Below are positions 1 to 52,144 of a stretch of 52,144 nucleotides of DNA, piece by piece. How positions within the stretch are numbered: the first letter of the stretch is position 1; each line of letters opens with the position of its first letter. The stretch comes from Bacilli bacterium. Its GTDB lineage: Bacteria; Bacillota_I; Bacilli_A; RF39; UBA660. The stretch spans positions 1-52,144 of the forward strand of contig JAGAYJ010000001.1 in NCBI GenBank assembly GCA_017940575.1, written 5' to 3'. A model generated the notes under the pieces. The model was given only the letters and a program-made list of their open reading frames with translations. It ran no database searches and was not told the origin of the DNA. The position numbers and the translations under genes are program-made.

Positions 1-1
1 G

Positions 2-352
2 GAAGAAAGAGATAACCTTTTAGAATTATCAAAAGAAAATAAGGTGGTGAATAAATATATGGAAGAGCTAGATAGAATTAATAAAGATCCAATATTTAGA
101 TGGTCTATATCAGAAGAAGATGATCAAAGAATGATTAAAAATGCTATAAAAAGAGAAGCAAGAGAAGAAGGCATTAAAGAAGGCATTAAAGAAGGCATTG
201 AAAAAGGCATTAAAGAAGGACTTGAAAAAGGCGTAAGAGAAGGTAAGATTGAAATAGCCAAAAATTTGATTAATATGCAAATGGATTATGAAGATATATC
301 GAAAGCAACTGGCTTATCAGTTGAGGAATTAAAACAAATTAAAGAACAATAA
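2..352 (+). CDS. C-terminal part of an Rpn/YhgA-like (PD-(D/E)XK 'putative transposase') protein, truncated by the left window edge
   Basis: The frame is open from base 2 (EERDNLLELSKENKVVNKYM...). It has the typical tail: REAREEGIKEGIKEG repeats, then IEIAKNLINMQMDYEDISKATGLSVEELKQIK. The nuclease domain lies outside the window. Confidence 0.75.
   Translation, partial: EERDNLLELSKENKVVNKYMEELDRINKDPIFRWSISEEDDQRMIKNAIKREAREEGIKEGIKEGIEKGIKEGLEKGVREGKIEIAKNLINMQMDYEDISKATGLSVEELKQIKEQ
167..250 (+). repeat. Seven degenerate in-frame 12-bp tandem units (consensus GAAGGCATTAAA, encoding EGIK)
   Basis: Perfect units at 167-178 and 179-190; variant units continue to 250. Confidence 0.9.
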
Positions 353-401
353 TATGTTCTTTTTTTTATGCATAATCAAATATAATTAATTAGGTGATGT
401 T

Positions 402-1097
402 ATGTTTAAAAAAATAATTAAATATTTGTTTAAAGATTTTTATCTTTTTACAGCAGCTTATTCAAATAATATTTTTCCAGAACCTTTATCAGATGTTGAA
501 GAAAAAGAAACTTTAGAAAAGTATTTTAATGGAGATAAAATGGCTCGTGATATTTTAATAGAACATAATTTAAGATTAGTTGCTCATATAGTAAAAAAAT
601 ATGACTATAAAAAAGAAGATATGGATGATTTAATTAGTATTGGTACAATTGGACTTATAAAAGGTGTTGATTCATACTCAAAAGAAAAAGGAACAAAGCT
701 TACCACTTACTGTGCTAGATGTATAGAAAATGAAATTTTAATGTACTTTAGAGGTGATAAAAAGAATAATAAAAATATAAGTCTAAATGAAAAGATAGGA
801 TTTGATAAAGATGGAAATGAAATAACTTTTCTAGATATTTTAAAAACACCGAATCATGACTATATAATGGATATACATCAAAATAACTTAGAGGAAAATT
901 TAAAACATTATTTTAAAGTATTAACTGATAGAGAAAAAGAAATTTTAATTAAAAGATATGGACTTAATAATACTAAAGAAACTACACAAAAAGAACTTGC
1001 TAAAAACTTAGGTATATCAAGAAGCTATGTATCTAGAATAGAAAAACGTGCTTTAACTAAAATACTTAAAGAGTTTATAAGAAATAAGGATAACTAG
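402..1097 (+). CDS. sigK: Sporulation sigma factor pro-SigK, uninterrupted
   Basis: Pro-sequence then NNIFPEPLS; LIEHNLRLVAHIVKKY; DLISIGTIGLIKG; TYCARCIENEILMY; TQKELAKNLGISRSYVSRIEKRAL. Confidence 0.9.
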   Translation: MFKKIIKYLFKDFYLFTAAYSNNIFPEPLSDVEEKETLEKYFNGDKMARDILIEHNLRLVAHIVKKYDYKKEDMDDLISIGTIGLIKGVDSYSKEKGTKLTTYCARCIENEILMYFRGDKKNNKNISLNEKIGFDKDGNEITFLDILKTPNHDYIMDIHQNNLEENLKHYFKVLTDREKEILIKRYGLNNTKETTQKELAKNLGISRSYVSRIEKRALTKILKEFIRNKDN

Positions 1098-1145
1098 ATT
1101 TTGTTTTTTTAAAAAATTATGGTAAAATAACCTTAAGGTGATACT

Positions 1146-1577
1146 ATGAGAAAAAAAATAGTCTCAATTATACTATTACTTTTATGGGCAAGCTTAATTT
1201 TTTATCTATCGGATCAACCAAGAGTCGTTTCTAATAAAATGTCTAGTGACATAATAAAACATACTTTATTTGTAAATGATGTAGTTTTAAAGATAATACA
1301 TAATCCTTTAAGAGAAGCAATGCATGCATTTGAATATTTTATATTTGGTCTTTTACTTATAAATGTATTAAAGCAATTTAATATAAAACGAATAATTACA
1401 TTTACAATAATTATAGCAATTATATTTATGGTTAGTGACGAGATTCATCAAATATATGTTCCTGGTAGAGCATTTGAAATTTTAGATTTATTTTTAGATT
1501 TTGTGGGTATTATAATAGCTTGTTTGTTACACTTTAATTACTTAAGTTGCATGCAATTAAATAAAAGTATTATATAA
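1146..1577 (+). CDS. VanZ family membrane protein
   Basis: IFYLSDQP...S..MS; AHAFEY-like segment (MHAFEYFIFG); SDEIHQIYVPGRAFEILDLFLD. Confidence 0.85.
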   Translation: MRKKIVSIILLLLWASLIFYLSDQPRVVSNKMSSDIIKHTLFVNDVVLKIIHNPLREAMHAFEYFIFGLLLINVLKQFNIKRIITFTIIIAIIFMVSDEIHQIYVPGRAFEILDLFLDFVGIIIACLLHFNYLSCMQLNKSII

Positions 1578-1583
1578 TTAACT

Positions 1584-1625
1584 ATAAATAAGGAAACTAT
1601 TATATAAATAAGTTTCCTTATTTAT
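1584..1625 (+). terminator. Perfect 15-bp inverted repeat after the VanZ gene
   Basis: ATAAATAAGGAAACT (1584-1598) / AGTTTCCTTATTTAT (1611-1625). Confidence 0.7.
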
Positions 1626-1685
1626 TTTATAAAAATAATATATACAAATTAAAAAAAATAACGTATAATTAAATTAGTTGTGAAT

Positions 1686-1727
1686 AAAAAGAGGGGAGGC
1701 TATAATTAATATTATAGGCCTCTTTTT
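1686..1727 (+). promoter_or_regulatory. Terminator-like hairpin in the 5' leader of the AAA operon
   Basis: AAAAAGAGG..GGCTATAAT / ATTATAGGCCTCTTTTT with a T-tract. It lies between a TATAAT (~1665) and the SD GGAGG (1745-1749). Confidence 0.45.
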
Positions 1728-1755
1728 GCTTTTTTACTTAAAATGGAGGAATAAA

Positions 1756-3198
1756 ATGGAACAAGAAGTAAGTAAATATATAGCAGTTAGATATTTAAAA
1801 ACAAGATTAAGTGATGATACATATGTTTTTTCTTTTAAAGATATTATTAGCTATGATACAGTTAATGAAGATAAGTCAATTAAATATATGAAAAAAGGCA
1901 AAGAAAAGACTTTATATAGTATAATGGATCCTGATTTTTTAATAAGTGATGAAAAGTATGGATTTGCCGAGACTTATGATTTAAGTTCTTTAATTAAATT
2001 TTATAATAATAGTAACTTAAATCTAATTGTAGAACTATTAAAACGAGCATATGATAATATAATTAGAATATGTATATTAGATGAGAAGAATTGCTATGTT
2101 AAAATGGCAAGCATAAAAAAGGAAAATTTAATTAATTATAAAGTAAGTAAAGAAAAATTTGCTGACTTTGTTGTAAATATAAATTCATTTGGTAATACTT
2201 TTATGTTTGATAAGAATGCTATAGATCTTCTAGTTGAGAATCTTGAAAATAAAGATTATGATGCCGCACTTGCAGAATTAAGATGTGTTAAAAAGATTCT
2301 GGAGGAATATGCTAAAACTCATAAAACAGAAAATTTATTAGTTAATATAGAACAAAAAATAGAACCTGATATAATTGATCATGAAAAAGAAATAGATTCA
2401 TTGATTGGCCTTGATAATGTTAAAAATTTTGTTCAAAAATTGAAAAATTATTTAATTTATTTAAATAAAGTAGAAGATAATGTTAAATTAGATAATCCTA
2501 ATTTAAGTATGGTTTTCTCTGGAAATCCAGGAACAGGTAAAACTACAATAGCAAGAATTATAGCAAGTATACTATATAATTTAGGTTATGTAGAAAATCC
2601 TGATTTTATAGAAACAACTGCACAAGATTTTATAGCAGGTTATGTTGGTCAAACGGCAATTAAAACAAAAGAGTTGATTGAAAGTCATAAAGGATCTGTT
2701 ATTTTTATAGATGAAGCATATGTACTTGCAAGTGAAGCACAGCACTTTGCGCAAGAAGCAATTGTTGAAATTATAAAAGAAATGGAAAGTCGTAAAACTG
2801 TCTTTATCTTCGCAGGATATAAAGATGAAATGAAAAAATTTATCGACATGAATCCAGGTATTAAATCAAGAGTTGGTAATTTTGTTGAATTCAAGGATTA
2901 TACTGAAGAAGAATTATTAGAAATATTTATGAAGAAACTAAAATCTTGTAAATTAAAAATTGGGCAAACTACGAAAGAACAAATAATGGAAATTATAAAA
3001 AAACATAAGAATACCGAGAGATTTGGCAATGGACGTTTTATTGATCAGTTATTCGATAAATTAATTATTAATCATGCAAATAATAGTTATCAATCTAATT
3101 CAATAAACAGTTTAACAACAATTCATCTAAAAGATTTAGAAGGTTTAGATGAGGAATTGAAAGATGAAAGTATAGTTAAAACAATAGGCTTTAAATAA
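1756..3198 (+). CDS. AAA+ ATPase of the SpoVK/CbbX/EccA-like clade with an unknown ~200-aa N-terminal region
   Basis: Walker A GNPGTGKT; AGYVGQTAIKT; Walker B IFIDEAY; FIFAGY; NPGIKSR; FGNGRF; C-terminal IGFK. ATG 1756 follows the SD GGAGG and is preferred over the TTG at 1726. Confidence 0.85.
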   Translation: MEQEVSKYIAVRYLKTRLSDDTYVFSFKDIISYDTVNEDKSIKYMKKGKEKTLYSIMDPDFLISDEKYGFAETYDLSSLIKFYNNSNLNLIVELLKRAYDNIIRICILDEKNCYVKMASIKKENLINYKVSKEKFADFVVNINSFGNTFMFDKNAIDLLVENLENKDYDAALAELRCVKKILEEYAKTHKTENLLVNIEQKIEPDIIDHEKEIDSLIGLDNVKNFVQKLKNYLIYLNKVEDNVKLDNPNLSMVFSGNPGTGKTTIARIIASILYNLGYVENPDFIETTAQDFIAGYVGQTAIKTKELIESHKGSVIFIDEAYVLASEAQHFAQEAIVEIIKEMESRKTVFIFAGYKDEMKKFIDMNPGIKSRVGNFVEFKDYTEEELLEIFMKKLKSCKLKIGQTTKEQIMEIIKKHKNTERFGNGRFIDQLFDKLIINHANNSYQSNSINSLTTIHLKDLEGLDEELKDESIVKTIGFK

Positions 3199-3211
3199 GG
3201 AGGAATGTAAA

Positions 3212-5113
3212 ATGAGTAAAATGTATGCAATGCTTATGGAAAGAGTTGCTATTGATGATATGTTTTATATTTTTAAGCCAATTGATAAAATAGAAGGATA
3301 TCTACAAAAATATAATGAATTTAGCATGTTTCAAACAGGAGAAGCAAACGCTTATTACTTGGCAGATGATATTATTTCTCTTGATTCTGATTATCGTTTT
3401 GTAGCGCATAATATAATAAGTGAAGAAGATTTATTGGAATTATATGATACAAATGATATAGAAGAAGCATTAGCTAACTATGTAAATGATAATTTTGAAA
3501 AAACATTTTTTGGACTAACAACATTTGAAGATGGTAAAATAGCAATGAGCGAAATAGAAACTGATGATTTAATATCTAAAATATATAATAGATGTGAAAC
3601 TTCATATAATGATGTTGCCTATACATTTAATAGTGATAATTTAAATATAGAAGTAACTTTAGAAGATGATATATTTGATGATTATATTTCAAGTAAATAT
3701 TTAAAAGAATCATTTGATAATGCGTGTACTTCAATTAAAATAGTAAATGATTATACAGAAATGATTGAATTGTTAGAAGATATTACTGACTTTTATAATT
3801 CTCTTTCAACTCGTTTTAAAAAAGAAGAACCAAAAGAATTAAGCTCTTTCTTTATGAAAATTGCGGAATTATTTAAAAAACTTTCTTTATTTAAAACAAC
3901 AGATGAAATAAAAGAAAAATTCTTTTCAGTATTTGATGAATTAAATGAAGCGAATAATATAGTTGTTAGAAAATACGAAGAATTTGAAAACAAAAATGCC
4001 GCACTTACTGTTGTTGAAAAAGAAGAAAAGTCTAAAATGATTAATGTAAAAGAAATGAAAGAAAAATTTGATCAAGTTATAATTGGCCAAGAAGATGCTA
4101 AGAAAGCAGTTATTAAGGCTATATTTAAAAATAGAGTTAGAGATAATATTGAATCATCAAATAAAAATAATTGCTTATTAATAGGCCCAACAGGATGTGG
4201 TAAAACACTTATCGCAGAGGTGGCAGCCAAATATTTTAATTTACCTTTAGATATAGTAGATTCTCCTCAAATAACTGCTGCAGGATATATTGGAGCGAAT
4301 ATAACTGATTGCTTAGAACACTTACTTTCACAAACAAAAGGAAATTTAAAAGAAGCAGAAAAAGGAATAATCGTATTTGATGAACTTGATAAAAAAGGAC
4401 AATTAGGAAGTGGCGTTAAAAGTGATGTTAATAAAGGTGATGTATTAAATGAAATGCTTAAATTTATAGAAGGTTCTAAATATGATGTTACTTATAATAA
4501 TAAAAATTATGTTTTTGATACATCTAATTTATCAATAATTGGAATGGGCTCTTTTGCGGCAGCTCAAGAAGATATGAATCAAAATGAAATAGGATTTAAC
4601 AAAAAACAAAATGAAATAGAAGAAGACATAAAATATAAAAAAATGACTACAGATGACTTTTCTAAAAAAGCTAATATACCTCGTGAATTAGTTGGTAGAT
4701 TTACAATAAAAAAACAATTATCTGGTCATACAATTGAATCACTTAGAAGAATTCTAACAGAATCTAAGTCAAGTGCTTTATTAAGTGAAAAAGATATTTT
4801 GAATTGCCTTGATATTGAGCTTTCATGGACAGATGATTTTTTAGATGAAGTTGCAAAAAAAGCAGTTAAACTTAAAACGGGAGCACGAAGCCTTAAATCA
4901 ACTATTGAAGAAGCAATAGAAGAAGCTGAATGGGAAGTGTTATGTAATTTAGATACATATAAAGGAATTATTTTAACAGATAAATCTGTAAATGATAACA
5001 CTGATATTTTATTAATTGATGTCAATGATAATAAACATAATTTAAAAGATATAATTGCTTCTAAAGATAAAACAAGTCTTTCTGTTCAAAAAGAATTAGT
5101 TTATAAAAAATGA
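3212..5113 (+). CDS. Divergent ClpX-like AAA+ ATPase with a long (~270 aa) N-terminal extension and no Zn finger
   Basis: VIIGQEDAKKAV; LLIGPTGCGKTLIAE; AAGYIG; AEKGIIVFDELDK; IGF loop (NEIGFN); ELVGRF; TGARSL. Confidence 0.85.
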   Translation: MSKMYAMLMERVAIDDMFYIFKPIDKIEGYLQKYNEFSMFQTGEANAYYLADDIISLDSDYRFVAHNIISEEDLLELYDTNDIEEALANYVNDNFEKTFFGLTTFEDGKIAMSEIETDDLISKIYNRCETSYNDVAYTFNSDNLNIEVTLEDDIFDDYISSKYLKESFDNACTSIKIVNDYTEMIELLEDITDFYNSLSTRFKKEEPKELSSFFMKIAELFKKLSLFKTTDEIKEKFFSVFDELNEANNIVVRKYEEFENKNAALTVVEKEEKSKMINVKEMKEKFDQVIIGQEDAKKAVIKAIFKNRVRDNIESSNKNNCLLIGPTGCGKTLIAEVAAKYFNLPLDIVDSPQITAAGYIGANITDCLEHLLSQTKGNLKEAEKGIIVFDELDKKGQLGSGVKSDVNKGDVLNEMLKFIEGSKYDVTYNNKNYVFDTSNLSIIGMGSFAAAQEDMNQNEIGFNKKQNEIEEDIKYKKMTTDDFSKKANIPRELVGRFTIKKQLSGHTIESLRRILTESKSSALLSEKDILNCLDIELSWTDDFLDEVAKKAVKLKTGARSLKSTIEEAIEEAEWEVLCNLDTYKGIILTDKSVNDNTDILLIDVNDNKHNLKDIIASKDKTSLSVQKELVYKK

Positions 5114-5140
5114 TTATAGTAAAAAAACTATAATCTTTTT
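5112..5140 (+). terminator. Intrinsic terminator of the AAA operon
   Basis: GATTATAGT / ACTATAATC followed by TTTTT. Confidence 0.7.
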
Positions 5141-5190
5141 ATTTTTTGTGGTAAAATAAATATGTAAATTTTAATGAATTAGGTGATATT

Positions 5191-6474
5191 ATGATACAAA
5201 AGCCAAAAGGAACATATGACGTTTTTGGAGAATATGGTAAAAAAGTTAAAGAATTAGAAAAAATAATGAATGCTTTAATGGAAAAATATAACTATGAATA
5301 TATTAGAACTCCACACTTTGAAGCAAGTGAATTATTCCACAGAGGTGTAGGCGAAACTACTGATATCGTATCTAAAGAAACATATGATTTTATAGATCGA
5401 GGAGATAGAAACATGACACTACGCCCTGAAGGAACTGCTGGTGTTGTTAGAAGTTATATTGAAAACAAAATGTATGGAGAAGCTATAAACCCTAGAAAAC
5501 TATGGTATTATGGACCAATGTATAGATACGAACGTCCTCAATCAGGAAGATTTAGAGAATTCTATCAATTTGGAGTTGAAGTGTTTGGAACAAATAATCC
5601 TATGATGGATGCTGAGGTTATATCTATTCCAGTTAATTTTTATAAATTACTTGGACTAAAAGGTATAAAAGTTAATATTAATACATTAGGCGATAAAGAA
5701 TCACGTGATGCATATAGAAATGCACTTCTAGAATACTTTAAACCACATTTAGATACATTATGTGAAGATTGCAAAGAAAGATATTCTAAAAATCCACTTC
5801 GTATATTAGATTGTAAAGTAGATGCTAATAAAGATATTATGAAAAATGCTCCAAAAATAATAGATTATTTAAATGATGAATCAAAGAGTCACTTTGAAAG
5901 CGTTAAAAAATATTTGAGTGTTTTAGGTATTGAATATGTAGTTAATCCTAAATTAGTTAGAGGATTAGATTATTATACACATACTGTATTTGAAGTAGAA
6001 GCTAATGTTGAAGGATTTGGTAGTCAAAATGTATTATGCGGTGGTGGAAGATACGATCATTTAGTTGAAATGGTTGGAGGTCCATCCACTCCAGGTGTTG
6101 GATTTGCCATGGGACTAGAGAGACTTATGACAGCCTTAGACTATGAAAATATTAACTTAGTTGAACATGATCATGTTGATTGTTATATTGTTCCAATGAA
6201 TACTAATGATTATAGTTTTGCGCTTATGCAAGATTTAAGACTTAATGGTTTTAGTGTAGATATGGATTATATGAATAGAAAAGTTTCTAATAACTTTAAA
6301 CAAGCAGATAGATTAAAGGCTAGATTTATAATTATAATTGGTGAAGATGAAGTAAATAGTAATATCTTAACTGTTAAAGATAATCATACAAAAGAAGAGT
6401 TTAAAGTTAATACTTTAGATATAATTGATTTTTTAGATGAAAAATTAGAAGATTGTGGTTGTGAAGAAGAGTAA
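5191..6474 (+). CDS. hisS: Histidine--tRNA ligase
   Basis: PKGTYD; RPEGTAGVVR; YERPQSGRFREFYQFGVE; LVRGLDYYT; GGGRYD. Confidence 0.97.
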   Translation: MIQKPKGTYDVFGEYGKKVKELEKIMNALMEKYNYEYIRTPHFEASELFHRGVGETTDIVSKETYDFIDRGDRNMTLRPEGTAGVVRSYIENKMYGEAINPRKLWYYGPMYRYERPQSGRFREFYQFGVEVFGTNNPMMDAEVISIPVNFYKLLGLKGIKVNINTLGDKESRDAYRNALLEYFKPHLDTLCEDCKERYSKNPLRILDCKVDANKDIMKNAPKIIDYLNDESKSHFESVKKYLSVLGIEYVVNPKLVRGLDYYTHTVFEVEANVEGFGSQNVLCGGGRYDHLVEMVGGPSTPGVGFAMGLERLMTALDYENINLVEHDHVDCYIVPMNTNDYSFALMQDLRLNGFSVDMDYMNRKVSNNFKQADRLKARFIIIIGEDEVNSNILTVKDNHTKEEFKVNTLDIIDFLDEKLEDCGCEEE

Positions 6475-6512
6475 AATGTTTTATAATAGAATAAAGAATA
6501 GAGGTAATATAA

Positions 6513-6956
6513 ATGGATGAATTATTTAAAAAAATAATAATTGGTGAAAAAGAATTAAAAGAATTAGATGATAGTCACTCAAACATGAGTAAAAAAGTTA
6601 AAAATTTAAATGAAGTTGCTAAATATTTTTTAAAAACATCAAATAAAAAATATAAAGAAGAAAAATTGAAAAAACGTGATTTGAATAAACTACTTGAAGT
6701 ATATAATGACTTAATCAAAGAAAATAAAACAATAAAAAAATATGTTAATTCTAAAGAAGATGCCCCTGATTTACTTAAAGATGCTGAACACATAATAAAA
6801 CTATTTATAGATGATTATGTAAAAAATAGAGAAAGTACATCTATATGGACTAGAGAAATCAAAGTTGCTGGATTTGTTGAGCCATTATTATTTGGTATTA
6901 TTACAGCTTTAGCAGGAATTGTATTTTTAGGCAATTTATATTTGATTATTTTTTAA
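6513..6956 (+). CDS. Hypothetical protein with a C-terminal transmembrane helix
   Basis: SD GAGG; charged helical body; hydrophobic tail AGFVEPLLFGIITALAGIVFLGNLYLIIF; hairpin at 6955-6974. Confidence 0.7.
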   Translation: MDELFKKIIIGEKELKELDDSHSNMSKKVKNLNEVAKYFLKTSNKKYKEEKLKKRDLNKLLEVYNDLIKENKTIKKYVNSKEDAPDLLKDAEHIIKLFIDDYVKNRESTSIWTREIKVAGFVEPLLFGIITALAGIVFLGNLYLIIF

Positions 6957-7027
6957 GACCTATTGGTCTTTTTTCTTGATTAAAAGGTATAATTATAGTA
7001 TAATTTATAAGCGACGGAGGGAATAAT

Positions 7028-8083
7028 ATGATAGAAAGACTAGAAAATATAGAAGCTAGATATAACGAGTTAAATGATGAATTAATGATGCCTGAGACTA
7101 TTTCTAATGTAAAAAGAACACTAGAAATTACAAAAGAACAAGCAACTTTAAAAGATGCATATGATGCATATCAAGAATATAAGAAAGTACTTAGTGGTAT
7201 TGAAGAGTCAAAAGAACTTATAAATGATCCAGAACTTGGTGAAATGGCTCGTGATGAGTTAAAAGAATTAGAACTTAAAAAAGAAAAAATGGATAGTGAT
7301 TTAGAAATACTACTACTACCAAAAGATCCAAATGACTCTAAAAATGTCGTTATAGAGATTCGTGGAGCTGCTGGAGGAGATGAAGGAAACATATTTGCGG
7401 GAGACTTATTTGATATGTATAAACATTATGCTGAGAAACAAGGTTATTCTATAGAAGTTAATGAAGAATATCCAAGTGAGGCTGGTGGATACTCTCTAAT
7501 TGGTTTTACTGTTAAAGGCGAAGGTGCATATTCTAAGTTAAAGTATGAATCAGGTGCTCATAGGGTACAAAGAGTGCCTTCTACTGAAACTCAAGGTAGA
7601 GTCCACACTTCAACTGCAACTGTTCTTGTTATGCCTGAGGCTGATGAATTTGACTATGAACTAGATATGAGTGAGGTTAGAATTGATATTACTCGTGCAT
7701 CAGGATGTGGTGGACAAGGTGTAAATACTACAGACTCAGCTGTTAGACTTACACATATTCCAACAGGACTAGTCGTATATTCACAAACTGAAAGATCACA
7801 AATTAAAAACAAAGAAAAAGCTATTAAAATACTTAAAACTCGTCTTTATGATTTAAAACTTCAAGAACAATTAGAAGCTGAAGGTAAAGAAAGACGTAGC
7901 AAAATAGGTACTGGTGATAGATCAGAAAAAATCAGAACTTATAACTATCCTCAAAACCGTGTAACTGATCATAGAATTGGTTTTACTACAAATACACTAG
8001 ATAGAGTTATGCAAGGTGATTTAGATAAAGTAATAGAAGCTTTAATTACAGAAGATCAAAATAGAAAATTAAGAGGAGAGTAA
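7028..8083 (+). CDS. prfA: Peptide chain release factor 1
   Basis: IRGAAGGDEG; LKYESGAHRVQRVP; RASGCGGQGVNTTDSAVR; RSEKIRTYNYPQNRVTDHR. Confidence 0.97.
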   Translation: MIERLENIEARYNELNDELMMPETISNVKRTLEITKEQATLKDAYDAYQEYKKVLSGIEESKELINDPELGEMARDELKELELKKEKMDSDLEILLLPKDPNDSKNVVIEIRGAAGGDEGNIFAGDLFDMYKHYAEKQGYSIEVNEEYPSEAGGYSLIGFTVKGEGAYSKLKYESGAHRVQRVPSTETQGRVHTSTATVLVMPEADEFDYELDMSEVRIDITRASGCGGQGVNTTDSAVRLTHIPTGLVVYSQTERSQIKNKEKAIKILKTRLYDLKLQEQLEAEGKERRSKIGTGDRSEKIRTYNYPQNRVTDHRIGFTTNTLDRVMQGDLDKVIEALITEDQNRKLRGE

Positions 8084-8084
8084 T

Positions 8085-8357
8085 TTGAGAAATAAACCAA
8101 CATATTCATCTGATTTAATCTGTAGTACTTGTGGTAGTATTATGACAATTTCAAGATGTACAGCTAGATCAAGAGAAAAATATCATATTAAAGATATGTA
8201 TTGTATAAATTGTAAAAAAACAACTAAATTTATTGAACTAGGCAATGCTGATATAATAAAAAAAGAACTTGAGTTTAAAGATAATTTAAACAAGATTGAA
8301 GAGTTAGTATATGAATTAACTCACAATGATTGTTTATGCAAGCAAAAGAGTATTTAA
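8085..8357 (+). CDS. Small zinc-ribbon protein (CxxC-x24-CxxC) with L33-like spacing
   Basis: LICSTCG...HIKDMYCINCKKTTKFIE; TTG start after the SD AGGAG; overlaps the prmC start. Confidence 0.7.
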   Translation: MRNKPTYSSDLICSTCGSIMTISRCTARSREKYHIKDMYCINCKKTTKFIELGNADIIKKELEFKDNLNKIEELVYELTHNDCLCKQKSI

Positions 8358-9052
8358 AAAAATATTTGGAGCCTTCTAAATTAGAAGAAGGATTAAAAAG
8401 ATTAGAAAATGGCGAAGCAGTTCAATATATAGTTGGTAATGTAGAGTTTTATAATACTGTTATAAATGTCAATAAAAACGTATTAATCCCTCGTTTTGAA
8501 ACTGAAGAATTAGTGGAAAAAACTATAAACTATATAAATAAGTATTTTAATAAAAAAATAGATATTCTAGATTTAGGAACAGGTTCAGGTTGTATAGCTA
8601 TAGCTCTTGCTAAAAATACAGATTCTTGTGTTGATGCAGTAGATATATCTGATAAAGCACTAGAAGTAGCTAGAGAAAATGCTTTATTGAATAATGTAGA
8701 TGTTAACTTTATAAAACAAGATATGACTATACCTAATGATAAGTTATATGATGTCATTATATCCAATCCTCCTTATCTTAGAGATGAATCTGAAGTAGAA
8801 GAGATTGTAAAGAATAATGAACCAGAACTTGCTTTATATGCAAATGATGATGGAATGTATTTTTATAAAAAGATACTTGAAAACTATAAAAATAGTTTAA
8901 AAGATAGATTTATTATTGCTTTTGAGTTAGGTTATAATCAAGCAGATATTTTATGTGAGTTTGCTAAAAAAATATACTCTAATAGCAAAGTTATAATAGA
9001 TTATGATTTAACTGGATATAAAAGATTTTTATTTGTAATAAACGTTGACTAA
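8336..9052 (+). CDS. prmC: Release factor glutamine methyltransferase with a shortened N-terminus
   Basis: QYIVG; VLIPRFETEELV; DLGTGSGCIA; IISNPPY; FELG. ATG 8336 (alternative TTG 8330). Confidence 0.92.
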   Translation: MQAKEYLKKYLEPSKLEEGLKRLENGEAVQYIVGNVEFYNTVINVNKNVLIPRFETEELVEKTINYINKYFNKKIDILDLGTGSGCIAIALAKNTDSCVDAVDISDKALEVARENALLNNVDVNFIKQDMTIPNDKLYDVIISNPPYLRDESEVEEIVKNNEPELALYANDDGMYFYKKILENYKNSLKDRFIIAFELGYNQADILCEFAKKIYSNSKVIIDYDLTGYKRFLFVINVD

Positions 9053-9073
9053 TTACAAAAAAATGTTTATAAT
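9045..9073 (+). promoter_or_regulatory. Sigma-A promoter for the Val T-box operon
   Basis: TTGACT-17bp-TATAAT. Confidence 0.75.
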
Positions 9074-9079
9074 TACATA

Positions 9080-9298
9080 AAAGGCATTGAACAAGAGGAG
9101 TAAAGTATAGTTTATTTAAAGAGAGTTAGTGGAAGGTGTGAACTAATAATAAATGTACTTGAAGGTAGCTTGGGAGCTTTATATCTGAGTTTAGTAAGAT
9201 ATAATGTTAGTCGCATTAAGACTTTAAGGGAGTTTAAACTCTAAATTAAGGTGGTACCACGTAAAATCACGTCCTTATATGGATTGTGATTTTTTTTG
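9080..9298 (+). promoter_or_regulatory. T-box riboswitch, Val specifier (GUA), transcriptional
   Basis: AGTA/GAA loop-E motif; GAGAG and GGTGTGAA apical motifs; specifier GAA-G-GTA-G (GTA at 9165-9167); T-box AAGGTGGTACCACG at 9248-9261; terminator AAAATCAC.GTCC/GGAT.GTGATTTTTTT. Confidence 0.92.
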
Positions 9299-9314
9299 AT
9301 TTTGGAGGTAAATT

Positions 9315-10027
9315 ATGAAAGATGTAATGAGAATTTTTAATGAATATGCAAAAACTTATGATTTAAAAGATAAAGCAATTATGAATAAATTTCATCATTC
9401 ATACCGAGTCATGGAATATAGTATTGAAATAGCTAAATCATTAAAGCTAAATGATGAAGATATTAGAGTTACAGCTATAGCAGGGTTATTTCATGACATT
9501 GCTAGATTTAAGCAATGGACAAAATATAAAACATTTATAGATTCTAAATCATTTGATCATGGAGATATTGGATATAAAATTTTAAAAGAAGAATTGATTG
9601 ATAAAATTGATTTAGATGAAGAAGAAAAAAACGTGGTTTTAAATGCTGTTAGATTTCATAATAAATATAGAATAGATGATAATTTATCACATATAGAGGA
9701 GACTATTACAAATATAGTTAGAGATGCTGATAAATTAGATATAATGACTGAACAAGGATTTATTACTAAAGAATACGAGATAAAAGATAGTTTAGTTAAT
9801 AATTTACTTGAACATAGGTTAATTAATAATAATTTAGTTGAAACAGATATGGATGAGTTATTTAGAATAATAGCATTCATATTTGATTTAAATTATAAAT
9901 ATTCCTACGATTATTTGTTAAAAAAACAAATAATCGAAAATAAAATTAATTTACTGGAAATATATGGAAATAAGGATTTGAAGTTTTTAGAAGAAGATTT
10001 AATTAAATATATGAAGGAGAGATTATA

Positions 10028-10028
<1 letters not shown>
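9315..10028 (+). CDS. HD-domain phosphohydrolase
   Basis: HHSYRV; GLFHDIARF; DHG; FHNK; RDADKLD. Confidence 0.9.
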
Positions 10029-12544
<2,516 letters not shown>

Positions 12545-12601
12545 GTTCCTTCTTTTTGTTTACACATAAAAATTAAAAAGTGTAAAATGTGTAAAATAGT
12601 G

Positions 12602-12630
12602 TTGACTAGTTTTTTTTAAAATGGTATATT
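12602..12630 (+). promoter_or_regulatory. Sigma-A promoter of pilin 1
   Basis: TTGACT-17bp-(TGG)TATATT. Confidence 0.6.
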
Positions 12631-12662
12631 TAGATTGTAAAATAATAGAGGAGGAAACAAAA

Positions 12663-13082
12663 ATGAAAAATAAAGGTTTTACACTAATTGAATTATTAGC
12701 AGTTATCGTAATTTTAGCTATTATCGCTTTAATCGCTACTCCAACAATCTTAGGTGTTGTTGAAACAGCTAGAAAAGGAGCAGCTGAATCATCAGTTTTA
12801 GGATATGTAGACGCTGTTGAAAAACAAGCAATGATTAATGAAATGGATGATGTTACTACAAATGATATTTCAGATGGTACATTTACAATTGCACAACTAG
12901 AAACTGCAAAAGTATCTGTTAAAGGACAAGCTCCAACTGCAGTTGTATCTGGAACTACTGGAACTCCAGCAGCTGATGGAACTTTAACTATTTCTGCAGG
13001 TGAAGTAGGAGATGCTAGATTTACACTTGGTAAATATACTGTTCAATATACTAAATCAACTGGTAAAGCAGTAGCTGAATAA
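12663..13082 (+). CDS. Type IV pilin/pseudopilin 1 (prepilin cleavage/methylation motif)
   Basis: MKNKG|FTLIELLAVIVILAIIALIA with Glu at +5; ATG 12663 after the SD GAGGAGG. Confidence 0.9.
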   Translation: MKNKGFTLIELLAVIVILAIIALIATPTILGVVETARKGAAESSVLGYVDAVEKQAMINEMDDVTTNDISDGTFTIAQLETAKVSVKGQAPTAVVSGTTGTPAADGTLTISAGEVGDARFTLGKYTVQYTKSTGKAVAE

Positions 13083-13114
13083 TTAATACGATAACAAAAA
13101 ACTGAAAAATCATT

Positions 13115-13142
13115 AAAGAATGTATAATTTACATTCTTTTTT
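13115..13142 (+). terminator. Terminator between the two pilins
   Basis: AAAGAATGTA / TACATTCTTT followed by a T-tract. Confidence 0.7.
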
Positions 13143-13171
13143 CTATAATAATAAATAGTCAAAAAAAGGAA

Positions 13172-13200
13172 TTGACTTAAAGTAAAAATAATGATATATT
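13172..13200 (+). promoter_or_regulatory. Sigma-A promoter of pilin 2
   Basis: TTGACT-17bp-(TGA)TATATT, the same boxes as the pilin 1 promoter. Confidence 0.6.
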
Positions 13201-13230
13201 TAAAATGTAAATACTAAAGGAGGGAATTGA

Positions 13231-13674
13231 ATGAAATCAAAAGGATTTACACTTATCGAATTACTTGCAGTTATCGTAATTTTAGCTATTATCGCTTTAA
13301 TTGCAACTCCAACAATCTTAGGTGTTGTTGAAACAGCTAGAAAAGGAGCAGCTGAATCATCAATTTTAGGATTTATTGACGCTGTTGAAAAACAAGTTAT
13401 GATCAATGAAATGGATGATGTAGCTACTAACAATGTTACTAATGGTACATATAATGTAACTGCAACTGGTATTCAAAATACTGAAGCTGGATCAACTAAC
13501 ATTGCAATTGGTGTTAAAGGTCAAAGACCTGATACTTCAACTTCACCATTTACAATTACTAATGGTGAAATTCAAGATTCAGTATTTAAATTAGGTAAAT
13601 ACTATGTAACTTACACTCAATCAACTGGTAAAGCAAGTGCATCTACAACTGCACCTACTACTCCAGGTGAATAA
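13231..13674 (+). CDS. Type IV pilin/pseudopilin 2
   Basis: MKSKG|FTLIELLAVIVILAIIALIA; terminator AAAACTGAC/GTCAGTTTT at 13701-13723. Confidence 0.9.
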   Translation: MKSKGFTLIELLAVIVILAIIALIATPTILGVVETARKGAAESSILGFIDAVEKQVMINEMDDVATNNVTNGTYNVTATGIQNTEAGSTNIAIGVKGQRPDTSTSPFTITNGEIQDSVFKLGKYYVTYTQSTGKASASTTAPTTPGE

Positions 13675-13770
13675 TTCGATAATTAAAAATTTATTTGATT
13701 AAAACTGACTATTGTCAGTTTTTCTTTTTATATAATATTCTTTATGTTATAATTAATTAGGTGATGATTG

Positions 13771-14463
13771 ATGTTTGAAAGATTAAAATTACAAATAAAA
13801 GATTCTAATTTAGATAAAATAAAAAATACAACTGTTTTAGTAATAGGACTAGGTGGAGTAGGTAGTTATGCAGTTGAATCTCTTACTAGATCTGGAATAA
13901 GTAGATTAATTATAATTGATAATGATAAGATTGATATAACAAATTTAAATAGACAATTAATGACTTTTCATTCAAATATAGGTATGAATAAAACTGATGT
14001 GTGGGAGTCTAGAATTAAAGATATAAATCCTGATTGTGAAGTAATAAAAATAACTGATTTTATAACTAAAGATAATATAGATATAATATCAAATTATAAG
14101 ATTGATTATATAGTAGATGCATGTGATACTATTGAAACTAAAAAAGAACTTATTAGATATGCAATAAAAAATAACATAAAAATAATATCATCTATGGGAA
14201 CAGGTAATAAATTAGATCCTTCTAAATTAAAAATAATGGATATTAAAAAAACATCATATGATCCAATAGCTAAAATATTAAGAAAAATGGTGCGTGATGA
14301 GAGAATAAAGGTAAAAATACCTGTTATATGTAGTAGTGAGACATCAATTAAAACTAATGGTAAAACGATATCATCTAATTCATTTGTACCTGCAACTGCT
14401 GGCTTATTAATTACAAGCTACATAATAAATGATATTATAGATAAGGAGATTATTTATGAATAG
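13771..14463 (+). CDS. tcdA: tRNA threonylcarbamoyladenosine dehydratase (ThiF/E1-like family)
   Basis: VLVIGLGGVGSYAVESL; TNLNRQ; DACD; SSMGTGNKLDP; FVPATAGL. Confidence 0.85.
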   Translation: MFERLKLQIKDSNLDKIKNTTVLVIGLGGVGSYAVESLTRSGISRLIIIDNDKIDITNLNRQLMTFHSNIGMNKTDVWESRIKDINPDCEVIKITDFITKDNIDIISNYKIDYIVDACDTIETKKELIRYAIKNNIKIISSMGTGNKLDPSKLKIMDIKKTSYDPIAKILRKMVRDERIKVKIPVICSSETSIKTNGKTISSNSFVPATAGLLITSYIINDIIDKEIIYE

Positions 14464-14968
14464 TATTGATACATTAAAAAAAGAAATTAAAGTATTTTCT
14501 GGTAATGTACTTGGTATAGGTGATATAAATGATGAATTAGTTAAAAAACTTAATGATAATGAAGCAATTTATGAATTAAATATATTAAGTAATAAATCAT
14601 ATACTATAGGAAATGCCTCAGGTAAGGGTAAAAAAATATCTATAAGAAATTTAAAAAAAATGAAGAAAAAGCAAGTCAATTATTTATTGGTTGATTATGA
14701 TAAAATAGATGAATATATAAACACATTTATTAAAGACAGTATATATATAACACATGATTACATATATTTTGTTACAAATAATAAAAGAATAAAAAAACTA
14801 TATAATCGTTATAATGTTGATATAAGTGAGATTAAATGCAGTGATAAAACTATTTATATAATTAATACTAAACGAGCTAAAAATAATGCTTTTAAGGAAT
14901 TTTTCTATAGTATTTATGACTATATAACTCGTATAATTGATATAATTACGAATCTGTTACTTAGTTAA
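14456..14968 (+). CDS. Hypothetical protein
   Basis: Long ORF overlapping the tcdA stop; no motif recognised. Confidence 0.65.
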   Translation: MNSIDTLKKEIKVFSGNVLGIGDINDELVKKLNDNEAIYELNILSNKSYTIGNASGKGKKISIRNLKKMKKKQVNYLLVDYDKIDEYINTFIKDSIYITHDYIYFVTNNKRIKKLYNRYNVDISEIKCSDKTIYIINTKRAKNNAFKEFFYSIYDYITRIIDIITNLLLS

Positions 14969-15031
14969 ATATTATTTGACTAAATAAGTGTGTTATATTA
15001 TAATTTATATAGTAAGAAGGGATTTGGTAAC

Positions 15032-16660
15032 ATGAATAATAAGGGGTTTGCTATATCTGGTATACTTTATAGTATCTTAGTGTTATTTCTTGTTCTTATA
15101 TCTCTTTTTCTATTTAGTATTCAAAATAAAAAACGTATTTTAGATACTTTAAAAAATGATGCCTTAAAAAGTATAGAAGGTGTTTTATCAGAAAATGATC
15201 AATTAACATTTACACTTATGAAAGATAATGAAATAATCTATAAAGACTCTATTACACGTGATTATTTTAATTATAATATTGAACAAAATGATATAACAAA
15301 TATAAGTTGTAATAATAAAGCAATTCCAAGTTATTCAAATTCAGTATTAACAGTTAATAATATAACTAAAAATACTACTTGTATATTAAGTAGTTCAATA
15401 AATTATACATTTGATAATTTGGGTGCAAGTGAAACTAATATATTAATGATTAATGATGAAAAAATAACAAAAACTTTAGACATAGAATCTGATAAAAAAG
15501 TTAAATTTAATTTGAATGGTAAAAATGTGGAAATTTATAATCCTAATGATTTAAATGAAGAAACGAAAACATGGAATGGTAATTATACATTATTTATTGT
15601 GGCTGGACAATTAACTATAAATGATGATGGAAATCATGGAAACTTAATATCATATATTGGCTCTCCTGTAATAAATGTAATTGATGCTGGAAAAGTTGTA
15701 ATAAATGGAGGTATATATAATGGTAGAAACACAGTTCAACATTATGGTGATATAGAGGGTAATTATTTTATAATTAATGATGGTATTTTTACTTCTAAAT
15801 TGTATTCTATTATATATTTAAATACTGATGAGGCATTTGCTAAAATAAATGGTGGTCATTTTGAGGTTGATAATAGTACTGCAACTGCTGTATCAAATGA
15901 TAAAGGAACCATTGTAATTAATGATGGATATTTCAAAGCAAAAGTTAGATCAGTTTTAAATATGAATGGAACTATGACAATAAATGATGGTTATTATTTG
16001 AGTACTAATAATTATACTATTGGTGAAACTGGTAGTGGAACTATGACAATAAATGGTGGTGTATTTATAAGTGATGTTCATAGTGCAATAAATAACGTAT
16101 CAACAGGAACAATTAATATATCTCAAACAAATAAACCTATATATGTATCTTCAAAAGCTATTAATACATCTAATTCTAATCCGGCAATTAGAAACACTTC
16201 AACAGGAACTATAAATATAAAGTCAAATACAGCTAATAATTGTACAAATAATGCTAGTGATACTACAAGTGGTTTATGTGTTTATGCAGAAGGAGATAAA
16301 AATTATTCTGATGTTTCTGCAAATTTAGCTCTACAAAATGCAGCTAGTGGTAACGTTAATATAAATGGTGGAACATTCTATGGAGGGCATCAAGCAATCA
16401 ACAATAATTCAAGTGGTGTAATCAAAATAACAAATGCCCAAATTCTTTCTGGAAATAGAGGAATAAATAATTATAATAATGGAACTGTTAATATTTGTAA
16501 TTCTACAATAAATGCTACTACTGTAGATTTAAGAAATACTTTAGAAGGCGTGATAAATTATAATGCTAATATGATTTTTACAAATGGAACAAATACTCCT
16601 ACAGTATATAATCCAAATGGTACTATAAATGCTAATTATTCTGGGACTTGTGAAGCATAG
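15032..16660 (+). CDS. Pilin-like (class III signal, no E5) surface protein with a right-handed beta-helix-like repeat region
   Basis: MNNKG|FAISGILYSILVLFLVLISLFLF; repeated INGG/INDG/TGTINI units; ATG 15032. Confidence 0.7.
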   Translation: MNNKGFAISGILYSILVLFLVLISLFLFSIQNKKRILDTLKNDALKSIEGVLSENDQLTFTLMKDNEIIYKDSITRDYFNYNIEQNDITNISCNNKAIPSYSNSVLTVNNITKNTTCILSSSINYTFDNLGASETNILMINDEKITKTLDIESDKKVKFNLNGKNVEIYNPNDLNEETKTWNGNYTLFIVAGQLTINDDGNHGNLISYIGSPVINVIDAGKVVINGGIYNGRNTVQHYGDIEGNYFIINDGIFTSKLYSIIYLNTDEAFAKINGGHFEVDNSTATAVSNDKGTIVINDGYFKAKVRSVLNMNGTMTINDGYYLSTNNYTIGETGSGTMTINGGVFISDVHSAINNVSTGTINISQTNKPIYVSSKAINTSNSNPAIRNTSTGTINIKSNTANNCTNNASDTTSGLCVYAEGDKNYSDVSANLALQNAASGNVNINGGTFYGGHQAINNNSSGVIKITNAQILSGNRGINNYNNGTVNICNSTINATTVDLRNTLEGVINYNANMIFTNGTNTPTVYNPNGTINANYSGTCEA

Positions 16661-16710
16661 GTATTTACTATATTTGTAAATTAGTTTAAAATATATAAAG
16701 AGGTGATTTT

Positions 16711-17049
16711 ATGAGCATCAAGATTGATAGAATAGGAAGCCAAATGACAAAAGAAATTAGCTATATCTTAGCTAATGAAGTAAAAGATCAAGACTTAAAA
16801 TTTGTAACTATAACTGATTGTAGAGTGACAAATGATTTAAGTTATGCTAAAGTATATTATACAATTTTAGATGAAAATAAAATTGAAGCTTCTAAAAAAG
16901 CATTTAAAGATGCTAAAGGTTTTATTAGAAGAGAATTAACTAAACGTATGGATATAAGACATACGCCAGAGTTGGAATTCATTTATGATGAGTCAATTGA
17001 ATATGGAAAAAAAATAGAAGATATGATTAAGGAGTTACATGAACATTAA
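16711..17049 (+). CDS. rbfA: Ribosome-binding factor A
   Basis: VTITDCRVTNDLSYAKVYY; GFIRRELTKRMDIRHTPELEFIYDES. Confidence 0.93.
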   Translation: MSIKIDRIGSQMTKEISYILANEVKDQDLKFVTITDCRVTNDLSYAKVYYTILDENKIEASKKAFKDAKGFIRRELTKRMDIRHTPELEFIYDESIEYGKKIEDMIKELHEH

Positions 17050-17281
17050 TTATATTAAAGATGTAGAGAGAATTGATGAAATCTTAAGTGAAAAGAAAAG
17101 TAAAGAAGAATTATTAAATAATAAAGAAGAAAAAAAATATAAAGAAGATTTTGATTCTTTATTAGAACAAGAAAAAGCAAAGTTAATTAAAACTCGTAAA
17201 GAAATAAAAATAAGACAATTAAAAGGTCAAAAAGAATACTTTGAACTTTTAAGTCAAAATAAAATAACAAAGATCAGATAA
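17039..17281 (+). CDS. Hypothetical charged protein
   Basis: SD AAGGAG, overlaps the rbfA stop; no motif recognised. Confidence 0.5.
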   Translation: MNINYIKDVERIDEILSEKKSKEELLNNKEEKKYKEDFDSLLEQEKAKLIKTRKEIKIRQLKGQKEYFELLSQNKITKIR

Positions 17282-17476
17282 ATAGTATTAATTTAAGCGG
17301 AATTAAGAGAATTAGTGGTTGGTGCAAACTAATCAAACTTAAATTTAAGAATTACAAATCTAGGAGTTATATCGTATGCTTGCGTTAAAAGCAAAAAGAA
17401 GCATAAACATTATGAAATAAGGTGGTACCGCGGATTTATTCGTCCTTATATATAATGTTTTTTTGCGTATAGGAGG
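17272..17476 (+). promoter_or_regulatory. T-box riboswitch, Tyr specifier (UAC), with an atypical expression platform
   Basis: AGTA (17284-17287)/GAA loop-E; AGAGA and GGTGCAA motifs; specifier GAA-T-TAC-A (TAC at 17353-17355); T-box AAGGTGGTACCGCG at 17419-17432; tyrS is the third downstream gene. Confidence 0.9.
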
Positions 17477-17480
17477 TTTC

Positions 17481-18107
17481 ATGATAAAAAAGCTAATATT
17501 TGATATAGATAATACGTTAATAATGTGGCAGGATAAATATATTAATGCGATGAAAGAAACAGTATCAGAATATAATTTAAATGTTGATTATTTAAAACTT
17601 CATAATTTAGTTGAGACATATGAAGAATATTACAATATATATTCAAAAGAGAATATGATTAATCTATTTAATAAAAAGCTTAATTTAAACTTAGATATGT
17701 CATTTATGAATAGTTGGCTTGATAAATTAGGACATATGGTTGATATTGATGAAAATGTTATAGATACTTTAAAATATTTAAGTCAAAAGTATGAAATAGT
17801 TGTACTTACAAATTTTTTTACTGATGTTCAAATTGAAAGACTCAAAAATGCTGGATTATATCAATATATAACTAAAGTCTATGGTGGTGAAATATATATT
17901 AAGCCTTCAATTGAAAGTTTTAAAATGGCTTTAGGTGATACTAAAACAGATGAAGCTATAATGATAGGAGATAATATAGAGGTCGATATAAAAGGCGCAA
18001 TGAATGCTGGAATAAGACCTATATTTGTTGATTTAAAAGATAATACTGATGGTTGTACTTTCTGTACAACAATTAAACAAATTAAAGATTTAAAGGAGAT
18101 GTTATAA
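17481..18107 (+). CDS. HAD-superfamily hydrolase
   Basis: LIFDIDNTL; LTN; KP; MIGDNIEVDIKGAMNAG; ATG 17481 after AGGAGG. Confidence 0.9.
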   Translation: MIKKLIFDIDNTLIMWQDKYINAMKETVSEYNLNVDYLKLHNLVETYEEYYNIYSKENMINLFNKKLNLNLDMSFMNSWLDKLGHMVDIDENVIDTLKYLSQKYEIVVLTNFFTDVQIERLKNAGLYQYITKVYGGEIYIKPSIESFKMALGDTKTDEAIMIGDNIEVDIKGAMNAGIRPIFVDLKDNTDGCTFCTTIKQIKDLKEML

Positions 18108-18754
18108 TGGAGTTAAATAAATATATAGAACACACAAATTTAAAAGCAAATGCAAAAGAAGAAGATATAATAAAACTATGTCATGAAGCCATGGAATATA
18201 ATTTTCAAGCAGTTGTTGTTAATCCTCATTATATTACTTTAGCAAAAGATATACTTAAAGACACAAATATACAAGTTGTAACTGTTATAGGTTTTCCACT
18301 TGGTGCTAATACAACAGAGGTTAAAGTATATGAGGCAATAGATGCAATTGAAAAAGGCGCTGATGAAATAGATATGGTTGCAAATATAGGAGCAATTAAG
18401 GATAAAGACTTTGAATATGTTAAAAAAGAGATTACTGATGTCTTTTATAGTTTAGATGGTAAACCTTTAAAGGTTATTATAGAGACTTGTTATTTAACTG
18501 ATGATGAGATAAAAGAAATGACTAAAATATGTAATGAATGTTTTGTAAACTATATAAAAACATCAACTGGTTTTGGTACTAGAGGAGCAAGTATAGAAGA
18601 CATTGATATAATAAATTCTGTTAAATCAGATATACTTGAAGTGAAAGCAAGTGGTGGCATCAGAGATTATGATACAGCGATTAATTTTATTAATAAAGGC
18701 GTAACTAGAATTGGGACTTCAAATGGTGTAGAAATTATGAGAGGTGATAAATAA
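18107..18754 (+). CDS. deoC: Deoxyribose-phosphate aldolase
   Basis: IEHTNLK; VIGFPLGA; GADEIDMV; KVIIET; IKTSTGF; VKASGGIR; RIGTS. Confidence 0.95.
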   Translation: MELNKYIEHTNLKANAKEEDIIKLCHEAMEYNFQAVVVNPHYITLAKDILKDTNIQVVTVIGFPLGANTTEVKVYEAIDAIEKGADEIDMVANIGAIKDKDFEYVKKEITDVFYSLDGKPLKVIIETCYLTDDEIKEMTKICNECFVNYIKTSTGFGTRGASIEDIDIINSVKSDILEVKASGGIRDYDTAINFINKGVTRIGTSNGVEIMRGDK

Positions 18755-19977
18755 TGAAATTATATGATGATTTAAAATGGAGAGGGCTTATTAAAGATAT
18801 AAGTTCACCTGAATTAGAAAAAAAATTAAATGAGGAATCTTTAACATTTTATATTGGAACAGATCCAACAGCTGATTCAATGCATATAGGACATTTTTCA
18901 AGCTTTTTAATAGCAACAAGACTTGCACGTGCAGGACATAAGCCAATTCTTTTAATAGGTGGAGCAACTGGACTAATAGGGGACCCTAAACCATCTAATG
19001 AGCGACCTATGATAACTAAAGAACAAGTTGAACATAATGTTGAGGGATTAACTCATCAAGCACGTGATATATTTGGATTTGAAGTTGTAAATAACTATGA
19101 TTGGATTAGTAAAATTAATACAATCGATTTTTTAAGAGATTATGGAAAATATATAAATGTAAATTATATGTTAGATAAAGATATAATATCTAGAAGATTA
19201 GAGTCTGGTATTACATTCTGTGAATTTGCTTATACTATTTTACAAGGACTAGATTTCTTACATTTATATCATGATAAAGGAGTAACATTAGAAGTGGCTG
19301 GTTCTGATCAATGGGGAAATATTACAACTGGAATAGAACTTGCTCGTAAAAAAGATAATGTAGAGTTATATGGTATGACAATGCCTCTTGTATTAGACGC
19401 AAATGGTGTTAAATTTGGAAAAACTGAGGGTAATGCTTTATGGCTAGATAAAAATAAAACATCATCATATGAACTATATCAATATTTAATTAATAGTGAT
19501 GATTCATGTGTTATTGATTACTTAAAAAAACTTACATTCTTAACTAAAGAAGAAATTGAAGAAATTGAAGAAAAACATAAATTACATCCAGAAGATAGAC
19601 TTGCTCAAAAAACACTTGCTCGTGAAGTAATAACATTCTTACATGGAATAGATGAATATAATAAAGCGGTTAAAATATCTGAAGTATTATTTAGCGGCAA
19701 TATAAAAGAGTTATCTTATAATGAACTAAAAGACGCATTTAAAGATGTTCCTAACTTTAAATTAGAAGAATCTACACTTATTGATACTCTTGTAAATAAT
19801 AATGTTGTATCTAGTAGAAGAGAAGCAAGAGAATTTTTAAGTGCTGGTTCAATAAGTGTAAATGGTGATAAAGTAGATGATGAGACTATGATGATTACTA
19901 AAGATATAGCTATTGAAAATAAAATGGTTGTAATTAAACGTGGTAAGAAAAAATACTTTGTAGGTTTCTTCGAATAA
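18754..19977 (+). CDS. tyrS: Tyrosine--tRNA ligase
   Basis: YIGTDPTADSMHIGH; GGATGLIGDP; GSDQWGNI; KFGKTEG; C-terminal S4-like domain. Confidence 0.97.
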   Translation: MKLYDDLKWRGLIKDISSPELEKKLNEESLTFYIGTDPTADSMHIGHFSSFLIATRLARAGHKPILLIGGATGLIGDPKPSNERPMITKEQVEHNVEGLTHQARDIFGFEVVNNYDWISKINTIDFLRDYGKYINVNYMLDKDIISRRLESGITFCEFAYTILQGLDFLHLYHDKGVTLEVAGSDQWGNITTGIELARKKDNVELYGMTMPLVLDANGVKFGKTEGNALWLDKNKTSSYELYQYLINSDDSCVIDYLKKLTFLTKEEIEEIEEKHKLHPEDRLAQKTLAREVITFLHGIDEYNKAVKISEVLFSGNIKELSYNELKDAFKDVPNFKLEESTLIDTLVNNNVVSSRREAREFLSAGSISVNGDKVDDETMMITKDIAIENKMVVIKRGKKKYFVGFFE

Positions 19978-20061
19978 AAAAGGAATTATATTTCCTTTTT
20001 TTTTAAAATTTTATACTTGAATATTTTTAAAATATATTATATTATTATAGTAGGTGATGAT

Positions 20062-20472
20062 ATGAAAAAAGTAACAATTATTTTAACAAGTTTAGTTTTA
20101 TTATTTACATTAACAGGCTGTGGTAAAAAAAGTGACGATACTAAAAATACGAAAAATAATAATACAAAAAATGAACAAAGTACAAATGTGACTTTTGAAA
20201 AGCAAACAATAGGTGATGTAACATTTGATAGTTTTGCAGTTACAAAGGATAGTAATGGTGTTCAGGTAATATTTTTTAGTATTGTAAATGAGACTGATAA
20301 AGAAGTTGAAGTTAAAACTGTTAATATAAAACTATTAAGTGGTGGTGCTACTGTATTAACTTTAAAAGAAGAAATTAATAGTACTTTAAATCCTGGTGAT
20401 ACAATTGATATTTCTGAAAATATAGATGTAGCGCTAGATAATGTTGATAAAGTAGAATATACATTAGAGTAA
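20062..20472 (+). CDS. Lipoprotein of unknown function
   Basis: MKKVTIILTSLVLLFTLTG|C lipobox; ATG 20062 after AGGTGA. Confidence 0.8.
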   Translation: MKKVTIILTSLVLLFTLTGCGKKSDDTKNTKNNNTKNEQSTNVTFEKQTIGDVTFDSFAVTKDSNGVQVIFFSIVNETDKEVEVKTVNIKLLSGGATVLTLKEEINSTLNPGDTIDISENIDVALDNVDKVEYTLE

Positions 20473-20516
20473 TTGAATTACTCTTTTTTTGTATAAAAAA
20501 AACAGATAAGTTAATC

Positions 20517-21116
20517 TTATCTGTTGTAGAAATCAACGATTAATGATTCATTTATATTAGCATTAAGTTCGCTTCTTTCAGGTAGTCTAACAAAAGTTCC
20601 TTGTGCTTTTTTGTCATCAAATGTAACAAATTCAACACGATTAGTACAAGCTTCTAAAGCTGCTTTAACAGCAGGATGATTAGCTGATTGTTCTTTTAAT
20701 CCAATTACATCTCCAACTTTAACTCTGTATGATGGAATATTAACTTTAGAACCATTTACAGTTATATGTCCGTGGTTAACTAATTGTCTTGCAGCTCTTC
20801 TTGTAGTTGCAAATCCCATTCTATATACTAAGTTGTCTAATCTAGATTCTAGTAATTTAAGGAAGTTTTCACCATGAACACCTTTCATTTTACCAGCATC
20901 AGCAAAAACTCTTTTTAATTGTTTTTCACTTAATCCATACATAAATCTTACTTTTTGTTTTTCTTGTAATTGCATTCCATAATCAGAAACTTTTTTACGA
21001 CTAGCTCCGTGTTGACCTGGAGCATAAGGTTTTCTTACTAATTCTTTTCCGTTTTCTAATGTAGAAAATCCAAGTCTTCTTGATTTTCTATAAGCAGAAC
21101 CAGTATATCTTGACAT
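20517..21116 (-). CDS. rpsD: 30S ribosomal protein S4
   Basis: MSRYTG; PYAPGQHG; [12 protein letters not shown]; [11 protein letters not shown]; [10 protein letters not shown]. Confidence 0.98.
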
Positions 21117-21278
21117 ATATATCCCTCAGTCTTTCTAGCGAAACATCAGGGCTTTTGTCTTTTTATATATTAGGGTGTTTACTCAAATATCTTCGCTTTC
21201 TAGCATAAGTTACACAATAACCCGATTTGGTAATAAACACATTAATATCATCAAAGACTGCTGCTAGATGAATACGCA
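21117..21278 (-). promoter_or_regulatory. Structured rpsD 5' leader (probable S4 autoregulatory element) with a sigma-A promoter at 21312-21285
   Basis: Minus strand: TTGACT-16-TGgTATAAT. The leader has GUGUUUAU/GUAAACAC pairing, GUGUAACU, and a CAGUCUUU/AAAGACUG helix abutting the SD. It resembles the Bacillus-type rpsD leader. Confidence 0.55.
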
Positions 21279-21400
21279 CATATAATTATACCATTTTTCC
21301 CTTATAAGTCAACATTTTTACACAATTTGTAAAAAAATAGTAATAAACTAGATGTATTTTTTAAAGATGTGTGATAAAATTATAATAGCGAGGTGATAGA

Positions 21401-23125
21401 GTGAACAGTACAATTGTTATATCAATGATATTGCTTACTATTTTTGCTATCATAATGATAATATGTGTTTTACTTTTGATCCAACGAAAGAATTTTTCAA
21501 AAGTAAAAAAAAGATTATCTAATTTGGAAATTGAAAAGAATAAAATAGATAGTATGCCAATTATACCAGAATTGACTAAAATTGAAACGTTAAATAAAAA
21601 TGGTAAATTAGAAACTATGTATAATAATTGGAAAGATAGACTAGATGTTATTAGAACGAATCAAATTCCAAGAATTACAGATATGTTACTAGATGCAGAT
21701 TATTCTTTGTCAAAACAAGATTATAAAAGTACTATTTATAAAATAGCTAAGTTAGAGATGGAAATATATAAAGTAAGAACTAATTCTGATTTCTTACTAA
21801 ATGAGATTAAAGAAATAACTACAAGTGAAGAGAGAAATAGAGCTTTAATTACTAATTTAAAATCAGTATATAGAGATCTTTATAAAAAATTTAATGATTC
21901 TAGAACATCATATGGTGATATTGAAGAATCAATAGATCTTCAATTTGAAAGCATTGCTAAAAGATTTGAAGCATTTGAAACTTCTATGGAAGATAGTGAT
22001 TTTATAGAAGTTACTAAAATAGTAAAATCAATTGACGAACTATTAAAGCATATGACAAATGTTATAGAAGAAATGCCAAGCATTTATCTTATGACATCAA
22101 GTGTTTTACCTAAAAAAATAAAAGAGGCAGAAAATGAATATAAGGAAATGGTAAATTTAGGTTATCCACTTGACTATTTAAATGTTGAATATAATATAAG
22201 TGAAGCTAATAAAAAAATAAGTGATATAGTAGATAGAAGTCATGTGTTAAACATTGAAGATAGTTTGTTTGAATTAAAAGTTTTATCAGATTATTTTGAT
22301 TCTTTATTTACAGATTTTGAAAAAGAAAAAGTTAATCGAAATGTATATGAAGAAGCAAATAGAACGTTTTATAAAAAATTAAAGAAAAACAATAATATTA
22401 TTGAAGAGATGTTTAATCAATTAGACCAAATTAGATCTTTATATGATTTAACAGAGAAAGATATTGAAACACTTGAAAATGTTAGAACTGAATTAGTTAA
22501 ATTAAATGAAGATTATAAAGTATTAATAGAACATACAGGCAATAATACATTTGCATATTCACAACTTACTAAGGAAATAGAAGGATTGTCTGTTAGACTT
22601 GCTAATTTAGAAGAACAAATTGATATGATACTTGACTCAATCGGAAATATGAAAGATGATGAGATAAGAGCAAGACAACAATTAGAGGAAATTAAAGTAA
22701 TTTTAAGAGAGTCTAAGAATAAAATTAGAGAGTATAACTTACCTGTTATACCAAATAACTATTTTGTTGAACTAAAAGAAGCTCAAAGTGCTATTAAAGA
22801 GATTATTAAAGAATTAGATAAAAAGCCAATTACTGTAAGTGTACTTAATACTCGAGTAGATACAGCACGTGATTTAGTACTTAAACTATTTGGTACAACT
22901 AAAAAAATGATGAAAGCTGCTAAATTTGCTGAAATGGCTATTGTATATGGAAATAGATACAGATCTCACGAAGACGATTTAGATAAATATTTAACATATG
23001 CAGAAAAATTATTCTACGAAGGTGAATATAGAAAATCATTAGAAATAACTATTAATTCACTTAACAAAGTAGAAAAGGGTATATATGAAAAATTAGTTAA
23101 GCTATATGCTATAGATGATGATTAA
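21401..23125 (+). CDS. ezrA: Septation ring formation regulator EzrA
   Basis: N-terminal TM, long coiled coil, C-terminal AIVYGNRYRS patch and AEKLFYEGEYRKSL; position next to rpsD is conserved in Bacilli. Confidence 0.85.
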   Translation: MNSTIVISMILLTIFAIIMIICVLLLIQRKNFSKVKKRLSNLEIEKNKIDSMPIIPELTKIETLNKNGKLETMYNNWKDRLDVIRTNQIPRITDMLLDADYSLSKQDYKSTIYKIAKLEMEIYKVRTNSDFLLNEIKEITTSEERNRALITNLKSVYRDLYKKFNDSRTSYGDIEESIDLQFESIAKRFEAFETSMEDSDFIEVTKIVKSIDELLKHMTNVIEEMPSIYLMTSSVLPKKIKEAENEYKEMVNLGYPLDYLNVEYNISEANKKISDIVDRSHVLNIEDSLFELKVLSDYFDSLFTDFEKEKVNRNVYEEANRTFYKKLKKNNNIIEEMFNQLDQIRSLYDLTEKDIETLENVRTELVKLNEDYKVLIEHTGNNTFAYSQLTKEIEGLSVRLANLEEQIDMILDSIGNMKDDEIRARQQLEEIKVILRESKNKIREYNLPVIPNNYFVELKEAQSAIKEIIKELDKKPITVSVLNTRVDTARDLVLKLFGTTKKMMKAAKFAEMAIVYGNRYRSHEDDLDKYLTYAEKLFYEGEYRKSLEITINSLNKVEKGIYEKLVKLYAIDDD

Positions 23126-23157
23126 AAAAACTAACGTAATTAAACGTTAGTTTTTTT
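23124..23157. terminator. Bidirectional terminator between ezrA and the LemA gene
   Basis: AAAAAAACTAACGT / ACGTTAGTTTTTTT. Confidence 0.8.
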
Positions 23158-23701
23158 ATAGTTTAAAATCTTTTGTATCATCATCTTCCATGTTTTTACC
23201 GTCAAAATATGTTTTAGTTTTATATCTAGATATTTTAGCTACTATATTAGATGGAAATGTTCTAACAAGTTTATTATAATCAGTTACGATATCATTATAA
23301 TATTTTCTTGCTGCAACAATTTCTGCTTCTGATTCTACTAATCCTAAATCTACTTTAATAAATGATTCGTTATTCTTTAATTCCTCATTGGCCTCTTTAA
23401 GTCCGTTAAATTCATTAATAGCTTCATATAATTTTCTATCTAAATCAAAATTAGAAAGTTTGACAGATTTTAAATCTTTAATCATTGGTAAGACGTCTTT
23501 TTTAGTCTTAGTAACATTTTTAATTATATCAATAGATTTATTTAAAAGGTCAAATCTTTTTCTTAAAGTTGTATCAATAAATGACTCGGCTTCATTCATT
23601 CTAATAATATAATTTTGATAATTGTTAAATATACTTATATACCATATAAGTAGTAAACAAATTGCTATTATGATAAGCAAAATATATGTAAACAAATTCA
23701 T
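23156..23701 (-). CDS. LemA family protein
   Basis: N-terminal TM; IDTTLRKRFDLL; ESEAEIVAARKYYNDIVTDYNKLVRTFPSNIVA. Confidence 0.9.
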   Translation of the reverse strand: MNLFTYILLIIIAICLLLIWYISIFNNYQNYIIRMNEAESFIDTTLRKRFDLLNKSIDIIKNVTKTKKDVLPMIKDLKSVKLSNFDLDRKLYEAINEFNGLKEANEELKNNESFIKVDLGLVESEAEIVAARKYYNDIVTDYNKLVRTFPSNIVAKISRYKTKTYFDGKNMEDDDTKDFKL

Positions 23702-23753
23702 ACTATCACCTATACAAATTATAGCAAATAATTCAACAATTTTCTACATATTA

Positions 23754-24068
23754 TTAAAAATTTATATAATTTATTGCTTCATCAAAAGCAATATAAATAA
23801 TATATTTTTTTGGAATTATATACCATTTGCCACAAGAAGGATCACTCATGATTACATAGTTATTATTAGTATGCTCAATAATACCATTAAAATCCTTTTC
23901 ATCTTTATTATTGTAATTAATATAAATAGTAGCTTTTTTACCTTTATTTATATTAAATAATTCACTTTGATTATAATTTATATTATTTGTATTAAGAGCA
24001 CTTGGTATATTCTCGTTAGAATAGATTGGTTGACCTTTAAAAACATTTGGATCAAAATAATTATTCAT
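23754..24068 (-). CDS. gerQ: Spore coat protein GerQ-like
   Basis: NKGKKATIY...FNGIIEH...YVIMSDPSCGKWYIIP...YIAFDEAINY. Confidence 0.7.
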   Translation of the reverse strand: MNNYFDPNVFKGQPIYSNENIPSALNTNNINYNQSELFNINKGKKATIYINYNNKDEKDFNGIIEHTNNNYVIMSDPSCGKWYIIPKKYIIYIAFDEAINYINF

Positions 24069-24090
24069 AAAAATTTGACTCCTTTCAAAT

Positions 24091-24120
24091 AAATTATATT
24101 AATTATACTCAAAAATATGA
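24091..24120 (-). promoter_or_regulatory. Sigma-E-type promoter upstream of the gerQ-like gene
   Basis: Minus strand TCATATT-15bp-tATAattT, matching the sigma-E consensus TCATATT-N15-CATAcanT. Confidence 0.5.
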
Positions 24121-24279
24121 TATAATTAATTAGGTGATTATGTTAGAATTGAAATCATAAATAGTACTTGTGATTGATAAGCTAAAATGTGAAATAAATA
24201 TATAGTTTATTAAGATATTTGACTATAAAATATAGAGATTTAAAAGAAGTATTATAAAAGGAATTTAAGGAGGTATTTT

Positions 24280-24858
24280 ATGAAAGTTCAAATAGGTATA
24301 TCAAATAGACATGTTCATTTAACCGATGAACATTTAAAAAAATTATTTGGAAAGAATTATAAATTAGAAAATGTCAAGGATTTAAATCAACCTGGTCAAT
24401 TTGTTTCAAATAGTAAAGTTATGATAAAAACACTTAAAGGAGAAATTAACGATGTTAGAGTAGTAGGACCAACAAGAGACTATACTCAAGTTGAAATATC
24501 TAGGACAGATGCTATTAAATTAGGACTTAATCCTCCAGTTAGAAAATCAGGCGATTTAATAGGATCAAGTCCAATTACGCTTATTGGACCTCGTGGTATA
24601 GTTGACTTAGAATATGGATGTATAATTGCAGATAGACATATTCATATAACTCCAAAACAAAAAGAGGTGTACGGATTATCAAACTATGATAAAGTTACTG
24701 TTGTATTACAGGGTGAAAAAGGTGGCACAATTGGTAATGTAAGTTTAAAAGTATCAGAAGAATCATACTTTGAACTTCATCTTGATACCGATGATGCAAA
24801 TGCTCATTTAGTTAGGAATGGCGATTTAGCAATTATTATAGAAGGCGAGGATTTATAA
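24280..24858 (+). CDS. pduL: PduL-type phosphate acyltransferase
   Basis: ISNRHVHL; QPGQF; QVEIS; IIADRHIH; ELHLDTDDANA; no N-terminal encapsulation peptide. Confidence 0.9.
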   Translation: MKVQIGISNRHVHLTDEHLKKLFGKNYKLENVKDLNQPGQFVSNSKVMIKTLKGEINDVRVVGPTRDYTQVEISRTDAIKLGLNPPVRKSGDLIGSSPITLIGPRGIVDLEYGCIIADRHIHITPKQKEVYGLSNYDKVTVVLQGEKGGTIGNVSLKVSEESYFELHLDTDDANAHLVRNGDLAIIIEGEDL

Positions 24859-26165
24859 TGTTTGAAAGTTTGGGGGATAGATTGCAATCAGCAATCGATA
24901 AAATAAAAGGTTATGGGAAGATTACTGAAGACAATATAGCTGAGATAACAAGGGAAATTAGACTTGCTTTACTAGAAGCTGATGTTAACTATATGGTAGT
25001 TAAAGAGTTTATCGCAAGTGTTAAAGAAAAAGCTTTAGGTGAGGAAGTTGCTAAAAGTCTAAAACCTGGTGAAGTATTTGTAAAAATACTTAAAGATGAA
25101 TTAGTCGATTTACTAGGTGGTGAGAAGAGTGATTTATATATATCAGGTAATCCTAGTATTTTAATGCTTGTTGGACTTCAAGGTAGTGGTAAAACAACTA
25201 CTATTGGAAAACTAGCTAATATGCTTCGTAAAAAACATAAGAAAAAACCATTGTTAGTTGCATGTGATATATATAGACCAGCCGCAATTGACCAGTTAAA
25301 ACAATTGGGTCGTGAGTTAAATATAGAAGTATATAGTGAGGGTGTTAAGGATCCTGTTGAAATTTCTATGAATGCTATTAAGTATGCTAAGTTAAATGGA
25401 TATGACTATGTGCTTATAGATACTGCAGGACGTCTTCATATTGATGAACAACTTATGACAGAACTTAAAAATATTAATGATAATGTAAATCCAAATGAAA
25501 TACTTCTTGTACTAGACTCTATGATGGGTCAAGATGCTATAAATGTAATAAATGGATTTAATAGTGCCCTTCCATTAACAGGTGCTATCTTAACAAAATT
25601 AGATGGTGATACTAGAGGTGGTGCTGCACTCTCTATTAGACATTTAACTAATATTCCAATAAAATTTATTGGAGTGTCTGAAAAACTTGATGGACTTGAA
25701 GAATTCTATCCAGACCGTATGGCCACACGTATTCTTGGTATGGGTGATATAATGTCTATGATAGAAAAAGCAGAATCCGTAATTGATGAAGAAGAAGCTA
25801 TGAAAGCTGCTAAGAAAATGCAAAAGGGTGATTTTGACTTAGATGACTTCTTAAATCAAATGAAACAAATAAAAAAATTAGGTCCACTTGAAAACCTAAT
25901 TAAAATGATTCCTGGTGCTAAAAAAATGGGTTTAAATAATGTACAAATCAATCCTAAGGATATAGCGCATATAGAAGCAATTATTTTATCTATGACTATG
26001 GAAGAAAGAAAAAACCCTAGTATTTTAAAAGCAAGTAGAAAATTGCGTATTGCTAATGGCTCAGGTAGAAGTGTTGAAGAGGTAAATAGACTTTTAAAAC
26101 AATTTGAAGAAATGAAGAAAATGATGAAAATGATGAAAAATGGAAATTTTAAAATGCCATTTTAA
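24858..26165 (+). CDS. ffh: Signal recognition particle protein
   Basis: LLEADV; GLQGSGKTTT; DTAGR; TKLDGDTRGG; ILGMGD; Met-rich M domain. Confidence 0.97.
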   Translation: MFESLGDRLQSAIDKIKGYGKITEDNIAEITREIRLALLEADVNYMVVKEFIASVKEKALGEEVAKSLKPGEVFVKILKDELVDLLGGEKSDLYISGNPSILMLVGLQGSGKTTTIGKLANMLRKKHKKKPLLVACDIYRPAAIDQLKQLGRELNIEVYSEGVKDPVEISMNAIKYAKLNGYDYVLIDTAGRLHIDEQLMTELKNINDNVNPNEILLVLDSMMGQDAINVINGFNSALPLTGAILTKLDGDTRGGAALSIRHLTNIPIKFIGVSEKLDGLEEFYPDRMATRILGMGDIMSMIEKAESVIDEEEAMKAAKKMQKGDFDLDDFLNQMKQIKKLGPLENLIKMIPGAKKMGLNNVQINPKDIAHIEAIILSMTMEERKNPSILKASRKLRIANGSGRSVEEVNRLLKQFEEMKKMMKMMKNGNFKMPF

Positions 26166-26173
26166 GGAGTAGC

Positions 26174-26689
26174 ATGGAAACTATTGTATTAAATGATAAT
26201 AACTTATTAGATAAAGATATTGATATATTTGAAACTAAATCACGTGCTATCATTAGTGTTAATAATAAAATACTTGTTTGTGACTATAATGATGTTTGTA
26301 TACTTCCTGGAGGAAAGATAGAAAACGGTGAAGATGAAGTTACTGGATTAAGACGTGAACTTAAAGAAGAAATTGGTATTGATTATACTAATAAAGAATT
26401 AAAGCCTTTATTTAAACTTATATATTATCAATCCAATTATCCAACTAGAGATGGAAAGATTAAAAACAGATGTATAAAAACATCATATTATATAACGAAA
26501 TATAAAGGTATTGATTTAAATAATATAAATAGATCAGAAGAAGAATTAAAAAGTAATTTTGAATTAAAGCTAATGAGTATCGATGAATTATATGATAGAA
26601 TGAACTTAAAAAATAATAATCCAAGAAATAAATTTTTTAACAAAGAAATGCATACTCTTTTAAAAAAATACGAGAATAAGAGGCCATAA
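26174..26689 (+). CDS. NUDIX hydrolase
   Basis: LPGGKIENGEDEVTGLRRELKEEIG Nudix box. Confidence 0.9.
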   Translation: METIVLNDNNLLDKDIDIFETKSRAIISVNNKILVCDYNDVCILPGGKIENGEDEVTGLRRELKEEIGIDYTNKELKPLFKLIYYQSNYPTRDGKIKNRCIKTSYYITKYKGIDLNNINRSEEELKSNFELKLMSIDELYDRMNLKNNNPRNKFFNKEMHTLLKKYENKRP

Positions 26690-26806
26690 TGGCCTTTTTA
26701 TGTTATAATTTTTTAAAGTGCAACTAAATATATACAAAATTCAACTTAAAATTGGTAGAACGCAACTAGTTTATTTTATAAGATTAGAGTGTAAAGGAGA
26801 GAATTT

Positions 26807-28099
26807 ATGAATTTAAAAGATAATTTAAAAAGAATAAGAAAAGAAAATAATTTATCACAAGAACAATTAGCTGATAAATTAAATGTATCAAGACAGTCTG
26901 TGTCTAAATGGGAGTCAGGAGTATCATATCCTGAGATGGATAAAATGATTCTGATATGTAAGATGTTTGATTTAAGTATGGATGAGTTATTAAATCAAAA
27001 TGTTAAAGCAGTTAATGATGAGAAAAAGAATAAAGTGGAAATTAATAAATATATAGATAGTTTTTTAAACTTTATATCTAAATCATATGACATGTTAAAT
27101 AGTATGACAAGAACTCAAATCATAAGATGTATATTTGAACAATTATTTTTTATGCTTGTATTTTATTGCATATCTATGCTTGTAGTTAGAGTAGTTGATG
27201 GGTTATTTGGAAATATTTTAGATGTATTTAATTATTACGATATTTTAAAGAAAGTGTTTGATTTAATAATTGTATTTTTGAAAACAGGTTTTTTAATATT
27301 AGATTTTATATTGGTAGTATATATTTATAAAATTAGATATTTAGACTATTATTTAAAAGATGATAAAAAAGAAGAAATAAAAAAAGAAGAAAATAATAAA
27401 CCTGAGAAAATAGAGAGAGTAATTATAAGAGATCCAAAGCATTCAGAATATCGTTTTATATCTGGATTATTAAGATTATTAACTATATTTACTAAATGTT
27501 TTATCACCTTAATATTATTATTTGCAGTATTTATATTACTTACATTATTAGTATTTTTAGTTTTATCATTTATGTTTGTTAAAACAGGTTTATTATTTGT
27601 TGGTGGATTTATTGTATTACTTTCATCAATTATAGTTTTGTTAGTTTTTATGAGTTCATTATATTGTTTTATAATTAATAGAAAATATAACTATAGATTT
27701 ATGGAAAGAACACTACTTATATCAATAATAACACTCGGACTTGGTCTTGGAATATCATTTTTAAGTATCACTAATTTTGAATTTAAAAATGATAAAGTAG
27801 AAGAAGAAATTGTTATACCAATGAACGAGAATTTAAATTATAGTTGGAATGTAAGCTATGTGGAAGAAGATAGAGCAGATTTAAGAATTGTAGCAACACA
27901 CTCAAAATATTATAAATTAAAATATGATAGTGATATGAATGTTATATATAATGATTATATAAATGAAGATAGATATGATGAGTTTAGGAATATTATAAAA
28001 GACATTAATAATAAAAAAATAATTGACTATAGGACTGATTATATAACTATTTATACTTCAAAAGATAATATTGATAAGCTTATGAATTATAATCAGTAA
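26807..28099 (+). CDS. XRE-family HTH regulator fused to a multi-TM domain
   Basis: RKENNLSQEQLADKLNVSRQSVSKWESG, then several TM helices. Confidence 0.85.
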   Translation: MNLKDNLKRIRKENNLSQEQLADKLNVSRQSVSKWESGVSYPEMDKMILICKMFDLSMDELLNQNVKAVNDEKKNKVEINKYIDSFLNFISKSYDMLNSMTRTQIIRCIFEQLFFMLVFYCISMLVVRVVDGLFGNILDVFNYYDILKKVFDLIIVFLKTGFLILDFILVVYIYKIRYLDYYLKDDKKEEIKKEENNKPEKIERVIIRDPKHSEYRFISGLLRLLTIFTKCFITLILLFAVFILLTLLVFLVLSFMFVKTGLLFVGGFIVLLSSIIVLLVFMSSLYCFIINRKYNYRFMERTLLISIITLGLGLGISFLSITNFEFKNDKVEEEIVIPMNENLNYSWNVSYVEEDRADLRIVATHSKYYKLKYDSDMNVIYNDYINEDRYDEFRNIIKDINNKKIIDYRTDYITIYTSKDNIDKLMNYNQ

Positions 28100-28223
28100 G
28101 ATGATTTTGAAAAAAAGAAGGAATTGAATAATTTCTTCTTTTTATATATAGTTCACAGATATATTGACAAATTGCAAATAATTAAAAGTATGTTATAATA
28201 CATTTTAGAAGGAGGTAATATGT

Positions 28224-28613
28224 ATGAAAAAGAAAGAACCGATGCAAGTACTTAAAGGATTTAGTTGGGTATATATGATATCTGTTATATTAGTTGTTAT
28301 AATTGCTATTTTTATTCCAACAATTCCTGAAATACCAGAGGAATTTAAAAAAGTTGTAGCAACTGATGTTGATCCATTATTAGCTATCGAGATAACTTTA
28401 ATTGTTAGAGCTTTAATTGATTTATGGTATTTTTATTTAATTAGAAGATATACAAGTGGGAAAAGTAATGGCACATTAATTATGATATTATTAATCATTG
28501 GTGTAATTGGTAATTTAATCAGTATTATTATGTTTAATGAAAAAGCTACTTTAAGTTTTATAATTGATGCTGTAGTATTATTTTTCTTTTATTTATCAAA
28601 AAAAAGTAAATAG
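28224..28613 (+). CDS. Hypothetical membrane protein
   Basis: About 4 hydrophobic segments; SD GGAGG. Confidence 0.75.
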   Translation: MKKKEPMQVLKGFSWVYMISVILVVIIAIFIPTIPEIPEEFKKVVATDVDPLLAIEITLIVRALIDLWYFYLIRRYTSGKSNGTLIMILLIIGVIGNLISIIMFNEKATLSFIIDAVVLFFFYLSKKSK

Positions 28614-28652
28614 TTATTATGTAGGAAAATGAATTAGAATGGATGTGATTTT

Positions 28653-30056
28653 ATGAAAAAATTATTTAACATAATGCTTGCATTATTAATGCTAATGCCA
28701 TTTATGCACATTAATGCATCAACTAAAACAGATGCTTTAATTGAAATGCTAAAAGAACAATCAAAATCATATGATGGAACTGTTACATATGAAAATGATG
28801 AGATTCAAATTGAATGGTTTATTCCAAATTCAAAACTTGAACAAGTTTCATTTTTATATAATGAAAATATAATAGAGTATAATCCAGGAGAAATAACAAG
28901 CTATGAAGAAGCTAGCGAGTCTATGAGCCATACTATTTATGCAACAGAATTAATAAGAGCTGCTTTAATAGTTAATGGATATAGTGATGAAGAAGTCAAA
29001 GAATTTTTTAATAGCGAAGATAAAGAATTTGATTATGACATAAATGGTATTGAATTTAAATCTTTAGGAGAGTCAAAACCATATACAAGTTCAGATGGTA
29101 CTAGTACTTTAACAGTAGCGCCTATTTCTATAAAAATAGATGTAGCCAAAGCTAATTTAAATAGTGCAACTGATCCTGCTTTTGTTACAAAATCAACTAC
29201 TGTTGAAGATGTGGTAAATTATTTAAATAATAATGAGGATTTTGCATCTACAAAAGATAATGGTAAAACTATTTTTGAAAATGAAGTTAGTATTGATGAT
29301 GATACTCTTACAATTGATCACACTTTTTACTGGGAAGATTATTATAATGTTTCATTTTATGTAGAAGATGATGTAATTTCATACGAAGATGAAATAATAG
29401 ATTATTTTGATGCAGAGAGAGCTTTAAGTCATCAAATGTATATGCGTCAAATAATAGTTAATGCACTTAAAATAAATGGTTATACTACTGAGCAAATTAA
29501 TAACTTTTTTTCATCAGAAACAAATGAGTTTAATTATGATGTTAATGGTATTGAAATAAAGGAAATAGGTGAAGAAAAAGAATATTATAGTTCTGATGGA
29601 GAGGAATCAATATTAATAATACCTATGTCATATAAAATTGACTTAAAACGTGCTAATTTAAATAAGTATAAAGTTCTTGAAGGTGAAAACCAAAAAATAA
29701 GTAATGATAAAGAATTAACATTTAGATTAAATATTGATTATGCAGTGTTTAAAGAAGAAGGAAAAGTATATGTAGATGGTAAATTAGTTGATCCATCAAA
29801 TTATACTTCAAAAGAAGGAAGTACAATTATTACTTTTAATAGTAATTATGTAAAAACTTTATCTAATAAAGAACATACTTTAAAAGTTGCCGTTAATGAT
29901 GGTGAAGTATTAACTCACTTTACTATCGATGATGCTAATACAATTAAAAATCCTAATACTGGTGATAATATATTAGTTTATATCATATTATTTGGATTAA
30001 GTATAGTTGGATTTGTATTATCAAAAATATATTTTAATAAAAAAAGATTTAACTAG
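28653..30056 (+). CDS. Secreted cell-surface protein with an internally duplicated domain and an NPNTG-TM-basic tail anchor
   Basis: Signal peptide; two copies of SH..Y....I..AL..NGY..E....FF.SE..EF.YD.NGIE.K..GE.K.Y.SSDG; C-terminal GSTIITF..Y...L...EHTL (Ig-like); NPNTGD, TM, KKRFN. Confidence 0.8.
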   Translation: MKKLFNIMLALLMLMPFMHINASTKTDALIEMLKEQSKSYDGTVTYENDEIQIEWFIPNSKLEQVSFLYNENIIEYNPGEITSYEEASESMSHTIYATELIRAALIVNGYSDEEVKEFFNSEDKEFDYDINGIEFKSLGESKPYTSSDGTSTLTVAPISIKIDVAKANLNSATDPAFVTKSTTVEDVVNYLNNNEDFASTKDNGKTIFENEVSIDDDTLTIDHTFYWEDYYNVSFYVEDDVISYEDEIIDYFDAERALSHQMYMRQIIVNALKINGYTTEQINNFFSSETNEFNYDVNGIEIKEIGEEKEYYSSDGEESILIIPMSYKIDLKRANLNKYKVLEGENQKISNDKELTFRLNIDYAVFKEEGKVYVDGKLVDPSNYTSKEGSTIITFNSNYVKTLSNKEHTLKVAVNDGEVLTHFTIDDANTIKNPNTGDNILVYIILFGLSIVGFVLSKIYFNKKRFN

Positions 30057-30090
30057 ATTTTCTAGTTTTTTCTTTGTTTAAACAATATAT

Positions 30091-30284
30091 GACATTTTGC
30101 TTATTCAAATAGTTTAATTTTTCATACTATAAAATAGGTAAGGAGGAATTAAAATGTTTGGAAATTGTTGTAATAGACAAAACATGTTTGATATGAATAT
30201 GAATCAACCTATGATGGAAGGTCAAGTAATTGAACCAACTATAAATAAATGTATTGAAAAAGAATTCTATCATGAGGTACCACA
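30091..30284 (+). repeat. Direct repeat copy 1 (upstream region plus 5' end of the cotD-like gene); copy 2 is at 31463-31656
   Basis: 194-bp alignment at a constant offset of 1372, about 9 substitutions; homology ends at ...GTACCACA. Confidence 0.95.
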
Positions 30285-30291
30285 AGAGTGA
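30154..30291 (+). pseudogene. Truncated cotD-like copy (45 aa)
   Basis: MFGNCCNRQNMFDMNMNQPMMEGQVIEPTINKCIEKEFYHEVP then QE*; it diverges from the full copy exactly at the repeat end. Confidence 0.85.
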
Positions 30292-30476
30292 TAATTTATG
30301 ATAGACCAAACATTGTAGATAAATAAGTATAAAAATAAAGCATCTATTATCAAATTCCTAAATTTAAATATACAAAAGTTACATAGCTTTAAGTTTATTA
30401 TTTAATAATTTACATTTATTTACATTGTGTATTTTGAGTATAAAAAAATATATGCTATAATGAATATGGTGATAAT

Positions 30477-31031
30477 ATGAATAATGATGATAATATAATT
30501 GTTTCATTACCTGAACATTATACTCAAATGGGGTATGATGATGCTATAAAAGGTGAAGAAAAAAAGAACAATCTTGATGGTATGAGTGAGTATTTCTATG
30601 ATACGGGATATTATTTAGGAATGAATGATAAAACATTACATTCAAATACATCAAGTGAGCAAACCTTTGGTCCTGTTGATGAATCAAAAGATAAATATAA
30701 TAATGAAGATAAACAAACAAGCAATGCACAAATAAATAATGATAATTTTGGAACAAAACTATATGAAGAAGGAAAGAAAGCAGCAATTGAAGGATATGAT
30801 ATTAATGATTTTATAAAAGGATTTGAAGAAGGAACTAGAATGAGAGAATCATTATATCAAGTGGAATCATATAAAGAGCCTAATAAGCCTAATAATTATA
30901 GTGGTGTCTCAGATGGTGAAGGTGGAATTATTTCACTTGAGCAATTTGAAGAATATGGTATAGATCCAAATTCTCCAAATGCAAGAGAGCAATTAGAAAC
31001 TGCAGTACAAAACAAATATAAATCAAGATAA
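30477..31031 (+). CDS. Hypothetical acidic N/D/E-rich protein (element cargo)
   Basis: Own TTGAGT..TATAAT promoter, SD GGTGA, and a downstream hairpin. Confidence 0.75.
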   Translation: MNNDDNIIVSLPEHYTQMGYDDAIKGEEKKNNLDGMSEYFYDTGYYLGMNDKTLHSNTSSEQTFGPVDESKDKYNNEDKQTSNAQINNDNFGTKLYEEGKKAAIEGYDINDFIKGFEEGTRMRESLYQVESYKEPNKPNNYSGVSDGEGGIISLEQFEEYGIDPNSPNAREQLETAVQNKYKSR

Positions 31032-31184
31032 ATAAAAATTTATCTTTTTTTAGGTTAAAATATTTATAGGTGATTTTATGAGGGGTGAAGTTTATAGTTA
31101 AAACTAATTTAAGTGCTATAAGCACAAGAATTAGTATTAATAAAAATTTAGTTATTCGTGTAAATTTTATTAAGGAGTATGCTC

Positions 31185-31289
31185 ATGAATAACTATAAAA
31201 TTAATATTAAATATGGAACTTCTGATTTAAATAATATTTTAATCAAAGTTCTAAATAGTGAATTAAAAAATCATAAGAATGATTTGTAA
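31185..31289 (+). CDS. Small ORF (34 aa, MNNYKINIKYGTSDLNNILIKVLNSELKNHKNDL) upstream of the recombinase remnant
   Basis: SD AAGGAG 7 nt upstream; not in the supplied ORF track. Confidence 0.5.
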   Translation: MNNYKINIKYGTSDLNNILIKVLNSELKNHKNDL

Positions 31290-31354
31290 AAATCAAAAAT
31301 GTGAGTTATCATCATCATATACTTATTTATCTACTAAAGATAAGGAGGATAGAA

Positions 31355-31438
31355 GTGGTAGATAATAGTAATTATAATGTTGGTATTTATATTAGATTAT
31401 CTAGAGAAGATGATGATCAAAATAGAGCCATTCAATAA
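31355..31438 (+). pseudogene. N-terminal remnant of a large serine recombinase
   Basis: SD AAGGAGG (31342-31348) and GTG; MVDNSNYNVGIYIRLSREDDDQNRAIQ* contains the catalytic Y-x-R-x-S motif. Confidence 0.75.
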
Positions 31439-31462
31439 TGAAACATTTTTTTTATAATATAA

Positions 31463-31656
31463 GACATTTAACTTATTCAAATAGTTTAATTTTTCATACT
31501 ATAAAATAGGTAAGGAGGAATTAAAATGTTTGGAAATTGTTGTAATAGACAAAACATGTTTGATATGAATATGAATCAACCTATGATGGAAGGACAAATA
31601 GTTGAACCAACTATAAATAAATGTATTGAAAAGGAGTTTTATCATGAAGTACCACA
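31463..31656 (+). repeat. Direct repeat copy 2 (upstream region plus 5' end of the intact cotD-like gene)
   Basis: See copy 1; includes a CATACTAT mother-cell-sigma-like -10 and the SD AAGGAGG. Confidence 0.95.
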
Positions 31657-31786
31657 TGTTTGTCCAATACATACACATGTAATAAATAAACATATCTATA
31701 AACATACTTACACTCCACAATATACATGTAGTGAAGAATGTCAAAATATGAATATTGATTGTGGTAAATGTTCTAATTTTATGTAA
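31526..31786 (+). CDS. CotD-like spore coat protein
   Basis: EPTINKCIEKEFYHEVPHVCPIHTHVINKHIYKHTYTPQYTCSEE; Cys/His/Met-rich. Confidence 0.7.
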   Translation: MFGNCCNRQNMFDMNMNQPMMEGQIVEPTINKCIEKEFYHEVPHVCPIHTHVINKHIYKHTYTPQYTCSEECQNMNIDCGKCSNFM

Positions 31787-31872
31787 GAAAGATTTATTCT
31801 TTCTTTTATTTTGACAAAAATAAAAAAAAGTATTATTATAGTACCCGCTAAAAGAAAAAAGAGGGATGAACC

Positions 31873-32865
31873 ATGAAAATATATTCAAAAAAAATTTTGA
31901 CATTTTTATTAACTAGTTCTATCGCACTTACTACAACAAATTGTGCCGTTATAAAAGAAATGGAAAAACAAGGATTAAGTGTAACAGAAAAAAAACATTA
32001 TATAAATTCTATAGATGAAACATTAGAAGTAAAACAAGAAGACCCAATAATAATGGTCCAAACGCTTGCTGTTAGAGCAATTGATGATGCTGAATTAATG
32101 CTTAATAATGAAATAGTAGGTTATTTACCAAAAGATGAAGAGTTAAAAGTAAGTAGTAAATATAGTGATTATTATGAAGTTTATTATAATGATTCTATAG
32201 TATGCATAAACAGTTCTGATGTTATAGAAGATGTTATTACAACTACTGATTCTCTTTATACTAAAGTGGTATATATTAAAGAAGATGCATCATTATATGT
32301 TGATACAAAAGAGTCAATAGAAACTAAAAAAATATCTAAATATGAATCTGCTTATGTATATAAAGAATTAGATGATTATTATTATGTACTAGCTGATAAT
32401 AATATAGGTTATATAAAAAAAGATAAAACAGTAGAGCTTGATGGTACATATGTAATAGTTGATATATCAAGTCAACACTTAGACTTATATCAAAATAATG
32501 AAATTGTAATGACATCTCCTGTTGTAACTGGTAAAGACAAGGTAACACCAACAACAATTGGAATTCATGAAATATATGATACAAGAGGTAATAGAGATTT
32601 AATCGGAGAAAATGGAGCAAGACATTATGTTGATGTTATGAATAAGTTTTATCAAAATGAAGGATTACATGATGCTGAATATCATACACATTATGATGAT
32701 AATGGTAATATATTAAAAAAACATGGTTGGAGAGATATATCTGAATTTGGTGGTTATACATTTTTAAAACATGGTTCTAATGGATGTGTTAATATGCCAC
32801 ATGATAAAGCAATTGAACTTGACTCTTATGTGGATATTGGAACAAAAGTATTAATTAAAAGATAA
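31873..32865 (+). CDS. L,D-transpeptidase (YkuD family) with N-terminal SH3-like repeats
   Basis: VIVDISSQHL; VVTGK; TPTTIG; GLHD; HGSNGCVNMP. Confidence 0.88.
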   Translation: MKIYSKKILTFLLTSSIALTTTNCAVIKEMEKQGLSVTEKKHYINSIDETLEVKQEDPIIMVQTLAVRAIDDAELMLNNEIVGYLPKDEELKVSSKYSDYYEVYYNDSIVCINSSDVIEDVITTTDSLYTKVVYIKEDASLYVDTKESIETKKISKYESAYVYKELDDYYYVLADNNIGYIKKDKTVELDGTYVIVDISSQHLDLYQNNEIVMTSPVVTGKDKVTPTTIGIHEIYDTRGNRDLIGENGARHYVDVMNKFYQNEGLHDAEYHTHYDDNGNILKKHGWRDISEFGGYTFLKHGSNGCVNMPHDKAIELDSYVDIGTKVLIKR

Positions 32866-32952
32866 TTATGTAAATAAGGCTTATATTTAGCCTTTTTTCT
32901 TTACTAAATTTGGATTTTATTGTAAAATATAATAGACTTAGGAGGAGAAAAT

Positions 32953-33669
32953 ATGGGAAGAGCTTATGAGGTAAGAAAAGCTAGTATACAAAAAACAGGA
33001 GCTGCTAGAGGTAAAATCTATGCAAGCTATGCTAAAGAAATATATCAAGCAGCTAAGAATGGTGGTACAGAACCAGATAGCAATGCTAAACTAAAAAGAT
33101 TAATGGATAGAGCTAAAAAAGAACAAGTTCCAAGTGATATTATTAAAAGAGCAATTGATAAAGTAAACAGTGGTGTAGATGAAACATATGTAGAAGCAAC
33201 TTATGAAATGTTTGGACCAAGTGGTTCTACATTTGTAATAGAATGCTTAACAGATAATTTAAATAGATCTGTATCAGATGTTAGAGCTGTTGCTAATAAA
33301 TGTCATACAAAAATAGGAGCTATAGGTAGTGTTACATATAACTATGATCACTTATGTATAATAAGTTTTAAAGGATTAGATGAAGAGACAACAATGGATG
33401 CTTTAATAGAAGCAGGAGTAGATTTCATTGATATGGAAGTAGAAGATGGTGAGGTTATTATTTATGGTAATCCAACTGATTTATTTGCAATTAAAGAAGC
33501 AATTACAAATAAACTTCCTAATGTAGAATTTATTATGGATGAGATAACTTATATAGCTAAAGAAAAAGTAAATCTTGTTGGTGAAGATAAAGTTTTATTT
33601 GATAGAATAATGACTATGTTAGATGATGTTGAAGATGTTCAACATGTATATCATAATGTGGAGGAATAA
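32953..33669 (+). CDS. yebC: YebC/PmpR family protein
   Basis: AAKNGG.EPDSNA.L; YEMFGPSG; LTDNLNR; [12 protein letters not shown]. Confidence 0.93.
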
Positions 33670-33670
33670 A

Positions 33671-35047
33671 ATGGAAGAATTAACAATGGAAAAATTAGTT
33701 TACATATGTAAACAATATGGATTTATATTTAGTGGTAGTGAGATTTACGGAGGTCTTGCTAATACTTGGGATTACGGACCTCTTGGAGTAGAGTTAAAAA
33801 ACAACGTTAAAAAAGCTTGGATGAAAAGATTTATTCAAGAATGTCCTTATAATGTTGGTATGGATAGTGCTATTTTAATGAATCCAAAGACTTGGGAAGC
33901 AAGTGGACACTTATCAACATTCTCAGATCCACTAATTGACTGTAAAGAATGTAAATCAAGATTTAGAGCAGATAAATTAGTAGAAGACTTTACAAATGGT
34001 AAAGAGACTGGTGACGGTTGGGATAATGAAATATTAATGAACTATATTAATGATAACAAAATAGTTTGTCCTAAATGTGGTAAATTAAACTATACTGATA
34101 TTAGACAATTTAACTTAATGTTTAAAACATTCCAAGGTGTTACTGAAGACGCTAAAAATACAATTTACTTAAGACCAGAAACTGCACAAGGAATATTCGT
34201 AAACTTTAAAAATGTAGAACGTTCAATGAGAATGAAAGTTCCATTTGGAATAGGTCAAGTTGGTAAAAGTTTTAGAAATGAAATAACTCCAGGTAACTTC
34301 ACATTCAGAACTCGTGAATTTGAACAAATGGAATTAGAATTCTTCTGTAAACCAGGAACTGAACTTGATTGGTTCACATATTGGAAGAGTGAATGTAATA
34401 AATGGCTAAAAGACTTAGGAATAAAAGAAGATAACTTAAGAATGAGAGACCATGAAAAAGAAGAGTTATCATTCTATTCAAATGCAACAACAGATTTTGA
34501 ATATAAATTTCCATTTGGTTGGGGAGAATTATGGGGTATAGCAAGTCGTACAAACTATGACTTATCAAGACACATGGAAGTATCTAAACAAAACTTAGAA
34601 TATTTAGATCCAGAAACTAATGAAAAATATATTCCATATGTAATTGAACCATCACTTGGATGTGATAGAATGGCTTTAGCTTTCTTATGTAATGCATATC
34701 ATGCTGAAAAAGTAAATGGTGAGTTAAGAGAAGTTATGAAATTTCATCCAGCACTTGCTCCATATAAAGTAGCTGTTTTACCACTTGTTAAAAAATATCA
34801 TAGTGAAAAAGCAAATGAAGTATATAGAGAACTTTCTAAATATTTTATGACAAGTTATGATGAATCAGGAAATATCGGAAAACGTTATAGAAGACAAGAT
34901 ATAATGGGTACTCCATACTGTATTACAATAGATGATGAGAGTATCAACAATGGTACAGTTACTGTTAGAGATAGAGATACAATGGAACAAGTTACAATAA
35001 AAATAGATGAAGTAAAAGAATATATTGAAAATAAAATAAGATTCTAA
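33671..35047 (+). CDS. glyS: Glycine--tRNA ligase (alpha2 type)
   Basis: [17 protein letters not shown]; [10 protein letters not shown]; [21 protein letters not shown]; ATG 33671. Confidence 0.97.
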
Positions 35048-35143
35048 AAATTAGTATTAATTTACTAATTTTTTTTATATCTATAATTTGAAAATGTATA
35101 TGAAACATGCTATAATGTTTAAGGAATTTTGAGGTGAATTTTT

Positions 35144-37249
35144 ATGGTTAAGAAGGCCACTAAAATTAAAGAAAAAATAAATAAAGAGAATATAAAAGAA
35201 GTTCTAAATAAGGATAATATAAAAGAAAAAGGTAAAAACTTTTTACCTTGGTTAAAGACTAGTACAAAAACATATTTTACAACTAATATATTATTCTTAA
35301 CATTTATAGTAACATCAATTATAAATGAATGGCTTCTTAGAAGTTTAACTGTTAAAAATATGTTTGCTATAAAACCAATTATATCTGATATAACTATACT
35401 TTTACTTATTGGTGCATTTGGATATTTGATTAAGCCAAAAAAACAATTTAGATATTTCTTTGGATGGTCAATATTCTTTACAATACTTTGCTTAATTAAT
35501 TCAATGTATTATACAAACTATGTATCATATGCATCATTCTCACTATTAGAGACATCACTTCAAATTGTAGATGTTGGAGATGCTGTTGTACAAAATGTAA
35601 TGGAAATAAAAGATTTCTGTTATCTATGGCAAATACTTGCTATGTTCTTTGTGAATAAATTCTTAAAAAGAAAAAAATACTTTGATAAAGTTGAAAAGAT
35701 TGAAAATGGTAAAGTAAGAGCTATAAATACAATAATAGCTAGTATAGTATTTTTATTTATATTTATGTCAATGTTAACAAGCGTTGATGTATCAAGACTT
35801 AATAAACAATGGAATAGAGAATCTATTGTTATGGAATTTGGTGCTTATACATATCAATTTAACGACTTAATAGCAACCATTAAATCAGAATTAAACCCAT
35901 TATTTGGTTATGATAAAAATGCTAAGGACTTTAGAGAATTCTATCAAAATAGAAATACTGAAGATAAAGTTAATGATTATACTGGTATATTTGAAGGTAA
36001 AAATGTACTTGTTATACATGCTGAGTCTATTCAAAACTTCTTACTTAATACAAGCTTTAATGGAATTGATGTAACTCCAAATTTAAAAAGACTTGCTAGT
36101 GAAGGTTTATATTTTTCAAACTTTCATTCACAAGAAAGTGTTGGTACAAGTAGTGATACTGAATTTACTTTCTCAACATCACTAATGCCTGCAAGCTCTG
36201 GTACTGTATTTATAAGTTATTATGATAGATCTTATCCAACAATTGAAAAATTCTTAAAAGAAAAGAATTATTATACATTTAGTATGCATGGTAATAACTG
36301 TACATTCTGGAATAGACAAGCAACTCATAAGAGTTTTGGATATGATAATTTCTATTGCTATACAAAAGACTTTGAAATAGATGAAACTATTGGATTAGGT
36401 CTATCTGATAAGTCATTCTTTAGACAAGTTGTACCAAAATTAAAAGGAATCAATGATAAATATTCTAACTGGTATGGTCTACTTATAATGTTATCTAACC
36501 ATACACCATTTACTGATATTGAAAACTATAGTGATTATAAAGTTACTATGACTTATTCTCATGTAAATGAAGATGGTACTACAACTGAACTTGAAGCACC
36601 ATTTATGGAAGGTAGAAAGTTAGGTAGTTACTTTAAATCTGCGCATTATGCGGATGAAGCGTTAGGTCAATTAATGGATGATTTAGATAAAGAAGGATTA
36701 CTTGATAATACTGTTGTAGTTATATATGGAGATCATGATGCTAAGTTAAAAAAATCAGAATACTTATGGTATTATAACTATAATCCTGAGACTAATACAA
36801 TGTTAGATTCAACTGATCCAAATTATAGAAATGTTGATTTCTATGATTATGAGTTAAATCGTGAAGTTCCATTTATTATTTGGACAAAAGAATCAAAAGG
36901 TAATAAACTTCTTAATAGAGAAATTACAGAAGCTATGGGTATGTATGATGTACTTCCAACATTAGGTAATATGGTTGGATTTAAAGATAAATATGCACTT
37001 GGTACTGATATGATGAGCCTTAAGGATGGGGATGAAAATATAGTCGTATTCCCTGATGGTAACTGGCTAACTAATAAGATTTATTATAACCAAGGAAAAG
37101 GTGAATATAAAGTATTAGATGAAAATGCTATTATTAGTAATGACTATATTGAAAAAAACAGTGAAATAGCTTCTAAATATATAAGTATTTCAAATAGTAT
37201 CATTGTATATGATATGGTTAAAAAAGAAGAAGAAAAGGTTGGTAATTAA
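35144..37249 (+). CDS. LTA synthase family (sulfatase fold) protein
   Basis: N-terminal TM bundle; VIHAESIQ; GTSSDTEF; HGN..FWNR; SNHTPF; YGDH. Confidence 0.9.
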   Translation: MVKKATKIKEKINKENIKEVLNKDNIKEKGKNFLPWLKTSTKTYFTTNILFLTFIVTSIINEWLLRSLTVKNMFAIKPIISDITILLLIGAFGYLIKPKKQFRYFFGWSIFFTILCLINSMYYTNYVSYASFSLLETSLQIVDVGDAVVQNVMEIKDFCYLWQILAMFFVNKFLKRKKYFDKVEKIENGKVRAINTIIASIVFLFIFMSMLTSVDVSRLNKQWNRESIVMEFGAYTYQFNDLIATIKSELNPLFGYDKNAKDFREFYQNRNTEDKVNDYTGIFEGKNVLVIHAESIQNFLLNTSFNGIDVTPNLKRLASEGLYFSNFHSQESVGTSSDTEFTFSTSLMPASSGTVFISYYDRSYPTIEKFLKEKNYYTFSMHGNNCTFWNRQATHKSFGYDNFYCYTKDFEIDETIGLGLSDKSFFRQVVPKLKGINDKYSNWYGLLIMLSNHTPFTDIENYSDYKVTMTYSHVNEDGTTTELEAPFMEGRKLGSYFKSAHYADEALGQLMDDLDKEGLLDNTVVVIYGDHDAKLKKSEYLWYYNYNPETNTMLDSTDPNYRNVDFYDYELNREVPFIIWTKESKGNKLLNREITEAMGMYDVLPTLGNMVGFKDKYALGTDMMSLKDGDENIVVFPDGNWLTNKIYYNQGKGEYKVLDENAIISNDYIEKNSEIASKYISISNSIIVYDMVKKEEEKVGN

Positions 37250-37863
37250 TGAAAAGATTTAAATTAAAACATTTATTTATAATTATATTAGTTGCACTTC
37301 TTGTATTTTTAATAATTAGTATTAAAGGTATATATGACTCAATAAAAGGTAGTGGAGAAGTTAAAACATTAATGACTATTGATGGTTATGGATATACTTT
37401 AAATGAAAATGATTCTGAGTATTTTAAAAGTTTATTTGAAGAATTAAAGAAATGCTTAGAAAGTGATAGTGTAGATGAAGAAGAATATGCTACTCTTATA
37501 AGTAAACTTTTTGTAACAGACTTTTATTCACTTAAATATGCAATTAGTAAAAGTGATGTAGGAGGAGTTCAATTCATTTATACTGATTCACAATCAAATT
37601 TTACAAAAAAAGCTAAAGATACAATTTATGCTTATGTAAAAAGTAATGTTTATGGTAAGAGAAATCAAGAGTTACCTAATGTAAAAGAAGTAGAAGTAAC
37701 TAATATTGAACAAGATGAGTATAAAGGCGATAATTTAAAGGATGATAAAGCTTATATAGTTGATTTAAAAATAACTTATGATGAAGATTTATCTTATCCT
37801 GATGAAGTAAAACTTATACTAGCTCATGTAAGTGATAAATTAGAAATAGTGAAAATAGACTAA
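37249..37863 (+). CDS. Membrane-anchored hypothetical protein
   Basis: N-terminal TM; TAATG overlap with the LTA synthase stop. Confidence 0.75.
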   Translation: MKRFKLKHLFIIILVALLVFLIISIKGIYDSIKGSGEVKTLMTIDGYGYTLNENDSEYFKSLFEELKKCLESDSVDEEEYATLISKLFVTDFYSLKYAISKSDVGGVQFIYTDSQSNFTKKAKDTIYAYVKSNVYGKRNQELPNVKEVEVTNIEQDEYKGDNLKDDKAYIVDLKITYDEDLSYPDEVKLILAHVSDKLEIVKID

Positions 37864-37912
37864 TCTATTTCTTTTTTTTGCATTATTTGATATAATTAGA
37901 TAGGTGATTTTT

Positions 37913-39571
37913 ATGGATAAAAATAAAGAATTAGCAAGTCTTATATTTCCTGATATTGATAAGACTATTGAAGATTATATAAAAATGTATCCTAAACGTG
38001 ATTTACCTGAGGGAGCATGTGTAACTAGATTCGCACCATCTCCAACAGGATTTATGCATTTAGGAGGATTCTATCAAGCAATAATTGATTATTTAATGGC
38101 TAAAAATACTAATGGTGTATTTTATTTAAGAAATGAAGATACTGATCAAAAAAGAGAAGTAGAATCAGCTGTAGAACTTATTATGACTACTTTAAAACAT
38201 TATGGTATTAATCCTGATGAATATGAATTTAAAGGTAATGTAGTTGGTAATTATGGACCATATATTCAAAGTGAGAGAAAAGAGATTTATCATGCTTTTA
38301 TTAAACATTTAATTGAAATAGATAGGGCTTACCCATGTTTCTGTACTAAAGAAGAATTAGACGAGATTCGTTCAATGCAAGAAGCATCAAAACAAAGAAC
38401 TGGATATTATGGTAGATATGCTAAATGTAGAAGAATGAAAATAGAAGAGATGATTGAGAAAGTTAAGGCAGGTGTTCCTTATACTATTAGATTTAAATCA
38501 AATGGTAACTTTGAGAAAAAATTCTTCTTTAATGATTTAGTTAGAGGTATGTTATCACTTCCTGAAAATGATCAAGATATCGTTATTATGAAAAGCGAAA
38601 ACAAGCTTCCAACATATCATTTCGCACATTTTGTAGATGACTTTTTAATGGGTACTACACATGTTGTAAGAGGAGAAGAATGGCTTCCATCAGTACCTAT
38701 TCATGTTGAGTTATTTGATGCATTTGGAGTAGAGGCTCCTAAATATATTCATACTCCTTTAATTGTTAAAAAAGAGGGTAATTCAACACGTAAACTATCT
38801 AAAAGAAAAGATCCAGAAGCAACTATGTCATATTATGAAGAACATGGTTATCCAATAGAAGCTGTAATAGAATCACTTCTTACAATTATTAACTCTAACT
38901 ATGAAGAGTGGCATACAGCTAACCCTGATAAAACTTACTTAGATTTTGTATATAGTCCAAAGAAAATGTCAGCAACAGGTGGAGCTTTATATGACATGGA
39001 AAAACTTGCTAATATTTCTAAAAATATAATTAGTAAATTATCTGCGGAAGATCTATATAATAGACTACTTGAGTGGACTAGTACTTATGATAAAGAGTTT
39101 AATGAACTTATTACTAAATATAAAGACTATACAATAGATATTTTAAATATTGAAAGATGCCAAGCAAAACCTAGAAAAGATTATGAAAATTATGAATCAA
39201 TTAGACCGCTTATTTCATATATGTATGATGAGTTATATAATCCAGAATTTTATGACTTTGGAAAAATAAATGATATTGAAGAGGTTAAAAATATAGTTAA
39301 TACTTATATGAATGAATATTATGATCCAACTGATGATAAAGATACATGGTTTAATAAAATTAAAGAGTTATGTGATAAACTTGGTTATGCATCTAATATG
39401 AAAGAATATAAAGCTAATCCTGAAAACTTTAAAGGAAATGTAGCTGATTTAACTACTGCAATTAGAGTTTCAGTTACATCACGCTCACAAACTCCTGATT
39501 TATATGAAATCTTAAGACTTTTAGGTAAAGATAAAATACTTGATAGAGTAAATAATATAAATATAAAATAA
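37913..39571 (+). CDS. gltX: Glutamate--tRNA ligase (long form)
   Basis: TRFAPSPTGFMHLGG; RNEDTDQ; YIQSER; THVVRGEEW; RKLSKR; ATG 37913. Confidence 0.93.
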   Translation: MDKNKELASLIFPDIDKTIEDYIKMYPKRDLPEGACVTRFAPSPTGFMHLGGFYQAIIDYLMAKNTNGVFYLRNEDTDQKREVESAVELIMTTLKHYGINPDEYEFKGNVVGNYGPYIQSERKEIYHAFIKHLIEIDRAYPCFCTKEELDEIRSMQEASKQRTGYYGRYAKCRRMKIEEMIEKVKAGVPYTIRFKSNGNFEKKFFFNDLVRGMLSLPENDQDIVIMKSENKLPTYHFAHFVDDFLMGTTHVVRGEEWLPSVPIHVELFDAFGVEAPKYIHTPLIVKKEGNSTRKLSKRKDPEATMSYYEEHGYPIEAVIESLLTIINSNYEEWHTANPDKTYLDFVYSPKKMSATGGALYDMEKLANISKNIISKLSAEDLYNRLLEWTSTYDKEFNELITKYKDYTIDILNIERCQAKPRKDYENYESIRPLISYMYDELYNPEFYDFGKINDIEEVKNIVNTYMNEYYDPTDDKDTWFNKIKELCDKLGYASNMKEYKANPENFKGNVADLTTAIRVSVTSRSQTPDLYEILRLLGKDKILDRVNNINIK

Positions 39572-39620
39572 CATAGATGATTAATCTATGTTTTTTTGTT
39601 ATAATATTAATGGTGATAAT

Positions 39621-40811
39621 ATGAAGAAGTTTCTTTATGGATTATTAATTACTATTATAAGTGTTGGAATTATTATAGGTGGCATATTTATATATAATTA
39701 TTTAAGAGTTAAGTATGCTAAGATAGAAGTTACTCTAAATGACAATTTAACTGTAGAATTTTTGAGTGAAGTACATGTATCAGATTTTATAAAAAGTATA
39801 AATGGTAAAATAATAGATGACTATATAATTGATTCTAAAAAACTAGGCAAAAAACATATTAAATTTAACTTTATTAATGATGATAAGATAAAAGTATCAT
39901 ATGAGTTTGATATTAATGTAGTAGATACAGTTAAACCTTTAATATGGCTAGGTGATACTTATAGTGTTGAAGTAGGAAGTGATATAGATCTTGCTAAATC
40001 AATATTATGTGGTGATAATTTTGATTCTAGACCTAAATGTTTTATAGAAGGTGAATATGATTTAAATACTGAAGGTAATTATAATTTAGTTTATAAAGCT
40101 ATAGATAAAAGTGGTAATGAAGAGTCTAAAGAATTCACTTTAAATGTATATAAGCCAGTTACAAATCAAGTAAAAAAAGAAGAGACATATACAAACTTTA
40201 ATGAAGTAGTAGCTAACTATAAGACTGATTCTAATAAGATTGGAATAGATATATCATCACATCAAGGAGATGTTGATTTTGAAGCTTTAAAAAATGCTGG
40301 TGTAGAGTTTGTAATGATTAGAGTAGGATATAAAAAGGGAACTGACGGAGAATATGTATTAGACACTAAGTTTAAAGATAATATAGAAGGCGCTAATAAA
40401 TATGGTATAAAAGCAGGAATATATTTTTATTCATATGCTGACTCTGCTAAAATGGCAAGAGATGATGCTTTATGGGTATTAAAACAAATAAAGAATTATA
40501 AAATAGATTTACCTGTTGTATTTGACTGGGAAGAGTGGAGATACTTTAATGAATTTAATTTAAGCTTTTTTAATCTAAATAATTTAGCTTTAGAATTCAT
40601 TAAAACAGTAGAAGAAAAAGGATATAAAGGAATGCTTTACTCTAGTAAAAAATACTTAGAATATATATGGGATAGTTCTAAATATGATATATGGCTTGCT
40701 CAATATAATGATACTGTTACATATGAAGGAAAGTATTCGATATGGCAAGTATGTGATGATGGTAAAGTAGATGGAATAAAAAAAGCAGTAGATATAGATA
40801 TAATGTATTAA
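39621..40811 (+). CDS. Membrane-anchored GH25 muramidase with an Ig-like stalk
   Basis: N-terminal TM; VVDTVKP...AIDKSGNE; GIDISSHQG; FDWEE; WQVCDDG; VDIDI; ATG 39621. Confidence 0.88.
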   Translation: MKKFLYGLLITIISVGIIIGGIFIYNYLRVKYAKIEVTLNDNLTVEFLSEVHVSDFIKSINGKIIDDYIIDSKKLGKKHIKFNFINDDKIKVSYEFDINVVDTVKPLIWLGDTYSVEVGSDIDLAKSILCGDNFDSRPKCFIEGEYDLNTEGNYNLVYKAIDKSGNEESKEFTLNVYKPVTNQVKKEETYTNFNEVVANYKTDSNKIGIDISSHQGDVDFEALKNAGVEFVMIRVGYKKGTDGEYVLDTKFKDNIEGANKYGIKAGIYFYSYADSAKMARDDALWVLKQIKNYKIDLPVVFDWEEWRYFNEFNLSFFNLNNLALEFIKTVEEKGYKGMLYSSKKYLEYIWDSSKYDIWLAQYNDTVTYEGKYSIWQVCDDGKVDGIKKAVDIDIMY

Positions 40812-40838
40812 AAAAAATGACTTTAAAGTCATTTTTTT
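40811..40838. terminator. Bidirectional terminator between the GH25 and Fic genes
   Basis: AAAAAAATGACT / AGTCATTTTTTT. Confidence 0.8.
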
Positions 40839-41707
40839 AGTACCTTAGCATTTCCTAAATTATCATTAGCAATACTATTTAAAAGTGATATTTTTGATCT
40901 ATCAAGAAGGGAATTCATATAAAAAATTTGTTCATCATACATATCTAACATAAACTTAATAAAATTATTAATCTCTTTATTTGAATCATGATCCATATCA
41001 AAATATATAGAATCAATAATACTGTTATATCTTGCTTTATTTCTATATAAACTATTTGATAGGTGAAGTGGTGCAATTGCAAGGTTTGTATTAAATAATC
41101 TATTTGTTAATTCTGTAAACTTCATATCAGTTAGTAATCTTATAGTTCTTCCATTTCCATCTTTAAAAGGATGAATACGCATAAGTGTTAGATGAAGTAA
41201 TATACATTTTAAAAACATATTATCATCATATAAATCACTTTTATAAAGATTTATATAGTCATCCATAAATTTTTCTATATCACATGGCTTTGCTCCATAC
41301 CAAAAAATTGTTTCTTTATCATTTTGAAGAAGTCTAACCCATGCATCTATTTTTCTATAATCATATTCTCCAGTACCACGTTCAGAGAAAGAATGTAGTT
41401 GTTTTATTCTTGTATGAGAAATGTTAAAGTCATCTATATTGTAGTCTCCATTTAATACTTCTTCAGGATATATTATATGGTCTTCAATACGATTAGAATC
41501 TCTAAGTTCATTATAGAATGCTTTAACTAATAGAAGTCCAAATGCATCTTGATCATACTTTTTAAATTTAGATACGTATTCATTATATTCCTTTAATGTA
41601 TAAAAAGCTCTATTTAAGTTATCTGAACTTATTACTACATTATCTAAGTATTTTGAAATATCAAAATAATCATATTTAATTGCTTGTTCTTTTAGTATAG
41701 TTGTCAT
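40829..41707 (-). CDS. Fic domain protein
   Basis: Canonical HPFKDGNGRTIR motif; N-terminal SNRIED. Confidence 0.9.
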   Translation of the reverse strand: MTTILKEQAIKYDYFDISKYLDNVVISSDNLNRAFYTLKEYNEYVSKFKKYDQDAFGLLLVKAFYNELRDSNRIEDHIIYPEEVLNGDYNIDDFNISHTRIKQLHSFSERGTGEYDYRKIDAWVRLLQNDKETIFWYGAKPCDIEKFMDDYINLYKSDLYDDNMFLKCILLHLTLMRIHPFKDGNGRTIRLLTDMKFTELTNRLFNTNLAIAPLHLSNSLYRNKARYNSIIDSIYFDMDHDSNKEINNFIKFMLDMYDEQIFYMNSLLDRSKISLLNSIANDNLGNAKVLKK

Positions 41708-41775
41708 ATCTATTCCCCTTAATGATGTATATTATATAGTATTTATTTTTTATAAGCAATAAAAAAATAAGAAAA

Positions 41776-42708
41776 TTAATTCTTATTTTGTAATTCCCTA
41801 ACTTTTTCAGTATTTTTAAAGTTCATTTTACATACTTCATTTAATTTATCAAAACCATATTTTTTAACGACTTCTAAAGCTGCTTCATCTACTTTAGTAG
41901 ATGCTCCTTTAGGTATTAATATTCCAAGTTCTTTTTGTATTTTAGAAAATTCTTTAATAAATACATATCTACTAATTACTGATGCACATGCTACTGATAA
42001 AGATTTAGTTTCACCTTTAGTCATAAAAGTAATACCTCTAACAACATTAGGTGTTTCTTTCAAGTAATTATAATAAACATATGGTTTTGCGAATTCATCA
42101 ACAACAACATATTCAGCTTTATATTTATGAGTTAGATCAAATAATACTTTATTATGTAGTATTGCTTTTACTTTATTCATATTTATATCTTTCATACTGT
42201 TGTATTCTTTATTAGATAGAATAAAAGTAGTATATGGAATTCTTTTTATTAAATCAGGAACTATTTCTAATATTTTTTCATCAGTCATTTTTTTAGAATC
42301 AGTAACACCCAAACTTTGTAAGTAAGGTATGTCTTCAGTTTTTACATATGTACCAGTTACTACAATAGGTCCAAAATAGTCACCAGTTCCAACTTCATCT
42401 GAACCAATCGTTGTTGCATTATATATCTTAGGATCTACATAAACTTCCTTTTTTTTGTCTTTTTTATCAGAATTATTAACAATTAAATTTTTATTTTCCA
42501 TACGTTCTGTTGCAACCCAAAAGTCACTTGCTAAATCAGCGTCTTTACCTTGAAATACAACTTTACCTGAATTATATAGAGTAACTACTGTATCTCCATC
42601 TTGTGCTTGAAATGTGGCATAGTCAGGTGTTTTAGGCCTTCTTAAATCTTGATAAAATTCATTCATCTTTTCAATTGTTTTTTCACTAACTTTAAATGAT
42701 ATTGTCAT
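41776..42708 (-). CDS. rnhC: Ribonuclease HIII
   Basis: TBP-like N-domain (TLYNSGKVVFQG); IGSDEVGTGDYFGP; VTDSK; VVVDEF; VACASVISR; LPKGA-like IPKGA. Confidence 0.93.
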   Translation of the reverse strand: MTISFKVSEKTIEKMNEFYQDLRRPKTPDYATFQAQDGDTVVTLYNSGKVVFQGKDADLASDFWVATERMENKNLIVNNSDKKDKKKEVYVDPKIYNATTIGSDEVGTGDYFGPIVVTGTYVKTEDIPYLQSLGVTDSKKMTDEKILEIVPDLIKRIPYTTFILSNKEYNSMKDINMNKVKAILHNKVLFDLTHKYKAEYVVVDEFAKPYVYYNYLKETPNVVRGITFMTKGETKSLSVACASVISRYVFIKEFSKIQKELGILIPKGASTKVDEAALEVVKKYGFDKLNEVCKMNFKNTEKVRELQNKN

Positions 42709-42767
42709 ATTATCACGTCCTATAAGTATTTTAACATTTAAAAGAAAAGATGTAAAACAATATTAAT

Positions 42768-43583
42768 TTAGTTTACATCTTTTTTTCTTAATTTAATTAG
42801 TTTAGCATGTACAACTATTTTGATTTCATTGTTGTAACAAGTAGATAGAGTAAGTATTTTATCTGTACTACTAACATTTGTATTGAAATTATAGTCCGAT
42901 CTTTCAGTAATCATTTTAATAAAACTATTAAACTCTTTATCAGTAAAATCAACACTCAAATAGTCAGTTGTTGTTTTAATTTTGTATAGACTAAATATTT
43001 GCCACATAGTATCATATGATTCAGTTGATATATTAATAACATAGTTTTGTTTATTGTTAAGCCATGTTTTATTAAACATATTTTTAAGCGTTCCAAACAT
43101 TGTATTATCATATCTTCCGTGACCATATATAATTGTATTCTTTTCTAGACTTTTAATACTATTTCTATAATCTAAAAATATCCATCCAGCAGAATTGTTT
43201 TTTTTATTAAATGAATGTGTTAGGTAGTATTCATTATCACTTGTTTGTACAAAAGGATAGTTTACATTAGTTCCTTTTACTTCAATCCAACCAATTGTAT
43301 CTTTATTTTGTTCTTTTAGTTTTGTTAAATCAACATCTTTTAAATTTAATTTTATAAAATCCCAATATGGGTTTTCTTCTTTCTCTTCACTTTCTATTAT
43401 TTCTGTATTCTCATCTGTTTCTTTTATTTCTACATCTTCTTTTATTTCTTTAATTTGTTTTTTAGTTTTGTTTGAGTTGTTAATATAGTCAATTATATGT
43501 AGTAAAGAAAATATAAATAGAAAGATAGATATAAATAACAATAATACCTTTAAAGTCTTTTTTATGCTGAATTTACGTTTCAT
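42768..43583 (-). CDS. srtB: Class B sortase
   Basis: N-terminal TM; GWIEVKGTNVNYP; YYLTHSF; GWIFLDYR; IIYGH; LTLSTC. Confidence 0.9.
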   Translation of the reverse strand: MKRKFSIKKTLKVLLLFISIFLFIFSLLHIIDYINNSNKTKKQIKEIKEDVEIKETDENTEIIESEEKEENPYWDFIKLNLKDVDLTKLKEQNKDTIGWIEVKGTNVNYPFVQTSDNEYYLTHSFNKKNNSAGWIFLDYRNSIKSLEKNTIIYGHGRYDNTMFGTLKNMFNKTWLNNKQNYVINISTESYDTMWQIFSLYKIKTTTDYLSVDFTDKEFNSFIKMITERSDYNFNTNVSSTDKILTLSTCYNNEIKIVVHAKLIKLRKKDVN

Positions 43584-43672
43584 ATTAACACCTTCTTAAT
43601 TAATAATATCATATTTACTTATAGTTGACAATTAAAAAATAAAATTGTATAATTAACACTAGGAGGAATGTT

Positions 43673-44908
43673 ATGAAGAATGTATTTAAAAGATTTACAT
43701 CTATGATTATAAGTACAGTATTAATATTTAATATTTTTGCACCTCTAACTGTAAATGCACTTCCTGCTACAACTGATATTTATGTTGTATGGGATTGTGA
43801 CGATGAAGTATGCGTAAGTGATGCGATTACAGTTAATAATGGTGTTGAAGGTGCTGGAGGTGTAATAAATTATGAAACTAATTACATCAAAGCATCTGAA
43901 GTTGTTGATCATGATAGAAATAAAACATTAAAGCCAAGTAGTGTTACAAATGCTAATAATGGTCTAACTGGTATTACTAAATGGTATATTTATGAAAACT
44001 TACCAGCAGATATCAAAACAAAGACATGGGAAGAGTTAGATATTGCTATTCATGAAGAAGATTATGATAAAGGAATTGATCCAACAGGAGGTAATGATGG
44101 ATTTAATTCACTTGTTCATAATGGTGATAGAAAATATCGTGTAGTTATATATGATGATACATTATATGAAAGTTTAACATTTAATGTTGATCCTAATAAT
44201 TATACATATTATTTAGGTTCATGGGATCCTGTATTTGCAAACCCAACAATTGATATATCAGGTTCTACTAAAGATAAACCTGCAAGATATACAACATACT
44301 TACTTGAAGATACTTTAAAATTTAGTGCTGGTACAATCAACAAAGAGACTATTGCTAGTGTTAAAGTATTAGATGTTCCTGAAAAAGGTGTATCTTTAAC
44401 TAAATCAGGAGATGAATATACAGTTAAATTTAAATCTAATTATTATAGTAAAGTAATATTAGAGATAACTGGTTCAAATGGTGGTAAATACTATCTACAA
44501 ATTGATAGAACATTTATCAAATCTGGATTTAGAGGAGGACCAACTCCATCTATAATTAGTGAATTTATATATCCTGCTGATACTAGTTATACTGATTACG
44601 ATGTAATTGCTACTATAACTAAAAAAGATGGTTCAATTGAAACTAAAAAGTTAACTGCTTTTGAAATAACTGATTGGGATGATATAGCTCAAGAACCAGT
44701 TACTAAATATGTATGGGATGCTGGAGAAAATTTAAAGAAAACTGGATATAAAATTGATGCTACAGAAGATATTAAAAATGTAGATATTACAGTTACTTTA
44801 AAAAATGCTACATCAACTGATACATATGGTGGAACATTTGGAGGGTATGGAAAAGGTGTATCTATTGAAAATGTTTCAGACTTTATTGATAATGTTTTTA
44901 GAAATTAA
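43673..44908 (+). CDS. Secreted hypothetical protein
   Basis: Signal peptide ending ..LTVNA; beta-rich; no C-terminal anchor. Confidence 0.8.
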   Translation: MKNVFKRFTSMIISTVLIFNIFAPLTVNALPATTDIYVVWDCDDEVCVSDAITVNNGVEGAGGVINYETNYIKASEVVDHDRNKTLKPSSVTNANNGLTGITKWYIYENLPADIKTKTWEELDIAIHEEDYDKGIDPTGGNDGFNSLVHNGDRKYRVVIYDDTLYESLTFNVDPNNYTYYLGSWDPVFANPTIDISGSTKDKPARYTTYLLEDTLKFSAGTINKETIASVKVLDVPEKGVSLTKSGDEYTVKFKSNYYSKVILEITGSNGGKYYLQIDRTFIKSGFRGGPTPSIISEFIYPADTSYTDYDVIATITKKDGSIETKKLTAFEITDWDDIAQEPVTKYVWDAGENLKKTGYKIDATEDIKNVDITVTLKNATSTDTYGGTFGGYGKGVSIENVSDFIDNVFRN

Positions 44909-44929
44909 TAGTTAGGGAGGATTAGTTTT

Positions 44930-45370
44930 ATGAAAAAAATTTTGATGATACTTGCTTCTTTAACTATTATGTTACTTCCAATGGTTAAAGCAGCTGAAAG
45001 TATTAAAATGGATGCTGTTGAGTCTAAAAGTGGTGTTATAACTGTAGAAGGTGTAGCTGATTCTAGCGTTATAGCTGTTGCTGTACTTGTATATGATTCA
45101 ACTGGTACAAACTTAGTTACTATGCAAACAACTCAAACAAATGATGATGATACTTTTAAAACTACTATTTCATTAGATGCTGATACATATATTGTAAAAG
45201 TAGCAAACTACAATGGTGGTAGTTATGTTGAGAAAAAAGTAACTCCATCAGATGATACTATAAAAGTTCCAAATACACTTGATAATATAGGAAGTTATAT
45301 GGTTATTGGATTAGTTGCTTTAGTATCTATTATAGCAAGCGTTATTTGCATTAAAAAACAAAAAGCTTAA
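44930..45370 (+). CDS. Small secreted Ig-like protein with a VPNT-TM-basic tail anchor
   Basis: Signal peptide ..VKA; KVPNTLDN, TM, KKQKA; UUCG-loop terminator at 45369-45392. Confidence 0.75.
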   Translation: MKKILMILASLTIMLLPMVKAAESIKMDAVESKSGVITVEGVADSSVIAVAVLVYDSTGTNLVTMQTTQTNDDDTFKTTISLDADTYIVKVANYNGGSYVEKKVTPSDDTIKVPNTLDNIGSYMVIGLVALVSIIASVICIKKQKA

Positions 45371-45439
45371 AAATCACTTCGGTGATTTTTTTCTTTGCAT
45401 ATTTAACTATTTTATAATATAATTATTATAGGTGATGAT

Positions 45440-46156
45440 ATGAATATAATAGATGTAATAGTAATACTTGTAATTGTATCTTGTATGGTTGCAGGATTTA
45501 AGCGAGGATTTACTAGAGAATTAGTCTCAGCTGTTGGATTTTTCTTAGTTGTAGTTTTATCTTTTTATTTAAAAAATCCCATATCAGTATTTTTATATGA
45601 ACATCTACCATTCTTTAGATTTGGTGGAATTATAAAGGGAGTAACTGCTTTAAATATATTTTTATATGAAGTATTTGCATTTTTGATTGCAATGTCAATT
45701 TTAACATTTATACTAAAAATGTTAGAACAATTTACTAATATATTTGAAGGACTTTTAAAAGTAACTTTAGTACTTGCTCCAATATCTAAAATAGGTGGTA
45801 TGTTAGTAGGTATAATAGAAGGATTTGTTTGGGCATTTATAATTTTATTTATAGCAACTCTACCTATGTTTAGAATGGTTGATATGGATAATTCTAAATT
45901 TAAAGACAAAATACTTAACAATACTCCAATATTATCTAGTGTTACATCTAAATCATTAAATGTTATAAATGATTTTGCGAGCGTTAAAGAGAAATATGAA
46001 AAAAGTAGTAATGCCAAAGAGTTTAATAGAGAAACACTTGATTTATTCTTAAAGTATGATGTAGTAAGTGTTAAATCAGCTGATACTTTAATTAAAGATG
46101 GTAAGATAAAAATAGATAATCCAGATGAATTATTAAATAAATATAAAGATGCTTAA
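45440..46156 (+). CDS. CvpA (colicin V production) family protein
   Basis: IDVIVI...AGFKRGFTREL; KIGGMLVGIIEG. Confidence 0.85.
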   Translation: MNIIDVIVILVIVSCMVAGFKRGFTRELVSAVGFFLVVVLSFYLKNPISVFLYEHLPFFRFGGIIKGVTALNIFLYEVFAFLIAMSILTFILKMLEQFTNIFEGLLKVTLVLAPISKIGGMLVGIIEGFVWAFIILFIATLPMFRMVDMDNSKFKDKILNNTPILSSVTSKSLNVINDFASVKEKYEKSSNAKEFNRETLDLFLKYDVVSVKSADTLIKDGKIKIDNPDELLNKYKDA

Positions 46157-46166
46157 GCATCTTTTT

Positions 46167-47048
46167 TTAGTTTACTTTATATGTTGTTTTATATATTCTT
46201 TCATCACTACAGTATTCCATGATATAGTCATTATCTTTTTTAACAATTATTATTCCAATTGTTTTATCATGAATTGGTGTTTTGATGTTTTTATCAATAT
46301 AATTCATATATGTTTTAATTTGACCTATATGTTCTTTTTTTAACTCAGTTACTTTAAGTTCTATTACAACAAATGAGTTATATATATAGTTAAATAAGAG
46401 TAGGTCAATATAATTATAACGATTCCCTATCTTAATTTTATATTCACTTCCTATAAATGAATATCCACTTCCTAGTTCCATCATAAAATTTTCTATATTA
46501 TCTAGTATTAAATTATGTAATATTTTTTCTGTTATTTTTTCATAGTTTTTAGTGGTATTTATTTTGATCGGATTTTTGATTAGATCATTAATGTTTTGTT
46601 TTTTATTATTTTTAATTTTTGATTTTGTTTTTTCTGGTAATCTTTCAAAATCATTGTTTTTAATTTTTTCTCTTAACTGTCTAACTGATAAGTTTTGTTT
46701 TTCTGCAATATCTATATAATATAAAATTTTATCTTCGTTAAACCAAAGTATTTCACAAAAATGACTCCATGTTAATTTGGCAGACACTGTCTGCCATTTT
46801 TCTGTTATCTTATAATATTGCCTCATATTTCTTAAATTTCTAACAGAATATCCTTTTCCAAGTTCACTAATTAGTTTCTTTGAATAGTTTTCAATTATCT
46901 TATCTCCATATTTACTTCCTGCATCATATAAAAGCTTTCCAACATTATAATATGTTTCTAAATCATTTCTATTTTTAGAATAATCTTTTACTTTTTTATA
47001 TACTTCATTATTTATTAATAATTTTTTAATCTCTTTATAGTAGTTCAT
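46167..47048 (-). CDS. YhcG/DUF1016 family PD-(D/E)XK nuclease-domain protein
   Basis: YYNVG; GYSVRNLRNMRQYY; LTWSH; IKNP; ELGSGYSFIG; IDLLLFN; VIELK; HIGQ..YM; ATG 47048. Confidence 0.9.
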   Translation of the reverse strand: MNYYKEIKKLLINNEVYKKVKDYSKNRNDLETYYNVGKLLYDAGSKYGDKIIENYSKKLISELGKGYSVRNLRNMRQYYKITEKWQTVSAKLTWSHFCEILWFNEDKILYYIDIAEKQNLSVRQLREKIKNNDFERLPEKTKSKIKNNKKQNINDLIKNPIKINTTKNYEKITEKILHNLILDNIENFMMELGSGYSFIGSEYKIKIGNRYNYIDLLLFNYIYNSFVVIELKVTELKKEHIGQIKTYMNYIDKNIKTPIHDKTIGIIIVKKDNDYIMEYCSDERIYKTTYKVN

Positions 47049-47168
47049 ATAATCCCTCTTTCTTAAGTGATTATGATAATACAATGGATAGTGTAAAGCA
47101 AATAAATTAGACATACAAAATATGACATTTATTTTAAATAGTATGGTATAATTTTGATAGGTGATAAT

Positions 47169-47858
47169 ATGATTAAATTAGTTCTAGTAAGACACGGAGA
47201 AAGTGTCTGGAATAAAGAAAATAAGTTTACTGGATGGACTGATGTTGAACTATCTGAAAACGGTATTAAAGAAGCACATAGTGCAGGTGTTTTATTAAAA
47301 GAAAATAATTATACTTTTGATATAGCTTATACATCTGTTTTAAAGAGAGCTAATGATACATTAGATATTATTTTAAATGAATTAAATTTAGATATTCCAA
47401 TTAAATACGATTGGCACTTAAATGAAAGACATTATGGAGCCTTACAAGGCTTAAATAAAGATGAGACTAGATTAAAGTATGGTGATGAACAAGTAAAACT
47501 TTGGAGAAGAAGTAGTGATGTATTTCCTCCAAAGCTTACTAAAGATGATCCAAGATATCCTGGTAATGATCCAAAATATAGTGACTTATCAGAAGAAGAA
47601 CTTCCTTTAACTGAGAACTTAAATTCAACAATTAAAAGAGTAATTGAATATTGGAATAGTGATATTAAAGAAACAATATTAAATGGAAAGAATGTTATTA
47701 TAGTAGCGCATGGTAATTCACTTAGAGGATTAATTAAGTATTTAGATGATATGTCAGATGAAGATATAATAAATTTAGAAATACCTACAGGACGTCCTTT
47801 GGTGTATGAATTAGATGATGAATTAAAACCTATAAGACATTATTATTTGGGTGAGTAG
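47169..47858 (+). CDS. gpmA: 2,3-BPG-dependent phosphoglycerate mutase
   Basis: LVRHGES.WN..NKFTGW.DV; [14 protein letters not shown]; AHGNSLR. Confidence 0.95.
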
Positions 47859-47859
47859 T

Positions 47860-48960
47860 ATGGATAGAAATAAAAAAATAATAAAAGTTAGTATTTATGG
47901 AATAATTGTTAATGTTATTCTTGTTATATTTAAAGCAATAGTTGGATTTATTACAGGTTCAATTGCTATTATACTTGATGCTATTAATAACTTAAGTGAT
48001 GCTGCATCTTCAATTATAACTATAATAGGTACAAAGTTATCTAATAAAAGACCTGATAAGAAACATCCATATGGATATGGAAGAGTTGAATATTTTTCTT
48101 CAATCATTATTGCTGTAATAGTTTTAGTTGCAGGTTTAACATCATTTAAAGAATCGTTTTTAAAAATAATTAAACCAGAGTTAGCTGAGTATTCTGCTAT
48201 ATCTATTTTTATAATTATAGTGGCTGTATTTGTTAAATTCTTCTTTGGTAGATATGTAAAAAATGAAGGGACTAAACTAAATTCAAATAGTTTAATAGCT
48301 AGTGGTACAGATGCAATAAGTGATTCCGTTTTATCGCTTTCTACAGTTATAGGAGCACTTATTAGTATGATATGGCATCTTAGTTTAGAAGGATATTTAG
48401 GTTTAATTATATCTGTTATTATTTTAAAATCAGCATACGAAATCTTAAAAGACACAGTATCAGATATGATAGGTATAAGAGCAGATTCTAATTTAACTAA
48501 AAAACTAAGAAAAAAAGTAATGTCTTATAAAGAGGTAATTGGTGTCTATGATTTGGTATTGCACAATTATGGCCCTAATACAATTATTGGAACTGCTCAT
48601 ATAGAAGTACCTGATAATATGAGCGCTAAAGAAATACATAAATTAACTAAAGAAATTGCAGCGGATATTTATCTAAATTTAGGTATAACGCTTACTCTTG
48701 GTATATATGCATCAAATAGTGAAGGTGAATTTAAAAATATTAAAGCTTATTTAAATACTTTAGTAAAAAAATATAAAACAATATTACAAGTACATGGTTT
48801 TTATGTAGATGAAGAAAATAGTTTCATATCATTTGATTTAATATTTGATTTCGATGAAAAGAATCAAGAAAATATAAAAAATGAAATAATTTCATCTTTA
48901 AAAAATAAGTATCCTAAGTTTGATTATTATGTTGTACTTGATACTGACTTTAGTGATTAG
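47860..48960 (+). CDS. Cation diffusion facilitator (CDF) transporter
   Basis: DAINNLSDA; PDKKHPYGYGRVEY; DAISD; HNYGP; ATG 47860. Confidence 0.9.
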   Translation: MDRNKKIIKVSIYGIIVNVILVIFKAIVGFITGSIAIILDAINNLSDAASSIITIIGTKLSNKRPDKKHPYGYGRVEYFSSIIIAVIVLVAGLTSFKESFLKIIKPELAEYSAISIFIIIVAVFVKFFFGRYVKNEGTKLNSNSLIASGTDAISDSVLSLSTVIGALISMIWHLSLEGYLGLIISVIILKSAYEILKDTVSDMIGIRADSNLTKKLRKKVMSYKEVIGVYDLVLHNYGPNTIIGTAHIEVPDNMSAKEIHKLTKEIAADIYLNLGITLTLGIYASNSEGEFKNIKAYLNTLVKKYKTILQVHGFYVDEENSFISFDLIFDFDEKNQENIKNEIISSLKNKYPKFDYYVVLDTDFSD

Positions 48961-48969
48961 GAGTTTTGT

Positions 48970-49491
48970 ATGAAAGAAAAATTAGAATGTTTAATGACTA
49001 AAATGAATGAAATTAAATATGGTTATGTTATTGATGGAGTTAATATATATTCTGATTTAGAAAATGATAAGGAAATGAATGAAGATTTTCCAAAATTATA
49101 TCACTTACTATCTCCAGATGAATTAATTAAAAATAAACATGGTGTATGTTGGGATCAAGTAGAGTTAGAAAGATATTACTTAAGTCTTGATAATATAGTT
49201 TGTAGTTCATACTTTATAGTAGAATATGATGATAAGTTTTATCCAACACATACATTCGTTGTAGTTAGTTGTAATAATAAGTTTTATTGGTTTGAACACT
49301 CTTGGTATCCATATCGCGGAATACATGAATATGATAGTTTAAATGAGTTATTAAAGGATGTAAAACTAAAATTTTCAAAAGATAAAAATATAGATGATAT
49401 AGTAATTTATAATTATGAAAAACCAAAATATGGTATTAGTTCAAATGAATTTTTTAAACATTGTGAAGAAGGTAAAAGGGTTAATATTTAA
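48970..49491 (+). CDS. Transglutaminase/papain-like fold protein (putative Cys-His-Glu triad)
   Basis: GVCWDQVEL; THTFVV; YWFEHSW. Confidence 0.55.
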   Translation: MKEKLECLMTKMNEIKYGYVIDGVNIYSDLENDKEMNEDFPKLYHLLSPDELIKNKHGVCWDQVELERYYLSLDNIVCSSYFIVEYDDKFYPTHTFVVVSCNNKFYWFEHSWYPYRGIHEYDSLNELLKDVKLKFSKDKNIDDIVIYNYEKPKYGISSNEFFKHCEEGKRVNI

Positions 49492-49542
49492 ATTAACCTT
49501 TTTAAATACACTATAAAATGATATAATTTAAGAGGTGATAAA

Positions 49543-51756
49543 ATGGCTGATTATATAAAAGGTAAATTTAAAAGAACAATATTTGAGTCTAATAATGGTT
49601 ATGTAATTGGCCTTGTTAGAGTAAAAGAGACAAATGATTCTATTATGGAAGACTATATAAATAAAACAATTACATTTACAGGTTATTTTGCTGATTTAAA
49701 TTTAGATGATGATTATATATTTTATGGTAAGCTTGTAGAACATCCTAAATATGGTATTCAATATAATGTAGATAAATATGAACGTATTAAACCTGAAGAT
49801 AAAGATGGTATAGTCGAATTTTTAGCTAGTGATTTATTTCCTGGAGTTGGAGAAAAACTAGCTACTCGAATTGTTGATACATTAGGTGATAATGCACTAG
49901 ATAAAATCTTAGAAGATAAAAATAATTTAAGAATGGTCCCTAAAATACAAGAAAAAAAGATAGATACAATATATAGCGTTTTAACTAAATATGAAGAGTC
50001 TCATAATATAGTAGTATATCTAACAGAACTTGGATTTAATATGAAAGATTCACTTGCTATTTATAATAAATATAAAAACTTTACTGTATCAACTATTGAA
50101 AACAATATATATGACATTATTGATGAAGTTGAAAATATCTCATTTAAAAAAGTAGATGAGATTAGTAAAAAGCTAGACTTTGCTTATGATGATATAAGAA
50201 GAATAAAAGCATGTGCTTTATATATAATGAATAACTTGTCATTTGAAACGGGTGATACATATTTAGAATACTCTGATATAAAAAGTGAATGTATAAATTA
50301 CCTAAAATTTGACATACTAGATGATGACTTTAAAAATATTTTGGATGAGCTTAGATACGAAGGTAAAATTGTTTTAGAAAAAGATTATTACTATTTAAAA
50401 CAAGCATATCAAGATGAGACTTATATTGTAAGTAAGATTAAAAAACTGCTTGATAAAGAAACTGATAGTTATGAATTTTTCTATTCTAAATTAAAACAAT
50501 TAGAAGAGTTATATCATGTTAAATATAATAAAAAACAAGAACTTGCGATAGAAAAAGCTTTAACTAATAATATTTTAATTATAAATGGAGGTCCTGGAAC
50601 AGGTAAAACTACAATTATAAAAGCAATAATATCTATGTATCAAGAAGTTAATCATTTAACATTTGATTCTTTAGTAGAAGAGACAAAATTACTTGCGCCT
50701 ACTGGTAGAGCTAGTAAGAGAATGAGTGAGGCTACTAATATGCCTGCATCTACTATACACAGATTTTTAAAATGGGATAGAGAGTCTAATTCATTTAATG
50801 TAGATGAATATAATAAAGATTATTCTAAATTAATAATTATAGATGAAGTTAGTATGATTGATCTAAATTTATTTGCAAGCCTACTTAGAGGACTTACAGA
50901 TAATATAAAATTAGTATTAGTTGGTGACTTTAATCAGTTACCTAGTGTTGGAGCTGGAAATGTATTAAAAGACTTAATAGAAAGTAGTGTTATTGATACA
51001 ATTGAACTTGATACTTTATATAGACAAAGTGAAGACTCATATATAAATAAACTAGCTTTAGAGATAAAAGAAAATGATTTATCAAATTATTTAGAGACTA
51101 AAGATGATTATACATTCTTAGAATGTAATAGTTATAGTCTAAATAATAATATCAAAGAAATTGTTAAAAAAATAATTGAAAAAGGCTATGATAAAAAACA
51201 AGTTCAAATAATGGCACCTATGTATATAGGGCCAAATGGCATAGATAGACTAAATAAAGAATTACAAGATGTATTTAATCCAAAAGACACATATAAAAAA
51301 GAAGTATCATTTGGAGATATTGTATTTAGAGAAAACGATAAAGTATTACAATTAGAGAATATGCCAGATGAAAATGTCTTTAATGGAGATATAGGATTCA
51401 TTGAATATATTTTATATCCAAGCGAGTCTGATTCTAAAAAAACAGAAGTGTATGTAAATTATGATGGTATTATAGTTAAATATTTACCTCAAGACTTAAT
51501 AAAAATAAAACATGCATTTATAATAAGTATTCATAAATCACAAGGAAGTGAATTTGATATAGTTGTTCTTCCACTTACTCTAAACTATAGAAGAATGCTT
51601 TATAGAAAGCTTATTTATACAGCTATTACACGTGCTAAGAAAAAACTTATCTTAATAGGTGAGAAAGAAGCATTTTTATATGCTGTTGCTAATAACAATG
51701 AGAGAGTTAGAAATACAAATTTAAAAGATAGACTTTATAATATGTATAATAATTAA
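49543..51756 (+). CDS. recD2: RecD2-like SF1B helicase
   Basis: H.KYG.Q; PGVGEKLA; GGPGTGKTT; APTGRASKR; DEVSM; VGDFNQLPSVG; SIHKSQGSEF; YTAITRAK. Confidence 0.93.
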   Translation: MADYIKGKFKRTIFESNNGYVIGLVRVKETNDSIMEDYINKTITFTGYFADLNLDDDYIFYGKLVEHPKYGIQYNVDKYERIKPEDKDGIVEFLASDLFPGVGEKLATRIVDTLGDNALDKILEDKNNLRMVPKIQEKKIDTIYSVLTKYEESHNIVVYLTELGFNMKDSLAIYNKYKNFTVSTIENNIYDIIDEVENISFKKVDEISKKLDFAYDDIRRIKACALYIMNNLSFETGDTYLEYSDIKSECINYLKFDILDDDFKNILDELRYEGKIVLEKDYYYLKQAYQDETYIVSKIKKLLDKETDSYEFFYSKLKQLEELYHVKYNKKQELAIEKALTNNILIINGGPGTGKTTIIKAIISMYQEVNHLTFDSLVEETKLLAPTGRASKRMSEATNMPASTIHRFLKWDRESNSFNVDEYNKDYSKLIIIDEVSMIDLNLFASLLRGLTDNIKLVLVGDFNQLPSVGAGNVLKDLIESSVIDTIELDTLYRQSEDSYINKLALEIKENDLSNYLETKDDYTFLECNSYSLNNNIKEIVKKIIEKGYDKKQVQIMAPMYIGPNGIDRLNKELQDVFNPKDTYKKEVSFGDIVFRENDKVLQLENMPDENVFNGDIGFIEYILYPSESDSKKTEVYVNYDGIIVKYLPQDLIKIKHAFIISIHKSQGSEFDIVVLPLTLNYRRMLYRKLIYTAITRAKKKLILIGEKEAFLYAVANNNERVRNTNLKDRLYNMYNN

Positions 51757-51771
51757 ATATTTAAATATAAT

Positions 51772-51801
51772 AATAGTGTATGTTTATAAGCATACACTAT
51801 T
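51772..51801 (+). terminator. Inverted repeat after recD2
   Basis: AATAGTGTATG / CATACACTATT. Confidence 0.6.
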
Positions 51802-51831
51802 GTCATATTTTTTAGTAAGAAGGTGATATTT

Positions 51832-51984
51832 GTGAAAGTAGTTAAGAGTATGGTTCTCATGTCTATGGGAGCAGGAGCTGTTTTAGCATATCAAAAGTAT
51901 AATAAACCAGTAATGAATTATATGAATAATATGATTTCTGGAATGAAAGAAAAAATGAGCGACGAACTAGAAAATATGAAATAA
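51832..51984 (+). CDS. Small Met-rich protein (50 aa) with a hydrophobic N-terminal helix
   Basis: SD AAGGTGA and GTG; MKVVKSMVLMSMGAGAVLAYQKYNKPVMNYMNNMISGMKEKMSDELENMK; not in the ORF track. Confidence 0.65.
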   Translation: MKVVKSMVLMSMGAGAVLAYQKYNKPVMNYMNNMISGMKEKMSDELENMK

Positions 51985-51985
51985 T

Positions 51986-52087
51986 AAAAGAGACTCAGAT
52001 AAATCTGAGTCCCTTTTAAAATAGAATAGAATGTTTTGAAGTAATCTAAAAAAAGATTTACATTAGTGCCGGTCTTAAGCCGACATC
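51986..52087 (-). ncRNA. Candidate ~100-nt small RNA
   Basis: Minus-strand TTGCAT-17-TAATAT promoter (52120-52092), two hairpins and a terminator. G-U pairs form only on the minus strand; there is no ORF. Confidence 0.35.
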
Positions 52088-52144
52088 AATAATATTACTA
52101 TAATTTTTAGATAAATGCAAGTGTTTTTTAAAAAAAATTTAAAA

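Follow-up and report, generated by a model that had tools for sequence, protein, structure and literature searches.

Two adjacent genes in the window (the whole stretch of 52,144 nucleotides that was analysed) encode AAA+ ATPases of different clades, referred to below as S and X, which share an N-terminal domain of about 115 aa. The domain is previously undescribed and has no detectable match in the libraries searched (PDB, BFVD). S and X are interchangeable alternates of one family, not obligate partners, considering that S alone, X alone, S+S or X+X are found elsewhere. We lean slightly towards the following explanation: the two proteins would represent a single lineage-specific unfoldase family, in which a defining N-terminal targeting module (the beta-rich domain, in most cases with a helical bundle after it) has been joined repeatedly to a ClpX-type (HCLR-clade) or a SpoVK/CbbX-type (classical-clade) motor, and both motors would feed ClpP.

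Two motors in one predicted operon

The original prediction assigned the two motors to different AAA+ clades, and Pfam, NCBIfam and PDB agree: S is of the SpoVK/CbbX type and X of the ClpX type. The features of S are as follows.

1756 to 3198, + strand: S gene (480-aa AAA+ ATPase of the SpoVK/CbbX clade; new N-domain in front, IGF tail at the C-terminus)
1768 to 2130, + strand: N-domain of S, residues ~5-125 (hhalign, profile hits)
2383 to 3135, + strand: AAA+ module and AAA_lid_6
2521 to 2544, + strand: Walker A, GNPGTGKT
2635 to 2652, + strand: pore loop AGYVGQ, residues 294-299
2698 to 2718, + strand: Walker B, VIFIDEA
2851 to 2871, + strand: NPGIKSR
3184 to 3192, + strand: C-terminal IGF (residues 477-479; protein length 480), on an extension of ~20 residues past the lid domain

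The start codon of S is an ATG with GGAGG just 5' of it, and the protein ends in TIGFK. Pfam finds AAA (PF00004, 2.9e-16) and AAA_lid_6 (PF17866, 1.9e-8). The best NCBIfam models are SpoVK (TIGR02881, 8e-60), CbbX (TIGR02880, 7e-56) and EccA (TIGR03922, 1.5e-45), and the best PDB matches are CbbX (3zuh, 3syk) and EccA1 at about 1e-40. These scores of ~200 bits lie below the equivalog cut-offs of 423 and 459 (202 bits versus 423 for TIGR02881). The signatures described for the SpoVK-EccA clade are a GY in the sensor-1 region, an Asn before the first Arg finger and, as sensor-2, a second Arg (PMC11513918). All of them are present in S (FAGY, 352-355; NPGIKSR, 366-372; GNGRF, 424-428) and align to CbbX; judged by these signatures, S belongs to the SpoVK/CbbX/EccA clade of classical AAA+ ATPases. 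It shares AAA and AAA_lid_6, the sensor-1 GY, NPGxxSR and GNGRF with CbbX, SpoVK and EccA (3zuh, 3syk, 9lur), and the pore-loop Tyr lies in GYVG in S versus QYIG in CbbX. A variable N-terminal domain is typical of the clade, and S has one too; however, its N-domain is new. The short domain of SpoVK (three strands and a helix) is absent, and a different domain of ~120 aa with a linker is found instead. Further differences from the clade are the conserved [IL]GF tail and the evolutionary interchangeability with a ClpX motor.

The second protein is organised as follows.

3212 to 5113, + strand: X gene (633-aa ClpX-type AAA+ ATPase with the new N-module where the zinc-binding domain would be)
3212 to 3568, + strand: N-domain of X, residues 1-119, predicted beta-rich alpha/beta fold (hhalign; pLDDT 91.8)
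3692 to 4030, + strand: predicted four-helix bundle, residues 161-273, between N-domain and motor
4046 to 5029, + strand: ClpX-type AAA+ module
4184 to 4207, + strand: Walker A, GPTGCGKT
4280 to 4297, + strand: pore loop AGYIGA, residues 357-362
4370 to 4390, + strand: Walker B (IVFDELD)
4589 to 4597, + strand: IGF loop, residues 460-462, aligned with the IGF of ClpX structures 6sfw and 9ndj
4691 to 4702, + strand: Arg finger VGRF
4880 to 4897, + strand: sensor-2 GARSLK
5030 to 5110, + strand: C-terminal Lys-rich extension (...SVQKELVYKK) past the ClpX-homologous region

Pfam finds AAA_2 and ClpB_D2-small in X, the best NCBIfam models are those of ClpX (3e-57 and 3e-51), and the best PDB matches are also ClpX. 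ClpX is thus the best-matching family, despite scores far below the curated equivalog cut-offs (194.2 versus 359 for NF003745; 174.5 versus 370.75 for TIGR00382). The Walker A and B motifs, the GY(V/I)G pore-1 loop, the Arg finger and the sensor-2 GAR align with ClpX structures (6sfw, 9ndj, 6po1) and are conserved among X-type members. As anticipated, both proteins carry GY(V/I)G pore loops, and X retains the IGF loop at the homologous position while lacking the zinc finger: Pfam gives no hit of any kind, zf-C4_ClpX included, in residues 1-280 at E<=1. Instead of the C4 zinc-binding N-domain, X has a new module of ~275 aa (the beta-rich domain, a linker predicted to be disordered at residues 127-156, and the four-helix bundle); it also differs from ClpX in the Lys-rich tail of ~27 aa.

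The two genes lie 13 nt apart on the + strand, and would be co-transcribed from one operon upstream of hisS. Their neighbours are housekeeping genes, and clpP does not adjoin X. The elements between and around the genes are these.

1586 to 1630, + strand: hairpin and T-rich tail 3' of the upstream VanZ-family gene, -13.5 kcal/mol, z -5.2; likely the upstream operon boundary
1641 to 1706, + strand: two weak sigma-70-like promoter matches (TATACA-17-TATAAT, TTGTGA-17-TATAAT), such matches being no commoner than in shuffles
1692 to 1735, + strand: strong leader hairpin followed by TTTTTGCTTTTTT, directly 5' of the ribosome-binding site of S, -16.2 kcal/mol, z -3.4; possibly a terminator or attenuator
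3199 to 3211, + strand: intergenic spacer with a GGAGG ribosome-binding site for X and without a terminator
5112 to 5147, + strand: AT-rich 9-bp hairpin and T-run after the X stop codon, -8.7 kcal/mol, z -3.6 (folding); weak terminator candidate ahead of hisS (5191)

A single terminator had been proposed for the pair. A hairpin with a T-run does follow X, and nothing comparable lies between S and X; but the consensus scan finds no terminator, so the candidate after X is one of folding only.

A shared N-terminal domain

Pairwise BLASTP of the two N-regions gives no significant match, and profiles were therefore needed. In hhalign they align with 97.4% probability (E 1.3e-11, score 68.5) over 113 columns (S 7-120, X 3-115), i.e., over exactly the segments that had been aligned by eye in predicting a shared unrecognised domain. 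Considering the BLASTP result and the low GC content of the genome (about 25%), the resemblance could be put down to chance or composition. This explanation is refuted: the controls (a reversed profile and 30 column-shuffled profiles, all 31 preserving composition) score 17.7 at most, a single profile pulls both classes from 1.8 billion proteins and always at the N-terminus, and there are S/X pairs that share 58% identity up to about residue 370.

Ordinary homology search with the two N-regions returned 1 and 4 proteins, and an exhaustive profile search was needed. In the representative library it yielded at least 318 clusters, with the domain fused to either of two motors, ClpX-type or SpoVK-type. 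The A1 profile run against the own genome matches both window proteins (1e-40, 1e-33) and no other ORF.

The model of the N-domain is confident (pLDDT ~92). No sequence or fold match was found in Pfam, PDB or BFVD: Foldseek, run with the N-domain on PDB and BFVD and with the complete N-module on PDB, gave nothing better than E 0.07, and a sequence-profile search of the PDB gave nothing. The top Foldseek rows, DnaK-SBD and four-helix bundles, are not meaningful. In these libraries the domain has no match to a characterised family; the profile similarity between its two copies is clear.

Interchangeable motors

Among the 153 proteins collected after the profile search, 28 are clearly S-type and about 90 are X-type. 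The tree of the N-domain requires at least 11 switches between the two motors, 4 of them forced by well-supported branches. An S-type and an X-type protein (L039_g2 and P0013) share 58% identity up to about residue 370, after which their motors differ; the same is true of P0027 and P0036, with 38% identity over ~430 aa.

The genomic position supports the same conclusion. Among the other species of the genus, three (G002, G007, G009) carry S alone and four (G005, G006, G008, G010) carry X alone, all in the sigK...hisS slot. On distant metagenome contigs an S+S pair (L039) and a single S (L048) lie behind relA-dtd, just upstream of hisS-aspS; an X+X pair is found on a short contig without hisS (L046). 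The S+X pair is restricted to the own genome and its closest relative (G003), and the suggestion of a conserved two-ATPase operon does not hold. One version, S or X, would be enough in the related species. The distribution of the N-domain is patchy (36/251 genomes of the taxonomic family). In one relative an MNT/HepT toxin-antitoxin pair adjoins the N-domain gene.

A role in defence had also been raised. An accessory mobile or anti-phage module would agree with the patchy distribution, with the toxin-antitoxin pair mentioned above and with weak PADLOC hits to IetA and TRIP13-type AAA models. However, the partial PADLOC hits (IetA, TRIP13, mad8; E>=2.6e-8) cover the generic AAA core only, the slot (sigK or relA-dtd ... 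hisS-aspS) is fixed in the core genome across divergent species, an integrase, repeats and effector genes are all absent, and the own genome holds no copies beyond these two. We consider this explanation very improbable.

The function of the N-domain is a separate issue. The N-domains of ClpX, ClpA/C, Cdc48 and EccA select substrates or adaptors, and by analogy with them the new domain would recognise substrates or adaptors as well; considering that it has no structural analogue, this analogy is what the receptor role is drawn from. The zinc-binding domain of ClpX is itself a dimerisation module, and its replacement here could instead be an assembly, localisation or autoregulatory domain, dimerising or tethering the ATPase, so that S and X would share regulation rather than clients. 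The tandem pairs, which carry two distinct N-domain subtypes, and the lack of a fold match to a known peptide-binding domain are in line with such a role. On the other hand, the domain has been retained through repeated motor swaps, as expected of a specificity-determining part, and substrate or adaptor selection is general for N-domains of AAA+ unfoldases, those of the SpoVK-EccA clade included (PMC11513918). We find a purely assembling or regulatory domain fairly improbable, and presume that the N-module selects the clients.

IGF motifs and the possible link to ClpP

To our knowledge, ClpP is driven only by ClpX and the Hsp100-type (ClpA/C/E) unfoldases, via internal IGF/LGF loops. X-type members retain [IML]G[FY] at the position of the ClpX IGF loop, and X most likely docks on the housekeeping ClpP in this way. 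S has its IGF at the other end. The C-termini of classical-clade AAA+ rings emerge on the face from which the substrate exits, and it is there that the HbYX tails of PAN/Rpt dock on the 20S proteasome. The flexible [IL]GF tail of S probably docks on ClpP in a similar manner, and the two motors would then deliver to ClpP whatever clients or adaptors their common N-module selects. The comparison with proteasome-type tails (HbYX of PAN/Rpt, GQYL of Mpa, the HslU C-terminus), in which a short hydrophobic C-terminal motif would enter pockets of the peptidase ring, is an analogy; the motif of S is a ClpP-type IGF/LGF tripeptide, and its presumed target is the heptameric ClpP, not 20S or HslV.

The IGFK ending of S was part of the prediction, and its motif proved to be shared by the family. 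[ILVM]G[FY] occurs in the last 25 residues of 25 of the 28 S-type representatives (one of the 25 is a truncated protein with an internal match), and in two of the three others the ending is a variant, KGF or AGF; by a rough estimate, about 2% would be expected by chance. In a second set the motif is present in 11/11 members with the N-domain versus 10/109 SpoVK-family proteins without it. Judging from this conservation, the C-terminal IGF is a family feature, not a chance ending. The 10 IGF-tailed proteins without the N-domain have Sel1-repeat or other N-termini. Such SpoVK/CbbX-type ATPases share the motor clade and the C-terminal IGF with S, but differ in their N-domains, often contain AAA modules in tandem and lack a ClpX-type twin; the S/X family adds a natural exchange with the ClpX motor, the targeting module staying the same.

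A separate canonical clpX was sought in the own genome and none was found: X is the sole ClpX-like gene, and ClpP is present. A ClpC-like protein with a VGF loop is also encoded there and is likely another partner of ClpP; for this reason the retention of ClpP in S-only species proves nothing. Across the family, ClpP shows no enrichment in genomes that carry the N-domain. In four of these 36 genomes no ClpP is detectable; the four are 90-95% complete, and their proteins still have the IGF loop or the KKLGF tail. A count of 4-5 genomes lacking ClpP compares with about 3 estimated from incompleteness alone. The absence may reflect MAG incompleteness, or the IGF may have another partner.

One related genome (G035) contains a SpoVK-like gene without the N-domain whose last 8 nt overlap the beginning of a clpP paralog, the second clpP there. 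Among about 250 genomes of the family this was the single such pair, and no orthologues of the paralog were detected in 250 of them. The second ClpP of another genome (G023) has a phage-like context and is unrelated. No clpP was found in the neighbourhoods of three other IGF-tailed SpoVK-like genes.

In the literature that we searched, no paper connects ATPases of the SpoVK type with ClpP or describes an IGF at their C-terminus. The survey of the SpoVK-EccA clade reports no peptidase association and regards its members as dedicated, non-degradative chaperones (PMC11513918). Accordingly, one can propose that only X works with ClpP, while S is a remodelling chaperone of the CbbX/SpoVK/EccA kind that receives the same clients via the N-domain, its [IL]GF tail having some other purpose, for instance attachment to a partner, to the N-domain, to the membrane or to the surface of the forespore. 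The organism has spore-former markers (SigK next door, SpoIVA), which would suit such a role; any link of S and X to sporulation is conjectural. The IGF tail that persists in a genome with no ClpP found (G227), and the IGF-tailed genes elsewhere that have no clpP neighbour, point in the same direction. Against this, S takes the place of X with slot and N-module unchanged, which argues for an equivalent output; the tripeptide in the tail is the very one that docks on ClpP, and nearly all S-type members have it; and the SpoVK-like gene of G035 is translationally coupled to a clpP paralog. We regard a non-proteolytic S as unlikely, while giving it real weight, and prefer the explanation in which both motors feed ClpP.

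Judging from the pattern of the N-domain and the IGF motifs, ClpP may be fed by a class of motors to which no protease partner has been ascribed. More tentatively, and with rather less confidence than an even chance would warrant, [IL]GF-tailed motors of the SpoVK/CbbX clade would be ClpP-activating unfoldases, a third architectural class beside ClpX and ClpA/C/E, interchangeable with ClpX behind one client-selecting module. The occupation of the same slot, with one module on two motors, is independent evolutionary evidence for the same output of both. If this is true, the set of ClpP partners is wider than thought, and ClpP docking could evolve by the addition of a tail, as in the proteasomal ATPases. 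The family would then offer a natural motor-swap experiment, with the same targeting domain, slot and protease and two unrelated engines, i.e., a matched motor pair for separating the contribution of the motor from that of the targeting domain. For the organisms themselves, uncultured gut Bacilli with genomes of ~1 Mb that still sporulate, the canonical N-domain of ClpX has been replaced.

The locus and its two motors

The window carries two adjacent AAA+ genes on the plus strand, S (SpoVK/CbbX clade) and X (ClpX type).

Features of the locus (window positions; hairpins by folding)
402-1097, upstream of S: SigK-type sporulation sigma factor (TIGR02846, 300.5 bits vs cut-off 298.65)
1146-1577, upstream of S: VanZ-family membrane protein gene
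1586-1630, 3' of vanZ: hairpin with a T-rich tail
1692-1735: strong S-leader hairpin, then TTTTTGCTTTTTT (-16.2 kcal/mol, z -3.4)
1756-3198, plus strand: S gene, 480 aa; ATG start with GGAGG 5' of it
3212-5113, plus strand: X gene, 633 aa; its own GGAGG within the 13-nt gap after S
5112-5147, directly 3' of the X stop codon: 9-bp AT-rich hairpin and T-run (-8.7 kcal/mol, z -3.6)
5191-6474, downstream of X: hisS, then prfA and prmC

Considering the 13-nt gap and the layout of the hairpins, S and X are almost certainly co-transcribed. The terminator common to both genes in the original prediction is plausible but weak: folding gives the hairpin 5112-5147 after X, but the consensus scan returned no terminators. 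The S-leader hairpin, directly 5' of the S ribosome-binding site, overlaps a TATAAT of the -10 type and may act as an attenuator or as a second terminator of the upstream gene. Positions 2-352 hold the C-terminal part of an Rpn-family protein (recombination-promoting nuclease or transposase-like; TIGR01784), with a repetitive EGIKEGIKEGIEKGIKEGLEKG stretch.

S contains AAA and AAA_lid_6 domains. Its best families are SpoVK (8e-60), CbbX (7e-56) and EccA (1.5e-45), each far under the equivalog cut-off, and its nearest solved structures are CbbX and EccA1. Its motifs (GNPGTGKT, the pore loop AGYVGQ, VIFIDEA, FAGY, NPGIKSR and GNGRF) agree with the signatures of the SpoVK-EccA clade as listed in PMC11513918. 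X contains AAA_2 and ClpB_D2-small domains, with ClpX as its best family (3e-57 and 3e-51; under the cut-off) and HslU next. Alignment of X 279-606 to ClpX structures finds Walker A, AGYIGA, Walker B, VGRF and GARSLK all in place, and the IGF at 460-462 coincides exactly with the ClpP-docking IGF of 6sfw and 9ndj in the structure-sequence alignment. Unlike ClpX, X has no zinc-finger domain by Pfam.

The source genome (G000) encodes a single ClpP (C33:12678-13214) and, on C30, a ClpC-like protein that carries a VGF loop. As to a separate canonical clpX, no second ClpX-like gene was found elsewhere in G000, and X is the only one. Across the bacterial family, many genomes have ClpP and ClpC-like genes yet no ClpX-like gene, and ClpP is undetectable in about 16% of genomes.

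A common N-terminal domain

BLASTP between the N-regions of S and X gave nothing significant. With profiles built from relatives of S and X in the genus and the wider family, hhalign paired S 7-120 with X 3-115 (probability 97.4%, E 1.3e-11, score 68.5, 113 columns), while the controls (one reversed and 30 column-shuffled profiles) scored at most 17.7. These are the same segments that had been aligned by eye, and the proposed N-terminal homology is thereby upheld. S and X are the only ORFs of G000 matching the profile of this domain of about 115 aa (the N-domain). Its AlphaFold2 model (pLDDT 91.8) has seven strands and three helices; Foldseek gave no match below E 0.1 in PDB and BFVD, and comparison with PDB sequence profiles and with Pfam gave none either, so that the domain is indeed unmatched among the characterised families compared. 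In X it is followed by a predicted disordered stretch (127-156) and a predicted four-helix bundle (161-273), neither with an informative structural match.

An exhaustive profile search over 1.84 billion representative proteins yielded 318 N-domain clusters (124 at E<=1e-10), with the domain N-terminal in all. Motor typing covered 153 proteins (150 listed hits together with the window proteins and close relatives): 28 are clearly SpoVK-type (S-type), about 90 are ClpX-type (X-type), and the remainder are mostly short fragments. On the N-domain tree the motor class must have changed 11 times or more (about 30 with shuffled labels), and well-supported branches make 4 of the changes unavoidable. 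Individual pairs are alike up to the point where the motors differ: S-type L039_g2 and X-type P0013 are 58% identical across the first ~370 residues, and P0027 (S-type) and P0036 (X-type) 38% identical across ~430. On the tree and these pairs, the N-module (the N-domain, usually with a helical bundle after it) behaves as a cassette recombined with either motor. By analogy with other AAA+ N-domains, it most likely binds clients or adaptors.

ClpP-type motifs and a proposed link to ClpP

ClpP-type motifs had been claimed for both proteins, and both have them: X on the ClpX docking loop, S in a tail kept by nearly all S-type members. X-type members keep [IML]G[FY] at the loop position together with all catalytic motifs. 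Among S-type representatives, [ILVM]G[FY] occurs in the last 25 residues of 25/28 (including one truncated protein with an internal match), typically as ...K-K-[IL]-G-F at the extreme C-terminus or close to it; two of the three exceptions finish instead with the variant KGF or AGF. A separate, independent group of 120 SpoVK-family proteins shows the tail in 11/11 with the N-domain vs 10/109 without it (P0160, P0162, P0194, P0196, P0200, P0216, P0229, P0249, P0255 and P0260; loci L081-L084), the chance expectation being roughly estimated at 2%. Many tailed proteins of the latter kind have Sel1-repeat N-termini and tandem AAA modules, and three of their neighbourhoods, when checked, contained no clpP. 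Since about 9% of SpoVK-family proteins lacking the N-domain end in [IL]GF, the tail goes beyond the N-domain family as an undescribed trait of part of the SpoVK clade; we found no literature report of a C-terminal IGF on SpoVK-type ATPases.

The tail of S sits ~17-20 residues past the AAA_lid_6 match and is thus a flexible extension. In classical-clade AAA+ rings the C-terminus exits on the substrate-exit face, the site of HbYX docking to 20S, so an IGF at the C-terminus has the right geometry for contact with a peptidase ring. The comparison with proteasomal HbYX tails is an analogy only, the S tail being of the ClpP-type IGF kind. X-type proteins, among them P0010, P0033 and that of G010 (L008), have a Lys-rich C-terminal extension of their own (30% K/R vs 12% overall; window 5030-5110 in X); it often reads ...K-x-[VL]-[YLV]-x-K-K, and a few end IGF-like (KVKIGFN in G010, KKIGAM, KTLGGNL).

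X very probably works with ClpP. That S does so too, through its tail, we consider about an even chance, the main rival being a chaperone role of S on the same clients without degradation. The ClpP link is favoured because the tail motif is the docking tripeptide itself, because S and X can stand in for each other behind a single module and in a single slot, and because in the related genome G035 (L034, C6, minus strand, 921-1460 and 1453-2304) a SpoVK-like gene overlaps the start of a second clpP by 8 nt. That SpoVK-like protein is compact (283 aa), without the N-domain, and ends ...KERGGIFD; the clpP paralog is divergent, keeps Ser, His and Asp, and has an AraC-like regulator upstream. This pairing was not found again in about 250 genomes of the family.

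A chaperone would fit the published survey of the SpoVK-EccA clade, which found no peptidase association (PMC11513918). ClpP is not more frequent with the N-domain (31-32/36 genomes vs 211/251 overall), and the presence of ClpC means that ClpP would be kept in any case, which we count as neutral or against the link. Four N-domain genomes, 90-95% complete, gave no ClpP match, about three such absences being estimated from incompleteness alone; in these genomes the N-domain proteins nevertheless retain a loop (VGF, LGF or IGF) or a KKLGF tail.

G023 has an additional, second ClpP-like gene (L079, C7, 1536-2129). Its setting is phage-like, with SSB-like and primase/helicase-like genes, a recombinase and a metallo-beta-lactamase-fold protein nearby; the gene probably encodes a prophage protease that has no connection with S and X.

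The genomic slot and a possible role

The two-ATPase operon of the original prediction proved not to be conserved. Within the genus, the S+X pair is confined to G000 and to G003, its nearest relative at 72% identity. In the sigK-hisS slot, G002, G007 and G009 have only S, and G005, G006, G008 and G010 only X; tandems of two different N-domain subtypes are S+S in L039 and X+X in L046, G001 and G004. What is conserved is therefore not the pair but a slot for one or two family members, whichever motor they have; the new shared domain and the ClpP-type motifs hold. In the distant metagenome contigs L039 and L048, N-domain genes lie just 5' of hisS-aspS, behind relA-dtd. The N-domain is present in 36/251 genomes and 33/214 genera of the family.

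In L044, a locus of one relative, an MNT/HepT-type (Polbeta/HepT-like) toxin-antitoxin pair (3331-4092) lies between the sigma factor and an S-type gene, whose double-AAA product (739 aa) ends KKLGF.

A defence or mobile role of S and X is unlikely. A sporulation role is possible because sigK adjoins, SpoIVA is in the genome, and ClpXP and SpoVK have known roles in the Bacillus coat checkpoint (PMC11513918); the sigK adjacency does not extend to distant relatives with N-domain genes (metagenome contigs). SpoIVA was found in G000 (C16:113921-115393; genome ~1.02 Mb, GC ~25%, completeness 89%) and in 10/10 other genomes of the genus. With the SigK-type factor in the window, these uncultured gut Bacilli with very small genomes appear to be spore-formers.

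The best-supported reading is one unfoldase family, in which the new N-module gives specificity and the engine can be either ClpX-type or SpoVK-type. A further reading, that SpoVK-clade motors with the [IL]GF tail also drive ClpP, is plausible, though somewhat less likely than not; if true, ClpP would gain a partner of a new class.

Follow-up and report, generated by a model that had tools for sequence, protein, structure and literature searches.

A probable left-half fossil of a cotD-intervening serine recombinase element beside an uninterrupted cotD allele in a gut Bacilli genome

The skin and SPbeta prophages of Bacillus subtilis, defective or active, are 48-134 kb in size. Both are large serine recombinase (LSR) elements inserted in mother-cell genes, skin in sigK with the recombinase SpoIVCA and SPbeta in spsM with SprA/SprB (PMC4191935, PMC5499854). 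Another described case is gin, which interrupts gerE in Bacillus cereus ATCC 10987 and has GirC as its recombinase and GirX as its directionality factor (PMC5595907). The locus analysed here lies in a window of 52,144 nt, by which the whole stretch of DNA under analysis is meant (positions 1 to 52,144 of the forward strand of contig JAGAYJ010000001.1, assembly GCA_017940575.1, a Bacilli bacterium of the UBA660 lineage). It evidently represents the left half of a small cotD-intervening LSR element, now immobile, which has been joined to a chromosomal cotD allele of the ordinary, uninterrupted kind. Of the features that mark the skin, SPbeta and gin class, the locus has the interrupted sporulation gene of a spore-forming host (Spo0A_C and SpoIVA both score above cut-off), and it has neither an LSR of its own nor an attL and attR pair. 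All coordinates below are those of the window, and every feature lies on its forward strand.

Intact relatives of this fragment form a family of their own. At least 55 related species, all spore-forming gut Bacilli with small genomes, have cotD split by the element at codon 43/44. Intact copies measure 3.9-7.5 kb, are integrated at a CA core between cotD codons 43 and 44, and follow the order attL, cargo, small ORF, LSR, 0-2 further genes and attR, with every ORF of at least 90 aa co-directional with cotD in the seven elements that were annotated. Their recombinases (516-536 aa) combine Resolvase, Recombinase and Zn_ribbon_recom domains. The cargo of the family is defence-like, including RhuM, NERD, Fic, PemK and an ORF6N protein of the candidate system PDC-S05, and no phage genes were found in intact elements. 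In related loci with enough sequence past attL, an intact LSR always follows and then the bare 3' half of cotD; a cotD 5' copy occurs in none of these loci. An initial annotation of the window had pointed to related genomes as the place to look for intact elements and empty sites, and both are present there: the intact versions occupy the same cotD site, not other sites and not plain duplications, and uninterrupted cotD is found in six same-genus genomes. Among ten same-genus genomes there was no intact recombinase of the cotD-targeting family, the best other LSRs being at most 38% identical. Precise excision would restore cotD in the intact elements, probably in the mother cell during sporulation by analogy with skin, SPbeta or gin, expression of cotD in the mother cell being assumed here from Bacillus subtilis. 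An LSR family that targets one cotD codon in dozens of gut species is compact and apparently unpublished.

The intact relatives resemble gin in several respects. Both are of non-phage type, interrupt a mother-cell sporulation gene of very small size and carry a serine recombinase beside a small ORF, both have attP inverted-repeat arms around a central dinucleotide, and precise excision restores the gene in gin and is predicted to do so in the relatives (PMC5595907). They differ in scale, as gin has 28.6 kb and three recombinases against a single recombinase in the 3.9-7.5 kb relatives (PMC5595907), and also in target (gerE versus cotD) and host, which here is a set of uncultured gut Bacilli with genomes of ~1 Mb. 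Excision of gin in sporulation has been demonstrated (PMC5595907), whereas for the cotD elements it is predicted, and the copy in the window is a dead half without recombinase or attR. Like skin and SPbeta, the cotD elements are LSR elements in a mother-cell gene that would be rebuilt by recombination of attL with attR. They differ from those prophages in having defence-like cargo and no phage genes, and the window departs further from that pattern in that no excision is needed for the host gene to be intact.

The left breakpoint of the locus is, to judge from its conservation, a genuine attL of an LSR element. This site (30262-30306) consists of a B arm with CTATCAT at 30267-30273, a central CA at 30283-30284 and the P' arm AGAGTGATAATTTATGATAGAC at 30285-30306. 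Its junction sequence is the same in the intact elements of seven fetched loci and in intact elements of other genera, and exact copies of a 23-nt junction sequence were found in 58 stretches from the genomes of other species, where it almost always follows the 5' half of cotD. The P arm at the attR of two sister species, G003 and G008, equals this junction in reverse complement, and an attP-like P+P' joint was found where two elements are stacked (L058/L121 and L092). In the reconstructed attP, GTCTACCATAAATTATCAAGAACAAGAGTGATAATTTATGATAGAC, the dyad is centred on the CA core, and in-silico excision at this common CA rebuilds CotD ORFs in four genera. An intact and unoccupied attB lies within the right cotD at 31633-31678, centred on CA 31655-31656; it has the same form as the attB reconstructed for four genera and as the empty sites in the six same-genus genomes. 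The proposal of a serine-recombinase element integrated in a coat gene is thus borne out, exactly at the breakpoint that the initial annotation had named and with the left copy as the attL side. A plain tandem duplication with no recombinase link was discarded because the left breakpoint is a conserved attL. The inverted repeat reported across the breakpoint, CTATCAT (30267-30273) with ATGATAG (30298-30304), is real. A 16-nt palindrome had been described at the same place, and its count of seven paired positions out of eight is correct, but it was rejected as the recombination centre: its dyad (GGTACC) is offset to the left by about 5 nt from the crossover CA at 30283-30284 (equivalent to 31655-31656), on which the attP dyad is centred.

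According to the initial annotation, a cotD-like gene has its upstream region and first 43 codons present twice, 1372 bp apart and with about 9 substitutions, the left copy stops two codons past the junction, the right copy is full length, and between them lie a cargo ORF, a small ORF and the N-terminus of a serine recombinase aimed at the right copy. All of these observations were reproduced. The direct repeat, 30074-30284 and 31446-31656, comprises 211 nt with 93% identity and a spacing of 1372. Four-way alignment places the true homology at 30080-30284 and 31452-31656 with 14 differences, of which exactly nine fall within 30091-30284, the range in which the substitutions had been counted. 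The left copy is made up of a promoter and leader (30080-30153), aligned with the right copy and with the cotD upstream regions of eight same-genus genomes, and of a truncated 5' cotD (30154-30291), in which the 43 shared codons are followed by Q-E-stop from element DNA. Its -10 element, CATACTATA, fits CATAnnnTA, which would correspond to a mother-cell sigma-factor consensus. The right promoter and leader (31455-31525), defined by the same alignment, precede the intact cotD-like gene (31526-31786), whose 86-aa product reaches 22.2 bits against Pfam Spore-coat_CotD with a cut-off of 22, a borderline assignment. A terminator hairpin, GAAAGATTTATTCTTTC, with a T-run was read from the sequence at 31787-31815.

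The two 5' copies form a mosaic. Their central 122 nt show no differences and have in common six states that are specific to the host genome of the window (G000). The first 25 nt of the repeat contain six differences between the copies, and there the right copy agrees with G008 at 25/25 positions; the last 71 nt contain 7-8 differences, which is about the between-species level. The question of how each copy relates to other alleles, which had been raised earlier, receives a split answer, since the left copy agrees with G003 and the right copy with G008 at five sites and the reverse holds at one. An identical centre with derived states in common is also what a recent duplication in place would give. 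Diverged ends around such a centre imply that an origin from two alleles requires later gene conversion or some other history.

Between the copies, a perfect 17-nt inverted repeat has its left arm, GTAGATAAATAAGTATA, at 30315-30331, where a similar motif occurs at the same attL offset in intact elements, and its right arm at 31318-31334, just upstream of the recombinase ribosome-binding site. The cargo ORF (30477-31031, 184 aa) is intact and present on eight contigs read. Its product has no match in Pfam, PADLOC or NCBIfam and no homologue but itself among 5.8 billion proteins; an intact parent element with this cargo was not found, and a tblastn search of all fetched loci yielded no more than a C-terminal match of 49 aa. 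It is followed by a remnant of the recombination module (31068-31421), comprising the conserved upstream region, the small ORF and the recombinase start, which is 91% identical to the intact module on metagenome contig L140. The small ORF, a candidate directionality factor conserved upstream of the LSR, has 57-60 aa in all intact elements and is reduced by a 2-nt deletion to 36 aa in the window (31179-31289). The recombinase itself is a stump of 21 codons, VVDNSNYNVGIYIRLSREDDD (31355-31417), with the catalytic-serine motif YIRLSRED; it aligns with the intact LSRs of 516-536 aa and is 91% identical at the DNA level to the intact gene on L140.

The right joint is of a different nature. Homology to the closest intact LSR module, that of L140, ends at 31421. 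At an illegitimate joint (31406-31422) the recombinase gene, GAAGATGATGATAAAAC in L140, meets the 3' end of a histidine-kinase gene, GAAGATGTTAAATAAAA in G008, in a patch of 17 nt with 12 identical positions, seven of them contiguous (GAAGATG); L140 and G008 serve as proxies for the parent sequences, so that the crossover point and the length of the microhomology are approximate. The 42 nt upstream of the right promoter (31413-31454) correspond to the stop codon, terminator and T-tract of this kinase gene. In the G008 chromosome the gene lies next to an uninterrupted cotD, on its upstream side. The relic gives a local alignment score of 17 against a background of 7.9 +/- 1.75 (z ~5), a value reached by 0.04% of 20,000 control windows. 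Its hairpin has decayed, and no such relic is present upstream of the left copy. The bases past the DDD codons (QNRAIQ and a stop) had been considered as a decayed continuation of the recombinase; this was replaced by the kinase-terminator reading, which matches the 42-nt homology. Because 31413-31454 is homologous to the kinase stop and terminator of G008, the right copy would derive from a chromosomal context and not from an attP arm, and it is evidently a chromosomal allele. The recombinase is cut at the joint itself, which indicates that the event that brought the full cotD also destroyed the recombinase. Neither attR nor the P arm was found anywhere in the genome, and no LSR of the cotD-targeting family was found there, the stump being its only trace. 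Lacking both attR and such an LSR, the fossil is immobile. That the locus is a fossil, and that site-specific recombination did not make its right joint, is very probable. Its cotD would be expressed from its own promoter without excision, which is now unneeded, as had been suggested, and also impossible, given the intact right cotD and the missing attR and LSR.

Two readings would deny the locus this history altogether. The genome is a metagenome-assembled one, mobile elements often break or mis-join assemblies, and contig C89 of G008 has a foreign high-GC head, all of which would suit an assembly artefact that joined occupied and empty strains. Such a chimera was discarded and has next to no probability in view of independent contigs with the same joints: an identical arrangement appears on seven contigs, one of which, an ENA contig from another assembly, is 99.94% identical over 8.3 kb, and a Logan contig from a different run spans 30231-31501 with attL, insert and right joint. 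The decay of the stump region, seen in the 2-nt small-ORF deletion and the decayed terminator hairpin, also argues against it. The other reading is that of the initial annotation, in which the 1372-bp unit is a self-complementing element whose attachment site carries the cotD promoter and 5' end, so that the gene is rebuilt on integration and the recombinase decays later. The topology fits, with a truncated left copy, a full right copy and a breakpoint at the true crossover core, and the mirror-image layout in G003 and G008, described below, could be taken for an element with a replacement 3' end. However, the related intact loci with enough downstream sequence contain no replacement arm, the gene being simply split, and the real P arm is unrelated to cotD. 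The chromosomal kinase-terminator relic upstream of the right promoter, the occurrence of the 1372-bp unit in one genomic context only, and a recombinase truncated at the joint, where homology stops at 31421, instead of by decay after integration, all speak against this model. We also know of no large serine recombinase that recombines an attL-type site with attB, which counts against it as well. For this locus the model is highly improbable, and for the element family as a whole it is, in our view, refuted. The layout is like that of target-restoring islands and phages, for example islands in tRNA genes, in that a partial gene copy stands on one side and a full gene on the other. In those elements the copied end belongs to attP and accompanies each copy of the element, whereas the intact cotD elements lack it, and the far boundary in the window is an illegitimate joint with the relic of a chromosomal neighbour. 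A partial gene copy beside a full one should therefore serve as a warning, as it is not in itself evidence of a self-complementing attachment site.

The origin that we consider probable is recombination between occupied and empty cotD alleles, followed by gene conversion. DNA of an element-occupied allele would have recombined with an empty allele, with homology resolving one end and an illegitimate join at microhomology the other. The product would be an LSR stump fused to the kinase stop and terminator at 31406-31422, followed by the promoter and full cotD. The 5' copies would have started as diverged alleles, and gene conversion would later have homogenised their central 122 nt. Homology-facilitated illegitimate recombination has been described for the transformable species Acinetobacter baylyi and Streptococcus pneumoniae. 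It is similar in that one side is anchored by homology, the other is joined at a short microhomology, and foreign DNA ends up beside an unchanged recipient gene; in the window the process is deduced from the sequence, and an identical scar would result if sister chromosomes had exchanged DNA. The duplicated segment is bounded on the core side by the element and on the other by recombinase codon 21/22 joined to the kinase-terminator relic. A route in place would begin with a microhomology tandem duplication, from the kinase terminator to recombinase codon 21, in a chromosome with the whole element, after which the recombinase would excise the distal intact copy in the normal way, so that 5' cotD, attL, cargo, stump, terminator relic, promoter and full cotD are left. 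The upstream two-gene cassette would later be swapped, and foreign alleles would enter both repeat ends. The 1372-bp repeat unit runs exactly from the terminator relic to the stump, the identical centre with its six genome-specific states is what a young duplication would leave, and the upstream cassette differs in each of three sister species, so swaps do occur. This route requires four steps (duplication, excision and two allele imports) against two for allele recombination, and it is at odds with the missing kinase-terminator relic upstream of the left copy and with repeat ends that both differ at about the between-species level; we regard it as unlikely. A nested ancestor has also been considered: before G000, G003 and G008 diverged from their common ancestor, a whole cotD module (kinase-terminator relic, promoter, gene and terminator) would have taken the place of the recombinase gene inside an integrated element, and homologous deletions between the resulting cotD repeats would then have given both types of fossil. 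The complementarity of the G000 and G003/G008 fossils is in its favour, as is the weak resemblance of GTGACATTTTGGCA, located after the G008 cotD terminator, to the 3' end of the L139/L140 recombinase gene. However, this 13-nt resemblance could be due to chance, two illegitimate joints would be needed in one event, and there is almost no difference between the 3' copies in G003, against 7% between the 5' copies in G000, which makes this ancestry very improbable.

As a fossil, the locus has one cargo gene stranded in the chromosome and an intact attB that is still available. The scar shows at base resolution how a skin-type element can die, with the host regaining an excision-independent gene and a cargo gene as well. 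The same outcome is found in mirror image in the two sister species G003 and G008, where a full cotD is followed by two cargo genes, attR and then a 3' cotD fragment, the cotD terminator having been duplicated along with the 3' cotD. The two types of fossil are complementary: the stretch between attL and recombinase codon 21 survives in G000, and the post-recombinase genes together with attR survive in G003/G008. The mirror fossil thus indicates that half-elements beside a whole cotD recur in the genus. Together, the locus and its relatives supply natural attL, attR, attB and attP sites and an intact recombinase that is 91% identical to the stump.

A block of 4-5 genes separates ffh from cotD in G000, G003 and G008, and in the six other members of the genus with a cotD match this block is absent or a single ORF. 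A more speculative and rather doubtful idea is that cotD-targeting elements regularly pass cargo to the chromosome by way of half-element fossils. Every illegitimate exchange of an occupied with an empty allele would in that case leave cargo behind next to cotD and restore a clean attB for the next element, and repeated rounds would build the variable gene block between ffh and cotD. The variability of this block, the existence of both left-half and right-half fossils, and the position of a G008-type kinase gene directly upstream of the intact recombinase module on contig L140 fit such a handover of cargo. When the genes of the ffh-cotD block were sought as cargo of intact elements, matches were obtained for the kinase only, and in L093 and L034 the kinase is the chromosomal neighbour of cotD.

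The duplicated cotD 5' end in the window, originally described with about nine substitutions, is confirmed. Positions 30074-30284 and 31446-31656 are 93% identical at a spacing of 1372 bp; four-way alignment places the true homology at 30080-30284 and 31452-31656, with 14 differences, nine of them inside the range first given. The left open reading frame (30154-30291) shares 43 codons with the right copy before ending in Q-E-stop. The right ORF (31526-31786) encodes an 86-aa cotD-like protein, a borderline Pfam CotD match (22.2 bits; cut-off 22). Between the copies lie a 184-aa ORF, a 36-aa ORF and the start of a serine-recombinase gene (31355-31417; VVDNSNYNVGIYIRLSREDDD). An assembly artefact is ruled out by the presence of this arrangement on seven contigs, one of them from another assembly at 99.94% identity, and by a Logan contig from a different run that spans 30231-31501. 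These are the only two cotD matches in the whole genome to which the window belongs (G000, 89% complete).

The proposal that an element of the serine-recombinase type occupies this cotD site is borne out by the left junction, a conserved attL that also bounds complete elements in other genera of the same family. These elements, 3.9-7.5 kb in length, follow a common layout: ffh and a 5' cotD ending in ...HEVP, attL (GTACCACA joined to AGWGTGATAATTTATGATAGAC), cargo, a small ORF, a recombinase of 520-532 aa with Resolvase, Recombinase and Zn_ribbon_recom domains, zero to two further genes, attR (GTCTATCAAAAAAGGGCAAGGACA joined to TGTTTGTCC) and a 3' cotD starting with HVCPIH.... Joining the flanks in silico at the common CA yields full CotD-like ORFs in four genera, and this CA is the dyad centre of the reconstructed attP. 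In contig C3 of genome G093 (loci L058 and L121) and in locus L092, a single cotD holds two related elements in head-to-tail arrangement; the attP-like P+P' joint between them, GTCTATCAAAAAAGGGCAAGGACAAGTGTGATAATTTATGACAGAC, provides a natural attP sequence. A search of 185,579 species genomes for exact copies of the 23-nt attL sequence gave 58 stretches, every one from an uncultured gut MAG labelled Bacilli, Tenericutes or Mollicutes. The attL sequence is preceded by the cotD 5' half in at least 55 of them, a recombinase (72-92% identical) is present in every stretch with enough downstream sequence, and 3' cotD follows wherever the stretch extends beyond the recombinase. The empty site is found in six genomes of the window's genus.

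In G003 and G008, sister species of the same genus, a 3' cotD fragment starts at codon 44, adjoins the syntenic YkuD, YebC and GlyRS genes and is preceded by GTCTAYCATAAATTATCAAGRACA. The outer 18 nt of this arm (GTCTAYCATAAATTATCA) match window 30289-30306 in reverse complement, which identifies the two sequences as P and P' arms belonging to a single attachment site. The CTATCAT/ATGATAG inverted repeat is an outer motif common to the B arm and the P' arm, lying 9 nt from the core in the former and 13 nt in the latter, a difference that we take to resemble the known offset between attB and attP half-sites in large serine integrases. A 16-nt palindrome was rejected as the crossover, being about 5 nt off-centre.

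The right junction is not an attachment site. Across the G000 genome (89% complete), one P' arm but no P arm was found, and no recombinase of the cotD-element family. The intact recombinase module on metagenome contig L140 shares 91% identity with window 31068-31421, and homology ends at 31421. Over its full length, the 42-nt stretch at 31413-31454 aligns with the 3' end of the histidine-kinase gene upstream of cotD in G008, from stop codon through terminator to T-tract, with a score of 17 against a background of 7.9 +/- 1.75, reached by only 0.04% of 20,000 control windows. This match indicates that the full cotD and its promoter are of chromosomal origin. Thus, of the self-rebuilding element described in the initial annotation, the element and its site are supported, but rebuilding of cotD with the element's own promoter and 5' end is not: the right joint is illegitimate, and a chromosomal kinase-terminator relic precedes the right copy. 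Across the joint, the sequence of the recombinase gene (GAAGATGATGATAAAAC) and that of the kinase 3' end (GAAGATGTTAAATAAAA) are identical at 12 of 17 positions, seven of them contiguous. An illegitimate event associated with this microhomology would have fused the chromosomal cotD and promoter to the recombinase gene at codon 21/22 and, in the same step, taken away the remaining recombinase and attR. Lacking both, the window copy is not an active element, and feature tests for a self-restoring element were likewise negative; it is very probably a fossil with a non-site-specific right joint.

Segment-wise alignment reveals that the left and right copies are mosaic. Six differences fall in the first 25 nt, where the right copy equals G008 at 25/25 positions and the left copy equals G003 at three sites; the central 122 nt (30100-30221) contain none, with six shared states setting G000 apart from G003 and G008; the last 71 nt hold seven to eight, about the between-species level. 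A reasonably probable route to the window arrangement is recombination between an occupied allele (129-aa and 467-aa genes, 5' cotD, attL, cargo, recombinase) and an empty one (kinase, terminator, cotD), with homology resolving one side of the exchange and an illegitimate join the other. With gene conversion between both 5' cotD copies as a second step, this allele recombination is the simplest account; a weaker alternative is duplication in place, after which the distal copy of the element would have been excised.

A mirror fossil occurs in the sister species. The overlapping G008 contigs C35 (L033, 5660-6032) and C89 (L031, 537-2536) hold a full cotD with terminator, about 100 nt, an ORF6N protein, a 274-aa ORF, attR and a 3' cotD with terminator. 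G003 has the same order (L032, contig C37, 1-1186; L030, contig C93, 2804-3882), with an ORF of 262 aa before attR and two nearly identical 3' cotD copies. The ORF6N protein corresponds to PADLOC candidate system PDC-S05, the P arm of attR is a near-perfect inverse of P', and no recombinase was found in the G003/G008 mirror fossil. Contig L139 carries an intact element with recombinase, ORF6N, NERD and attR, likely the kind of parent from which the mirror fossil derives. Taken together, the window and mirror fossils indicate that the genus has at least twice given rise to a half-element next to a complete cotD.

The G008 MAG is rated at 8% contamination. The GC-richer head of its contig C89 (L031, 1-536), whose opposite strand encodes part of a different ORF6N-type protein, stands in place of the expected cotD region, which C35 supplies, and is probably a mis-join or strain-variant path. 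A second G008 cotD 3' half, 53% identical (L034, contig C19, 3977-4896), may come from another strain in the bin. The attR-side part of this match has an in-frame stop just before the cotD residues start; upstream are a canonical attR and a Fic-domain cargo gene and, farther away, a PemK toxin pair and a reverse-transcriptase-like ORF, and downstream are paralogues of the 360-aa and kinase genes.

The block between ffh and cotD (window 26174-30056; L032 1255-5479; L033 963-5557) contains NUDIX and HTH membrane genes common to the three sister species, the NUDIX gene not being seen in the G008 stretch examined. Between the HTH gene and cotD, each species has a different two-gene cassette (129 and 467 aa in the window; YibE/F-like 359 and 248 aa in G003; 360 aa and histidine kinase in G008), so that cotD often acts as a homology arm in the exchange of cassettes. 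The six remaining members of the genus with a cotD match have cotD either immediately after ffh or one ORF further on. The block itself may be cargo left behind when earlier elements decayed. L140 (ERZ827488 NODE-171, 1-4580) joins its recombinase module to attR and 3' cotD, with a 134-aa ORF and a G008-type histidine kinase upstream; no attL or 5' cotD was found in the 4.5 kb upstream. Its downstream flank is 94-96% identical to genome G004, where an empty site directly follows ffh. L140 is either a large element that carries the kinase as cargo or a fossil of a third type.

The cotD-element family, known here from sequence, can be likened to the sporulation gene-intervening elements skin, SPbeta, vfbin, vrin and, most closely, gin (PMC5595907, PMC4191935, PMC5499854). 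No mention of cotD was found in the literature searched on such elements. The window locus represents a clear decay scar of a new element family and no new integration strategy.

G000 encodes Spo0A and SpoIVA (C16:113921-114628, C38:5635-5946). Its assembly, 1.02 Mb at 89% completeness, is unusually small for an endospore former, and relatives carry the label Tenericutes, Mollicutes or Mycoplasma in several public records. All ten aligned same-genus cotD promoters (window 31490-31525; upstream regions in L062-L067) keep a -10 element, CATAnnnTA, and an ATTC(A) block about 20 nt upstream, presumably resembling the mother-cell (sigma-E/sigma-K type) consensus.

A candidate for the directionality factor is the small ORF before the recombinase (window 31179-31289; L140 2039-2221; L055 about 5189-5360). 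Among the intact elements examined, it encodes 57-60 aa, lies directly 5' of the recombinase gene or overlaps its start, and includes a cysteine-containing stretch, such as ICRNKKCEVPSSC in L055. In the window it is shortened to 36 aa by a 2-nt deletion, which would have been acquired after the illegitimate join. A 17-nt perfect inverted repeat (30315-30331, GTAGATAAATAAGTATA; 31318-31334, TATACTTATTTATCTAC) may serve to regulate the recombination module. Its left arm lies about 32 nt inward from attL, its right arm just 5' of the ribosome-binding site of the recombinase gene. Intact elements (L087, L096, L098, L101, L088) have similar arms, AGAGAAAATAAGTACA and TGTACTTATTTATCTCT, at the same offsets; in these elements a terminator-like hairpin, lost from the window, comes after the left arm.
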